Source: Phoronis australis
Lineage: Eukaryota > Animalia > Phoronida
Length of the DNA: 64,000 nucleotides
NCBI GenBank assembly: GCA_002633005.1
Contig: NMRA01000141.1
Coordinates: 607,609 to 671,608, forward strand
Direction of reading: 5' to 3'
A program made the position numbers and the translations under genes. The notes beneath the pieces are model-generated. The model worked only from the letters and a program-made list of their open reading frames with translations, was not told where the DNA came from and did not search any database. Shown here in pieces: positions 1 to 64,000 of the stretch; the first letter of the stretch is position 1; each line of letters opens with the position of its first letter.

Positions 1-1164
1 CAATGAGATCATCAAGAACAAACCAGGATTTGGACAGTTATCAAGGTAAACCACTCCAGCACACAAAAAGACATTTCTTTTGAATTTGAACAAGTAAGTA
101 CAAAAAATGCCAAAAATAATTCCGGTTTCCAGTGCAAATATTAGACCATGGGCTCTGATCAAACCTCCGACCATGATGCACACTTAAGATGCATACAGAT
201 TAACAAGGCATTTAGCAAATATCCGTAATAGTTAGACCAGGAGGAAACGCACTACTCTTCACATGTCTTCTACCCCAGAATATTTACTTGAAAAATGCCA
301 TATTTTGCACTTTTCTAGTAAACCCAAATGTAAGCCAGTTCATGCTTTCCGAAACAAGAGGCCTCGTGAACGGAAAATTCGGCTTTGATATGGCATGAAA
401 AGCAACGTGTGGAATTAAAACTGCAGTAAATCCATCTTTTGTAAAAAAATAACTTCATTTACAGCACTTTGCATCATACAATTTGTTCCCCATTCAGAAG
501 TGATTTGGGGCAATCACTTACAGGGGACCCACGTTTTGAGAAAAACTTTTCTCCACTGAACAATGGGCATCAAACTGATTCCCAAAATCTGCAACTCCTG
601 TAATTGACCATTTCTGTGATCTCTGGACATAGGAAGAGCTGTGACATCGGTCTCATAATATTGCTCACTTTGATAGGATTCTATTTGACAATTTGAAAAC
701 GGCGCGTGTGCGCTACAGAAATTAGAATGCCATCACGGTAAAGGAATGTTATGAGTCTAATTTGCTGAAAGGAAAAGTGTGAATTCGATTTTCCTTTTTT
801 GGTCGGCTAAACAGAGTGTATGTGTGAGCACAAAGAAATGAAGACTTTAAGAAATACCAAAACCTGTCATGTGCGGATTTCAGCAGAAAACGACAAATTA
901 CAGCACATGGAGTGTTTGTAAGAAAATGTGGCAATAAAGAGAATGTGATCCGAAATCATATTTTGTAAAAAAATATGAAATTACAAAAAAAATGATAAAA
1001 TGTTATCGAACTCATTATATTCCCTGTTCTCAATTCTTTCCCAAAATATATACTTATGGTGCATTCGCCAATAAATGTTTCGATTAAGTATTTAGTTCGG
1101 TTTATTTTGACTTGCAACTAAGTCCCACGTAACCGTAACAAAACAAAAACAAATAAATACAAAC

Positions 1165-1268
1165 CATCTTCTAGCTTAGGCACGAACGTCTCCGGTTCTC
1201 TGTCCTCCTCCTTAATTTGCTTCTTTAGTTTACTTGCGTACCGTCCCTGCTGAAGTTTTTCATATGCC
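1165..1268 (-). CDS. MSL1: MSL1-like exon 5 (C-terminal part of PEHE region); gene continues beyond the left edge
   Basis: Acceptor tcttttcag, donor G|gtttgt; phase fits exon 4; encodes (R)AYEKLQQGRYASKLKKQIKEEDREPETFVPKLED, continuing the PEHE helix. Confidence 0.8.
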
Positions 1269-1958
1269 CTGAAAAGACATGACAACATTGTGGATAAGAA
1301 ATGTACATAACAACAATCACATAAAGAGCCTGTACGTGAATCAGTAAGGTCTGCTTGACTTATATTTAAAGTGCTTTTTAAATTAGCCTTCTGCTGCAAA
1401 AACAAATTTTTGATTTAGACCACATACCATTATCAAATTGGTCTCCAATAGTTCCACAGTCTAAATGGGTGTGGTTTTTGGGGTTGGAAAGAACGGACAG
1501 TACATTATTGCTTGTGACCAGCCTCTACAAGTTGACTTGTCATGGTGTGTTGTGGTTTCAAAGAATAACGAACTGCCAGTTCTTTGTAGGATCAAAAATC
1601 ACTTTTAGTGGTAAGTGGTCTAAATCCAAGTTTAGTTTCTTCAACGGAATGCTGATCTACTGCCATTTTAGCCGTAGATGTCATGCACTTGAACAAGAGC
1701 AACGTGTATATATGCTTATCGAGTGCACAGCATACAACACAGACAAAGGGGTTATCATTACTTTAAAAACTTTTGACAAGGAAGCAGTACAGATAAATTT
1801 AACATAAAAGCTTCTAGGGGGTGCAAGTCATGTCAGCAACGCTCTCTACATTAGTAAAACACCTTCCACCTTTCATCACTACTCCTCGTTTGACAGAACA
1901 AAGTCACTTAATAATAAAAGCCACTTGTTAATGAATGCTTTTATTTTTCTGTGCCTAC

Positions 1959-2112
1959 CTCTGTTCTCGTAGACGTTGCATGTCCCATCGTTTCCTCCGT
2001 ACTTCTTCTTTCTCTGGTTTTAAGTGTCTTTTAAGGAATATCTCATCTTCCAAGTTTTCAGTTCCCTCTAGCTGGTAACAGTTAGTGTAGGTGACCACTT
2101 TCCATGTGGGCA
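1959..2112 (-). CDS. MSL1: MSL1-like exon 4, PEHE domain core
   Basis: Acceptor ttacag, donor AG|gtaggc; encodes VPTWKVVTYTNCYQLEGTENLEDEIFLKRHLKPEKEEVRRKRWDMQRLREQR, matching the MSL1 PEHE pattern (VPSWR...ENLDD..F.KRH.K.E..E.RRKRWD.QR.REQR). Confidence 0.92.
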
Positions 2113-3046
2113 CTGTAATCAAAACGGACAATTCAGCGCCTCAATTTCACAATTAAATGCTTCAGAAGTCCTTTCTCTGACCAATAAACCACACATTGCC
2201 AGCTGTCTCCCTACAGACTACCCACCAGAGTTTTTATATACGGACATTTAGTAAACAGCCTGTAGCAGAGTTCTTTACTTAATAGCGTCACTGGATTCTG
2301 AACATAAATTGTAGATAAGTTTGAAAAGAAGGTGAAACCTGCACCCTCTTTCCGTAACAGCAATAAAATGATGTGGTCTTCATCCAGAAATCAAATCTAG
2401 CACAACCTCCTAAGGGGTAAAATGCCACTGGTTGTGCTTGTAGGTTTTGAACAAGAAGCGCAAAAATGTTTGTAACTATTTGTTTTAAGAGTAGTATTTT
2501 AAACCAGTGAAAAACTTACAGATTCTTGGATAGGCTTCACGTTTCACAAGTTAGAATCAAAGAACAAGTGTGTGAGATAAAAAATGAAAGTTTTCAGAAT
2601 GTTTTCATTATGCATTCAGACTGCAATTTGAAATTTCACTTTTTCAAGAAATACTTAGAATACAGAATTCTTTGCTGTTTTGAGAAATCCACATAATTTG
2701 TGACATTACAGTAAAGACTTTCAAATTCAGAGTGATATAGTGTCATATTTTTTATTTCAAACTTCAGGTAAGGCCTCAATTTTAGAAAATAAAAAACTCA
2801 CGTGGGTATACTACCAATACACACCAGTCAAGTTACATGTGTAAACCCTGAACCCCATACACCAAGGACTGTCGTTATCTCGTTGAAGTTTGAAAGTTTT
2901 AAGCGATAGTCATGCGATAAGTTGATTTTCAAGTTGAATCTCGTGTAAATTTTGGCTATCAGACCCTCCTTCCAGAGATTACACTCCATTTACATAAAAG
3001 TTCTGCTGTCAAGATTCGTTCAAACACAGTTAACAAATTGACGTAC

Positions 3047-3462
3047 CTTCTACCTTTTCTTTGATAAACTTTTTAGACCTGAGTTCCGGCTTACTACTAC
3101 ATCCAGTGGGTGAATAATAACTAAAGTCTGTTCGAAGCACAGCCTCCTCTGATTCGCCACTTTTACCACGATCGGTTCGTGCGTTGTTGTTTGTGTTTTT
3201 TTCCTCAGGAGACAAATGTCTAAATCGGGATGATCTCGGTGCGTGGACCACTATGACCTCTTCTTGAGCTGGGCTTTTACCACCGACATGCTTCGTTGGC
3301 GTTTTTGCTTTACTGCCACGACTGTTTTTGAGGACATCGCCTTTGGTATGTTTAGATTGTGTCGAACGGGATGAATTAGCAGAATCCACAGAATCACGCC
3401 TCTCACGTGTGGTGCAAGATGCAAATTTCTTGGTGAGGTTCTGAGGTTCAAAAGACGATTTT
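3047..3462 (-). CDS. MSL1: MSL1-like exon 3, low-complexity Ser/Lys/Arg-rich linker
   Basis: Acceptor ttttttcag, donor G|gtacgt; open frame coincides with ORF 3030..3389; phase-compatible with exons 2 and 4. Confidence 0.85.
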
Positions 3463-4031
3463 CTGAAAAAAAACGGGTATTACCAGGTTCATTCAGGAAC
3501 TGTTGTAACCTGTTTTAAGGTCAAATTGTCTAGATTTAAAAGTAATATGCTTTTGAGGAGAACAAAGGCTGAAACTGTAAAAATGGGCATTCACAGGGAA
3601 TGACAAATCACAAGCATTCGCAATTACTGCAATGACGAAGTACAGTAAGGAACGTATATCAACAAAAACACTTCATCGATTGATTATAGGGTTTTCTCAC
3701 ATGAAATCCTGAACAAACTTACTTGGCAAATACCAGCCTCAACATGATGGCATGACTTTAAAATATTAATTTACAATCTGTGCACCTCACTCTGAAAGTT
3801 TCATAACAATCCATAAACAAGTAACAATTCATCGAGTTTTAGTGATTGCACCCCAAATTTTATTTGCTGCTGAGAAGACGATGTCGAACACTTAACAAGA
3901 AGTAAATTGTAAACCTTTACCACCACAGTACAGTTTCTGAAATTGCACAGGTTTGCACCCTCCATCAACTTTTACAATCAGTGCAGTCAGTAAAACAACA
4001 CCAGGTGAGTTTACATTTACACACTTAGTAC

Positions 4032-4168
4032 CTTTTTCCCTTCTCTTGTGTTGCAGGCTGAACAACAGGAAGTGCTGGTGAGATCTGCTTTGTTAGGTTT
4101 TCTTGAACCTCCTGATGCTGTCGGAGCAGGGACATCCGCCTTTCCATCCGTTCGAGGCGACATTTTAA
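4032..4168 (-). CDS. MSL1: MSL1-like exon 2, end of the N-terminal coiled coil
   Basis: Acceptor ttgcag, donor AG|gtacta; encodes LKCRLERMERRMSLLRQHQEVQ..., matching the MSL1 coiled-coil motif R.ERMERRM. Confidence 0.9.
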
Positions 4169-4405
4169 CTGCAACAAATACACAAATTCTGAACCTGGAG
4201 TCATAAATTCTAAATGTCAAACAACTGACTACAACAGGATGAATAAAGCATTGTCTAGTTGACATCAAGAGAACATGATTTCATTAACATCCACTACAAA
4301 TGGATTTTTCTTGAAGATTTTGTATTTGCAAACAAGGCCTACTTTATCAAACTGGTCTTGGCATAGCCACATTACTGTGCAAGCCAAAAGAAACAGACAA
4401 AATAC

Positions 4406-4462
4406 CAGCTTCGCATCACGATGGACAATTCCGTTTCTGATTTTTTTTCCGGTTCGTTCCAC
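4406..4462 (-). CDS. Candidate 57-nt cassette exon in MSL1 intron 1
   Basis: Acceptor catttacag, donor CTG|gtattt, phase 0/0, open frame VERTGKKIRNGIVHRDAKL; no homology support. Confidence 0.25.
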
Positions 4463-7400
4463 CTGTAAATGATGGCTAATTACAAGTCATGATGCGTCAT
4501 ACAGGCTGTAATTGTTTCTTACAGTTTTACGATGCTGCAACAATACTCCATTATGAAGAGTAACCACAGTACATCAGCAACTTGATTTTCACAAAAAGTC
4601 ATAAAGATTTCACTATACCTTCCAAGGTTTTCATATTTTTTCGATAGCACTTAACAGATATTGTCTACGGTTATGTATGTCCTTATCGACAGGTCTGTAT
4701 TAAGTCAAATATTTATAAAACTCAGTAAAAATATCCTGGAAGTCAAAGACCTGTAAAATTTGATTTTTGACTTTTTGTAATCTGCCATTAATTCAGTCAC
4801 GTGACTATGTCTTTCTCGCAAAAAGTAAGGTACATTGATAGCGAAACAATAGTACAAACAGTGTGACCAAATTCCATTCAACATTAATGTTCAAGATAAT
4901 ATTTCAAGAACACTTTAAGTTTTCCACGTAATTCCTTCATTTTATATCCCAATTTTTAAGTTTTTCATGAAAATAAAAAATAAAAGTTCTATCTTACGAT
5001 AACCTGTAATACAAAAGAGGATCATTTAAAAGCATTTTGCTCAACAGTGTGTAAAGCGACCTGAAAGTTTCATATGAATCTTATCAGCCCCTTCTGAGAC
5101 ATGATGCTGTGAAGTTAAGCCAAATTTCACAATCATATTCTAGGGTCCTACATGACTTTAACCTTGCTATAAGATCGGCGTCCGTGTGCAACTCAGATTA
5201 CAAAATCGCTATCACAAACTAAACGGTAACCAATACACGTAAGGTTTTAACGTTTGTCCAAAGAGATGAAGACTGTTCCCATGAATCTGGTTGTGAAATT
5301 TGCAAGCATGACCACCTGACCCTAAACAATTCACCCAGTCTAGTAAAAGCCTTATCCAAGCCTGGCTTCTTTGAACTGGTGCCTCTTTGAACATGACAGT
5401 TGTCTCATTGGCTTTCATAATTAAAATAGGGACAACGATGTCACACTACAACGAATTCAAGACACAATATAAGGAATATCAATGTAATTTTTCATATAGT
5501 CAATGTAGAATACAAGTACATGTATCAGATTTAGTCCGATGCAACTTTCGATAGAAACAGTGACCCCCACATATAGTAGAGTGTCAATGGGTTACCTACT
5601 GGAACTAATATTACAACTATATTGGTCATCTGCGTTGGTAGTGCGTTGCATGTCATATCACCAGGTTTGTTTACGGTTGATTAAGACTGGATTTATAAGA
5701 ATAGTGACTCGGAGCTCATCGCTTCATTAGCTATCGGGTGAATTAGCTGTCATTCCCCTCATGACGGACGGCCTACAATGGCAGTCAATTGCGCTAATGT
5801 TCAACCATCATAGCGTGGAATTCCGCTTGTGCTCAACCATCATGACACGGAATAACCGGTCACTTTCTCTGCTTTCTTTTTGTTTGTATTGTATTTCAAA
5901 CGCAACACTGCATATTTTGTGAAGAGCAAAAACTTTTCAATTTCATTTTTGTTAATTCACAGAGACAACTACAGCTAACACAAAAAATTCCCCCCTTCTT
6001 GTCCAAAGAAAAGTACAAATTAAAATCAAAGTTATGATACAGCCGTTGGAGCGAAGAGACCTGTTAAATGAGATCTTTGATAAAATAGGTTACAGGTGAG
6101 CCACCAAACAGGTTCCCAGCCCTTGAATACCCTTCTATTAGGTAACACATTTGGCTTAAGTCTATCTACTCTAAAAGGAACAAGTGAAAAGGAGAACTTC
6201 ACTGGGGTAAGACTAGATTATGCAATAGTTACTACAGGGTCTCTCATAGGCCAGCAAATTGCTTGGTGAATATTACAATAAGCAGCTAGTGGAAATTAAT
6301 TATTATATTTCATACAAATCCCTCTCCCCTTCTCTTTTCTCTCCACCACAGATGGAGAACTACATACTCAGCTATCAGCCTCAAGTTAATGACTGCTGAG
6401 ATGACAACTCATGTAAGGTGTGAAAATACAATAACAATATGACATACTAGCCACTAATTCATTCAATTGTTCTTGCCTTGATTGAGCTGTCAAGGCAATC
6501 ATTAACTGGAGGCAGACAGCTGACCTTGTAGCTCTCCATCTGCGGTGGCCTTTAATTTTACAAGTAACACCCAATGGACCTAATCACTTGTTTCTAAACA
6601 CTGAAAATTGGGAATATTCTAGGTTCATTTAATAATATTAAAATGATTAACAAAAATATTGTGAATGAATGGGTTTTTCACCGCTTCCTGGTAACGATGC
6701 GCCATGTAATTTTACTTACAAGAAAGCATGTTGTTCGTAATGTCAAATCTTTCCACCCTCACTCTAAGGGTATTTGACGACTGATGTGAGAAATGCAGTC
6801 GGTGAACAAGACCATTAGTGAGGTGGAAATGCATAACATTCTCAACAACAGGAATTCTAGAAGTACAAGTACAGTTACCTCGTGTGCATAAAATGCTGAG
6901 CAAGGACGAAGCTGTCATGCTATTGTAAGTAACATAAAACAACCTGATATTTGAAGATTGCTGAACGACTGAGTGCACATCAAACAATCCCTGAACTTTA
7001 GATCACTGAGTTGAATACAGCACAGCAATTGTGATTTTAAATAAAACTAGGTCAATAACTGATGAACTATCACAAGAGTACAAACAGCATCAAGTTCAGA
7101 GATATTATAACATGTCAACCCATTTAGCTGTAGTAAAATGCCAGAGGATATCTGATATTCACAAGTTCAATAAAATTAAGAGAGGTTTATTTTAAACAGA
7201 CATCCCTCTAACTGTCAGATAATATGTACCCCAAAGTGATCAGAGGAAATTTAAACAAAAGAGCAGGTGCCAGCCTTTTAACGGTCACTTCTAGCTAAAT
7301 AGGTCAGATCAATATTGAACTAAATATACGACAAAGCCAAGGCAGGACCTATCACATAGGAAGACAGTTCTCTTTGTCAGAAACCGTAATTAGTATTTTA

Positions 7401-8506
7401 CGGTAAATCTAAGAATCTGCTCTACCCAGACACGCAAAAATACCAATAGAATGACACTGCGGACTCCAATATCACGCAAATGTGAAACTTACCATGAGCT
7501 CTTAAAAGCAGGTTTTGAATTTTACAAGAGCTGGAAGTGGTAAGCTACAGGAGACCCTTTGTCACATCAAACTACGTCTTACAACATCCACGCCAGTCCT
7601 CAGATTTTGATTTAACAGACTGGAGAAGTGTGGAGATGAGCAACTTTTGTCAAAACCATGCACTAAATGAACCATCATCCATGAGGTTCTACAATGTTTA
7701 TTATGTAAAATGACGTTTTATTCGGATGTGTAAAAGTTTGTGAGAACTACCCGTGTGTGACAGCGACATATGCATGGACTACATTGACGAAAAAAGTTCT
7801 TATATTCGTAGTACGCCATATGACAAATAAATAGTGTTGAATTCAGAAAATATACAATATATTATCAAGGAAACGTTACAATTTCTCCATTAATGTTATT
7901 GAAAAAATGGGCAATATTTTTGGTCACAAATTTTGAGAATGTGATCACAACTAATTCAGAGGAAAATAAACAGGTTACCGAAATTGAGGACCATCAAAAG
8001 AGAATATCATCAGAAAATAAGCAAATAAGCATAAAGTTAAAACAATTGTGTTCAATGGTTAGTGAGTAGACCTACAACTGTGAATCTCAAAGTTTGAGTC
8101 ACAACAGAGGAACACAATACATGACGAAACTAATCATGAAACCACCTTTACAAGATTTAGAGGAGCAAAAAAGAAATACGTAACATCCGTAAAGGGGTTC
8201 AAGGTTTCGAGACTTGCTGCTTTTCATTTCAAGACATTCGATTCATCATCATAAATTTATCTCCCAAATAATCAATCCTCACTGACTGTGAAATTGGGAA
8301 TGCATGATCAAATCTGGGGTCGCAATTCAACTAATCTATCAGAGAAACCTTTTGCAATGTAGCGTGAGGTTAAAATTGGATACTAGTAGACACTGCGGAT
8401 AAAATCGTATGTCTGTATCTGTGAGCAGACTTGGCTGTAGCCATTTAAAAATGGCTTTGCCACGTCCATCAAAGAAACAAAATGGAAGAAGGAACTAGAT
8501 TCTTAC

Positions 8507-8575
8507 CGGGTACCAGTCGCTTCCCTTTACTCGTCTGGTAAATCTGACAGCTGTTGGAATCAAAACCTCGGCCAT
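8507..8575 (-). CDS. Candidate alternative first coding exon of the MSL1-like gene
   Basis: agcATGG Kozak context, 23 codons MAEVLIPTAVRFTRRVKGSDWYP, strong donor CCG|gtaaga, phase 0 as required by exon 2; no homology support. Confidence 0.35.
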
Positions 8576-10946
8576 GCTTGCTAAAGTTTTTCTAAATTTG
8601 AACAAAGACTTGAGCAGTTCAGAGTGAGCATGCCTCACACCAACGCTCATTGTATGACAAACCGGTGCGTAAAATATAGGTCAAGTAAACGTCACAACTG
8701 AACGCAGACAATAACACACTCAGGTTGTTGAGATTAATAATTAATGAAACGGATGCTGTTTGTTGCGAATCTGTGGTCGAAATTGGTTTTAGCAACGAAC
8801 TCAGTTTACTACATGTCGTCACTGCGAGTGAAATAACGTGATGAAGCCTGCAATTGGTGGCATTTCCCCTCTCACCCCCTCTTAAATCCGCCTGTGAGTC
8901 AAACTGTCGAAAAAATATGCAAAATTTTGCAAAATGTGAACAAAAGAAAATGCAGTAGCCTAAGCAAAAGTTGCTTTTATGCTTTGTCAATGGTAAAACC
9001 GGACATAAAACAAAACTACCAAAGCACCATAAATAAAATTAAATGTACTCTAGTTGTAAAATATATATTTTTTATTAACTTCAGAAATCCAATAGGTACA
9101 TAAATGCTAAACACGCGCATATTGCTTACGAATGACTAATCCATGTTTTAAAAATATCAAAATTTCAAAACCCAGTGGTAACAATAGATTTCACAGACAA
9201 AAACTAGGAGCAAACTATTTCAATTTACAAATGCTCAATGAATCAGTTACCGGAGTTTATGGTCAAGTTTTCAACAGAGCATTTCTGTGTCTAATAACTT
9301 CAGCCAGCTCAGTAAAGAATTTGCCTCAGCCCAAACATGCTCCAAACAAATCTGCAGACTGCATGGTTTGACTACCTTGATATCATTTTTTATCTTTTAC
9401 CTCTTCCAACAGAGTTTGGAAATCTGTAATTGGTAACAGTTGTATATCTAACAGCAAAAATTCCACAAGTTTGCCTTCTAAATTTTGATTAAATTTCCAG
9501 TCCACTTTCTTCTAATTTAGAGATCTCATCCTGATTAATATCCAAGTTGTCCTCACATCAAGTTATAATTTGCAAATTCTGTGAAGGACTGCTGTACAAC
9601 TTCAGAGAACAGTATTTGGTTGAAAGCCAGCCAGGTCACCCCATGGACTTCTCTCTCCGCTAGTAATAATGTTGTGTATGTCCATGCTCCACCAGCCTTA
9701 ACCTCGCTGTGACCACACAGTTGACTAAGGTTTACACTAGTGCTGCGGTCTTACCACGAACTAACGGACACCTGTGTAGTAAGCGAGTTAGAGGTTCTGT
9801 CACTCACTAGCAACGTTTACATGCTAATTTTAATAAGAACTAACAAACTAAGAATTATCAGTGGCAGACTTGAGGGGGGGGGGCAAGAGGTTATTACTAT
9901 ACAGTAAAATTTCACCAATTTCAGACAAAAGTAATTGCCAAAACTGGCCTTCTTTCATTTTTCAAAACCTTGCAACATTATTGTGAATGCCCAGTTGTCC
10001 AATGGTGGAAACGGTCATACAAGTTACGACTGCAGGTGAAGCCTTTATTTTGTGCTACTTAGCTTTCACAAAGAAATCAGAAAATAAAATTTCCCTCATT
10101 TACCGTATTGGGTACTCAATTCATGAGATTTTACCACAACAGAGAGGTGCTGCACAATGCAGTTCAGTTGATGAGGTGACCATACCGTACCAACTCAAGT
10201 CACAGGCAATGCAAGCAACTCAAGTTATGTACTCACCGCTTGTGACTGAGTTATTTCCGAAAAACATCCCAATTTTGAAAACCCATGTTTAATCGGTACC
10301 AAAGTTTCAGACAGGAATGGTAGGATCATGTGAAACTGCTCAAATGACCTTTTTCCATATTGTGACATACGTTGATCAACTTGCTACCTCAGAGAGCAAT
10401 GCTGACATGATTGGCTAGCAATGCATTGACCAATAGTTTAGCAACCACTGACATTCTGTAATCTTCCCATACCACATAAGATTTTCTTTAAAGCAAAACA
10501 TATCGGTAGGGCACAATTAACTATTTATAAAGTTATTTTATCCTATCGTTGTTGAAAAACTGAGTTTGCAACACACATCTTGGTTACCCTTTTCACCTCA
10601 TATTTACAACAAAAGAGATATACTGTGTGAATGGATGAATAAGCGCTGAATATACCATGTTCAGACCTCATTAACTCAATTTTAAGTGGTGTGGATCACT
10701 AGGATTAATGACAGGGCTTTGCATTGATATTTCTCCAAGTGCAAAATTGACTGTTCGCAAATCAGACGAGGCAAAAATTAATCAAGTAGCCTTGTGCAAA
10801 ATAAGTGAGGGGCGAAAGATTATTTTTCAAAAAAAATTTGGATGCGCAAATTGAGGCGAGTGTGAAAAATAAGTGGAGAATAGCACAGGTAACTATTTCC
10901 ATATGTATTGTTTAGTACACTTTATTTCATTAATTATACATATATA

Positions 10947-10948
<2 letters not shown>

Positions 10949-10987
<39 letters not shown>

Positions 10988-10997
10988 GCGTGTGTGT
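10949..10997. repeat. (GT)n microsatellite
   Basis: Run of tg dinucleotides with a few gc interruptions. Confidence 0.95.
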
Positions 10998-12067
10998 ATT
11001 GCCTGACGTGACCTACGCCATTTTCAGCCACAGGTGATGTACAGCCCATGCTCACCCTTGTGCTGTTTAAGGTACCTAGAAAAATGTCCAAATTTAGCTG
11101 TCTTCGGAACAATATATCTCATACAGGACTGATTCTGTTTATATGAAAAAAGATACCATGCTTTACACACTATTCTCCAAAACACAGTTAGGAATTATTA
11201 AATGTTCCAATTTTACACACGGGAATATCAAAAATGAAACATTTATGAAAAAAATCTAAATTTGCATAAAATGCATTTTTGAGATTTTATCTTGAGCATT
11301 CATAGCAAACGTAATTTGGTAATGTTCTTGATACCATTGCTTCCTCTGAACGCACCTTTCTTTTGTGCTAATATTCACTAAAAACACATGATCACATGAA
11401 CCAACTTGGAGATTGGTATGAAGTCAAAAATAAAAATTCTACATGCAGGCTTTCAACTTTCAGAATATAATTTTACAGAGTTGAAATCTGTAGCTTTTAG
11501 ACTCGGCTGAATACAACCTCCTGCATAATCTTAATAAGGTAAAGATACTGACTACATTACATTTGTTGGAGTATTTCAATAGTAAATTCTGGACATTTTT
11601 CCTTGTGTGAAACCATCGAGTCCACGCAAGTCCCTGTATCTTGAATCCATCTATTTCGTTTTCCAGCACACGAACCAATCAAATGTCTTCATCGGCTGAC
11701 CCCGGGTGACCCCGCAAGCTCGCGTGCATTCACAGAAAACCCGGAAGTTTACTGTGAGAATTGTATCTTTCAGTAATTAACATTCGAATTAAGTAAGAAT
11801 TCAAACTGTTCAACACAGGTACAAAGTGTGTTAAACAGGTATTGTCACTCAGCGTGTCCTCGTTAACTAAGCACGGTCGAAAGAAGCAACCTACTTCAAG
11901 ATCAACTCAAGAAACACACGCTTACGACAATGACATAATGAAGAACGGCCATTTTGAATAACGAGTGGGATTTAAAATGAACCCACGCACAAGACAACGC
12001 ATTTGAATTAAATGATGGGGAAACCATAGTACTTGTTACAACAGTATTGGGCGTTTTATATACATAC

Positions 12068-12337
12068 CGCCTCCTTTTCAGATTTCAATGTCTTGATCTG
12101 TTTGTCCTGTTTTTGAATGAGCTCGTACTGCTTCTGAATAACATCCAAATTCAATAACGACATTTCTCTTAAGTATTTCACTTCTTTGCCAGTTACGTCT
12201 TGCGACGACAAATCATGAGCTATTTGCTCATGTTGAAATCCTTTAGTAGAACCATCGAGGAGTTCACACGACGTGTCTGAATCAACCCGATCATTGCTGA
12301 TATTGATGCCGTTGATAGTTCTGTGGTGGTCCGTCAT
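12068..12337 (-). CDS. MSL1: MSL1-like exon 1 (MSL1 dimerisation / MSL2-binding coiled coil)
   Basis: ATG at 12337, donor GCG|gtatgt, phase 0; encodes ...EVKYLREMSLLNLDVIQKQYELIQKQDKQIKTLKSEKEA, resembling the MSL1 dimer helix (LKQILLLQLDLIEQQ...LKSE). Confidence 0.88.
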
Positions 12338-12439
12338 TTTCAATTCACACACAATCTCCGATTGAATCTGTATATATCGGCTATTACTGAAGTTGACCTA
12401 ATTCTCTGTGGACTTCTTTCCCGCAGTTAGTGTAACCAT

Positions 12440-12772
12440 AGAAGACTACTATCAATTTGAGTGGTGCAACCGCCAAGAATTCGCTTTGAAACCAAAATAA
12501 CACTCCGTTCTCATTGGACTGCCGAAGAACACACCAGTTCCTTGCGGTCATGAGTCAATGGCCATTGTGTGAGTGGGATTAGCAAATGAACTCCTTCCCA
12601 ACGCCCTGTGGTCTGCGCGCCGTGGCCGGGCGCCCAAACGTCGCCCGATCACGGAACCGGGCGCCCTTTTAAAGGCTCTTCGTCATTGAGCCGTGAGTCT
12701 GCTATAATGGATAAAGGAAAATGTGAAAACGCGAAGTGATATTCGGGTCTTGCAAGGAACTGACAGGTGAGT
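12440..12772. promoter_or_regulatory. CpG-rich promoter of the MSL1-like gene, possibly bidirectional with a non-coding first exon of Ral
   Basis: Locally GC/CpG-rich (ctgcgcgccgtggccgggcgccc) upstream of the MSL1 ATG; consensus plus-strand donor cag|gtgagt at 12767. Confidence 0.5.
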
Positions 12773-13849
12773 TGGGCCGTTGCCGAGACGTACCAGCAAT
12801 GACTATATTTATTGATCGATGCCGGTGAGGAGTCCAGTCAATTCTTAGCTCATATGGTAGGTGACGATTTTTTTATTATCCTATTGATTAATTTAGTACA
12901 GCAACATTTTAATGTCAAACACACAAAAAATCGCGATTAAAAGTCGTAATAACGACATTTTTTTCTCGTATTGTGTTTGGCACTAGAATGCTGCCGTAAT
13001 GATCAGTTTAATATTTTTATCGCAGATCACAGGAGCGTATTCCCCACATTTCCCGGTTCAATGACAATCTAAAAGTAGCAACTGGCCTCGGTGAAAGGCT
13101 GGTGAAGGAAACTTAATGAAATAATAAATTCGCAACTAATAGCAATTATTCTGATTCGTCCACCAGATTGGTTGAAAACGTTTCATTTGAAGCCCTTTAT
13201 CGGACTCGAAGTTTAAAATTCATTTGTTTCAGATCCTGTCTCGATTGACTGGCACATATACTTCGTTCAGTCTCAAAAAGCACTGTGATCTAAACGGACG
13301 CTTTCCAAATGCTCTAAATATTTCACTACTGAAATGGGAATTATCAATAACGGAAGCATTTTGCTTGGCGGTAACATTCGTCTCTGCGCCCCCGTAGTCT
13401 TGATTAGTTGACATCACCAGTGTGTTCCGACACAAACCGAACCCAAATTTCGTTCGTCACCTTGCTTTGGTCAAGTGGTCAATCATGGAAGAAAAAGCGA
13501 AATCAGCAACAACCTCTCTGTACTGGAATGTCGGCATCAAATATACCGTCTTCGGAAATACACAATTTATTTTTTGAAAGTATGCTTTAGTTATGGGGTA
13601 GGGATCGTCTGCCTCAAGCGCACGTTTTCGGGACGCTTTTGAAAACTGTGATAATAATGGACTATTCCTGAGCAGATTTTAATCAGTTTTACATAGCGCC
13701 AGGTTATAGTATCAAAGTTTTAAACACTTACACGTTTTCTTTGCTTTCTTGTTGGTCACGATAAAGCCCATATCATTTCGTGCACTCTGGACAAATTGCA
13801 GCCAAACATACAGTTAGATGTATGGGTGACGCACCATAGGGGGCTGGGG

Positions 13850-13970
13850 GCTATAGCCCCATCACTTTTTTCAGTGCTACGCTGCACATGGTCTATCTAG
13901 GCGGTGCACCATAGGAGGGCTGAGGTGTATTCAGTAGCCCCCACACTTTTTCAGTGCTGGGCCCCTCCTA
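13850..13970. repeat. Short imperfect direct repeat, probable MITE end
   Basis: gcaccatagg...agcccc..actttttcagtgct occurs twice about 55 bp apart. Confidence 0.5.
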
Positions 13971-14559
13971 GTCAAGTGTACAGCCTATGGTGTAGATCAA
14001 GCAAATGGGTATATCTGAGGTTCCAAGTCATCAAATTTATAAGTCACTCATGGTCAGTATTTATCATGTATACTAAATTATTAATCAATTAATTTTCAAA
14101 TGCATGGTTTCTCCCGCCAAAGCCAGAACCTGCACGTGACGTAGCAAACATTTGACAAATGTGGATAGACATCGCCAATGTTCTCACCCAGCTAACATGT
14201 TTCCTAATGTCATCGTTGACTCTGTTGTTGAAGCGCCGTCGTTTAGGGCTAAGGTTTCACTAAAACGTTTAAGTGATCATTCACTTCTTGAGCAATTTAG
14301 TGTCGCTGCTTTGTTGTTTAGGTAACGTGGCCTCGGAGTAGAATTAATTTAACAATGCAAACGTGAAAGCGTGCGTGTTCCAAACATATGCAGAACCACT
14401 GTTGTTTGGACACACCTCGTTTTCAAGCATAATGGCGAATCTGCAAGTACTGAATAGCACCGTCACTAATAAGCCAAGGGTCATGTTTGTGTCTGGGTGT
14501 ATGCGCTTTTTGATCCGTCTGGAAGTAGGTCGTCGCCTTCTCTAAACTCTAGACAAGGG

Positions 14560-16200
14560 TTACCTAACATTGCTTTCAAAATGCCCTATATCCTGATCCT
14601 AACAGACTTTAGAGTTTCTATTAAAGCTAATGACCAATAAGACTCTGAGTAGCTCTTGTGAATTTTCCTAGTGTTTCGCGCAGTAGACCCAACGTACCCT
14701 GCCTGCGTATGGTTTAATGCGCGGTCAAAAAAGCGAAAACAATGGCTCAAAATGATATTAATACCACTACCAGTCTATTGGAACAATGCCCTAACACATA
14801 TGAAAGGCCTTCTAAAAGTTTCCGACATCATATTGAAGTATTGAAGTTTTTCATTAAGTTGCCTTTGCAATAAAGTTCCATAAATGCCATTGATGTTTTT
14901 TGCATATGACACGGTTATTCAAAAGACCGATTACGATTAACCCCGTGGGCAGAAGACACAACTTTCACCTTCTTTTCTTTGTTTTCTCATCCTTGGAACT
15001 CCTTTAAAATATGATTGGGTATTATGTTTTTTCATTTTGTTGTAAGTCATGTAAATGTGTACCAATTTTGACATTTGCCCTCGGGTGCAATTCCTGATCA
15101 TGTGAACGGGGCTATAGACAGCTAGAACTCTGTCCAAGTACTGTAGTACACTCCTTGCTCCGTCTCCAACTAATGATTGTGGAATTAACTGCGAGTTTTT
15201 CACTTTCCCGTGTTTTTGATACTATACAGCATTTCCAGGGATCATTAAAAACGTGGCTGTGACTCAATTGATCCACATAGTCTCAAATTTATGGCCCACC
15301 TATTTTGAGGGCCTATGCGTCATTTGTGTCCTTTACCGATTTGCATTTTTGCGAGGGCATTTTAAAGCGACATTGTCGGAGAAAAAAATGATTTTCTGGA
15401 ATCAACCCTGTGCAGATTCGAACAAGGAATTTTCGGGGTCGCAGTTGAGGATTTGTAATAAAACCACATAAAACAACGGAATTTACTATTTTGTAGCTCT
15501 GGTCAAATCTAGCAACTTCAAAATGCCTATCACATCTAACAACTCCATCCTAAATGCCTTTTGCGGTTGAAAAACGGCAATGTACCTTTAACAAAGAGCA
15601 CTTTGGCATATTAGAAAGTCTGAAAATTCCCAATGCTCTCGGATTTTCAATACTGACATTATTTTTATGTTAAAGCTACATTTCTGCTGAGCTGGCTAAA
15701 AATGATAATCAAATTAAATCGTTCACTGTCAGGCGTTCGGTCTCATAATGTTCCTTACCGTGACAGGAGCCCGTTCGAATTCGCAATTTTAGGGTTGGCC
15801 AACTCCAATAAATCTGAAGCGTTTTTGAGTCGCTAATGGTTTCCGTGCTCTTGTTGGTAACTGAAATAGAATCCTATCACAGCTAGGAATTTTATATTAT
15901 GAGACCGAATTGATGAGAACAAACTGCCTAATTAAATTTCCGTTTTCAGCCCGCAGCTGTTAGGGAAATGCTTTTTTTACATTTTCTAAAGGTTTTTAAA
16001 AGGACCTTTAAAGTGCAAGTGTTCTGTTTTCAGCGATCAGAACCATTGATAACTTATTTGCTTCGAAGGTGATTGCTAAGTTATCTGTGCATTTTCCAAA
16101 AGTGTACGTTTGTACCAGATATTTTAATTTGAAATTTGCTGTGACGAATACAATTCCTTAGTAGATCTACTAAGGCTTTCATATGTGTTAATATTGAATG
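14560..16200. mobile_element. Degenerate or nested non-autonomous DNA transposon sequence; boundaries approximate
   Basis: Inverted motif pairs taacacatatgaaag (~14790) / ctttcatatgtgtta (~16180) and cggtctcataat (~15740) / attatgagaccg (~15900); the cggtctcataat...ataggattctattt motif recurs near 650. Confidence 0.4.
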
Positions 16201-16555
16201 GTTCAGTTAAGTTAACACATAGCCCTTCTCCTCAACCTGTCGACAACTCTGGCCCGGCATAACTTGTAAAGTGGAGCCTGTTTTTGGTATTTTCTGAAAA
16301 GTTTAATGCACAGTGTTGCCAATTATTGTCAATTATTAATCACAACAGCTTGTTTAAACAGAATTGTTGGAATAAGTCGACGTTAGATAATTGCAGCTAA
16401 ATTATGATGGTCGAACTGCGTTCCTACTTCAAAAAAAAATGCTGACAAAAAGTTAGTATGAGCTCAAGTAGAGCCGGATTAATTCAAGATATTATTCCAG
16501 TTACTTGTAGTTATGTGTAACTATTCTTAGAGACTGCGTTTTTACTCAGGTGAGT

Positions 16556-17174
16556 TGTAATCAGAAACAGATGTGTGGAATGGGGTAAGACCAAATTTCT
16601 GACTTCATGAAACAGACCCAAGACCAACTAAATAAAAATGTTAGAACTCTAGGCCCTTCTCCGTCCATGTCACGGTCTAAACTTGTTGCGAAAAAAGGCT
16701 TAAGGGTCTATTCAAATTATACTCATCCTACTGTCTCGCACGGCGATTTTTATAATGTAATTATTCGTAGGGCCCTACCGAGAAAAGTATACTTATATTA
16801 TCACACCACGGCAAACTAGATTCAACGTGATAGGCCGATCACCTTCCATCCAGCCATTCANTGTAATCAGAAACAGATGTGTGGAATGGGGTAAGACCAA
16901 ATTTCTGACTTCATGAAACAGACCCAAGACCAACTAAATAAAAATGTTAGAACTCTAGGACCTTCTCCGCCGGCCATGTCACGGTCTAAACTTGTTGCGA
17001 AAAAAGGCTTAAGGGTCTATTCAAATTATACTCATCCTACTGTCTCGCACGGCGATTTTTATAATGTAATTATTCGTAGGGCCCTACCGAGAAAAGTATA
17101 CTTATATTATCACACCACGGCAAACTAGATTCAACTGAACGTGATAGGCCGATCACCTTCCATCCAGCCATTCA
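16556..17174. repeat. Tandem ~305-bp near-identical duplication across a single N (probable allelic assembly artefact)
   Basis: 16556-16860 matches 16862-17174 with small indels; the junction is exactly the n at 16861. Confidence 0.85.
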
Positions 17175-18224
17175 TTGTCTACCCACTTAATCTGAACTGA
17201 CAACCCAAATATATGTCAAAAGCTGTGAATTTTTACGCAAATTTAACTATATCAAAAAATGCTCCCCATCTCAGCTGCACGTCCCCAATATACTCCCAAA
17301 GGCACTGCCTTCCTTCCCCCGGCGCTTCGGCGCTCGGTTCGCACCCGGCGCTGCCGGTCAGGACGTCTGGCACGCCTTATGAAGTATAACTACGACATCT
17401 ATTGAATATATTGCGAACTGACAAGTACAAACTGGTTTTTTTAAAGCAAATTTAATTCTGTGTTCCACATTGGTATACTTGAAAAAAGTGTTAGTATATT
17501 TGATCACAAGAATTTTAGAACATTTGATAATCTTTGAACAAAGATCTAAGTCACTATTCGACAAATTAATCATTTGCTGAAATGTGCTGGATCTCCTTTA
17601 TATCCCAGCATGCCACACCCAGTTAAATACTTCCTGCTCATTTCAAATTGACCCAATTCTTTCCTTCAGGCTTGGGGGGAAAACAGCTAAACTTTCGAAC
17701 GTTTATTGCCGGCGATCAGGCCGGATTATTGGTAAGTACCGAGTTTTATAATTGTGAACTTTCAAGCTTCTCATTCGTTATTCAAAATAATAATAATAAG
17801 ATAGTTCAATGCGCCACTCGATGATTCACCCTACCGACCGACAGTAGACACAGGCCGCTCATTCAACAGCAGCAGATTCTCAAGTCGGGAGAATATTCCA
17901 CTGTCTTCATATCGGGAGACTTTCACCATATCAGAAGAATTTCACTGGCTTGACGATGCATGAATCTCCCGAAAGTGAGAATTTGCTTTCACTTACTTGA
18001 AAATTAAAATTTTTTTATTCCCAAAAAATTGCTATGTCAATACTGAATTTTGTTTAAATATTAAAAGTTGCTTAGTTCTTAGTTGGGAGGTTTGTAGAAA
18101 ACTAGAAAAGTACCACCGTCTGCAGGGCACTGCAGGAGGTTTGTTGCTGGAAGCTTTTCAGTGAATTATGCCGCACATTGATTGAAACATCAAAGTCTCA
18201 TTGTTTTAAGTATTGTTTGCAGGT

Positions 18225-18500
18225 AGAGGAACACCAGAAGAGGCAATCGATGTCTTTCATTCCTCCCAACTCAAACAAATACTCTCATGACATGACTTTA
18301 TGATCAACCTTTTTTGTGAGCAGTCCTTCGTTCAGTTGCCCAAATCAGCAATATCTCCTGGCGCGAACTGTTTAAAAATGGCCAGTTGCTGATTTGGGCA
18401 ACTGAACAAAGGACTGCTTGAAAAAAGTTTGATTATGGAAGTATTTGTTCGAGTTGGAATTAAGTAAAGACATTGGCGACCTCCTAAGATGTCCCTATGT
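18225..18500. mobile_element. Palindromic MITE-like element
   Basis: Long imperfect inverted repeat, e.g. gcagtccttcgttcagttgcccaaatcagcaa vs ttgctgatttgggcaactgaacaaaggactgc, with pairing extending outward. Confidence 0.7.
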
Positions 18501-18569
18501 GCTGTTGTAGATGTGCTTCCGGTGAATCATATATGAGCCTCTGTTAGCTACTCGCTAACGGGCAATTTC

Positions 18570-18640
18570 TTATTAGCTGAATGGTTAGCACGCTTGCCGA
18601 TTTTATGGGGGTCACTGGTTCGATACCCGGGTCGGGTAAC
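18570..18640 (+). mobile_element. tRNA-derived SINE head or tRNA pseudogene
   Basis: Pol III A-box tagctgaatgg and B-box ggttcgatacc at tRNA-like spacing; acceptor and anticodon stems pair poorly. Confidence 0.55.
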
Positions 18641-19269
18641 AATATGACTCTGATGTTTAATCAGTGTGAGGCATAATTCGCCGAAGAGCTTCCGACCAGT
18701 TGAGATGGTGGCACTGTTTACTTCAAGACCTGAAACAAGGCGATCAGTCTATCGGAAAGCAAATCGACCTGATCAATTTTTAATTCCCATAGTCAATTTT
18801 AGTAATTTTCCCACTATATTCATTGACACCAGGCTTGGATTTCCTGATGGAATACTTTTTTCCTCTCGACATTAAAATCCATTCTTCAGATCAAGAGAAT
18901 TTCTTTCAAGAGAAGTCACCCCTTCGACAGAAATTCTTCAAATTTGAGAACCTGCCTGTTCTTGTTGTAGCATATTGATTCACAGACAAATGTCTTATTT
19001 GTACTCAAACTTCCCTGCGGTGTTACCTGCATGGCTGTGGTAACTAAAAGCGGCCTATGGCTAACATTTCCAATGCTCTTGCATTAGTAATGTTTCCAAT
19101 TCTTGTAGATCACTTTGTGGGGGTACCGAGTTCAATTCCCAGTTGGGACATTGACTCAGCTATTTCTACTGTTGGCATAGTCGATGTATAGATTTCATCC
19201 TTTATCTAGTCAGAGGTAGTGTTGCAAAAGTGGTCTGTGCTTGGCTGGATAATCATTTGTAGGAAAATC

Positions 19270-19340
19270 CACCTGTACCCGAGATTCAAATCGGGTGTCT
19301 CCTGCCGGAGAGTCGAGCATCCAAACAGTTCAGCCAAGAG
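19270..19340 (-). mobile_element. Degenerate tRNA-derived SINE head
   Basis: Reverse strand ctcttggctgaactgtttggatgctcgac...cccgatttgaatctcggg; degenerate A and B boxes with a T-arm hairpin. Confidence 0.4.
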
Positions 19341-21374
19341 ACGATTGCCTGTTGGCAGGCGAGAGGCTTTACACGACTGAACGTCACACCCAGAACTGGA
19401 AATTCACTACAATCCTTTTGATCGTACTGAGCGGTGGGGGTCCTGCTTTTTTGGGAGGGGTGAATAAGTCCCCCCCTGACTTTCTAGTCTTGTGTGTATC
19501 TTGGATCTCACCGTTGTTGGACACCAGTACTTAGACTTATCGCACTGCAAAATGCACCCTTCCCCATTGTTCTGGCGTTTCCTAATCCTACTTGACCATC
19601 GTTTATTCACCACTTGGCAACGCTAGTAGAAACTTAGCGATAATAGCGAACTCACATGTGAACTCTCCTATTGTACTACACTCCTTGCTTAGACTTGGAC
19701 CCAGTAGCTCAGATGAAATCTCTTGATCGGGGCTTGTGTGAGTTTCACTAGTTCTCAACTAGTTATTAAGTCCTCAAATGAGAAACCTTGCAGTTTATTA
19801 GCCATCCAGTATCTGGGTTTGTAGGTTAGAAGATAGAGTTGGGCTTGTAGTACCGCTAATTATCGATTGATGGCATTTCCGTGAAAACATGTCAGTATGT
19901 CTAAGCTAGTATAAGGTATTCCGTAGCACAACTGAGGATGAGAAAAACATGTCGTTACTCGATTGGTTTTGTCGGTTGCCACTGGTAGTGTAGTGCCAGC
20001 ATACGTGAGTTGCTGATGTGCTCAGCTGTCTTGTGTCCATAAGCCACGTTTCCTGTCAATGTGGTATGTTTCTCATTGTTAGTTGTTAGGTCTATTCCCA
20101 TTGGACACTTGGGTACAAATTCTCCATTTTGGGACAGTATGTAAAATTTTGGACAGTATGTAAATGTGGAATGCTGAAATTCAAGCAGAAACTGAGATTG
20201 GGATGGGCAATTTTGGTGTGCATCACATTTCTCAAAATTTGGACATTTCATTAATGTAAACCTCTTGAATTAAATCCTCAAAAATAGTTGCTGACACAGT
20301 ACAATTCGAAATGAGTAATTGTGTTGTCTTCTTGAATGAAATTGTGACTGACTGTATTGCTTGTTTCTAAAATTTGGTGCAAGCTCTGACCTTGAGGGAA
20401 TTTTTCATTGCCTCAAACTAGAGAATTTTTACCGTAGTAAAGAAAAGATTGCCAAATTGCCATGCAAAACATGTGGAGAATTCTCACACTCCCTCCTAGT
20501 CCACTGAGTCAAGGCATTCAAAACAATATTTGTAGGTGATGACCCTGATGGCACTAAAGTTAAAAGAGATTAGTCACCTAGTTGACAAATATTGATAAGA
20601 ATGGTTAGTCACCAGTAGATGATGATACACAAGGCTGCACCTAGGAATACTTGAACAATTGTGTCAGTAGACTTTTTTACCTTTTACACTTGTACTTTAT
20701 ATCAGATTTTTCTTTATCAAAGTTCAATACTTCTTCACAGGTAAAAAAAGGGTTATAAAGCCAGGTTGAAAGTGTGTGTTGGGTAGTTGGTTATGGGCGT
20801 ATCAGTTTGGATTTAGTTGATTTTTTGAAGCTTGTTACATTGTTGTTGAGAAGGTCTTGTTTTTACATCCTAATTTTCCATTGTGGGGATTGATAACTGA
20901 CTGGTTTCCTCAAAATTTTCGCTGTTTTCCGGTGTTCATAGACAACTGTAAGGCCCTGAAACATGAGTCAGACAAATTAAATCTGACCCTCTGTGTCTAT
21001 TCTAATTGGGAGTTCCTGTCTCTGACCCAAACAGTCTCTCTGACACCCTGTTCAAACCAAGAACCCTCCTTGTCTGGTATCCTAATGTCCAGAAGAGATT
21101 TTTTGTAATTTTTTTGTTCGTACTACTTATTCACCTGGGTGAATGATACTTTCCATTGTCTAAATTCAGGTATGGTACTCACTGTTTCTCTTGATCGGTA
21201 TTCTACAACTGTCATTTTGAGAGCAACTTATTAAAAGATAAGTACCACTATGCAATACCAGAAAAAGTTCTGATTTTTCAAAGCACAGGGGTCACAATTT
21301 TTCAAACATGATGCAGCATTAATTCTTGTTTGTCTTAATTAATGTTTGAATGCATTGTTCCAGAGCCCTAGCTA

Positions 21375-21990
21375 CATGAGGGGAATGGTGTCTTCTGAGA
21401 GGCGAATTTTCGGGGGACTGTAGTCACCACAATTCCACCCCACCGTTCGCCACCCGTCATTGTCAATGCCTCATATAGCTAAAACTAATGATATGTAGAA
21501 GTGATTTTGAGTGTTATTTTTTTAATTATTCAAAGGGAACTTAGGGGAATGGTGCTGATATTTGGCCCCCAAAATTGAGGCACTAGGTAAACAAGCCGAT
21601 TTTTGCATTGCACTCAGTGATTGACAATACATTTATGCTGTCAGTATGCAAATGCTGTAGGGTTGTTTGGACACACTTTCAAATTATTGATGAAGTTAGT
21701 TCCTATGTTTTGGATATTGACTGTTCTGGTCTTACTAATGCTAGGGAATTAGTAGTAGTACTTAATAACTTGCCATTGTAACGATAGTAAAGAGACATGG
21801 AATACAAAGGCTCATCAAAAATATTGTTTAAACAATTCCTGACGAAATTACCATCTCCCAACTACAGATTAATTCACTTTCCCTTGTGAAGGAATTTCCA
21901 TTATAAAATTACAAAATTTATGATTTTTGAAATATGTGTGAAGAAAAAATTCTGTAGTCACCACAGAGTTTCTAATCTCACTCCCACATA
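21375..21990 (-). mobile_element. Interspersed repeat (non-autonomous DNA element), same family as 54470-54680
   Basis: Reverse complement of 21780-21990 aligns by eye with 54470-54680 (gagattagaaactctgtggt...gggaaagtgaatta...ttcgtcaggaattgtttaaa). Confidence 0.65.
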
Positions 21991-24220
21991 TGATAAATGC
22001 ACATATGAGCTCAGTCATTCGGCAAACAGCTGACGGACAAGATGGATACATGTGATTGCACACCGAATCTGAGGTCGACAGCACAGTATATAAGGCAAGC
22101 CACGGAAGCAAGCAATTTTCCAAAAAGAACTCCAAGTGCATTTTAGAATATATTTGAATACTCCGATACCTTTATAACTAATTTTTAAACAGTTAGGACT
22201 TGCATCACTAGCGGCTTAATCAGAGTGACTGCTGCTTGAAGTTGCCATTGTTTTGTTTACGTCAAAGGTCACCACAGAGTAGGGGAATTGCGCTATTTGT
22301 CTATGTCTTGCTATACCAACCAAGGAGCTGTGCTCTGTATTGTAGGAGAAAAATGGACAAAATGAGGAGCAGTTGACAGGTCGTTCTTTTTGAAATTTGA
22401 AAGTGAAAGAAAAATTTGTTGACATCAACAGAAATTCAAAATCTATGAACAAACTGTAATAATACCTGGTGAACAGGTTGAATTCTTTTGAGCAATGCAA
22501 TTTAGTCTGTTTTTCGCATTCCAGCCTCTTTAATAAGGCTTTCATTGAAATAATATAAAGATTGTTTTCTTTGTATCAAGGGCTATCTAATATATATTGA
22601 CCCTGGGGAAGACTTAATGAAAACTTCGCAAAGTACCAGACTTTTACTGATATCGACATCTTTTGAGATTGAGCATAGACGATTATCATCAAGAAAACTG
22701 AGTTCGTGACAATCTTGAATATGTTGAGAAAGTTATTGGTGTCAAGATGCCTTACTTCGATACTCTCCTGTCTATTTACTTAGGAGAGGTTGGTGAATTA
22801 GTTTCGTTACTTTGTACAAAATTAAATATTCAAGAGGGTGGATGAAATCGTGGACTCGTAGGGAGATAGATCACTGGGATCACTGTTGTCTCGTCAGAGC
22901 TTTGCTCAATCAATCCTAGTTATACGCTAGATGGCCCTGTATATGGATGTGTGTGATGTCATATTGAATCCCATGGGAATTTACTCTAGACAGAACTCTT
23001 CCTATCATCAGATTCCAGTCTGTGCTATAGTTCTAGTTCAGCTCCTGATGTACATCACCAATTGATGCAAAACATGGACTACTGTTCATCGGTTGCTACC
23101 TGTTTTGAAGGTGAGATGCACTGGTTAAGATGAGGCGTGGAAAGAGGATGTTTGATTCTAAGTGTGTGTGTCACTAATTACATTTTAGTGTTAGAGTAGA
23201 GTGTTAATTAGAGAATCTGTCTGAGTAGTTATGTGAAGACCGTGGGTTGGAAGAATGTAGCATTTGTTATGTTTACAGCTGTCAAGTATAGAATGACTTC
23301 ACTTCGAGAAACTGTGGATTCTAGATAGTGAATCATTCTCTCAAAACCAAGTTCCAATTTGCCTTTATACTGCTTGACTGTCCTCCTAGCAACTCTATCC
23401 AGAAACTCTGATATCTTAATGTCCATTAAGGGTGTTCTAATGATAACAAAAATAATCTTGCAAACATTAACAAGTGAATTATTTCCATTGCGTGAGGATA
23501 AGTCCTTGGTTTAGGCTTTAGGTTACTAAATTTGCCATGAAATTGTTGGAAGCAATTAGCAAAAGTACATGTTTAGCTTTGTGGAGAAGAAGGGAATCTA
23601 AGCATGGGGATCGTCTTGTTCATTTTCTTGTCAATAGTTTCACGCCTTGATACAAGCTAGTTTGAAATTGCTACAGTTTTGTAAGCCTCATCAAAGCTGG
23701 GTGCTCTGCAGATTCAGTAAAGATTCATTCATACAATGTTCATTAATTTCCGTATGATGTTACTTACATTTCTAAGGTACAAGCTTGTGCATCATATCTC
23801 CAAATCTGACCCTCGTCTTCTCTAACAGAATTTTTACTAAAAGTATTTTTCGTGAGTGTAAACCATTGGTTGGGTGAACCTTACCAAGGTGATGTGTGCC
23901 TAATGTTGAGAACCAGTGCTGTGTGATTTCAGTTCTAGCACATTTGGGAACTGTCACGGGAGTTCTTCACTTATTTCGCACAAAAATAATTGCGAATTTA
24001 TTCCAAAATACTGTTTGTGCGTAAAATCCGTTGCACAAGCATGTATTGCGTGCAAACAACATCCTATATAAAAACTGACGAATATTGTACCGAATTAACA
24101 TGCCTTGAGATGAACTGTGTGCTTCAGGTAACTTTGGTTTGAGGTAATGGGCCATGCTCCTAGATTTGTATCTGAGTCAGGCCTAATACCTGCCATGTTG
24201 ATATTCTGACCTGGGAATTA

Positions 24221-25582
24221 CCGTAATCGTTCGGGTTAACGCCCTGGGCGGTTAAATTGGCGAATCCAAAAAATCGGGGGAGGGCGGTTAACCGAGCAGT
24301 GGGCGGTTTAATCGAAAATCCACCTAAAGTAGGGGATGGGCGGTTAACTGAACATGGGCGCTTATTACGACAGACAACTGCCCTGGGCGGTTAATCTTAT
24401 CTGGCGATCTAAATCCCGACACGACAATCATACTCGGAACGCGTAGCCCTTTTCAAAGAGCTTTATCGTCGCGTCGCCAAATGACTGTGAAAACGTCATA
24501 ACAGCGGATGATCCCAACAAAGGTTCTCTTGCCCTCAGATTAGTCATTCACTATTAAATTTACAAAATTGCTGAGTAATAGCCCCGTGCCGTCCTGCGGT
24601 GCGCAGACGACCAGTCACCACGCAGCCTCCANGAATGGTAAGAATTTTTGTTCAGGCTGAAAATGGCCAATGTATAAACAAAATTATTCTGGATGGCTAA
24701 AAAGGGGATGTGGAAACACACAGTCACGCTTACGTGGGGGCTGACGCAAGAAATAGTAAAGAACAGCCAGCGACATTAGTTAAATTTGCTAACCAGTTTG
24801 ACTGAGATGCAATAAGCGAAAAACAAAATTTGACTAGCCGTTTTTTATTACTTCAAGATCATACACAAACATACATTATTGCCAACGTTTGAATTCAGAA
24901 ATCGACAGGCAGCAACGAAATCGGTAACCCAGTAAGGCACTTGTAGTGTCCCTTCGGTCGCCCCACATCCTCTATAACCCGGCAGTTATATTCATCAAAA
25001 TATTGAGAATTTGACATCTTTCCGTGAGTTGTGAGATTTGTTCAGAATACAAGAGCTTCCCACCTTTATAGAATTTGGAGGGTTGGCAAAACCATTGTCA
25101 CATTTCTCTGGCCTTATTTTTTCGAATATATGTTTTATCCAGTGCACTGCAGACGGAAACTCAGCGCGGCAGACAAAGTCACAGAAAGCGGAGGTTTTGA
25201 CGCCGGCAGCGTTCTTAAACTTTGCAAACAAGGGAAGAAAATAAAATGACAAAAAGGTTCAAATATTATATTTTGAAGTGAGTTCATGACCCAAGACAAT
25301 AACTCGTTACCTGTATTGTAATTCAGATTGCTAAACCACCATTGTGATCATTGATCTTTTTCTAAAAGTCGGGGAATCGCGCGTTTCCTTAGCACTAGGC
25401 GCTAAATCTTCATTCTTTAAAAGTCGGGGATGGGCGCTTAACCGAGAGGTGGGCGCTTAACTGGAAATCTTCAAAAATCGCAGGGGGCGCTTAACCGAGC
25501 AGTGGGCGGTTAAATCGAAAATCCACTTAAAGTCAGGGGTGGGCGGTTAACTGAGCATGGGCGTTAACCCGAACAATTACGG
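24221..25582. mobile_element. Non-autonomous Tc1/mariner-like (pogo/Tigger-type) DNA transposon
   Basis: TIR ccgtaatcgttcgggttaacgccc / gggcgttaacccgaacaattacgg, flanked by TA on both sides; subterminal gggcg(g/c)ttaa arrays at both ends. Confidence 0.85.
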
Positions 25583-25831
25583 TACCTATTCATCCTTTTG
25601 GTTCCATAGCTCTTAGATAGCTGTAATCTAGATGTTATCAAGGACTTGTTGTAACCTGAACAATGGCTTTCCTTACACCTGATTTATCAGCTGAAGATAC
25701 TATCTCAGAACACAATGCATGAAGTATGTGCATTGGTCTGATCAGGACTGAACTGTTATCAAGGCTTTGTAGAACAATATCCACAAATGTGTGTATTTAG
25801 CCAAATGCCAATGAGCCCCTGATCTATTTAA

Positions 25832-28536
25832 GGGCAATTCCGTGAAAAGGTCAACCTGGAAACAAAAAAATTAAATTGTGACTACACTAACATTTTTGGT
25901 CTCATCTGAAAGCCCATTCTCTCTAGTTTCAGGACCCGTATTTGACTGTCCTATAACTTTCAATTTTTTGCCTAAATGGACCCATTTTTGGGGGTCACCT
26001 GACCCTAAAAAATTAGCTTGATTTTCATGTGAGTTGCTAATTATTGTCATAAAAAGGTAATTATGGGTATTTTACTATACTATCTAATTTGTGCAATCAC
26101 ATGAATCCCAAACTTTATAAAAAATAACATTTCAACTTTGGTACATCATTGACCTCTTGGGGTCAAACCGTCAAAGGTCAATTCCTGGATATCATGGTGC
26201 CGTATGTCCATCACAAAAAAGTGTTTAAAAAGTTTAGTTACGCTAAAAGTGTTCAGTCAAAATTAAAAATAATTTCACTCTTTTAACTTGTTACTCAATA
26301 CTATTGACCAAAATTTTAGAACCCAGGGATAATTCGTTAAGTCAGAAATTGCGTGACAGAGGTACAGCAAATTTGTACGTCCGTCACATACGTCCGTCAC
26401 ACCCTTGAAATAATAATTTTTCAGCAAATAAAAGTAACCTTAGGTCATATTTTTACTTTCTAAACTTGCAGAAGTTAAAATGTATCACACACCTAAAAAA
26501 TTAAAACAATACAATATTACTAAGGGAGCTTTAAAATTATATGAATAAGTTGCTACAAATTTAAACTAAATGCATTGGATTTTTTCAATTTCAAAAGTAT
26601 TTGCAGAAAAGTTATAGTTTGCAATGTCATCTAGTTAATCTTAGTAGAATTCAACTTATTAAAATCAGACAGTTGGCCCACATTATGAAATGTAAATAAA
26701 ACAAAATGCTAATTTAATGAACTTGTTTATCTGTTGTTACTCCATGTTTGTAAAGAAATGCTTTGCTTTTGGGAAATTCAAGATGCAAAAATCTTCATAC
26801 AAAGGAATTCCTAAGGTGCTCTAGAGTTTTATTAACAAGAAACCTAAACGAATACATGTCAAGTTGCTATTGCACTGGAATCAACATGTTATTTCTGCTC
26901 TGACCTGCTATGCTGTGTTGGATGTTGAAAAAGCCTATACTAAGCATTTTTAAGCGGTAGGAAACTTTCACTTACTTTATCGGGCATTTTTGTCACAGCC
27001 TCACTGATTGTATTCACCCTTCTGTGTTTTTCAGTGTATTGCGTCATTGGGTGGCTTGTATGAAATGATTCGAAGCAAATGATTACATTGTCTCGTCTTA
27101 CATATTTTTGATTCCTCAATCTTTTTAAGAATTATACTATTTTTTTTTCTGCTGAGCTTCCAGGAGATTAAATCGGCGTTAAGAAAAAAATAGGAAATTC
27201 TTGGAGACCACCGAAAGAACAGATGCAACTGGGAGAAGAATAAATACCTGCCTGAATAATCTTTGAAATTCGAAAAAAAATGCCATTGTGGATCAAGAAA
27301 TTCATAATTGTACTTGTGTGTACTGTGATGTGACATTTTTTAAAGCAGCCTCTCCTTGAATCTGAAAAGAAGGCAAAGAGCTGGAATAAATAGAAACCAA
27401 CATCTGATAAGTTAGTTCTACATATTCCTAAATCATAATCCTTAATGCAATTAATTAAAAAATGTCCTGCTTTCACGGACATCACAGGTGATTTAATATG
27501 AATGCCAAAAGTCGATGTTGTCCACTAAACCATGCTTAACACTTTTTTTAAGAAGATACTGAATTCCTGTTACTAATACTTTTAAAAAACCCATGATTAT
27601 TACTTACATGGCATTCATCAGAACCATCAACGGCATGGTCCAGAGAATAATTTTATGCAAGCTTGGGACGAGCTCTAATTTAAAAAACAATTAGAATGTG
27701 TTTTTATGACAGTGTTTAGTAATGTTTTAAAATTTTATTTCAGATTTTATATTTTGACAGTCACATTTACTTATTCATCTTGAATTAGTAATCTATTTAA
27801 CACATAAAAACAGGTTTTCCTGGCAACTAGTAGTTGTCAAGTACAAAATGATTATCACTCTCATTTCCTCCTATATGGCTTACCATCTTCAAGGGGAAGT
27901 AAGATTTTAGTTGATTGTTTTATATCTTTAATTAAATGTATTGAAAAGTTAAAATCCTAGAGTATATTCCTAGCATAGGCCTACCTGTGATGATTTCGTA
28001 TGAAAGGTCAATCGGTACATTTTAAGTAAAAACATTGAATTAGTAGCAAACGACCAATATAGCTTAAATACTGCAAAAGCTTGAATCATTTTAAGTTGAT
28101 ATCTTAGTCACAACAAACAATTTAATACTAGAAATTCAGACAGTATGTATGTCCGTCACACTAACTCAACTTCTATCGAGCTGACAAAAATTTCTTGAAA
28201 GATATCATCAAAAAATTAGTGTTGTGTACTTTGTAAACATTCCACTATATCGTCATGTAAAACAAAAAATTTTAACTATAATGCAACTCACAGAAAATTC
28301 ACGTTAACAAATTAAAAAAAAATAAAATTCTCTGCGTACGTCCGTCACACCCCTTTAAAGGCAATTTTTCTCAGTAAGATCAAAAGATGGGGGAAAAGTT
28401 GATACATGCTTTGAAAGCTATCGGTGAGACCTATTAAATGATGTATTAATTATTTTCCTAGGGTGGACATTTTTTTCACAACTGAATCAGATCAAAATGT
28501 TCTGTGATTGTACATCCGTCACAAATGGAATTGCCC
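25832..28536. mobile_element. Non-autonomous DNA transposon (~2.7 kb), superfamily uncertain
   Basis: Terminal inverted repeat gggcaattcc / ggaattgccc, flanks ttaa and ataa; recurring internal motif (g)tccgtcaca; no intact ORF. Confidence 0.65.
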
Positions 28537-29076
28537 ATAAATATAATATACTGTGAGGTTAAAGCTGAATGCTGTGATAAACCACAAAGGCTCTGAGAAT
28601 TGGGTTGAATTTCCACATGCCTCTATAACTGGGTTCCAGGACCTGGAGGATTTCACTTTTGGTTCCAGAGCACGGCTTGTATTTTTCATGTTCACCTTCG
28701 AATAATCGTTAGAGATTTTACTTCTACTAGCCCGCAACATCGCAAATAGTTGTGTGGGGTGTTCTTGGGTGGACACGCGATCATTCTGCAAGCTGTTCAT
28801 GAGTTGGTCAAAAAAATGTTTTCTAATAGTGTCAAGAAGTTGAAATTTACTTTGTTCCTAGGTTACAGTTGTATATTTGTGTGTGCAAATGTGCAACGCC
28901 AACTACAGTTAACTTGTGACTTGAGCAGAGAGTGGGAAGCAGTGGAAGTTGCCTTGAATGGAAGAAATTACATTTCGTCTTTGTTATTAACTGTGGCCCA
29001 TCCTGACAAGATGTTAAAAGTGACATTGGTCTGGACAACATAGCAAATCTTGGCTGGTTATACTATTTGATTTTAA

Positions 29077-30031
29077 AGTGTACACAACATGACTCTAGTA
29101 CCTCAAAATAAATTTTATTATTATATCTTACTTAATTTCAGTGCCTTTAGTGCACAGCTCATAAAGAAACACGCAAAAATTGAAAAAAAAAATTATGTAC
29201 AACGTCATGGGTTGAACCCAGGTCGTTCGCCATACCGTTCGGATCAGAGACAAAGTGTATAGAGTGAAGAGAATGCAAAGTACATTTAGCGTCGAGAAGG
29301 TTCGTAGAGGGATCAAAAGATGTGTTTCCGGAGGCTGCAGCAACAGCAGCCAGGCGGAAAACGTCTCGGTGTTCCGAAGGACACCAAAGTTGCGCAGAAG
29401 TGGCATGACTTCGTGCGCCGAACGAGAGTGTGCGACGTCATCGTGGACCAAGCGATTCGGTCCGGGGCCACTCTGTGTTCTGCCCACTTTGAGGACTCGT
29501 GTTTCGACTCCAGTCACAGGAGACGATGAAGGCCTGGTTCAATAAAGGACAATATTTATCATTCAGAAACATCAGCTCTTAATTCAGGATCGTCTGTTGG
29601 ATGACTGGGTTGACTCGCCGAGCCCGAGGCCGCTTCTCTCGCGGGAGGATCCAGTTCATAAGGCTCAAAGTAGAAAAGTACGCAGCCGGAAGCACATTAA
29701 ACTTGTTCTCGCTTTCGTGCAACCCCATTTCCTCATCCTGGCCACCATTCTCATACGTTTCTTCATAGTATTCGTTCAATTCTTGCTCATAATCGTCGTC
29801 ACTTTCAAATTCTCTGGTCTCCGCCATTGTTCAATGCTAGTCACTGATCTCTTGTGTTCAACCCATGACGTCACATGGCGGGAAATGTGAAAATTGGCAA
29901 AATTGAAAGAAAAATCAAAATTTTGAGCTAATTACACAAAATAAACATGGGTTTAGCTAAATTTTACGTCATACATTTAGTCTGTGGCCACCGGTAATTC
30001 AAAATGTGCAAAAATCCATGGTGTGTACTGT
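29077..30031. mobile_element. Kolobok-like deletion derivative with a THAP remnant (+) and a KolX-like N-terminus (-)
   Basis: TTAA on both sides, imperfect TIR agtgtacacaacatg vs acagtacacaccatg; plus strand KRCVSGGCSN...(frameshift)PKDTKVAQKW...LCSAHFEDSCF; minus strand acidic ORF with a frameshifted FYFEPYE motif. Confidence 0.8.
29276..29529 (+). pseudogene. Frameshifted THAP zinc-finger fragment from a transposase
   Basis: THAP signature C-x4-C...P...W...LCSxHF split between ORFs 29255..29545 and 29320..29529. Confidence 0.8.
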
Positions 30032-30658
30032 TTAAACTGTCTTGATATCTGAGACAGACGAGACCATTATGTTTCTAACTTAAAAAGTTCCATTCACTGA
30101 AAAACATTGCAAGATTTCAATGAGAGGAGAGGTCATGCTGTTGTTCTGAGAAGTGAATGTCATTTCTTGTTGGTATGCCCATTGTATGTGGACCTGCCAC
30201 GAAAATTTGGCATTCCAATTTATTGTAATTGATGTGCCATTTATTTTTGGTCACTTGATGAGTTCACAATATATTAATGCCACAGCCAGTGTAGCCAAGT
30301 TCATAGTCCATGCTAAGAAATGGAGATGTACTGTATTAGATGTTGAACTGTAGTTTTTTGGTCTTTGCATTTCGTTCAAACCAACACCTCTGTATGTTTG
30401 CACAGTGTGTTTATGTCTGTAAAAGTGACGTGGCCTAATTACAATGAATAAATCACTACTTTAAAACTACTGCTAGATGTCATGACACTGTTTTGAAAGC
30501 TTTATTCAATTCCTGTTTTATAAAGTTCCTGGTACAAGGAATTTTCCTTGTTATGGTCAAGTGGCCACAATATTAGATCGTTTGAACCTTCAACTTTCCT
30601 TGAAACTTTGTTGACATCTTTGTTTATGTTGACAGGTGAAGACCTTCAGTGCACTAAT

Positions 30659-30769
30659 ATGGCTGCTAAAACAAAGACACAAGCACCGACGGTGATTCAC
30701 AAAGTCATCATGGTTGGCTCTGGTGGGGTGGGAAAGTCTGCACTAACTCTACAGTTTATGTATGATGAG
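30659..30769 (+). CDS. RALA: Ral GTPase coding exon 1 (P-loop)
   Basis: [37 protein letters not shown] is Ral-specific; acceptor gacag at 30635 implies an upstream UTR exon; donor GAG|gtataa. Confidence 0.96.
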
Positions 30770-31616
30770 GTATAAAGTGTGTTGTCATGTTCTTGATTAC
30801 TTTGGGGGCGTGGTTTTTACACGACTCGTGCCCACAACAACTTTGGTGATCGCATGAAATCAACATTCTGTCTGTCATCTGTCCATTGCTCCTTTTGCTT
30901 GCCCGTCAGTTTTCTTGCTTGTACAAAATTTGGATCAGAGTTATGTGGCAAGGATGCACAGGCACTAGACGATTTTTGAAAGGATTCAACTACTTTAGCA
31001 CCCTCTGTTGGTTATTTTAGTTTCCTAACAAGAAATTTTTTTCTTCGTCAGTTTTTGGGGAAGTGACGACGGATTTTGTTGAAACTCAAAGCAGGGGTAT
31101 GTAGTGGGAAATATGGGAATACCCTGCCATCGATTGGTTTTCAGGTAATGTTGACTACCCTAGCACTCCCTGTTGGCCATTTGAAGTATTGTTAGATCAT
31201 TGGCCATGCTAAGTTGTTGAATCTAAAAATTGTTGATGTAGCATAGAGGTGTATGGCTGCGATGCACCAGCACCAGTTGATTATCAGCTTAAACCACATT
31301 AGGTATGTACTAATTATATATATTTTATGATACATATTAACAACCTTAGTAGTATATAGTTTGTGGTACAGTCGTGAGTGCAATTTAGCGCTTTGTGTTG
31401 CTGTTGCTCTATGTCGGACTCTGACCAAAGCAATACGTCAGCCTTGTGCTTTTGGGGAATAACGTGTTGTAAGAAATATGGCGTGCATCCTAGAACGATC
31501 AGTTTAGCAAAAGAACAATCATCAAATTCTTGAATAACTTATGAACAGTAAGTCAGAGGAATGACGCACTTTTTGTAGCTCTTGAGACCTATTTGCATAC
31601 CAATTTTCAAAAAGGT

Positions 31617-34476
31617 CTGGGAAAGGATACGAGCGATATGGTTCTTAATCTGCAAAGAGAACAATTGAAAGATGGCTGCCACAGCTCCATCTTACATCCG
31701 ATTTCAACCAAAAATTATAGGCCCCGATGAAACGCATGCTGCGCATAAGTTGATTGAACGAGAAATCGCCTGTATCATGCAAACAAAGAAACAGAACACA
31801 TACTTGGCAAAAAAATTCCCCTGTAAAAATTCTTTGTATGTGTGACATCATCATCAGCAGCTTGTCGTGTTTACTGTGCTTGGGACTTCATACTTGATGT
31901 CTTTGAATGATGTCACTTGTTAAGTAAATATTTTATTTTTTTCTCGTGAAGAGACGAGTCACTTGGTGTGTCATGACAGGCTGTTGATTAAAGCAAGCTT
32001 CTGTGTGCATCTGAATGATTTTATAAGATTTGTCGTGTAAGTGTGAGTCATTAAATGTTGAGTTGTTGACTAAGTGCAAAACCAGCTTCATGATGGTAAT
32101 GTTGACTTGACCTTGTAAATTTGACTTTTTTATGAATGTAAAACGTTGAAACTGATAATAGGCAGTGGCACATCCTAATCAGTCCTCTATGCCGGAACAT
32201 TTTCTGAAAATTACGTTTAACTCTGGGTAATCTATCAAAGTATACATTTTGAGAAGAGACATTTGAAGTCTTTAAATACTTCCAGCTCAAACAAATACCA
32301 TCGCTATCAACATTTTTCCCAATAGTCCTTCATTCTGTCAACAAAATTGAAGACTGAACTCTATTACAGTCAATGTGTTCAAGGTCAAACGGAAACGTAC
32401 AGCGGCGAGTTTTGGGGAGGTCACCCGTCTGCTATCCATGTCGAGAGGAGGCAGCACAGACGGGGGACCTGTTCAAGTTTGCTGATGGATACCAGTAGGA
32501 CCCAGGGAAAAATGGTCTACTGAAGAATATGTGTCATTTTCTCGGTTCTTTCCTGTTTGATCAATTTAAAAATGTTGTTCTGTTGTTGAGAAACTTACTA
32601 TGATGTATAGATGGAATGTAGTTTTCCAGCGCATCAATTTTTCACACCATGTGAAATGACAAATTCCTATTGTTTCACTGTCTGTTTGGCATTTCACAAC
32701 TGTTTGTGGATGGGGTGCTCTATTGATTTGTCAGCCAGTTCCCTGGCAGCTGTGCAGTTCATGGATAAATGTCTCCAGTGGATTAGTTTCCCGGAGTCCT
32801 GCCTGTGCAGCTTGCCAAGAGCCAAGCATCCAGTGAGCCTAATTAACACAATTAGGACTGGCTCGTAATAAAAGTTTGTGTTGAGTGCAGTCCATATTGG
32901 CCAGGAACGGATGCTGCTAGGTCATGTAGGGTTAATTAACTGTGGAGTGCTTGTACCAGACTAAAACCCTGAGGCAGTGATAAAAATTAACTGCTAGCAT
33001 TCCCTAAACCCCAACAAGAAGAAAACNNNNNNNNNNNNNNNNNNNNNNNNNNNNNNNNNNNNNNNNCTGGGAAAGGATACGAGCGATATGGTTCTTAATC
33101 TGCAAAGAGAACAATTGAAAGATGGCTGCCACAGCTCCATCTTACATCCGATTTTTACCAAAAATTATAGGCCCCGATGAAACGCATGCTGCGCATAAGT
33201 TGATTGAACGAGAAATGGCCTGTATTATGCAAACAAAGAAACAGAACACATACTTGGCAAAAAAATTCCCCTGTAAAAATTCTTTGTATGTGTGACATCA
33301 TCATCAGCAGCTTGTCGTGTTTACTCGGCTTGGGACTTCATACTTGATGTCTTTGAATGATGTCACTTGTTAAGTAAATATTTTATTTTTTTTCTGTGAA
33401 GAGACAAGTCACTTGGTGTGTCATGACAGGCTGTTGATTAAAGCAAACTTCTGTGTGCATCTGAATGATTTTATCAGATTTGTCGTGTAAGTGTGAGTCA
33501 TTAAATGTTGAGTTGTTGACTAAGTGCAAAGCCAGCTTCATGATGGTAATGTTGACTTGACCTTGTAAATTTGACTTTTTTATGAATGTAAAATGTTGAA
33601 ACTGATAATAGGCAGTGGCACATCCTAATCAGTCCTCTATGCCGGAACATTTTCTGAAAATTACGTTTAACTCTGGGTAATCTATCAAAGTATACGTTTT
33701 GAGAAGAGACATTTGAAGTCTTTAAATACTTCCAGCTCAAACAAATACCATCGCTATCAACATTTTTCCCAATAGTCCTTCACTCTGTCAACAAAATTGA
33801 AGACTGAACTCTATTACAGTCAATGTGTTCAAGGTCAAACGGAAACGTACAGCGGCGAGTTTTGGGGAGGTCACCCGTCTGCTATCCATGTCGAGAGGAG
33901 GCAGCACAGACGGGGGACCTGTTCAAGTTTGCTGATGGATACCAGTAGGACCCAGGGAAAAATGGTCTACTGAAGAATATGTGTCATTTTCTCGGTTCTT
34001 TCCTGTTTGATCAATTTAAAAATGTTGTTCTGTTGTTGAGAAACTTACTATGATGTATAGATGGAATGTAGTTTTCCAGCGCATCAATTTTTCACACCAT
34101 GTGAAATGACAAATTCCTATTGTTTCACTGTCTGTTTGGCATTTCACAACTGTTTGTGGATGGGGTGCTCTATTGATTTGTCAGCCAGTTCCCTGGCAGC
34201 TGTGCAGTTCATGGATAAATGTCTCCAGTGGATTAGTTTCCCGGAGTCCTGCCTGTGCAGCTTGCCAAGAGCCAAGCATCCAGTGAGCCTAATTAACACA
34301 ATTAGGACTGGCTCGTAATAAAAGTTTGTGTTGAGTGCAGTCCATATTGGCCAGGAACGGATGCTGCTAGGTCATGTAGGGTTAATTAACTGTGGAGTGC
34401 TTGTACCAGACTAAAACCCTGAGGCAGTGATAAAAATTAACTGCTAGCATTCCCTAAACCCCAACAAGAAGAAAAC
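31617..34476. repeat. Tandem 1.4-kb near-identical duplication across an N gap (probable haplotype assembly artefact)
   Basis: 31617-33026 matches 33067-34476 with scattered SNPs, separated exactly by the N run. Confidence 0.9.
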
Positions 34477-35325
34477 ACCCATCTTGAATTAATGTGCATC
34501 GTGACAGGATTGAAATGAGCCTGGTTGTTTGTTGGTGGATCTTCATTTTTAAACCAGAAAGCAGTGCCAATATTTCATGTTGAGTCCATACAGAGTCTTT
34601 TCAGCCCAACTAGTAACCTGTTAAAGTTTGGGAAGTTTTGCATTGTCAAGGTCACATTGCCCTTCAATTGTTTGTGCTTCCAAAATGCTAGATGAGTGTT
34701 TGCTGCTCTGCCACTGTTAGTCTTCAAGTTTTCCTTGTTGTTTGTTATGTACAGTGTATACAGTATTACTGACCAACAATCTTTGGAAGACTGTCGAGAA
34801 AATTTAGCCAGATATTTCAATCAGTGCTTTCTGTGTGTTCTCTGTTCGTAAGAATATCACGCAATTTTTATGTAATTCTGCATTTCCTACTACACACGAG
34901 TACAGACTTTCTGTTTTTGTCTTCCTAATTAGTGGAAATCTATATTGCGATAAATTTGGTACTATGGTACACCTCTGCATCTCCTTGTTATGCAATTAAC
35001 CTCCCTCAAGACTAAGTGTAATAAATTAAGTTTGAGGGGTACATTGGGTTCTGTGAGTGGTATCACATTTTGTTTCCAATTTACATCTATCCATGGCTTG
35101 TCTGGAAAGTTTCAAAATACGTCTTTTTTATCTGTGGTGATGAATTCCTCATCATAGCAATGGATATGGATGTATCAAAAATCTTGATTAATGTAATGCT
35201 ATGTTTGGTATGCGGCACCTCGAAAATTGGCAAAGTTTCAATGCACAAAACAGCACTTGGATATCTATTCCTTTTCAACTAGAATGTGTTTCTGTTCTGA
35301 TGATTTCTCAATGAAGTATTGGTAG

Positions 35326-35810
35326 CAGGCCTTTATCCAGGATTTCGAAAATAGGGTGTCCAAAATGGGTTCCCAATATTCCAGGGCGTCCATGATTCGG
35401 ACGGGTAACCCCCACCCCCAGCAATCCCCCAAACACATAAGATTTTTTACAAAAAATGCATAGACCAAGGTTTTTACATCTAAGTTTACAAAACAGCCTT
35501 CTGTAGTGAGCATTTTTACTAAAAAAAACTGTAGACCATGACTTTTACAATGCCATCAACCAAGTGTGAGCATAGCAACATTGTATATACTTTGTATACA
35601 TTGTATATTTCTTCCTGCTTTGAAAAAAGAGCCACCACTGTGAGTCTTCATAGGCTTCCTAGTAATCATTACAATGTGTGTGTCCAAACTTGAAAGGTTC
35701 CTATTGATAGTGGATGTTCAAATGATACATTGGGCGTCCTTGCCAGGGCATCCATATTAGTGCTAGGGTGTCCATTTGGACGCCCAGGACCTACGCTGCG
35801 TAAAGGCCTG
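35326..35810. mobile_element. hAT-family MITE
   Basis: TIR caggccttta / taaaggcctg with a perfect 8-bp target-site duplication attggtag (35318-35325 and 35811-35818). Confidence 0.92.
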
Positions 35811-36266
35811 ATTGGTAGATGTTGCTCCATGCACTTTGTAAAAACCACGACAACGGCTGCAAGTCCCTTAAAAAATAAACAAGCTAACGACTACGCGTAA
35901 CAACGTCGCGTTAAATTCTTGACTAAAATGGATAAAAACGTTATTTTATCGCTATAAAAGTTAGACGAAACTGCCGAATAATACTGGCTGGAGAAGTTCG
36001 TCCAAGTTTGTGAGATGGTGACAGAGTTGTGTGGTAATTTTGAAAATTTTGTTTTTCATTCAGTTTCTCAGCCAAAGTATCTAGGTGTCCCAGCGAGGTA
36101 CGATGAATAGGTGATGTAACCACTATCATAGATTTGGTTAGGCAGTCCCGTTTTCTGAACATATGCTCAAGGAATGTTGTATTTCCTTAATTAATGGTCT
36201 TAATTTTATCCATGCTGTGTTTTACTAGTGTTTTACTACCATTACCTCCAACATACCAGTAATACC

Positions 36267-36375
36267 GGTAATAGTTGAGTGTAACGTGCCGCATTTTGAG
36301 AACCAGTTCTCTCCACTGAGTAACAGGCATCAAACTGGTTCTCAAAATACGGGCACGTTATATCCGGCTATTACC
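36267..36375. mobile_element. Small palindromic MITE; related copy near 525-590
   Basis: ggtaatag...aacgtgcc.cattttgagaaccagtt / aactggttctcaaaatacgggcacgtt...ctattacc; the core ttttgaga...tctccactga...ggcatcaaactg recurs near 535. Confidence 0.7.
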
Positions 36376-36386
36376 AATGTACCTAA

Positions 36387-36647
<261 letters not shown>

Positions 36648-37436
36648 TAAGTGAACGAACTAATTGACGGAGAATGGAGATGTCACTGCTCACTAGGCGG
36701 CAGCAGTGAATCAACAGTACTACCCATATTCATAGATGCAGTTTGCCGCTGTTTAACTTTCAATGTTGATTCCTTGATCGAATCACTTTGGGTTTGAAAA
36801 CATTACTGTACTCATCTGATCTTGAATTGTTGGCGAATGAGCCGGCAACTCAAGTAACAGGCAATGCATAGATGCACCATTTTCAAAATTGCAATTTTAG
36901 AGTTGGCCAACCCCAACAAACCCTGAAGTGCTCTTTTTCTTGTCGCGAGTGGTTTTGACTTTCGTTGTTCTCGGTAGAAACAAAAACAGAACCCTTTCAC
37001 GGCAAAGAACATTATGAGGCTGATTTTAGCTAACTGAAGAGGGCAAAATGCAGCTTTAAATGTTTATATTCAGAGAGTCCGTTCTCTAAAAAGAGTATCT
37101 TCTCTTCATCAGCATCATGTAGTGAATGTGTAGTAACCTAATGTTTGTGCGTCAATGTGTTATGCACATTCTGTCAAGGTTGCTTGTACTTTTATTTCGT
37201 GATTTTATCAATGGTAGGCTTACTTGGTTTCCTCAACAGTGTTCTTGAAAATAATTTGTCCTTGTATTTTTAAAATTCTTCGAATACAAGCCGTAGCTGT
37301 TGTCCGCTAATTAGGACAAAATGGTGCTTCCATGAATGTAATGGGGACTGTGTTTATTTTCAGTCTCATTCATGAATGATATATTTGTGGCCATCGTGTT
37401 TCACTCGTTGTCATGAAGGTTCTCTGCTGTTTCCAG

Positions 37437-37611
37437 GGAACAGATTTTACGTGTGAAAAATGATGAAAATATACCATTTCTACTGGTTGGCAATAAAGCT
37501 GATTTAGAAGAAAGGCGACAGGTGTCACTAGGTGATGGACAGGCGCGTGCAGAACAGTGGGGAGTACCCTACGTTGAGACTTCGGCCAAAACGAGGGCAA
37601 ATGTTGATAAG
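37437..37611 (+). CDS. RALA: Ral GTPase coding exon 3 (NKxD and SAK motifs)
   Basis: [29 protein letters not shown]...[14 protein letters not shown]; acceptor ttccag, donor AAG|gtaacg, phase 0. Confidence 0.97.
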
Positions 37612-38559
37612 GTAACGGGAACACCTGTGTCTGTGTTGTTAATTATAGGATAAGTGTTGCTGCATGTCATTGGGCATACTTAAAAATAAAAATGAAAATA
37701 AAAATAAAAATATACAAATAGCATCTAAGATTAACTCGTTGGTTTGTTAGAATTTAAAGTGGAAAGGCATTATTTTTAATGTTATTTTCTCTAAAATTAC
37801 AAAAAATACTAATTTCCAGTTACATGAAGATACATTTGGATGTTAATTCAAGTGTTCTGATGGCTTTTATTGACAATGCATACAAACTTCATTCCATGAA
37901 ACGATTAATTGTTGTGAATGTGTTATTTCTCCATTCCATTTCAGTGAACAAACACAATGGCTGACTTGACTGTCACTGTGTGAGTTCAATTAGTCATTGC
38001 ATTCGCTCAATGAGATGAAACTTGGAAATGTGTCAGTTGCAGCAGAACATTGCCAACCTGTGCTATTATTGAAAATAACATAAAAAATGTTGGCTTTTTA
38101 CTTAACATTTAATTTGTTGGTGACACTGTTTAATATCCAAACAAGGTAGTTTAGTTTTTAGGCATGCTTCTGTGTCTTTCAGTCTTTTTGCTGAATTAAA
38201 GTTAAAATTATTTTTTCAATGTTCTTATAGCTTAGCGTTATCTGCTCCTGTGACACAGCTCAGCGCAATCATTTACTTCACCAAATCATTATCTCTGTGG
38301 CAGTACTAGCTTTTTCTGTGCTCAAAACTTGCATTTTTATTTTCAAATTTCCTCTGTCGGCCAAGTGCAGGAATACATGCTAAACTGCCAGATACTCTGA
38401 AAGTGTGCATGACTAGAGTCGGCAATAATTATTCCAGATCACCTCGTGAGTGCGTCGCTGGCATACGAAATCTGACAGTCTCGCGTTACTAAATCCACCG
38501 CCTCCAAATAAAGAACAGCTTCTTTAATTTTTTGTATTTGCATTTGATTTATTGCAAAC

Positions 38560-39385
38560 TGTATTCAGTTAATGTAAAGCTGCTATATTCGAGTTTGACA
38601 AGTAAGGTGCTAAAATTCCAATTAAAAATCAAATATTTCATATTTTAGACATCAAAATGAATCACAATTTTTCGATTCTGCAGGTACAAAAAATCCCCCA
38701 AGCCACGTGTCCATGCATTCTCTAAAATAAAAAGTAATTGCAGGTGGTCTGATTCACATGGTACTGGACGTGCGCAGGTCACTCAGGTGCCCATTGCACG
38801 GATCACCGGGAACCATTTTTGGGCTTTATTAATTGTTAAAACTGAGCTGTGGAGGTGGAGACCTGACTCATGGGTATAGCAGTGCTGTCCAGTGGGACTC
38901 AAAGTCACGATCTTGCGTAAAAGGAGTGGCCACCTATCCCACTAGGCCAGACTGCCGCCTCTAGGCCACACTGCCTCCTCTAGGCCACACTGCCCCCACT
39001 AGGCCACACTGCCTCCTCTAGGCCACTCTGCCCCCACTAGGCCACACTGCCTCCACTAGGCCACACTGCCTCCACTAGGACACTCTGCCTCCACTAGGAC
39101 ACACTGCCTCCACTAGGACACACTGCCTCCACTAGGACACACTGCCTCCACTAGACCACCCAGAATTCTTTAGCACTAATAATGAAAATATTAATTAGTG
39201 TCCTCAGAAAAATCAAATCAGTGATTTTTGTTAAAGAATGCAAGGACATGTGGAGATTTTTTCGTACCTGGGTCGCAGATAATTTGTTTTGCTGTAGTGT
39301 ATAGCATTCCAAAAATCATACTAATTTGAATTTTAGCCACCTAATTCAACCAACTCGACTACAGCAGCTGTAATAAGTCATTTCA
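38560..39385. mobile_element. Long inverted-repeat element enclosing a SINE-like head and a minisatellite
   Basis: caggtacaaaaaatcc...cacgtgtccatgcattctctaa pairs with ttaaagaatgcaaggacatgtggagattttttcgtacctg; outer arms gctaaaatt / aattttagc also pair. Confidence 0.65.
38942..39154. repeat. 19-bp minisatellite, 11 full copies (ctaggccacactgcctcca)
   Basis: Units start every 19 bp from 38942 to 39132, plus a partial unit at 39151. Confidence 0.95.
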
Positions 39386-39677
39386 TTGTGTATCGTTAAC
39401 TTCTGAATTTTGTAAGCATTTTCTGAACATTCCAACAAGACAGGGCTTTCGTTGGCCTCATTTTGTCAGATTTTGTTTGGGGCAAGAGCAATAAATTGTC
39501 GCGGCCATCAGTCTTCTCAACATTAGCTCATGTTAACCACTGCAAATATCAGTAGGTGTTCTCCACTACTGGATATTTAGCTGGTATTGTGTAGTTTTGC
39601 ACGACCTTAACTGAGTGATGCTTTAGTTTTTTGTGTTGTGTCCCGCTTGACCCCGTACTAACGTTGGTTTGTTTTAG

Positions 39678-39809
39678 TGCTTTTTTGACTTGATGCGAAT
39701 TATGTCAGAGCGAAAGATGGCCGCCTCAGGCCAGTCGACGCGTCGCCACACGGAGCAGAAAGACACGGATAAAAAGCCTAAAAAGAAACGAAAGTGCACC
39801 CTACTGTGA
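39678..39809 (+). CDS. RALA: Ral terminal exon 4a (proximal), CAAX = CTLL
   Basis: Branch point tactaac and acceptor gttttag; phase 0; CFFDLMRIMSERKMAASGQSTRRHTEQKDTDKKPKKKRKCTLL*. Confidence 0.85.
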   Translation, partial: CFFDLMRIMSERKMAASGQSTRRHTEQKDTDKKPKKKRKCTLL

Positions 39810-42800
39810 TTTCTCTGCATTTTGAATGTTATAGTGTTGTATGACGAAGGTACTAACCTGGGTTTGGGAAAATGAGCATTGAAGCTTTCATTTCCTCAGA
39901 GACCTGTCCTTCCCATTGCCTTTCTGAAACTCCTATATTTGTTCATTTTACCCTCTCTCAGCCTTGTCTTGTATCATTGTGTCTTCGAGGCTTTTCTTGT
40001 CACTCTCTGGGTGTTGCGGTGGAACTTCTTTGTGCTGTTTCTACCTTTGCATGTGTGTTCCTTATGTGGTGATAGACTCTCTTGTTTACCTGCTCAGTTC
40101 TGTCTGCTTACTTGATAGGTAATTGTAACCTTTTTTGAATTTTCAAAAACACAACATTCACATATTATGTAACGTGTCTTTATGTTCTGTTAAACCCATG
40201 ATATGTCTTTAAATTAGCTGTTTACCGGACAGATTGGTTGAAATTTCACACATTCATATTATGGTCGTGGTCGAGGGAATCATTTTTCAGATTTCTGTTT
40301 TTTTTTCCGGGACATGAGTTCCACGGCTAAATACAAAGTAATTACTATGAAGATATCGGCTAACGAAAATGATGGTTTGGGCCAATCTTTTAAAACAGGA
40401 ATAAGATTTTGGTGGGTGGTAGCTCAGTTTTTGGGAGAATGTAATGGTATGAGGCACGGTTTGTTGCACACGGACATTAAGAATATAGAGTTAAAACACT
40501 GTTGGCCACAGCTTCATAGTTTCTTTCAGAAATTCAAGTTCAGAGCAAAAATGAAAAATTTCCATCACATATGATTGTGCGACATTTTCAATGGAGGATA
40601 CAGAAATTATACACTTTCATGGGTTGAAAATGGATGGTTAAAAAGTTATTGAATGAACCGTCAAAAGAATTCATGAAGGTTAATTTATTACCTTTATTGC
40701 TATGCCTATTCATTGATTCATTAATAGTTTAACCTCTTTATGCGCTTTCTACAGCAGTGAATAGTTTTAATACTAGCACAAAATCAATCTCCAACTCGCT
40801 GCTATTGATGACAAGAGTACAATCATCTTCATCCTACACTCTAAGTAAATTAATGGTGGTCTCATTTACATAGATATTAGTCTGCTTAGCTTCCAACAAC
40901 TCGAGTGTGATCTCATCAGTCAGCGTGAAGTAGCTTTTATTTTTTGCAAAAGTTCCAAGGGTCTAAGCAAAAAAATTCCGCTTGGTCGCAGGCTATTAAA
41001 TTCAGAATCAGTTGTATGTAAAACATTTTGAAACCAGCTGTGTTTGGTTGACACAGGAATTAACGAGGTTATCATACTTAATATCAGATTTAAGAATATG
41101 ACATTGACTGAAGGTTGCATTACTCCTTCAAAATATTGAAATGAAATTATCAAACACTACAGTTTGACTACAAATATACTATGTCTCATTTAAATCATGA
41201 GTATTCAAATTTGTATCAAGCGCCTCCTATTGACTTCCTGGAGAACTGTGTGTAAAGAAACAATTTGTAAAGAAATTGCAGAAAATTATACCACAACTGA
41301 TACACTTAAAACAAGTTTGAACTTACAAAAATCCTAGCAATTATAAATATTACGCAATTGTTATTTGATAGTGAAATCAACAATTAATAAAAATTGTTTT
41401 GCGTTCAAGGCGTAAGGTCTTAGTGTGTACAGAAGCTGAAGGCCACCAACAACTGAGGTCTAGCTGCTTGACCGACCGACACTCCTTCTGATGATCACAA
41501 TAAAAGTATTTGAATTTTGTTATATAATTTTATTTTGCCGTCACCTTGGACATCATTCAGTATCATGCCATTTTGCATCTCTAGTAGTGCAAATTCTAGG
41601 TATTTGCACACATTTCTTGTCCATATTTCACAGGACGACACGGAATTCTTGGGAAACCCCCACAGGATTGTTGTTACCCTAATGAAAGAAGGCACAGTTT
41701 TTATTATTTGTTTATTTCACTGTCAAATAACAATTGTGTAAAATTTGGAATTACTTGGGTTTTTTTAAATGCTCATTTTTGTTTTTAAGTGAATTAGTTG
41801 TGTTGTTTTCTTTAAAACTGCATTTATTTACAAATTGTTTCTTTTCCTGATTATACTTGTACTCACTGTTCTCTCAGAAGTCACTAGCACTTGCTACAAA
41901 TTTGAATATTCACGGTTTTAATGAGACGGAGCATATTTAAATACCTTGTTCACGCGAACCTGGTTATTAATATTAAAACCCATTTGAAGGTTCAAACTCT
42001 AAACCTGTTTTTTTAAAAGTTGTAACTGTAACAGGGTTATAACCCTCTCTGAGGGTGGTTTAGCAAGGTGTTAGTACCGTTTTAAGTGTGCGAACACAGA
42101 AGTTACAGAAGCATTAAACCACTGGATGACCATGTCGTTAAATCTCCATGGAAGTAATGAAGCGCAGAAGCAGTAACACTGACCTCTAGTGGCCGAAGCC
42201 ACAAACCAGGGTTACAACAGTTATAACTGTCAGTGTGAATGATAAATATGGCAGTTGAAACTATTGAAAGAGTTGGTGTGAACTCAGCTAATGCCTGGTC
42301 ATGGTGTTGACATTGTATCATAAGTCACACTTCTTTCACAACCAGTAAGGTACTGCTGCTGAAAGGTATATTGAGTACTGCTTAGGTAACATGGCTATTA
42401 CCTTGGGACATCCTGTTTCTCACATTTGCTAGTGTCTTAGTCTTGTGTTGTTTTGGGGTTAATAAATGGCTTCATTCTGATTTCATCTTACTTCAGTTTT
42501 GGTCATCTTTGACCCACCAATGTAGAGTTCACTATTATATAGCACTGTAATACTGTCATGGCAAGTGAAGCATCCAGAATGTGACTATTATTTCATAACT
42601 TCTATTATTATGTCTTTGTTATGAGCTTGTCACGTAATACTTAGTAATAATAGCATGTTTGCATTGCATTGTGTTGTCCTATTAACCAGTATTTCAACCT
42701 GCCAGTTATTGTTTGATCTAATTTGGACTGTCTTTGTCCATATTGCCTTTTGGTGGGTAGGTTACGTCAACAGATGTAGTTACTATTCATTTCATGTTTT

Positions 42801-43862
42801 GTCAAAGCTTACAATTTCCTATTTTTTAATGCCGTTCTATCTCAATTAACGTTTTTTCATGTACGGAGATATGTGTTTTACTGTTTCCGTTTGAAAATAC
42901 CAATTTAGTGCACTGTTGGCATGATGGGAAATCCTGTTGTGTAACAGGGAGCTTTAAAGAATTGTGCCTTTTATTTAATTACAATAATTTTTTCTAACCT
43001 TTCTGTGACGAAATATTCTTGCTGGCAGCAAAAATCTAACTCTGTGAAAGTCACGAGATTCTTCACAATTGAGGTTTTCAAATTGCATGATATTGTGTAC
43101 AGTATTCATCGGGGTTATTGCCTATGGTGGTTAAATTTGGAAATTCAAGAATCTGGATGGCCATGGGGATTCGACATTGGTCATTAATGCTAACAGCAAA
43201 CTGTTTCAAACAAATGGCTTCACCATTGTTTTTGCTCACAAGTACTCTAATGCCTGTGAGCCAAAAAGAACCATTTCGCATCTCCTTCAATCAGCAAGTA
43301 GTGGATATGCAGTGCTTAGCCTAACGATAGTGGCGCCACCGTTAGGCAGTATCAGCATGCATCCTCAGTGTAGAAGTGTAATGTGATCATTATAAAACAG
43401 TAGAACAGTGTAAGGGATCTAAAAGATTTGATGAAGAAAACAAAGAAAATACAAAACTTAGGCTGTTGACAAGGTTATAATTTCACCTCAGAGTTGCTGG
43501 GTGGCTAAGTTACTGGAATCAGTTAATGTATTAGTTCTTTGGTTAAAACTGTAGTGTATTCTGTAGAACAAGTTGTTACAAGTAAAGCAAGATCATGCAG
43601 GCGAGTGTTTCGCAAGTTTGTACGTAACCTTACTAGCGAAATGGTCGCCTCTGAAATGACTGGTCAGTGAGACTGGAATGTTGAATTATGTTCTGTAAAA
43701 GCAAAGACCTCTCATTGCAAGTGTTTGGTGAATGTCTCGTATTACGGAACACATCCTGGGTTTACCCACCATGCAGGTCACTTGTGCCTTTCCTACTCTC
43801 ATGATTTCTTGTTGTGTCGGTGTGATATTTATTACAAATGACATGGTGTTCTTGATTTTCAG

Positions 43863-43976
43863 GTGTTTTTCGATTTGATGAGAGACATTAGAAAACGGAA
43901 AGAAGAACCGACGAATCAGGCAAATGCAAATAAAGATAAAAAGAAGAAAAAGAAAGCAAAGTGTGTTATACTGTAA
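43863..43976 (+). CDS. RALA: Ral terminal exon 4b (distal), CAAX = CVIL
   Basis: Acceptor attttcag; phase 0; VFFDLMRDIRKRKEEPTNQANANKDKKKKKKAKCVIL*. Confidence 0.92.
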   Translation: MFFDLMRDIRKRKEEPTNQANANKDKKKKKKAKCVIL

Positions 43977-45122
43977 TACAAAATGTGTGTTATACTGTAA
44001 TGAATAAGTAAGACTCACATGACATTTAATGGAGAGTAGGCAGTAATGGAATGTCCTACCCAAGTATTTACGTTTGCCAACCATAAATGTGACAGGTATC
44101 TTAGACGATGTTGTACAAAACGAAGTATTCTTCTTTGTCTTGGAAATCACAGGTGAGCACTTGGCAGACAGAAGTCTTTGTGGAAAGTCGACATAGCTCT
44201 CCTTCCGAATCGGTACTTTGTTGGTAACTTGATTTTGTGTGACGGGCAATTCCTGCGGACTCTGGTTAATTAAGCGCATTACCTACCAGTGGCGCTGAAC
44301 GTTGCTATTCTAAACTTAAAAAGTGGAAGTTAACGATTTGGTTTAATTCCTCGTAAGACATTAAGCTGGTTTGATGGCACCGTGACGTCCATGAGTGTAG
44401 CAATGCTTAAGGGCAAGATCCTTCAATTTGGGAGTTAATGGTGGTAGTGTACTTGAGTTTAATTTGCCATGTTTTTCATCAAAATGTACAGTTAAGTTGT
44501 ATTGGTTTGTACTGTGCTTCTGTTGTGAAACAAAAGGATGAAATTTGGAACTACCAACACAGAACTGTGTACGGAGTGACTCTTTGAATGTGGGAAGTGG
44601 GCGTGCAGTAACCTTGTTTGTCTGAAAGTGAAGAATCTTAGATTTGCAAGTCGGTGTTTTTGTATTTGTGGGATAGTGCATGCCTGTATTTAGAAGCTAG
44701 TCTGTTCGCACTATTTCAGGTATAATGGCCTTTGGTTAACGCTTTCACATAGCCACTTTTGAAATGTTTGCTCAATGATGTATGTGTATATAAAAAATCT
44801 AGTGCTTAAAGTTAAAAAATCTTTGTTTTCCAAATTACTATCAAAATCATAAAGTTTGAAACAAAAACTTTTGGCAGATATGAGGTTAAAGCAGCAAGAC
44901 TTTCTAGAATTATTTGTGGCTTATGCAACTTATAGTGAGAGAGCTTAGAAAAATCCTTGGGAGTTCTAGACTGTCAACTTCATGTCAAGTGAAAAATAAG
45001 TAACCCCTTTATGTATGTTTGTATCTATATTATATTACTATACTATGAATGATTAATTTATATATGTGTTAATATAAGTATATAATGCAGAACCTCTGTT
45101 GGTTGTTTTATTTTGAGGTCGC

Positions 45123-45918
45123 TACACACCTTATTCCCGCTGTTGCCATTTAAGTGAGGCTCTTTTTAAGTTTTAAAAACGATGTGTTCTGCGCTAAATT
45201 ACACTGCAAAGCGTGATTTTTTTGCGGGCCTTGTTACATTTATTTCTCACATCAACTGTAATGTGTTATGACACCACCGGTTAGTAACACAGGGTATGTA
45301 ATTATTTTGATGTTACATGGGCAAATCACAAAATAGTGCAAAGTACAAATCCATACGCCTTACATTTTATCGTCTGCAAAACGCTAAAACAACCAAACGC
45401 GCGCCAACCACACAATGCCGGAATTCCAAGGTGACAAGATTATGATTGACAAATCGGGTGTCGCAACTGTACGTATTCCCAGTTGGAAGGATATGCAAAC
45501 TACTTCTTAAATGGACCCACCTTCGGCGGCGAATTCCATATCCACGTTCATTCAAACGGAGACGAACCCCAACTCAAACGCGGCGAGACTGTCTAGCTGT
45601 CGACTTATTTATAAACATTTTTTAAGTTTTAACATTACAACTTCAAAGACTATTCATTAAATTCTAACATGAATATTTGCTAAGAAAGCTGAATGCAATT
45701 TGTTAAGCTTAAAATAAAACTATTAACTGAATTACTGTACATTGCTCAAGCTTTACAAAAGTTACGTCGTGTGGAAAGCCTCTGGATTTTGACGAAATTT
45801 CCAAGAGGTTTTGCCCATATCATAAGCCTGAGACTCGTGTAAAATTCTCAAATGCATCGTTTTTTAACCTAAAAAAAGGCTCACAACTAAAATGGCGACT
45901 GCGTGAATAAGGTGTATA
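45123..45918. mobile_element. Non-autonomous TIR DNA transposon downstream of Ral
   Basis: TIR acaccttattcccgctgttgccattt vs aaatggcgactgcgtgaataaggtgt. Confidence 0.75.
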
Positions 45919-46418
45919 AGTCGTCTTTCCATAATGCAACTTCGAGAGGTCGAACTTCCTGAGCAACATGAGCCATTGTTAAGTGGATGATATGATTGAC
46001 GCCTTTTCACATTACGCTACAATAAGACAATTGCTTTCTTTTTTCACTCTTCGATACTCAAGGAGGATAACTGTGTGTCCAATATTTGGTCCGTCAAGTC
46101 CCTGAAATTCCATCACAGCCAGTTTGCATTGTGTTTGACACNTCAAATGCATCGTTTTTTTAACCTAAATGGCGACTGCGTGAATAAGGTGTATAAGTCG
46201 TCTTTCCATAATGCAACTTCGAGAGGTCGAACTTCCTGAGCAATATGAGCCATTGTTAAGTGGATGATATGATTGACGCCTTTTCACATTACGCTACAAT
46301 AAGACAATTGCTTTCTTTTTTCACTCTTCGATACTCAAGGAGGATAACTGTGTGTCCAATATTTGGTCCGTCAAGTCCCTGAAATTCCATCACAGCCAGT
46401 TTGCATTGTGTTTGACAC
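45848..46418. repeat. Tandem ~280-bp duplication across a single N (probable assembly artefact)
   Basis: 45848-46141 matches 46143-46418 apart from one indel; the junction is the n at 46142. Confidence 0.85.
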
Positions 46419-47777
46419 ATTTGCCAAGACACAATCACCATCATCACAAAGGTAGACCAGAGCATGATCTGTCAGTACAAATGTGTTGAAAATGCAAACT
46501 AAGTATTGTACCTGGAATGCATGAGTGTAAAGTTCAGCGGTTTTAAAAAACTAACAGTTTTTATACAGTCAAACTTCATTACAATGTAACATCTTTGGAA
46601 CGTTTTATCGGTGTTAAAACAGTGATAAAATGTACAAACTTCAAAGGCCCGATTTTACCTACATGTACTTTATTAGTAACAAGACACAGTCATTTGCAAT
46701 GGACACCTTTTGACGATTACTTCGGTATCAAGTTAAAATTTTCCGTCTGTAGTGACACTCAGCCATTTTTACAACGAATAACGGCCTACTTTGCAACCTT
46801 GTCTGAAGAACGTTCACATGCACACGCATCTGCATCGTTTGAGTTGTACAAATTTATAGGCCATACTATTGACTACCAAGGAAGTAGAAACCTAGTTCTA
46901 GGGACTAGGCAACATATTAGATGGCTGTCCTTTTCATTACAATATTCTTTACCACCGACTTTAGACACTGCAGACTACAAAAACTAAATCCGTCATTGGA
47001 AATTTAACTTTTCTTATTGTGTGATCAGCAAACATCGGTTAATTGCAGAACAAAATGGAAATAATCAGCATTGCAACTGCTGTTCCTTTGTTAATATGTC
47101 CCAACCTCTACTGTGTAACCTGTCTGAGCAACACACTGGGGTGACTTAACATAAGTACATGTACACCACCGCTTATCACAGTGACCTTAATACCCCCAAA
47201 GAATGCAGTGAAATTTGATTGGTGGAGTGTAGCATGGTCAACCAATAGGGTGGCAGCACAATACATTCATGCATAAGCATTACTAACAGCCATTCCTAGA
47301 GGCTGTGTTCCAGTCTCCAAACAGTCATTAAAGTAAATACTTGTGGTCTGTGCTATTAGATCTCAGCCACTACGGATCATTCAGAGATAACACACGCAAA
47401 ATGTTCTGTAGTGTAGCATGAATTCATGATAGATAATGTACGAAAATTTATTTTGGTTATTTGTTCTTCGTTGCGTGGAAAAGGTGAAAAAACCCATTGT
47501 GACAGGCTTGTGGATGAAAAATCACCAACAAATTATCTGTCTGAGGGTTACAACAGTTTGAGAAATCCCATAAACCCCAAACTGTCGCAATAAAACAGTG
47601 TGTGATTCATGTCTGCACAAACTGCAGCAATTTGAGGTTTTTGACAGTTTGTACAACAGAACAAAATGTAAATCGTAGCAATAATGGTTTGTGTTTTGAA
47701 GGTCTGTGCAATCTGTCACAATTTTTAGATCACAGTTTGTAGTCCAACAGTGTGCAGTAGTTCTTCAAGAGAATTTA

Positions 47778-47945
47778 TCAGACATTCACAGAATTAGTCC
47801 TTTTGTTATCCATTTCACTGTTTTCCGAATTCTTCACCATATTTCCCTCCAAATCAATGGCAAAATTATAGTCACTGACAGAATCAAGGGCCTTTTCAAT
47901 AGCTGCGTCCAAGTTCTCTTCACTAATATAGTCCTTTGCAGCTTC
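47778..47945 (-). CDS. MRPS26: Mitochondrial ribosomal protein mS26 exon 4 (terminal)
   Basis: Acceptor cttgtag; EAAKDYISEENLDAAIEKALDSVSDYNFAIDLEG...*, matching the mS26 C-terminal pattern FIT.ENL...E.ALD....YN.AI..EG. Confidence 0.9.
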   Translation of the reverse strand, partial: EAAKDYISEENLDAAIEKALDSVSDYNFAIDLEGNMVKNSENSEMDNKRTNSVNV

Positions 47946-49037
47946 CTACAAGAGGAAAAAGACATGACTTACATGATCTGCACAATCAATTAATGAATCA
48001 TACATATCGCCGATAATCATATGACTAATGTTACAACCAGCATCTCAAATTGAGCTGAATTTTTGTGATAACACTATGACTTGTTCTTTAAATCTTTCCC
48101 TTAAAGCCTAGCTTCAATGGAATTTTGTTATTTTAGATGTACTGGACTAACCAGGTACTCCAAGCAAAGCCTTAGCAAAATAAGAAAACGTGAGTTTAAT
48201 CATGCAAATGTAGGCCCGTCAAATGATAGGTGAAGCTGCCTTTTTACATCACATTGCGTCACTGCGAGATCCCTGCACAAACAAGAAAAGGTCGATAACA
48301 CTTGTATTGAATAGGGGTATGAATAGAACACCATTGTGTGTGGGTATTATTCACAGCTGTTTGAATTAAAAGGTGATTCTTGCCGTGACGTAGACAAAAG
48401 CAAACCAATACGCCTAACTATTCGCTACATTTGACAATTTATGGAACTAGTGGGCTCAAAGCGATGCTCTTAATATACTATAGGCTCCAAATTTACAAGT
48501 GTTACCGTTCAAGATAGACTTTAAGCATCATTTGGTATTATTGTTTTGCCCCAGAGAACACCTAATACATCTCAAAAGAATGACCTGTTGGTAAAATAAA
48601 TTAATTGCCACTGTATATGAAATGAATACTTATTGGGGTGCTATTTTGGGTATACACTACATCAACATTTTATCATGAAGTCCAGGAATTGAAGCTGTTA
48701 AGGTATATCGTAACCTAAACTGGTACAGCAATAGGTTCCAGGATTGTCACTCATTCACAAAAGTTTAGAACTATCTTTGACAAACTGTTGACATACATGT
48801 CATCAAGTGTATAAATTGCAACCGGGGTCACTTAAGCTGAAAAACCAGTTATGGAAATTTGAAAATAGTAAGCACAGGCACTGATAACACAGATGCTTTG
48901 ACCACTTAAAACAACCCCCAAAAGGAATCACAGCTGGCTGGCTTCAAAACTGATCTGCTGCGCACAAATCTGAGTTACGTACCTTTGTAAGACAGCTACA
49001 ATCAATTATTAAACCAAGACAAAGATCCCAGGTATAC

Positions 49038-49161
49038 CTGAACAAGTCTGATTCTTTGCCCAGCCTCTAGCTTCTGTTGCTCCTTTTCTAACTCCAGTCT
49101 TTCCAGATCTTCCAAATATTTCTCTTCTCTCTCTTTCTGTCTGGCAAGCTGCCTTTGTTCT
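49038..49161 (-). CDS. MRPS26: mS26 exon 3
   Basis: Acceptor tatctag, donor CAG|gtatac; charged helix EQRQLARQKEREEKYLEDLERLELEKEQQKLEAGQRIRLVQ; phases consistent. Confidence 0.85.
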
Positions 49162-49359
49162 CTAGATAAAAGCAGTCATAAAACAAGGGTTAACTGAGAA
49201 TATTTTAAATTCACCGTGCACCAAAACGATCTAACACGTTAGCAGGTTTAATAAACACCAAATCAAGTAAAGAACAAAAATGTGCTAATCATGACATTTC
49301 GTTTCATGTCTTTTTGAGGCACGAAAATCAATTAGATGGGTGAGCATGGTGCTTTCATC

Positions 49360-49871
49360 AACAAAAATGAATCTGTAACTGAATATCAAGAACAATGAAT
49401 TTTTTAACTGTTTATCAAGAACAATGAATCTGTAACTGTTTATCACGAACAATGAATTTGTAACTGTTTATCAAGAACAATGAATTTGTAACTGTTTATC
49501 AAGAACAATGAATCTGTAACACTGTTTATCAAAAACAACGAATCTGTAACTGTTTATCAAGAACAAAGAATTTGTAACTGCTTATCAAGAACAATGAATC
49601 TGTAACTGTTTATCAAGAACAATGAATTAGTAACTATTTATCAAGAACAATGAATTTGTAACTGTTTATCAAGAACAATGAATCTGTAACACTGTTTATC
49701 AAAAACAATGAATCTGTAACTGTTCATCAAGAACAGAATTTGTAGCTGTTTATCAAGAACAATGAATCTGTAACTGTTTATCAAGAACAATGAATTTGTA
49801 ACTGTTTATCAAGAACAATTTGTAACTGTAACACAAACAACCTTTCAGGAAATTCATTGTTCGTGATAAAC
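49360..49871. repeat. ~28-bp minisatellite (aagaacaatgaatctgtaactgtttatc), roughly 16 copies, plus one inverted partial unit
   Basis: Direct tandem units 49360-49830; inverted partial unit aattcattgttcgtgataaac at 49851-49871. Confidence 0.95.
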
Positions 49872-50047
49872 TTTTTAATTATGAAAGCATTATGCTACCC
49901 GTCCTGTTATCAAACAACAAAATTTTCATTTTTTTCATAATACTCTCATCTGCCTTTGTTCTCAGTGAAATTTTTATAAAAACACAAGGTTTGCAATTAT
50001 GAGATTTGATTGATCTTGGAATGCACATCATGGAGTAATGAAGCAAC

Positions 50048-50185
50048 CTCATGAGCGCGATGTCTTCGTTCCACTTTCTGTTTATCTCCAACAGACGTTG
50101 ATGTTCTTCCTTCTCCCGATGGTCACTTTCCATGGCTTTCACTCCAGAATTGTCCTCAGACTGGACATCCTTGGCGAACAGTTGG
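50048..50185 (-). CDS. MRPS26: mS26 exon 2
   Basis: Acceptor tttccag, weak donor AG|gttgct; QLFAKDVQ...EEHQRLLEINRKWNEDIALMR resembles mS26 EH..L...N...N......R. Confidence 0.85.
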
Positions 50186-51196
50186 CTGGAAATAGCACAC
50201 AACACAAAAGGCTGGCTTTGAAATGCAAAACAATTTAAGTAATAAAAGAAAATATGACATTGAACAGAAACAAGATCATCACATAAAGTTGATAATACAG
50301 TGAAAAACACTAATATTGCATTACAAAAACAAATACAACTTCAGGGAGAGACAAAAGTAAAAAAATGAATGGGATATATAATTGTACTTTTGACAGTGTG
50401 TTTATCTTCAATCTATCATTCACAAGAAACTGCTCCCATACATATTGTTTATTATGATTTATTTGATCCCTGAAAGGTAAATTGGCTGAACATTCCCATT
50501 ACAGATCCAGGTATCGAGCAATGTAGTTGCCTATACAGCTATGTTAGCAACAAGACCATCATGACTTGATCATTTAGACTTAAGACGTAATTTAAGCAAA
50601 TGCGTTCGGCATACGAGGGGCTTCACCGGCCCAGTTCAGATGGTAAGCATGGCCTACATAGGTGTATGGTGTTTTCTCTAATAGTTTGTACACTTAGTTC
50701 GCACACGGCCCTTGAAACATAGCGTTTGTCTCTATTTCGTACTAGAGTCTAAGGGCGAGGGAAAAATAGTTCATACACATATTTGCATTAGAAAAATAAT
50801 TTTACAAGCTTTTTGGCAAGGTAAAATGAAAATTTGTATTCTTAAAAAAGAACACAAATCAATAAGTGCCAGTTCTATTCGGGTAGGTTTTAGAATCTGG
50901 GATAGGTGACGTCCCTGATTAAAAGTGATTTAAGATCAGTTACTCCCACTAAATAACAACTGGGAGTGACTGGTTCTCTAATCACTTTTAAACCCAGAAC
51001 CCATCTATTTGACTATTACCAGGAATCTTGTTCAATGTTTTTTACTAAAAACCTAAAAGCCAAAGGGAATTTGGGCACTGAATTTGGCGCTTAACACATC
51101 AATCACACTGACAAGATGACATTCCTTGACCTTGAACTGTTGATTAGTGCTAACATTAACTGAATTAATCAGTCAAATGAGTAATAAACTTCATAC

Positions 51197-51423
51197 TAAA
51201 TCGATCGCATAGTTGTCCTGTAGTGTGCGTATTCCCTGAGTAAAAATTGTCTTTCCTCAGGATCTTCCAGAGTGGGTTGGCGCACGATGTAAATTTTACT
51301 TGGAGCTTTTGGCAATCGGTAATCTTTCCTTCCTCTTATTATGATCAAGCGATTCTGAGTTTGTGATGAATCTAGAAAACAGCGAAGCTGGTTCACAATT
51401 TGTCGGTTAACTCGAGAAAACAT
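51197..51423 (-). CDS. MRPS26: mS26 exon 1 with a mitochondrial targeting-like N-terminus
   Basis: MFSRVNRQ...IIIRGRKDYRLPKAPSKIYIVRQPTLEDPEERQFLLREYAHYRTTMRSI matches mS26 RGRK...P.A.SK....P...DP.E......Y.HYR; donor TA|gtatga. Confidence 0.9.
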
Positions 51424-51732
51424 TGTTCAGACTTCACTCCCCAGTTCATTACTCAGAGAACACAGTGTGTTCACAGCGCGGAAGACAGTGACATCTGCTG
51501 GGGTGGTAGTGTAATTTTACATTTGAGTAAATTAATTGAAAAAAAATGTCAACTCATATACAGCACAATAATGAGGTAAATATTGAATCGAATCCACAGG
51601 GAAAAAGCTCTTAGCATTGTAGAAAATCAAAATTAAATTTGAATAAAGCTTTAAAAAAATCCAAAGGGTTTCTATTATAAGAGCACGCCACATTGAAGTG
51701 CCCTTGCAAGTTCCAACGATAATAACGTTGAT
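51424..51732. promoter_or_regulatory. Bidirectional promoter shared by MRPS26 and EXD2
   Basis: Divergent ATGs at 51423 (-) and 51733 (+), 310 bp apart. Confidence 0.65.
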
Positions 51733-51811
51733 ATGTGGTTGATCGAATACGTTGACAGTCTGTCGAGGACGAAACAGTTACTGCTTGCAGCGTCATTGCT
51801 TTGTACTGGAG
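51733..51811 (+). CDS. EXD2: EXD2 exon 1 (first half of the N-terminal transmembrane anchor)
   Basis: MWLIEYVDSLSRTKQLLLAASLLCTG-G, phase 1 donor (51812, or 3 nt further); joined to exon 2 it gives the hydrophobic segment LLLAASLLCTGGALAYWLHI, like the EXD2 anchor. Confidence 0.7.
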
Positions 51812-54469
51812 GTGGTGATACTTTTGTTATTTATATTAATTCATGAACGACGCTTTTCTGTCGGTGGTGTACTACTTCAATCATTCAGCTTCACATTGCC
51901 ATTCTTACACCCTCTCACTAGGGAGGACAATCAAAAAGTAGGTCACGGTGCTCCATATCTGCCTCCGTGTAAAACCCACGTCGGTAAATTACCCGATTTC
52001 AGACTTCAAAGTTAACTATAAGACAATTTTGTGTTATAAATCATTACCTTAGTCTTTATTTGTAAGTTTGTAATCTTTTTGTCTCAAATTATCGCTGATA
52101 AATCATTTTTTGTAAGCTTTTTTTAGCGCACGATTTTCCGCCATGCGATCAACTTTCGAAAAAGTACCTCTTGTTCCTCCTATCCAAAAGAGCACTATAC
52201 TCTCAAATACAAACATGAAATTTGGACAGGATGTAGTTTAGATGCGTGCGCATCTCCTCAAGTTGTTTTCTCGAAGTCAAGGCCAAGTTTTCATNNNNNN
52301 NNNNNNNNNNNNNNNNNNNNNNNNNNNNNNNNNNNNNNNNNNNNNNNNNNNNNNNNNNNNNNNNNNNNNNNNNNNNNNNNNNNNNNNNNNNNNNNNNNNN
52401 NNNNNNNNNNNNNNNNNNNNNNNNNNNNNNNNNNNNNNNNNNNNNNNNNNNNNNNNNNNNNNNNNNNNNNNNNNNNNNNNNNNNNNNNNNNTAAGAACCC
52501 AGCGTATCGCATTTGTCTGCGGATTTTTCCTTTGGCCTTCTAGATCCTACTAGTGCCTGGGAAAAACAGATACATTGCATAAACAAACCCTGGATCTTGT
52601 TTTGTGTCCCGTCGGAAGAAAATTTAAATTCGAAAACATCTTCTGAAAACGCACAAAAAAGTGTATTAGTAAAATCTACTGATTTTTAAGTGGTTTTAAA
52701 AAACAATCGGTAAACTCACCGATTTTTGTCTCATTACTTTGATACGTGTCTCTTCCGATAAGTTAGTACCTAACGTGCAGACGAGCACTCCAAATTGGAA
52801 CGCTAAGTCCCGCGTGGTTGCGCTGCACGCGAAACAAGATGGCGGACGACCTTTGGAGCCTGACGACAATAGGTAACCGGACTATACTACTTCAATCATT
52901 CAGCTTCACATTGCCATTCTTACACCCTCTCACGCACATCCACAGGCGGCAGTGGTTAGCGGTCCCTGATTTGGAGAACCATGCAATCACTGAATAACGT
53001 GACTGTTACTTCGTGGACGAAAGTAGTTCTTTAAATCAGGGACCACTATATCCTACCAGTGCCCACAGGCGCCTCTTGATTATCAGGCGATCAACGTTAA
53101 TACTATCAAGCGGTTGTCAAGGTTCCCTGCTGAGTGCTGTGCTCTCATGTCTCCGTGACTCAGTTTCAGAGTCAGACTCAGTCAGGACTAGGGCCAGCCC
53201 ATGCTTAGTCAGCCAGCTAGCTGTGTGCAGACTATCGTTAAAATACAGCTAGGTACCACTTTGTTGAGCTCCGTTATATCCCCAAATTTCACGTAAACTG
53301 GGTAGTTCTGCTCGTTACCTCGCTGTGGAACTTAACATCTAGAGCTAACATCCGGTGAATCCATTAAAAATTGTTTTTTAACAAAAAACGCCTATCATCA
53401 TGCTGAAAACAGTACGCTCATGACACATGCACGCATGCACCATTTTTCTAAATTTTTTAGTATCTCTCGGGAAATGATGGCAGCTTCGCAGCAGCAAAAT
53501 TTCTTCTGAAATCCGGTTTGCTGGTATTAAAATACTACGAACCTTCAACGAAATGAAACAAGTTCCGATAATTAGTTGTGACATGTGCGCAACCTTGTGG
53601 AAAAAGAACTGTTTATTGGAGAATCGGTGAAAAAAAGAAATTTGGCCAATAGGTGATGCTATATTTCATGGCAATGAAAGCCGACGCATGAGATTGATCT
53701 ACAACTTTAGCAGCAGAATAGCAATTCAACGCCAATTTTTCTAAACATCAGCAAATGATTATTTTAGTCGTGGAAGAGTGTGGTTTTTAACGGTACTAAT
53801 TTTGTGTCAGATTTTGTTTGGCCAGTTTTTTATCCACACCGGCGCAAAGCTGTATATTTAGTATGTATAGCTTTGCATCAAGACTAGGCCAGGCTCAGCT
53901 CAACCAAGTCACATAAAACTTGGTTTGTTCCTTTTCTCCCATACACTATAAATGGCGTAACTTCTTGCTTTCTAGTTGTATTGTGTGTATGTGCGCGCGC
54001 GCGTGTGCGTGCATGTGTCTAGCACAACAAAACTGCATTACGAAAATTCTCATCTGTAGTGTTGTTTGCAGTATGTCATTACCAATCCCTCATGTGAAAG
54101 AACCCCAAGGTTTTATTCTCTACTCTTAGAGAGGCCTGAAACACGACAAACCGACTAAATTGCATTATTCAAAGTGGTTTCTGCCACTGAAACAGAATTC
54201 AACCTGCTCACCAGGTAATTTTAGGGTTTGTTCGTAAAGATTTCTAATTTCTGTTCACACCAAAGCATTTTCTTCTAGTTTCAAATTTCCTAAAATCGAT
54301 CTGTCAATTGCTCACCACTTCGTCAATTTTTCTCCCAAAAGGCAAAGCACGTCTCTTTATTTGGTATGGCAAGTCATAGATCCAGCAGATTCCCATGTAT
54401 GGAAAATTTGGCCTTTGACCTCAAGTGACTTCAAGGAACTGACTGAGCGCAAGTGGATATTTACCATAA

Positions 54470-54680
54470 GTGGGAGGGAGATTAGAAACTCTGTGGTTAC
54501 CACGGAGTTTTTCATTCGCGTACATTTCAAAAATCGTGAATTTTGCGATTCTTTCTGGAAAATTCCTCACAGGGGAAAGTGAATTAGTCTGTACTAGACG
54601 CTGCAGGATGGTACTTTCGTCAGGAATTGTTTAAAAAATATTTTTGACTAGCTTTCGTGTTCCGTGCCTCTTTATAGTCT
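54470..54680 (+). mobile_element. Partial copy of the repeat family at 21375-21990
   Basis: Direct sequence similarity seen by eye. Confidence 0.65.
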
Positions 54681-54741
54681 GCTGTATTTAAAATCCCTGA
54701 TCATCGACTGAGATTGAAATGGGACTTGATTTTTTTCTCAG

Positions 54742-54905
54742 GTGCACTAGCTTATTGGCTGCACATTCAGCGATGCCAGAGTGAACGTCCACTGAAGTTA
54801 CGGAGGAGAGTAGAGAGAAAAAATCGAGAAATCATTGTGGTGTCTCATCGTGTAGACTGGACCAGGGCTTATGGATACATTAGTGCTGCACTTGAAGAAT
54901 GCAAG
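54742..54905 (+). CDS. EXD2: EXD2 exon 2
   Basis: Acceptor tttctcag, donor AAG|gtgagt; ALAYWLHIQR...EIIVVSHRVDWTRAYGYISAALEECK. Confidence 0.85.
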
Positions 54906-55529
54906 GTGAGTCTTATGTTTGTGTACTGATATCATGTTTTCTAGTAATTTCATATGAGGCTAAAAACATAGTTTGTTGCGGTCTATAACCTGAATCAATT
55001 TGAGATCTGCACTCACTGAATAAAAAACGCCCTGCTTACAACAATTTCAGCCAAAGTTTTATTTTTTGTTGGGAAAACTGCACAAAGGCAAGGATAAGCA
55101 AGATTTGAAACACCATGCTTTGCCAAGTAATGAATAAAAAAACCCACATCATTTTGCTGGTCTCAGGTTTATTTTCTGTTTTGAAAAAGTGAGCAACTAA
55201 AAAAATTCTGCACCAACGCATCTATTTTCAAAAAAGCAGACCACAACCATCTATGCTTTTTGCCCTTATCAGGACAATTTTAAAGGTCCTGGACTGGATG
55301 TTTATTTATATCATTATTATAGTAATCAATATAAAGGTTGGTCAAGAAATCTGTTATATGACTCTGTTTTTAAAAAATCTATTATGACCACTCTCTTTAC
55401 AGACAGTTATTATTTTAAATTGTAAATTCATGATTAGTAGCTTCAACTGGCTGAAGGATGGATATTATCTCCAGTCTTTATACCTGGGACATGGAGTGAC
55501 GTGCTTAACTATAGTTGGTCCCCTTACAG

Positions 55530-55690
55530 GTTGTTGGATTTGACTGTGAGTGGGTAACAGAGGACAAGAAAGGCCAGCCTGTGGCCTTGGTGCAGATTGC
55601 TACTCAGCATGGCATCTGTATTCTATTCAGGGTTTGCCTCCTTCGCAAGTCATTGCCCAAAAGTTTTGTAGATCTGCTTCAGGACAGAAG
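55530..55690 (+). CDS. EXD2: EXD2 exon 3 (DEDDy exonuclease motif I)
   Basis: VVGFDCEWVTEDKKGQPVALVQIATQHGICILFRV...LPKSFVDLLQD; WRN-type exonuclease GxDCEW motif. Confidence 0.93.
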
Positions 55691-56422
55691 GTGTGTACCT
55701 GTCGTGTGCTATTGAGCAAACTTGTTAAACTGCATTATCATTACAATCCAGGTTTATTGTTTTTACATTGTTTATTTCTCTTTCCTTTTAGCTTTGTATC
55801 AAAAATAAATTGTACCTTAGCTATCCTATGTTGAAGTGTTTTGCTGTGATCTTTAAAGTTTTGGCAAAACATTGTTAGTGCTCTCGAATGTCAACTTGAT
55901 TAGTGTTGGAATTATTTTGAGCATTTGTCAATTTCTACAAAACCCTGCCTTCTGTCAAAAAAATCATCAATAAGGTTTGAGATCACCTTAATGTTGTAAT
56001 TATTTTGAGCGTGTGAATAAAATTTCTACAAAACCCTGCCTTCTGTCTGTTTCAATTTAAACCAATAACTGTTATCTGACTTGTCTCAACTTGTTCCTTA
56101 CTGAGTAGTGACTTCTGGACTTGCGATGAAGTTACAGTTGGGTATAATTACTGTTTAAGTTGGCTTGTCTTGCCCAGTCATTTTATGCCCCAATCATGTT
56201 CTGGAATGATTATTTCTTTCTGGTTCCTTGACCAGATTGTAAATGATTGCTTGGCTTTGTAAAATCTGGCAAATCATTTCTGCTGAAGATTGAAAAAGTG
56301 GTGTAATTCAGAAGTTGGTGTTGTGACAGATTTTAGTTTTGAAAAATCCAAGTGCTGCGAATATCGATCCATATGCCCTGTCCAGTTTAATGCCTCTATG
56401 TCTGTGTTGTTTGTTCTTGCAG

Positions 56423-56548
56423 CATCCTGAAAGTAGGTGTTGGCGCTGTAGATGATGGCAAGAAACTACTGAAGGATTATGGGATAAATGTGCGAGGCTG
56501 TGTAGATCTGAGACATCTGGTGGTCAGACAAGGCAAGAAATACAGCGG
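56423..56548 (+). CDS. EXD2: EXD2 exon 4
   Basis: ILKVGVGAVDDGKKLLKDYGINVRGCVDLRHL; acceptor ttgcag, donor GG|gtaagg. Confidence 0.93.
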
Positions 56549-57618
56549 GTAAGGATGGAATTTTTTCTAAGCATGTCTTCGCTTTAGTAGGCTAAGTAAA
56601 TAATAATTGTGTTTGACAACTGTAAGCTTTTTGTTTACTCTCTCGACCCTTTTTAGATGAAAGATTGCTCTGTTGTAGCGTTTCTGCTTATTCATCAACA
56701 AGAAAGTGTTACTATAACACAGGGATTTTCTAAAATATTATCAACAGATATCTGGGTATATAGAATCCGTCCCTTTATCTCCCAAACCAGTCAGTGGTTC
56801 TTCATAAAATTTTGCAGACTTGTTTTGTGTCATTGATAGGATGGTACACCCTTATTCTAGTACTTGTCCAACTCTTGTGCCTGCCTCTACCCAGTTCATA
56901 GATGGAGTTTAGTGAAATTTGACAGATGTGTCATCTGTTAAAAACAGATGACACCTGCCCATTTTTGAATAGATGAGACCCATGGTTACCCCCTATTGGC
57001 AACTAGTATTTTGGTGTGTTTTTGGCATCTGCCTCTTTACTGGACAATTTGTTTTTGTCCGCAAAGTCTCTTGGAATGAACCAAATAAGATCTTAAGAGA
57101 TTTTAAGCTTTAAAAAGCTTTTGTCATTACAAAGTTTGTCAGTGTCTCTAAAAACTTCTTGCAATTTTTTTTTCCTTTGACATATTGAAGACGTCATAGG
57201 TAACTAGTCTAAGGATTAAGTTGAAAATGACATAGAAACCTGTTTTTAACTATTGACAGCACGTCAGTGGCATAAGATATGAATATAATTGTGAAACAAG
57301 GGCCTGTTTCTGGAAAAGTGACTTAAGACTGAAGTCAGAAGTTTGGTCTTTGGGTCCACTATTTCTGAATAATAATTGAATCTCACTTAAGCAAAATTAC
57401 TAGGTGTATGAAAGTGTATACATAACTCCTAATTACGGACTGTACTTTCTATAAATTATTTCTAGATTGCTATGTGCTCATAATTGTTTGCTTCAACCTT
57501 TATTCAGCAATTGTTACGGGGTGGGGAACTTAAGGAAGAACAAATTTCTTACTTAAAAACAGAACCTAGGCCTCTACAGTACTCTCATTTTTGAACCTCT
57601 CCACATTTTTCTTTACAG

Positions 57619-57961
57619 AGGCCTCAGTCTGAGAGACATTGCTAAAGACGTTCTGGAGAAAGACTTGCAGAAATCATTCCTGATCCGTTGTGGAAACTGG
57701 GAGGCAGCAGAACTTTCGGACGAGCAGATTCAGTACGCCGCTGATGATGCTTGCGTTGCCATGGATATATTCACCAGCATTGTTGCCAATAAACTGGGGC
57801 ATGACGCCTCTTTGGATAATCTCTTGGACTACTACTCGCACCCTTACGCTCAAGATCTGGATAATAGCATTGTCACGGAGTTCAACAAGAAAGCGCTCTC
57901 CGTTTGCCAAGGAGTTGTCGACGTGAACTTTAGTCCCTCCTCTGGTGGAGGCTTCTCCAGA
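57619..57961 (+). CDS. EXD2: EXD2 exon 5
   Basis: GLSLRDIAKDVLEKDLQKSFLIRCGNWEAAELSDEQIQYAADDA...CQGVVDVNF; donor AGA|gttagt. Confidence 0.9.
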
Positions 57962-58129
57962 GTTAGTCACCTTTTCGTTGTGTTTTGTGCGGCCACCAGC
58001 GTCCAGTCTTGGCCGGTCAGTTTTATTTGACTGGTCATATCTAGTCTTAATTTTTAATTGTTGGGACATGACGTTCAGGTTTTATTCGTTCACATTATAA
58101 CTTGTGGTTGTAACTTTAAGTTATGTATG

Positions 58130-59320
58130 TCCGTAGGGCCTGTTTCGCCACCCATATTTCCTAAACCCTTCACCAGATCTTTATAAAATTTCTCAGGTTT
58201 GGTCCTACGAGTATGATTTTTCACGACTTTTAGACTAATTTTGCTTTTGCTGTGCTATTTGGTGGAAATAGTATTTTTTTTTGTTTACTTTTATGTCTGC
58301 CAAGTCTCTAGATGGATCTTTACCAAACTGGGCTGATATCTTTTTATGTCGGAGAGTGTATTACCCGACAATTTTCGAATGACCCTTTTGTATTGTCTTT
58401 ACTGGGTTTTCGGCATCTGCTTTTCTACCTACCTAACGGTTGAATGGTTGTCATGAATTTGAGGCATATATTCTTATTGACAAGAGCTTGTCTGACAACG
58501 ATTTTCGGACGGATCCGAATTGGTCTTTGCCCCCCCTAGTACCGGTATAGGTGAATGATTATTGTACAATTTGACGGAGATGTGTCTAGGGAAAAGAGCA
58601 TGGTTGACATTGATTTTTTCAACGAATCTGACAGTGTCTATGCCCTCAAGTGCACTTTTATTTTCTGGGCCTGCATCAGTAAATTCTTTATACGATCGTC
58701 TTGCAATTTAGTCAGTGCTAACTAGATGGGGCGAATTCAACAACTTTCTTGACAGATATGTTGTATTAAAATGAGCCGTCACCTGGCTATTTTTGCACTG
58801 TTCCATAATTTTATACACCATCTTGTAGGGTCTGTTTTTGGCATCTGCCTTTCTATCTGAAAAACGGTTTCAAGAATTGGTTCAGAATTTGACAAATATT
58901 GACTATAACCTACCTGCGTCACCGTCACATTGATTTGTAAACTGTTTTGATTGTTACCATACCCCCTAGGGGCAATTTCTGGTTTTTGCGTTTGTCTCAA
59001 TATCTACCTGAAGGTTGATGAAGGCTCTTTGTGAAGTATGACAGAGAAGATTTTATCTTAGAGAGATCAAAACTTAGCCATTTTCGACATTTCTGACTTG
59101 TGATATGCACCCTAGAGGCAATTTTAATAGTTTTGTCTTCACTCATATCTTTCTGCCAAACCCCTTGATGAATCATGGTAAATAAGTTTCTTAAGTTTCT
59201 AATAGGTGAGGATGACTGGCTTCAATTATTGGTTGGATAGCAATCTCAATATCTACTAGGATTGCATTTGCCGATTATTGGTTGAGTGGCAGTGCCCCCT
59301 GTTGACTCAGTTTAAGTTCA
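58130..59320. repeat. Highly degenerate tandem-unit repeat of probable transposon origin; similar patches near 30850-31190 and 56760-57050
   Basis: Recurring motifs ccccctag/caccctag, ttttggcatctgcct and gaaatttgacaga at roughly regular spacing. Confidence 0.45.
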
Positions 59321-59640
59321 CTAGTGTTGCTCACACTAGAATGTGGAAATATTTGAAAAAATGAGCATAATTTATTTCTGTGCCTCTTTGTAATTTACAC
59401 TGTGAGTGCATAGCAACGTTCTGCATTGCTCTGCTTGAACGGTTGCTGCAGATTAATGCTTTAACTGTATTTAGCTACCATCACAAACTATTTTGAAAAA
59501 TTGTAGGCTTCCACAAAAATGTTAGAAGATTTTGAGAAATAAAAAAACAATTGCAATAAATATTTAAGTCAGAAATTGGTTGGATTAAATTTACCATTTT
59601 TTGAGAATCAATTTTGAGAAGTCGCTTCTTGTTATTGTAG

Positions 59641-59812
59641 AATGCCAACAACTCATCCTCCGGCAATAAAAGTAACTTTAACAACTTTAGAAGTTACACG
59701 ACGCGCAAGATGCCTCTGTACCACAACTGTCAGTTACGTGCTCCTGATGGACAGCTGCTGTGTACTTGTGATGAGAAGAAGGCACTGTGGTACTTGGGAA
59801 AAGGACTGGCTG
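59641..59812 (+). CDS. EXD2: EXD2 exon 6
   Basis: ...YTTRKMPLYHNCQLRAPDGQLLCTCDEKKALWYLGKGLA, an EXD2-specific block; donor G|gtatga. Confidence 0.93.
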
Positions 59813-61415
59813 GTATGACTAGAACCATATTTGGTTTGTGGTGGGAGCTTTCTAAGTACTCGAGTGGTACGCAGAGCGTGGATTTTTCCTCTTTTAAGAA
59901 AATTCCCTCTCTTGGTTTGGATTTCCTCTTATTTGATTTCCAGTTTCTTCCTTCTTTCGTCTCTTTTTTTATCATTATTGTGAGTTTATTCACGCAAAAC
60001 GTTTATTTCAGTTAAATGTTACAACACAAAAAGTCTTTCTATCACACAAACCTATTTGTGGAACGATACATCACCTTGAAAGTTTTTCTCTTGTCATTGG
60101 TTATTCCAAGCCCTGGGTTTGGTAGTTTACGAAAAATTGCAAAACCTTGTTGAAGCCTAGCTGCATCAATGTTGGAAGAAAATTCGTTGAAATGTTCGGC
60201 GATCTCCCTGAAAAATTGGGTTTCTCAGAAAAAACGCAATCTTGTGTTATTACTTTTGTGCACATTATAAGATTCTGTGATCATCTATGTTTTATGGGTC
60301 TACTATTAATACTTTAAAAGTTGCATAAGAAATTCAGTAGTTGGTAACAAAAGTGTTCTGTTATTAACTTACAAGGGAAAGCAAAAAGATTTATTTTGAG
60401 ATTACCTTTTACTGAATGGAGAATACTTTCTATGTGTTAATTGCTGTTCTCCTGCTGTGTCTTCACTATCCATGCTATATTGGAAAGTTTCAGTTTCAGT
60501 TTACTGCTTGCACGAATTCACCATTATGCTTGAAAATGAGGTGTTGTGTCCAAAGAGGAAGTAATATCCTACGTGACATTATTCCCCATATCGACCTCGA
60601 GATATTGTGTCCATACTGCAAATGATAATACATACACAAAACGTACCAAAAATGCCATAGATGAAGTAATATCCCACGAGACATTATTCGTCGTATTGAC
60701 CTTCGGTTTCTGTCTATACGTGGATTAATGTAGAGCGGAATATTATTTTGTCTATGCCAATCAAGGTACATTTTGTTTTTATCCCATATGCTTGGAATTC
60801 TTAAGTTTCTTGAGTTGCATATGATATAATATTTAGCAAATAAAACTGACACAGAAGTGTTATATTCATCAACAGTTTTGTACCAGACGTTATGTATGGG
60901 ATCTAATTGCATGTTGAGTGTTATTTATACTGTTGCACTTTTATTACTTTAAACTATTTTGGGGCAGTTTGATGATCGAACCGGCTAACGGCGTCAAGTC
61001 GACATTGAACTGCCTTTTGGACTTTCCATGCCAGAGGACACAGTTAAAGTAATCCATGGAGGGAAATACGGAAAACAATATCACATGGCCGTATTGCACT
61101 GATTCAATGTGTGTGAGATAAATGTTTGAAACACACGTACTTTCACGCTTGCGATGTTAATTTTGAAGCTAAAGCGAGTTTACAGTGCCACCAAGTGTGC
61201 AAGTATTGAATTATGGCTCTGAGAGCAAAAAATGCAAGAGACACAGCAATTAAATCGAGGAAATGTCTTCCCCAAATCACCAGGGATATGTAATTTTAGT
61301 GAAAGTAGTTTAAGAAGCGTAACTATAGTAAACCACGTGTCCAGATCTCAGCTCAGTGGTGTCTCCGTCACTAACTTTGTTTGTTCATTGCCATTTTGAC
61401 GTCTCTTGTTTTCAG

Positions 61416-61581
61416 ACATGATTAGCGATGATCCACTAACTGTCCAGTTGAAGTTTGAGCCAGGCGGCCGTCCAGAGTCTCTCAAAAACTATTATCTACA
61501 GGAGAAGCAGAACATCTGTGTGGTGTGTGGAAAGGCAGAGTCGTACATACGCAAGAATGTAGTGCCGCATGAGTATAGGAA
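61416..61581 (+). CDS. EXD2: EXD2 exon 7 (start of HNH-like region); gene continues beyond the right edge
   Basis: DMISDDPLTVQLKFEPGGRPESLKNYYLQEKQNICVVCGKAESYIRKNVVPHEYRK; donor AA|gtaggt. Confidence 0.93.
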
Positions 61582-62172
61582 GTAGGTGGTCGTTTGAGAA
61601 TAAGTTGGTCATTGGTTTCTAGAGCATTGCAATAAGTGGTTGTTAGAGTCTTGATGACATTGAATAGTGGAGTGTGTTTTATGTTATATTGAAAACCAGA
61701 CGAAATTTGTCTATAGGCTTTAAGTTAAAGTTTAAAAACATGACTTTTTATAGGCTTTTGAGGGTAAAAAAAAGAAAATTCCCGTAAAGAGATTGAGGTT
61801 TACTTCTAATTTGAAAGGCCTGGCTGTGACCTGTCTGCTAGTTCTTCACATTTTTAGCTAACAAGTGAAGTTCTATTTTGCCAAATTTGTCCGAAAATGG
61901 AGATTATGAAAATTTTAATCCATCACTACCATGGTTTGTACTGTGTAGATGTCACATAATAACGTTTGATAAATTTTCCATTATTTGCAGTAAAAGTAAT
62001 CAACATTTGAAAATGACAATTTTAACAATTATTTTTATGTGAAGTGGAGAATTACCATAAATTTTAAACTGCATTTTTCTTTCAGCAATGTCTATGCAAA
62101 ATAAGCGAATTTGTGTGAAATTAAAACTAATAGCCATTTTTACCACATTCCCATTGCAATGGTCCGTATTAA

Positions 62173-63869
62173 AGGAGAATGCCTCCCAAAAAACAACCTA
62201 TTTTGTATCAATTTAGATTGAGTAGTTCTACTCGATAACAGCACGTTCGGTTGCGTTACCTGATACCTGACGGCAGACGGAGGTGTTGAAATTATCCAAT
62301 GACGTCATTGGTTTCACAACACAGGTTACTGGTGTTCGCTTATCGCTTGAGTTCATCGTTAACACCAATAAATCATCAAACTTCGACGTAAAACCCTTAA
62401 AAATACACCGAGTTCCTATAAAAACAGTGTTGTTTTATTTCACTGTTACGGATTTATTGGTATTTGGACACACCGTAGCCTACAAAGATCGGCAGCCCAA
62501 TTTACCAAGGTCCGTAGCAGGAGGTTGAGGTCTGTTCGGAGATAAATTCGAATTATTCTTCCATGAAATACAGACAAGAGAACCTAGATCTGTGTTGTTT
62601 AGACTTGTGATTTTTTGATGAGTTCCACTGAAACGCTTGTTATCCCGGCCAGTGGCTCGGAACCCGATCAGGCCCGTCGCGCCCGGACTGACTCGTTATC
62701 CCAGCCAGTGGCTTGGAACCCGATCAGGCCCGTCGCGGCCGCCGGGACTGGCACGAAAAATAAACCAGCTTGAGTTGGAAACTAAACCTCCAGTCACGAA
62801 AAGACTATAATAGTGAGGCAAAGAAATAATGTACTCGTAATTATTTATGTGAATTAGCCATGAAACTGCTTACTACTTACGTGTCGGGGGCCGCGAAGTC
62901 GGGTTCCCCTTCCAGAGACCGTCAAGGCAAAGGTTGCACAGTAACAATGATTTGAATAATGTATTTGTATTTCTAAATAAAGGTTTCCCTAACATGTAAC
63001 CATAGCATATAAAATCGAGTAATTGTTTTACAACAGCTTTCTGTCAGCAAACACTGAATTATCATGCGCTCACACAGCCTCAGTGCCCGGTCAATTTTCC
63101 TTTATTGCCGGCATCAAAAGCCGGTAGCGCAGCGGTTTATTCATTGCTGGCTTCTCAACATTTGCACTCACAAATGCTGCAAAGGCATTACATCTAATGA
63201 CACGTAGACTTTAATTGTTTCAGTTTTATATAAGCATTGGTTATGATGAAAATAATTCATTTTGAAACAGAACGCAGAATAATTAACGTCTACATGGCAA
63301 CTCGCCCGGCACCAATCCCGCCTTAGTCAAGAGCTCATCCAACGAAGACGTCATGGGTCGGATCGTTCGGTTTCACAGGCTATCAGTTCGAACCAGAATA
63401 CACTGATCAAGAAATACTAGAGAGGCCCCGTGAACATGCACAGGCAACGGAACGTATGGTTAGTTCTTTGGTTAGCCGGAATTTGTCAGAGAAATCACTG
63501 TCGACGAAATACCGGCCGCAGACACGGAGATGTTTCACGGTCTCATAACTTGCTATTAACAGCGTGCCTTTCATTCTTCACTACCGCAAGCCACTTCCTA
63601 AGCATTTCGGGCTCTCGAGGAAGTCGAAAAAATGACATGCCAGCTTTCTTCGCAGCTTCATATTTCGGGCAAGCGGGAACAATTCACCGCAATATAGCAC
63701 GGCATTCACTCTGCAGACGAACCACTGACGTGGCTGCGTTGTTTCTCACCTTCCTCACAGGTTAACGCGACACCTCTCGGCAAGGTGGGGTCAACTGTAT
63801 AAGAGGCGATGTGGATATAGACCGATTAAGACGGTAAAAAAGACTAATTAAATCAGGTGGTATTCTCCT
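62173..63869. mobile_element. Kolobok-like non-autonomous element with KolX-like (+) and THAP (-) remnants
   Basis: TTAA on both sides, TIR aggagaatgcctcc / ggtggtattctcct; plus strand GYQFEPEYTDQEILER near 63380; minus strand MPCYIAVNCS...MSFFRLPREPEMLRKW...LRVCGRYFVDSDF (63705 to ~63490, disrupted); internal tandem duplication near 62640-62750. Confidence 0.85.
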
Positions 63870-64000
63870 TTAACTACATTACATGCAATATATGTGCCAT
63901 AATAAATTGAAACACTGTAGGACAATGCCTCAATTTTTGCAAACAAAATTTTTTCTTAAAAATTTAATTTGGTTAGCTTAAGTGCTTCAGTACATCATTT

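What the first reader, a model, noticed from the sequence alone, without database searches (positions are those of the whole stretch)
39678..43976. One Ral gene with two mutually exclusive terminal exons: a KRAS4A/4B-like membrane-anchor switch
Seen: after the phase-0 donor at 37612, two separate phase-0 exons each restart the conserved xFFDLMR helix and end in their own polybasic tract, CAAX box and stop. Exon 4a reads CFFDLMR...STRRHTEQ...KKPKKKRKCTLL and exon 4b reads VFFDLMR...KDKKKKKKAKCVIL. They are strongly diverged yet both intact, which argues against an assembly duplicate. Known: vertebrate RalA and RalB differ mainly in this hypervariable region, KRAS makes 4A and 4B by an analogous exon choice, and CAAX boxes ending in Leu are GGTase-I substrates. 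Inference: this lineage may obtain RalA/RalB-like diversity from one gene. Exon 4b has a KRAS4B-like hexa-lysine run with no Ser/Thr beside it, while 4a has a PKA-type RRxT site that could allow phospho-regulated localisation. I cannot tell from here whether this has been reported.
Basis: partly seen in the sequence, partly recalled or inferred. Interest (0 to 1): 0.85.

Follow-up and report, generated by a model that had tools for sequence, protein, structure and literature searches.

The report
Ral gene with splice-switched membrane tails
One Ral signalling gene in an invertebrate animal makes two RNAs with different last coding exons, by the same include-or-skip design as human KRAS4A/4B, which likely gives two proteins with different membrane anchors; database records of five animal phyla show a second Ral tail at the same point.

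Summary
Both exons are real and both are spliced. RNA reads join exon 3 to 4a (16/8/10 reads in three runs) and to 4b (31/24/47). So 4a (39678-39849) is not a terminal exon. It is a cassette whose stop lies 40 nt before a donor; when it is included (about 20-37% of transcripts), 4b becomes 3'UTR. Human KRAS exon 4A is spliced the same way. The feature is not special to this lineage: 18 named species in five phyla (molluscs, nemerteans, an annelid, amphioxus, ants and wasps) have database isoform pairs with an identical core and different tails from the same residue. In 13 of the 18 the second tail is low in charge with an extra Cys, like KRAS4A or Cdc42-palm. Here both tails are polybasic CxxL, so the switch is probably milder. 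Whether 4a is an old exon or a fresh duplicate could not be resolved. The PKA-site idea is untested and the motif is not conserved. Eight literature searches found no paper on Ral tail splicing. Verdict: real, a new member of a known kind, moderately interesting.

The parts
30636..30769 (+). First coding exon of Ral (ATG 30659; G1 P-loop); 5' edge inferred from an AG acceptor only
   Evidence: loose read ends at 36436 match this exon's 3' end
36438..36646 (+). Coding exon 2 (Ral effector loop, G3)
   Evidence: Pfam Ras E 3e-21; up to 97% identity to listed hits, most named Ral; junction to exon 3 in 52/37/83 reads
37437..37611 (+). Coding exon 3 (G4, G5); its phase-0 donor at 37612 is shared by both tails
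39656..39662 (+). TACTAAC, likely the branch point of exon 4a
   Evidence: role inferred from position 15 nt before the acceptor
39678..39849 (+). Exon 4a: cassette exon, 172 nt; codes helix 5, tail and CTLL; stop 39807-39809; 40 nt untranslated before the donor at 39850
   Evidence: ex3>4a 16/8/10 reads, 4a>4b 16/20/14 reads; loose ends
39851..39857 (+). Second TACTAAC lying inside the 4a donor site; possible regulator site
   Evidence: function untested
43863..43976 (+). Coding part of last exon 4b: helix 5, six-lysine run, CVIL; 3'UTR when 4a is included
   Evidence: ex3>4b 31/24/47 reads and one X1 contig
43977..45090 (+). Shared 3'UTR; end approximate
   Evidence: depth 41-131 in the bins 43925-44827, falling in 44828-45128; X1 contig ends at 45090

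Best explanation
This Ral gene has a duplicated last coding exon: skipping exon 4a splices exon 3 to 4b, while including it adds an earlier stop and turns 4b into 3'UTR, so the gene likely makes two Ral proteins (202 and 208 aa) with the same GTPase core and different predicted geranylgeranylated, polybasic tails that would tune which membranes Ral sits on. Shown: the three junctions, the inclusion level, the shared UTR. Inferred: translation of the 4a form, its escape from nonsense-mediated decay (stop 40 nt before the last junction, inside the recalled 50-55 nt rule), prenylation by GGTase-I (recalled Leu rule), and different localisation. 4b is the default tail (net charge +7, six Lys in a row). 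4a is six residues longer, less charged (+5) and richer in Ser/Thr (6 against 1), so it would bind membranes more weakly and be more open to phosphorylation.
For: Junction reads in 3 of 3 raw RNA runs, on the gene's strand, GT..AG ends. Inclusion 0.34, 0.37, 0.20. Both exons keep helix 5, a basic tract and CaaL. Both read variants listed in the 4a coding part are synonymous. 18 of 19 hand-picked same-species record pairs have an identical core over the last 140 aa and different tails from the same residue. KRAS uses the same cassette layout (PMC5945503). Ral tails carry the prenylation and phosphorylation sites that set localisation (PMC9139244, passages).
Against: No protein or localisation data. 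The three raw runs are one study with unknown tissues; exon-3 junction choice does not differ significantly among them (chi-square p 0.15). Two synonymous variants are weak evidence of selection. No orthologue of 4a itself was found (0 hits, a weak search), and no genome of this species or a close relative was available. Both tails are polybasic CxxL, so the functional gap may be small.
Confidence: 0.75

Rival explanations
1. 4a is a regulatory 'poison' exon: inclusion sends the RNA to decay and lowers Ral dose, and the coding look is a leftover of duplication.
For: Its stop lies upstream of an exon junction. Decay rules in invertebrates may differ from the mammalian 50-55 nt rule (recalled).
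Against: Inclusion stands at 20-37% in steady-state RNA. Helix 5, basic tract and CAAX are kept despite about 55% best identity to any other tail. 2 of 2 coding variants are silent.
Confidence: 0.08
2. Both proteins are made but behave the same; 4a is a redundant duplicate of the canonical tail.
For: Both end in polybasic CxxL with no extra Cys. 4a scores closer to canonical tails (mean 82) than to other species' second tails (mean 50).
Against: The tails differ in length, charge and Ser/Thr content; RalA and RalB differ in localisation through such tail residues (PMC9139244).
Confidence: 0.15
3. One reading: two mutually exclusive terminal exons, each with its own poly(A) site.
For: X2 and X3 show a bump of depth 11-16 at 39908-40060, so a minor 4a-terminal or retained form is not excluded. 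In another, unnamed animal the two tails share no 3'UTR (L005/L009).
Against: 4a>4b reads equal or exceed ex3>4a reads. Depth at 39857-39907 (8/6/5) matches the upstream intron (8/2/7). The bump's reads carry several differences from the window and are low in X4.
Confidence: 0.02

Closest known systems
Human KRAS exons 4A/4B
   Same: Upstream cassette exon with its own stop, spliced onto the downstream exon, which is then untranslated; the included form is the minor one (PMC5945503, passages). Split before helix 5 at a phase-0 intron (PMC9882654, passages).
   Different: Different gene (Ral). KRAS4A is palmitoylated and 4B polybasic (PMC7680328); here both tails are polybasic with no extra Cys. 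KRAS 4A is proposed to be a copy of NRAS exon 4 from jawed vertebrates, so the two cases are independent.
CDC42 prenyl/palm isoforms (exons 6/7)
   Same: One small-GTPase gene, two spliced tails differing in basic region and CAAX (PMC9868626, passages).
   Different: Rho family; Cdc42-palm has CCaX. That resembles many other invertebrates' second Ral tails, not the 4a tail here.
Invertebrate Ral isoform pairs in RefSeq/GenBank (Haliotis, Mytilus, oysters, Octopus, Biomphalaria, Lineus, Tubulanus, Owenia, Branchiostoma, Linepithema, Vespa)
   Same: Same gene, same split residue, one canonical polybasic tail plus a second tail.
   Different: 13 of 18 second tails are low-charge with an extra Cys. 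RNA layout varies: in ant-like transcript L017 the second tail starts right after the first tail's stop; L005/L009 share no UTR. These are automatic annotations; I did not check their splicing.
Vertebrate RALA and RALB
   Same: Same core with different hypervariable tails (PMC9139244). Tail position 17, RalA S183, is Ser in 4a and Thr in 4b.
   Different: Two genes. Both end in CCxL. Neither tail here can be assigned to RalA or RalB.

Membership tests
Ral subfamily of Ras GTPases | Ras G domain with G1-G5 motifs | tested here: met
   All motifs found in exons 1-3; Pfam Ras on exons 2 and 3
Ral subfamily of Ras GTPases | Closest named relatives are Ral proteins | tested here: met
   Exon 2 is 93-97% identical to most named Ral-A records among the 120 listed
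Ral subfamily of Ras GTPases | C-terminal CAAX for geranylgeranylation | tested here: inconclusive
   CTLL and CVIL present; the modification itself cannot be tested here
KRAS4A/4B-type tail switch | Two homologous last coding exons behind one donor, both spliced in | tested here: met
KRAS4A/4B-type tail switch | Upstream exon is a stop-containing cassette joined to the downstream exon | tested here: met
   4a>4b 16/20/14 reads
KRAS4A/4B-type tail switch | Palmitoyl-Cys tail against polybasic tail | tested here: not met
   No second Cys in the last 10 residues of either tail; net charge +5 and +7. The pattern is present in 13 of 18 other species' pairs.
KRAS4A/4B-type tail switch | Tissue-regulated ratio and distinct localisation | not testable with these tools
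   Tissues of X2-X4 unknown; p 0.15 among runs
Mutually exclusive terminal exons (alternative poly(A)) | The two exons never occur in one mRNA | tested here: not met

The most novel reading that the evidence does not exclude
Ral carried a KRAS4A/4B-style splice switch of its membrane anchor long before KRAS did: the bilaterian ancestor made a polybasic and a second, often Cys-rich tail from one gene, most invertebrate lines kept or rebuilt it by different splicing routes (cassette with stop, adjacent acceptor, separate last exons), and vertebrates traded it for the RALA/RALB gene pair.
Probability: 0.35. Interest if true: 0.7.

Novelty: new member of a known kind. Interest (0 to 1): 0.5.

Why it matters
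A survey of the RAS superfamily, apparently the human set, found only KRAS and CDC42 making alternative membrane-targeting tails (PMC9882654, section 13). Invertebrate Ral would be a third case, and a widespread one. It means that invertebrates with a single Ral gene may run two differently anchored Ral proteins, so studies with one cDNA can miss one. It also offers a natural test of how tails alone split Ral function, a question usually asked with RALA against RALB, and an example of the same splicing design arising twice.

Tried and rejected
Assembly duplicate: rejected. Third tail exon in the window: none. Own poly(A) site for 4a as the main route: rejected. Direct search for 4a orthologues: 0 hits from 1 candidate, weak evidence. 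No genome held, so paralogues in this species and dN/dS were not checked. The run search listed no indexed RNA holder; this is no evidence either way, and the raw runs were laid instead. Origin of 4a: two tail trees (47 rows x 42 columns; 27 rows x 40 columns after dropping 16 long or redundant rows) placed it differently with no starred support; AU tests rejected neither 4a+4b (p 0.60) nor 4a+annelid-type second tails (p 0.52). My canonical/second labels were set by likeness, so their clustering is circular. In some searches the row 'Magallana_C' is in fact a Saccostrea cucullata record. Dropped from counts: the Magallana gigas pair (9 core differences); L047/L049 (87% nucleotide identity, may be different species); barnacle records (one tail each). 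Cassette signature in 80 metagenome loci: 1 of 80 held two tails on one contig (L017). Atlas look-up of a neighbouring gene gave nothing usable. Earlier findings of the scan: none. A structure or complex prediction was not run; it would not bear on a disordered tail.

Full report
Observation. The window holds one Ral gene on the + strand. Coding exons lie at 30659-30769, 36438-36646 and 37437-37611. Two phase-0 exons follow, 4a (coding 39678-39809) and 4b (coding 43863-43976), each restarting helix 5 and ending in a basic tract, CxxL and a stop. Joined in a script they give 208 and 202 aa. An HMM made from other species' Ral tails hits only these two among 2922 six-frame peptides (E 4e-13 and 8e-14; next 2.6), so they are not chance and there is no third.

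RNA. Three raw RNA runs of one study (X2-X4, 18-19% of each read) and one contig set (X1) were laid on 36400-45400. Exon 3 joins 4a in 16, 8 and 10 reads and joins 4b in 31, 24 and 47. A third junction, from 39849 to 43863, has 16, 20 and 14 reads. All are GT..AG and on the gene's strand. X1 shows only the skipping form; contigs drop rare variants. Exon 4a is therefore a 172-nt cassette with its stop 40 nt before a donor, and 4b serves as 3'UTR when 4a is used. Inclusion is 0.34, 0.37 and 0.20; the choice at the exon-3 donor does not differ significantly among runs (p 0.15). A finer lay shows depth just past the donor (8, 6, 5) like the intron before 4a (8, 2, 7). A bump at 39908-40060 in X2 and X3 consists of reads with several differences from the window, so a minor 4a-terminal form is not excluded. 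The only two variants listed in the 4a coding part are silent; that is weak support for selection.

Tails. 4b is the canonical kind: it scores 103 on average against canonical tails of other invertebrates and 50 against their second tails. It has net charge +7 in the 15 residues before the CAAX and one Ser/Thr past residue 13. 4a has +5, six Ser/Thr and six more residues; it scores 82 against canonical and 50 against second tails. Neither has an extra Cys for palmitoylation. Tail position 17, which is S183 in RalA, is Ser in 4a (context RKMAAS, like RalA RKMEDS) and Thr in 4b. The RRHT motif (T190) is present, but RRx[S/T] is found in only 3 of 15 second tails and 0 of 14 canonical ones (p 0.22). 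That PKA prefers RRx[S/T] and GGTase-I prefers a terminal Leu is recalled, not tested.

Organism. Not identified. The best G-domain scores go to Capitella, Lineus, Owenia and bivalves with small margins (759-749 of 844), so it is likely a lophotrochozoan. No genome is held.

Relatives. An exon-2 search gave 1164 hits, of which 120 were listed; cluster look-ups added more. From about 230 stored proteins I picked by eye 19 same-species pairs with different tails. 18 have an identical core over the last 140 residues and diverge at the same residue as here. They span Mollusca (12 species), Nemertea (2), Annelida (1), Cephalochordata (2) and Hymenoptera (2), less the dropped Magallana pair among the molluscs; congeners are not independent, and this is a selected set, not a frequency. 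In 13 of the 18 the second tail has an extra Cys near the end and net charge 3 or less; in Haliotis, Octopus and Owenia it is polybasic, as here. Only one tail was seen for Ptychodera (three isoforms), Aplysia (four), Lingula, crinoids, aphids and the vertebrate records listed; capped lists do not show absence. These records are automatic annotations. Layout differs among animals. In L017, whose protein matches named ant records, the second tail begins directly after the first tail's TAG, which could serve as an alternative acceptor. L005 and L009 share 633 nt and then nothing, which fits true alternative last exons. A Biomphalaria gene model strings the second tail before the canonical one, the order seen here. 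I recall 201 and 197 aa isoforms for Drosophila Rala; no call checked this.

Origin. Unresolved. One tree put 4a among canonical tails, another beside the Mya second tail, neither with starred support. AU tests rejected neither a local duplication (p 0.60) nor kinship with annelid-type second tails (p 0.52). Second tails are no more alike among themselves (48) than to canonical tails (49), which fits either great age or repeated origin.

Mechanism. Default splicing goes from exon 3 to 4b. Recognition of 4a gives the longer tail with the same UTR apart from about 150 added nt. The stop is close enough to the last junction to escape decay under the recalled 50-55 nt rule. 4a has TACTAAC both at its likely branch point and inside its donor; these are two of three + strand copies in 64 kb, though the window total (8) matches chance (7.6). 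A STAR/Quaking-type regulator binding there is a guess from a recalled motif, noticed after the fact. Different membrane targeting is inferred from the role of Ral tails in vertebrates (PMC9139244, passages).

Known systems. PMC5945503 (passages) states that KRAS 4A and 4B are not mutually exclusive in mRNA, because 4A carries a stop and 4B follows untranslated: the layout found here. PMC9882654 (passages and section 13) dates KRAS 4A to jawed vertebrates and names only CDC42 as a second case among 167 superfamily members; the word Ral does not occur in its main text. PMC7680328 and PMC9868626 (passages) give the palmitoyl-against-polybasic logic. For C. elegans ral-1 the two isoforms described differ at the N-terminus (bioRxiv 2025.08.28.672893, passages). 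PMC8373072 (passages) treats C-terminal duplicated-exon swaps as a known human class. Searches listed no paper on alternative Ral tails; I saw listings only for most hits, the library lacks most subscription journals, and I read no supplements, where exon catalogues could list fly or insect Ral.

Verdict. The feature is real and expressed. It works like KRAS4A/4B in splicing but lacks the palmitoyl contrast. It is already visible as isoform labels in databases for other invertebrates, and I found no paper on it. New member of a known kind; interest 0.5.

Noticed in passing
window 31617-33026 and 33067-34476: 1410-nt direct duplicate (98.9%) on both sides of a 40-N gap in Ral intron 1; likely an unmerged overlap of two haplotypes. 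Similar pairs flank single Ns at 16861 and 46142.
   Followed up: no
window 41172-41397 and 41694-41938: Inverted repeat pair (73%) in the intron between 4a and 4b, with reads from both strands and strand-switching joints; likely a MITE-like repeat.
   Followed up: no
window 38939-39159: 19-nt minisatellite, 11.6 copies, about 520 nt upstream of 4a.
   Followed up: no
window 57557-60015 (+): Exon with a 3'-5' exonuclease domain (Pfam PF01612, E 8e-8); this and a second ORF look like EXD2 by recall.
   Followed up: partly
window 49882-50340 (-): Exon matching mitochondrial ribosomal protein S26 (PF14943, E 3e-5, below the curated cut-off).
   Followed up: partly
L017 681-902: Ant-like Ral transcript in which the second tail's reading frame starts right after the TAG that ends the first tail; the stop codon may double as the splice acceptor.
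   Followed up: partly
P0079, P0098, P0104 (Magallana gigas records): Oysters may have three Ral tails: canonical, a short CC tail and a long CC tail; the cores of P0079 and P0098 did not match exactly.
   Followed up: partly
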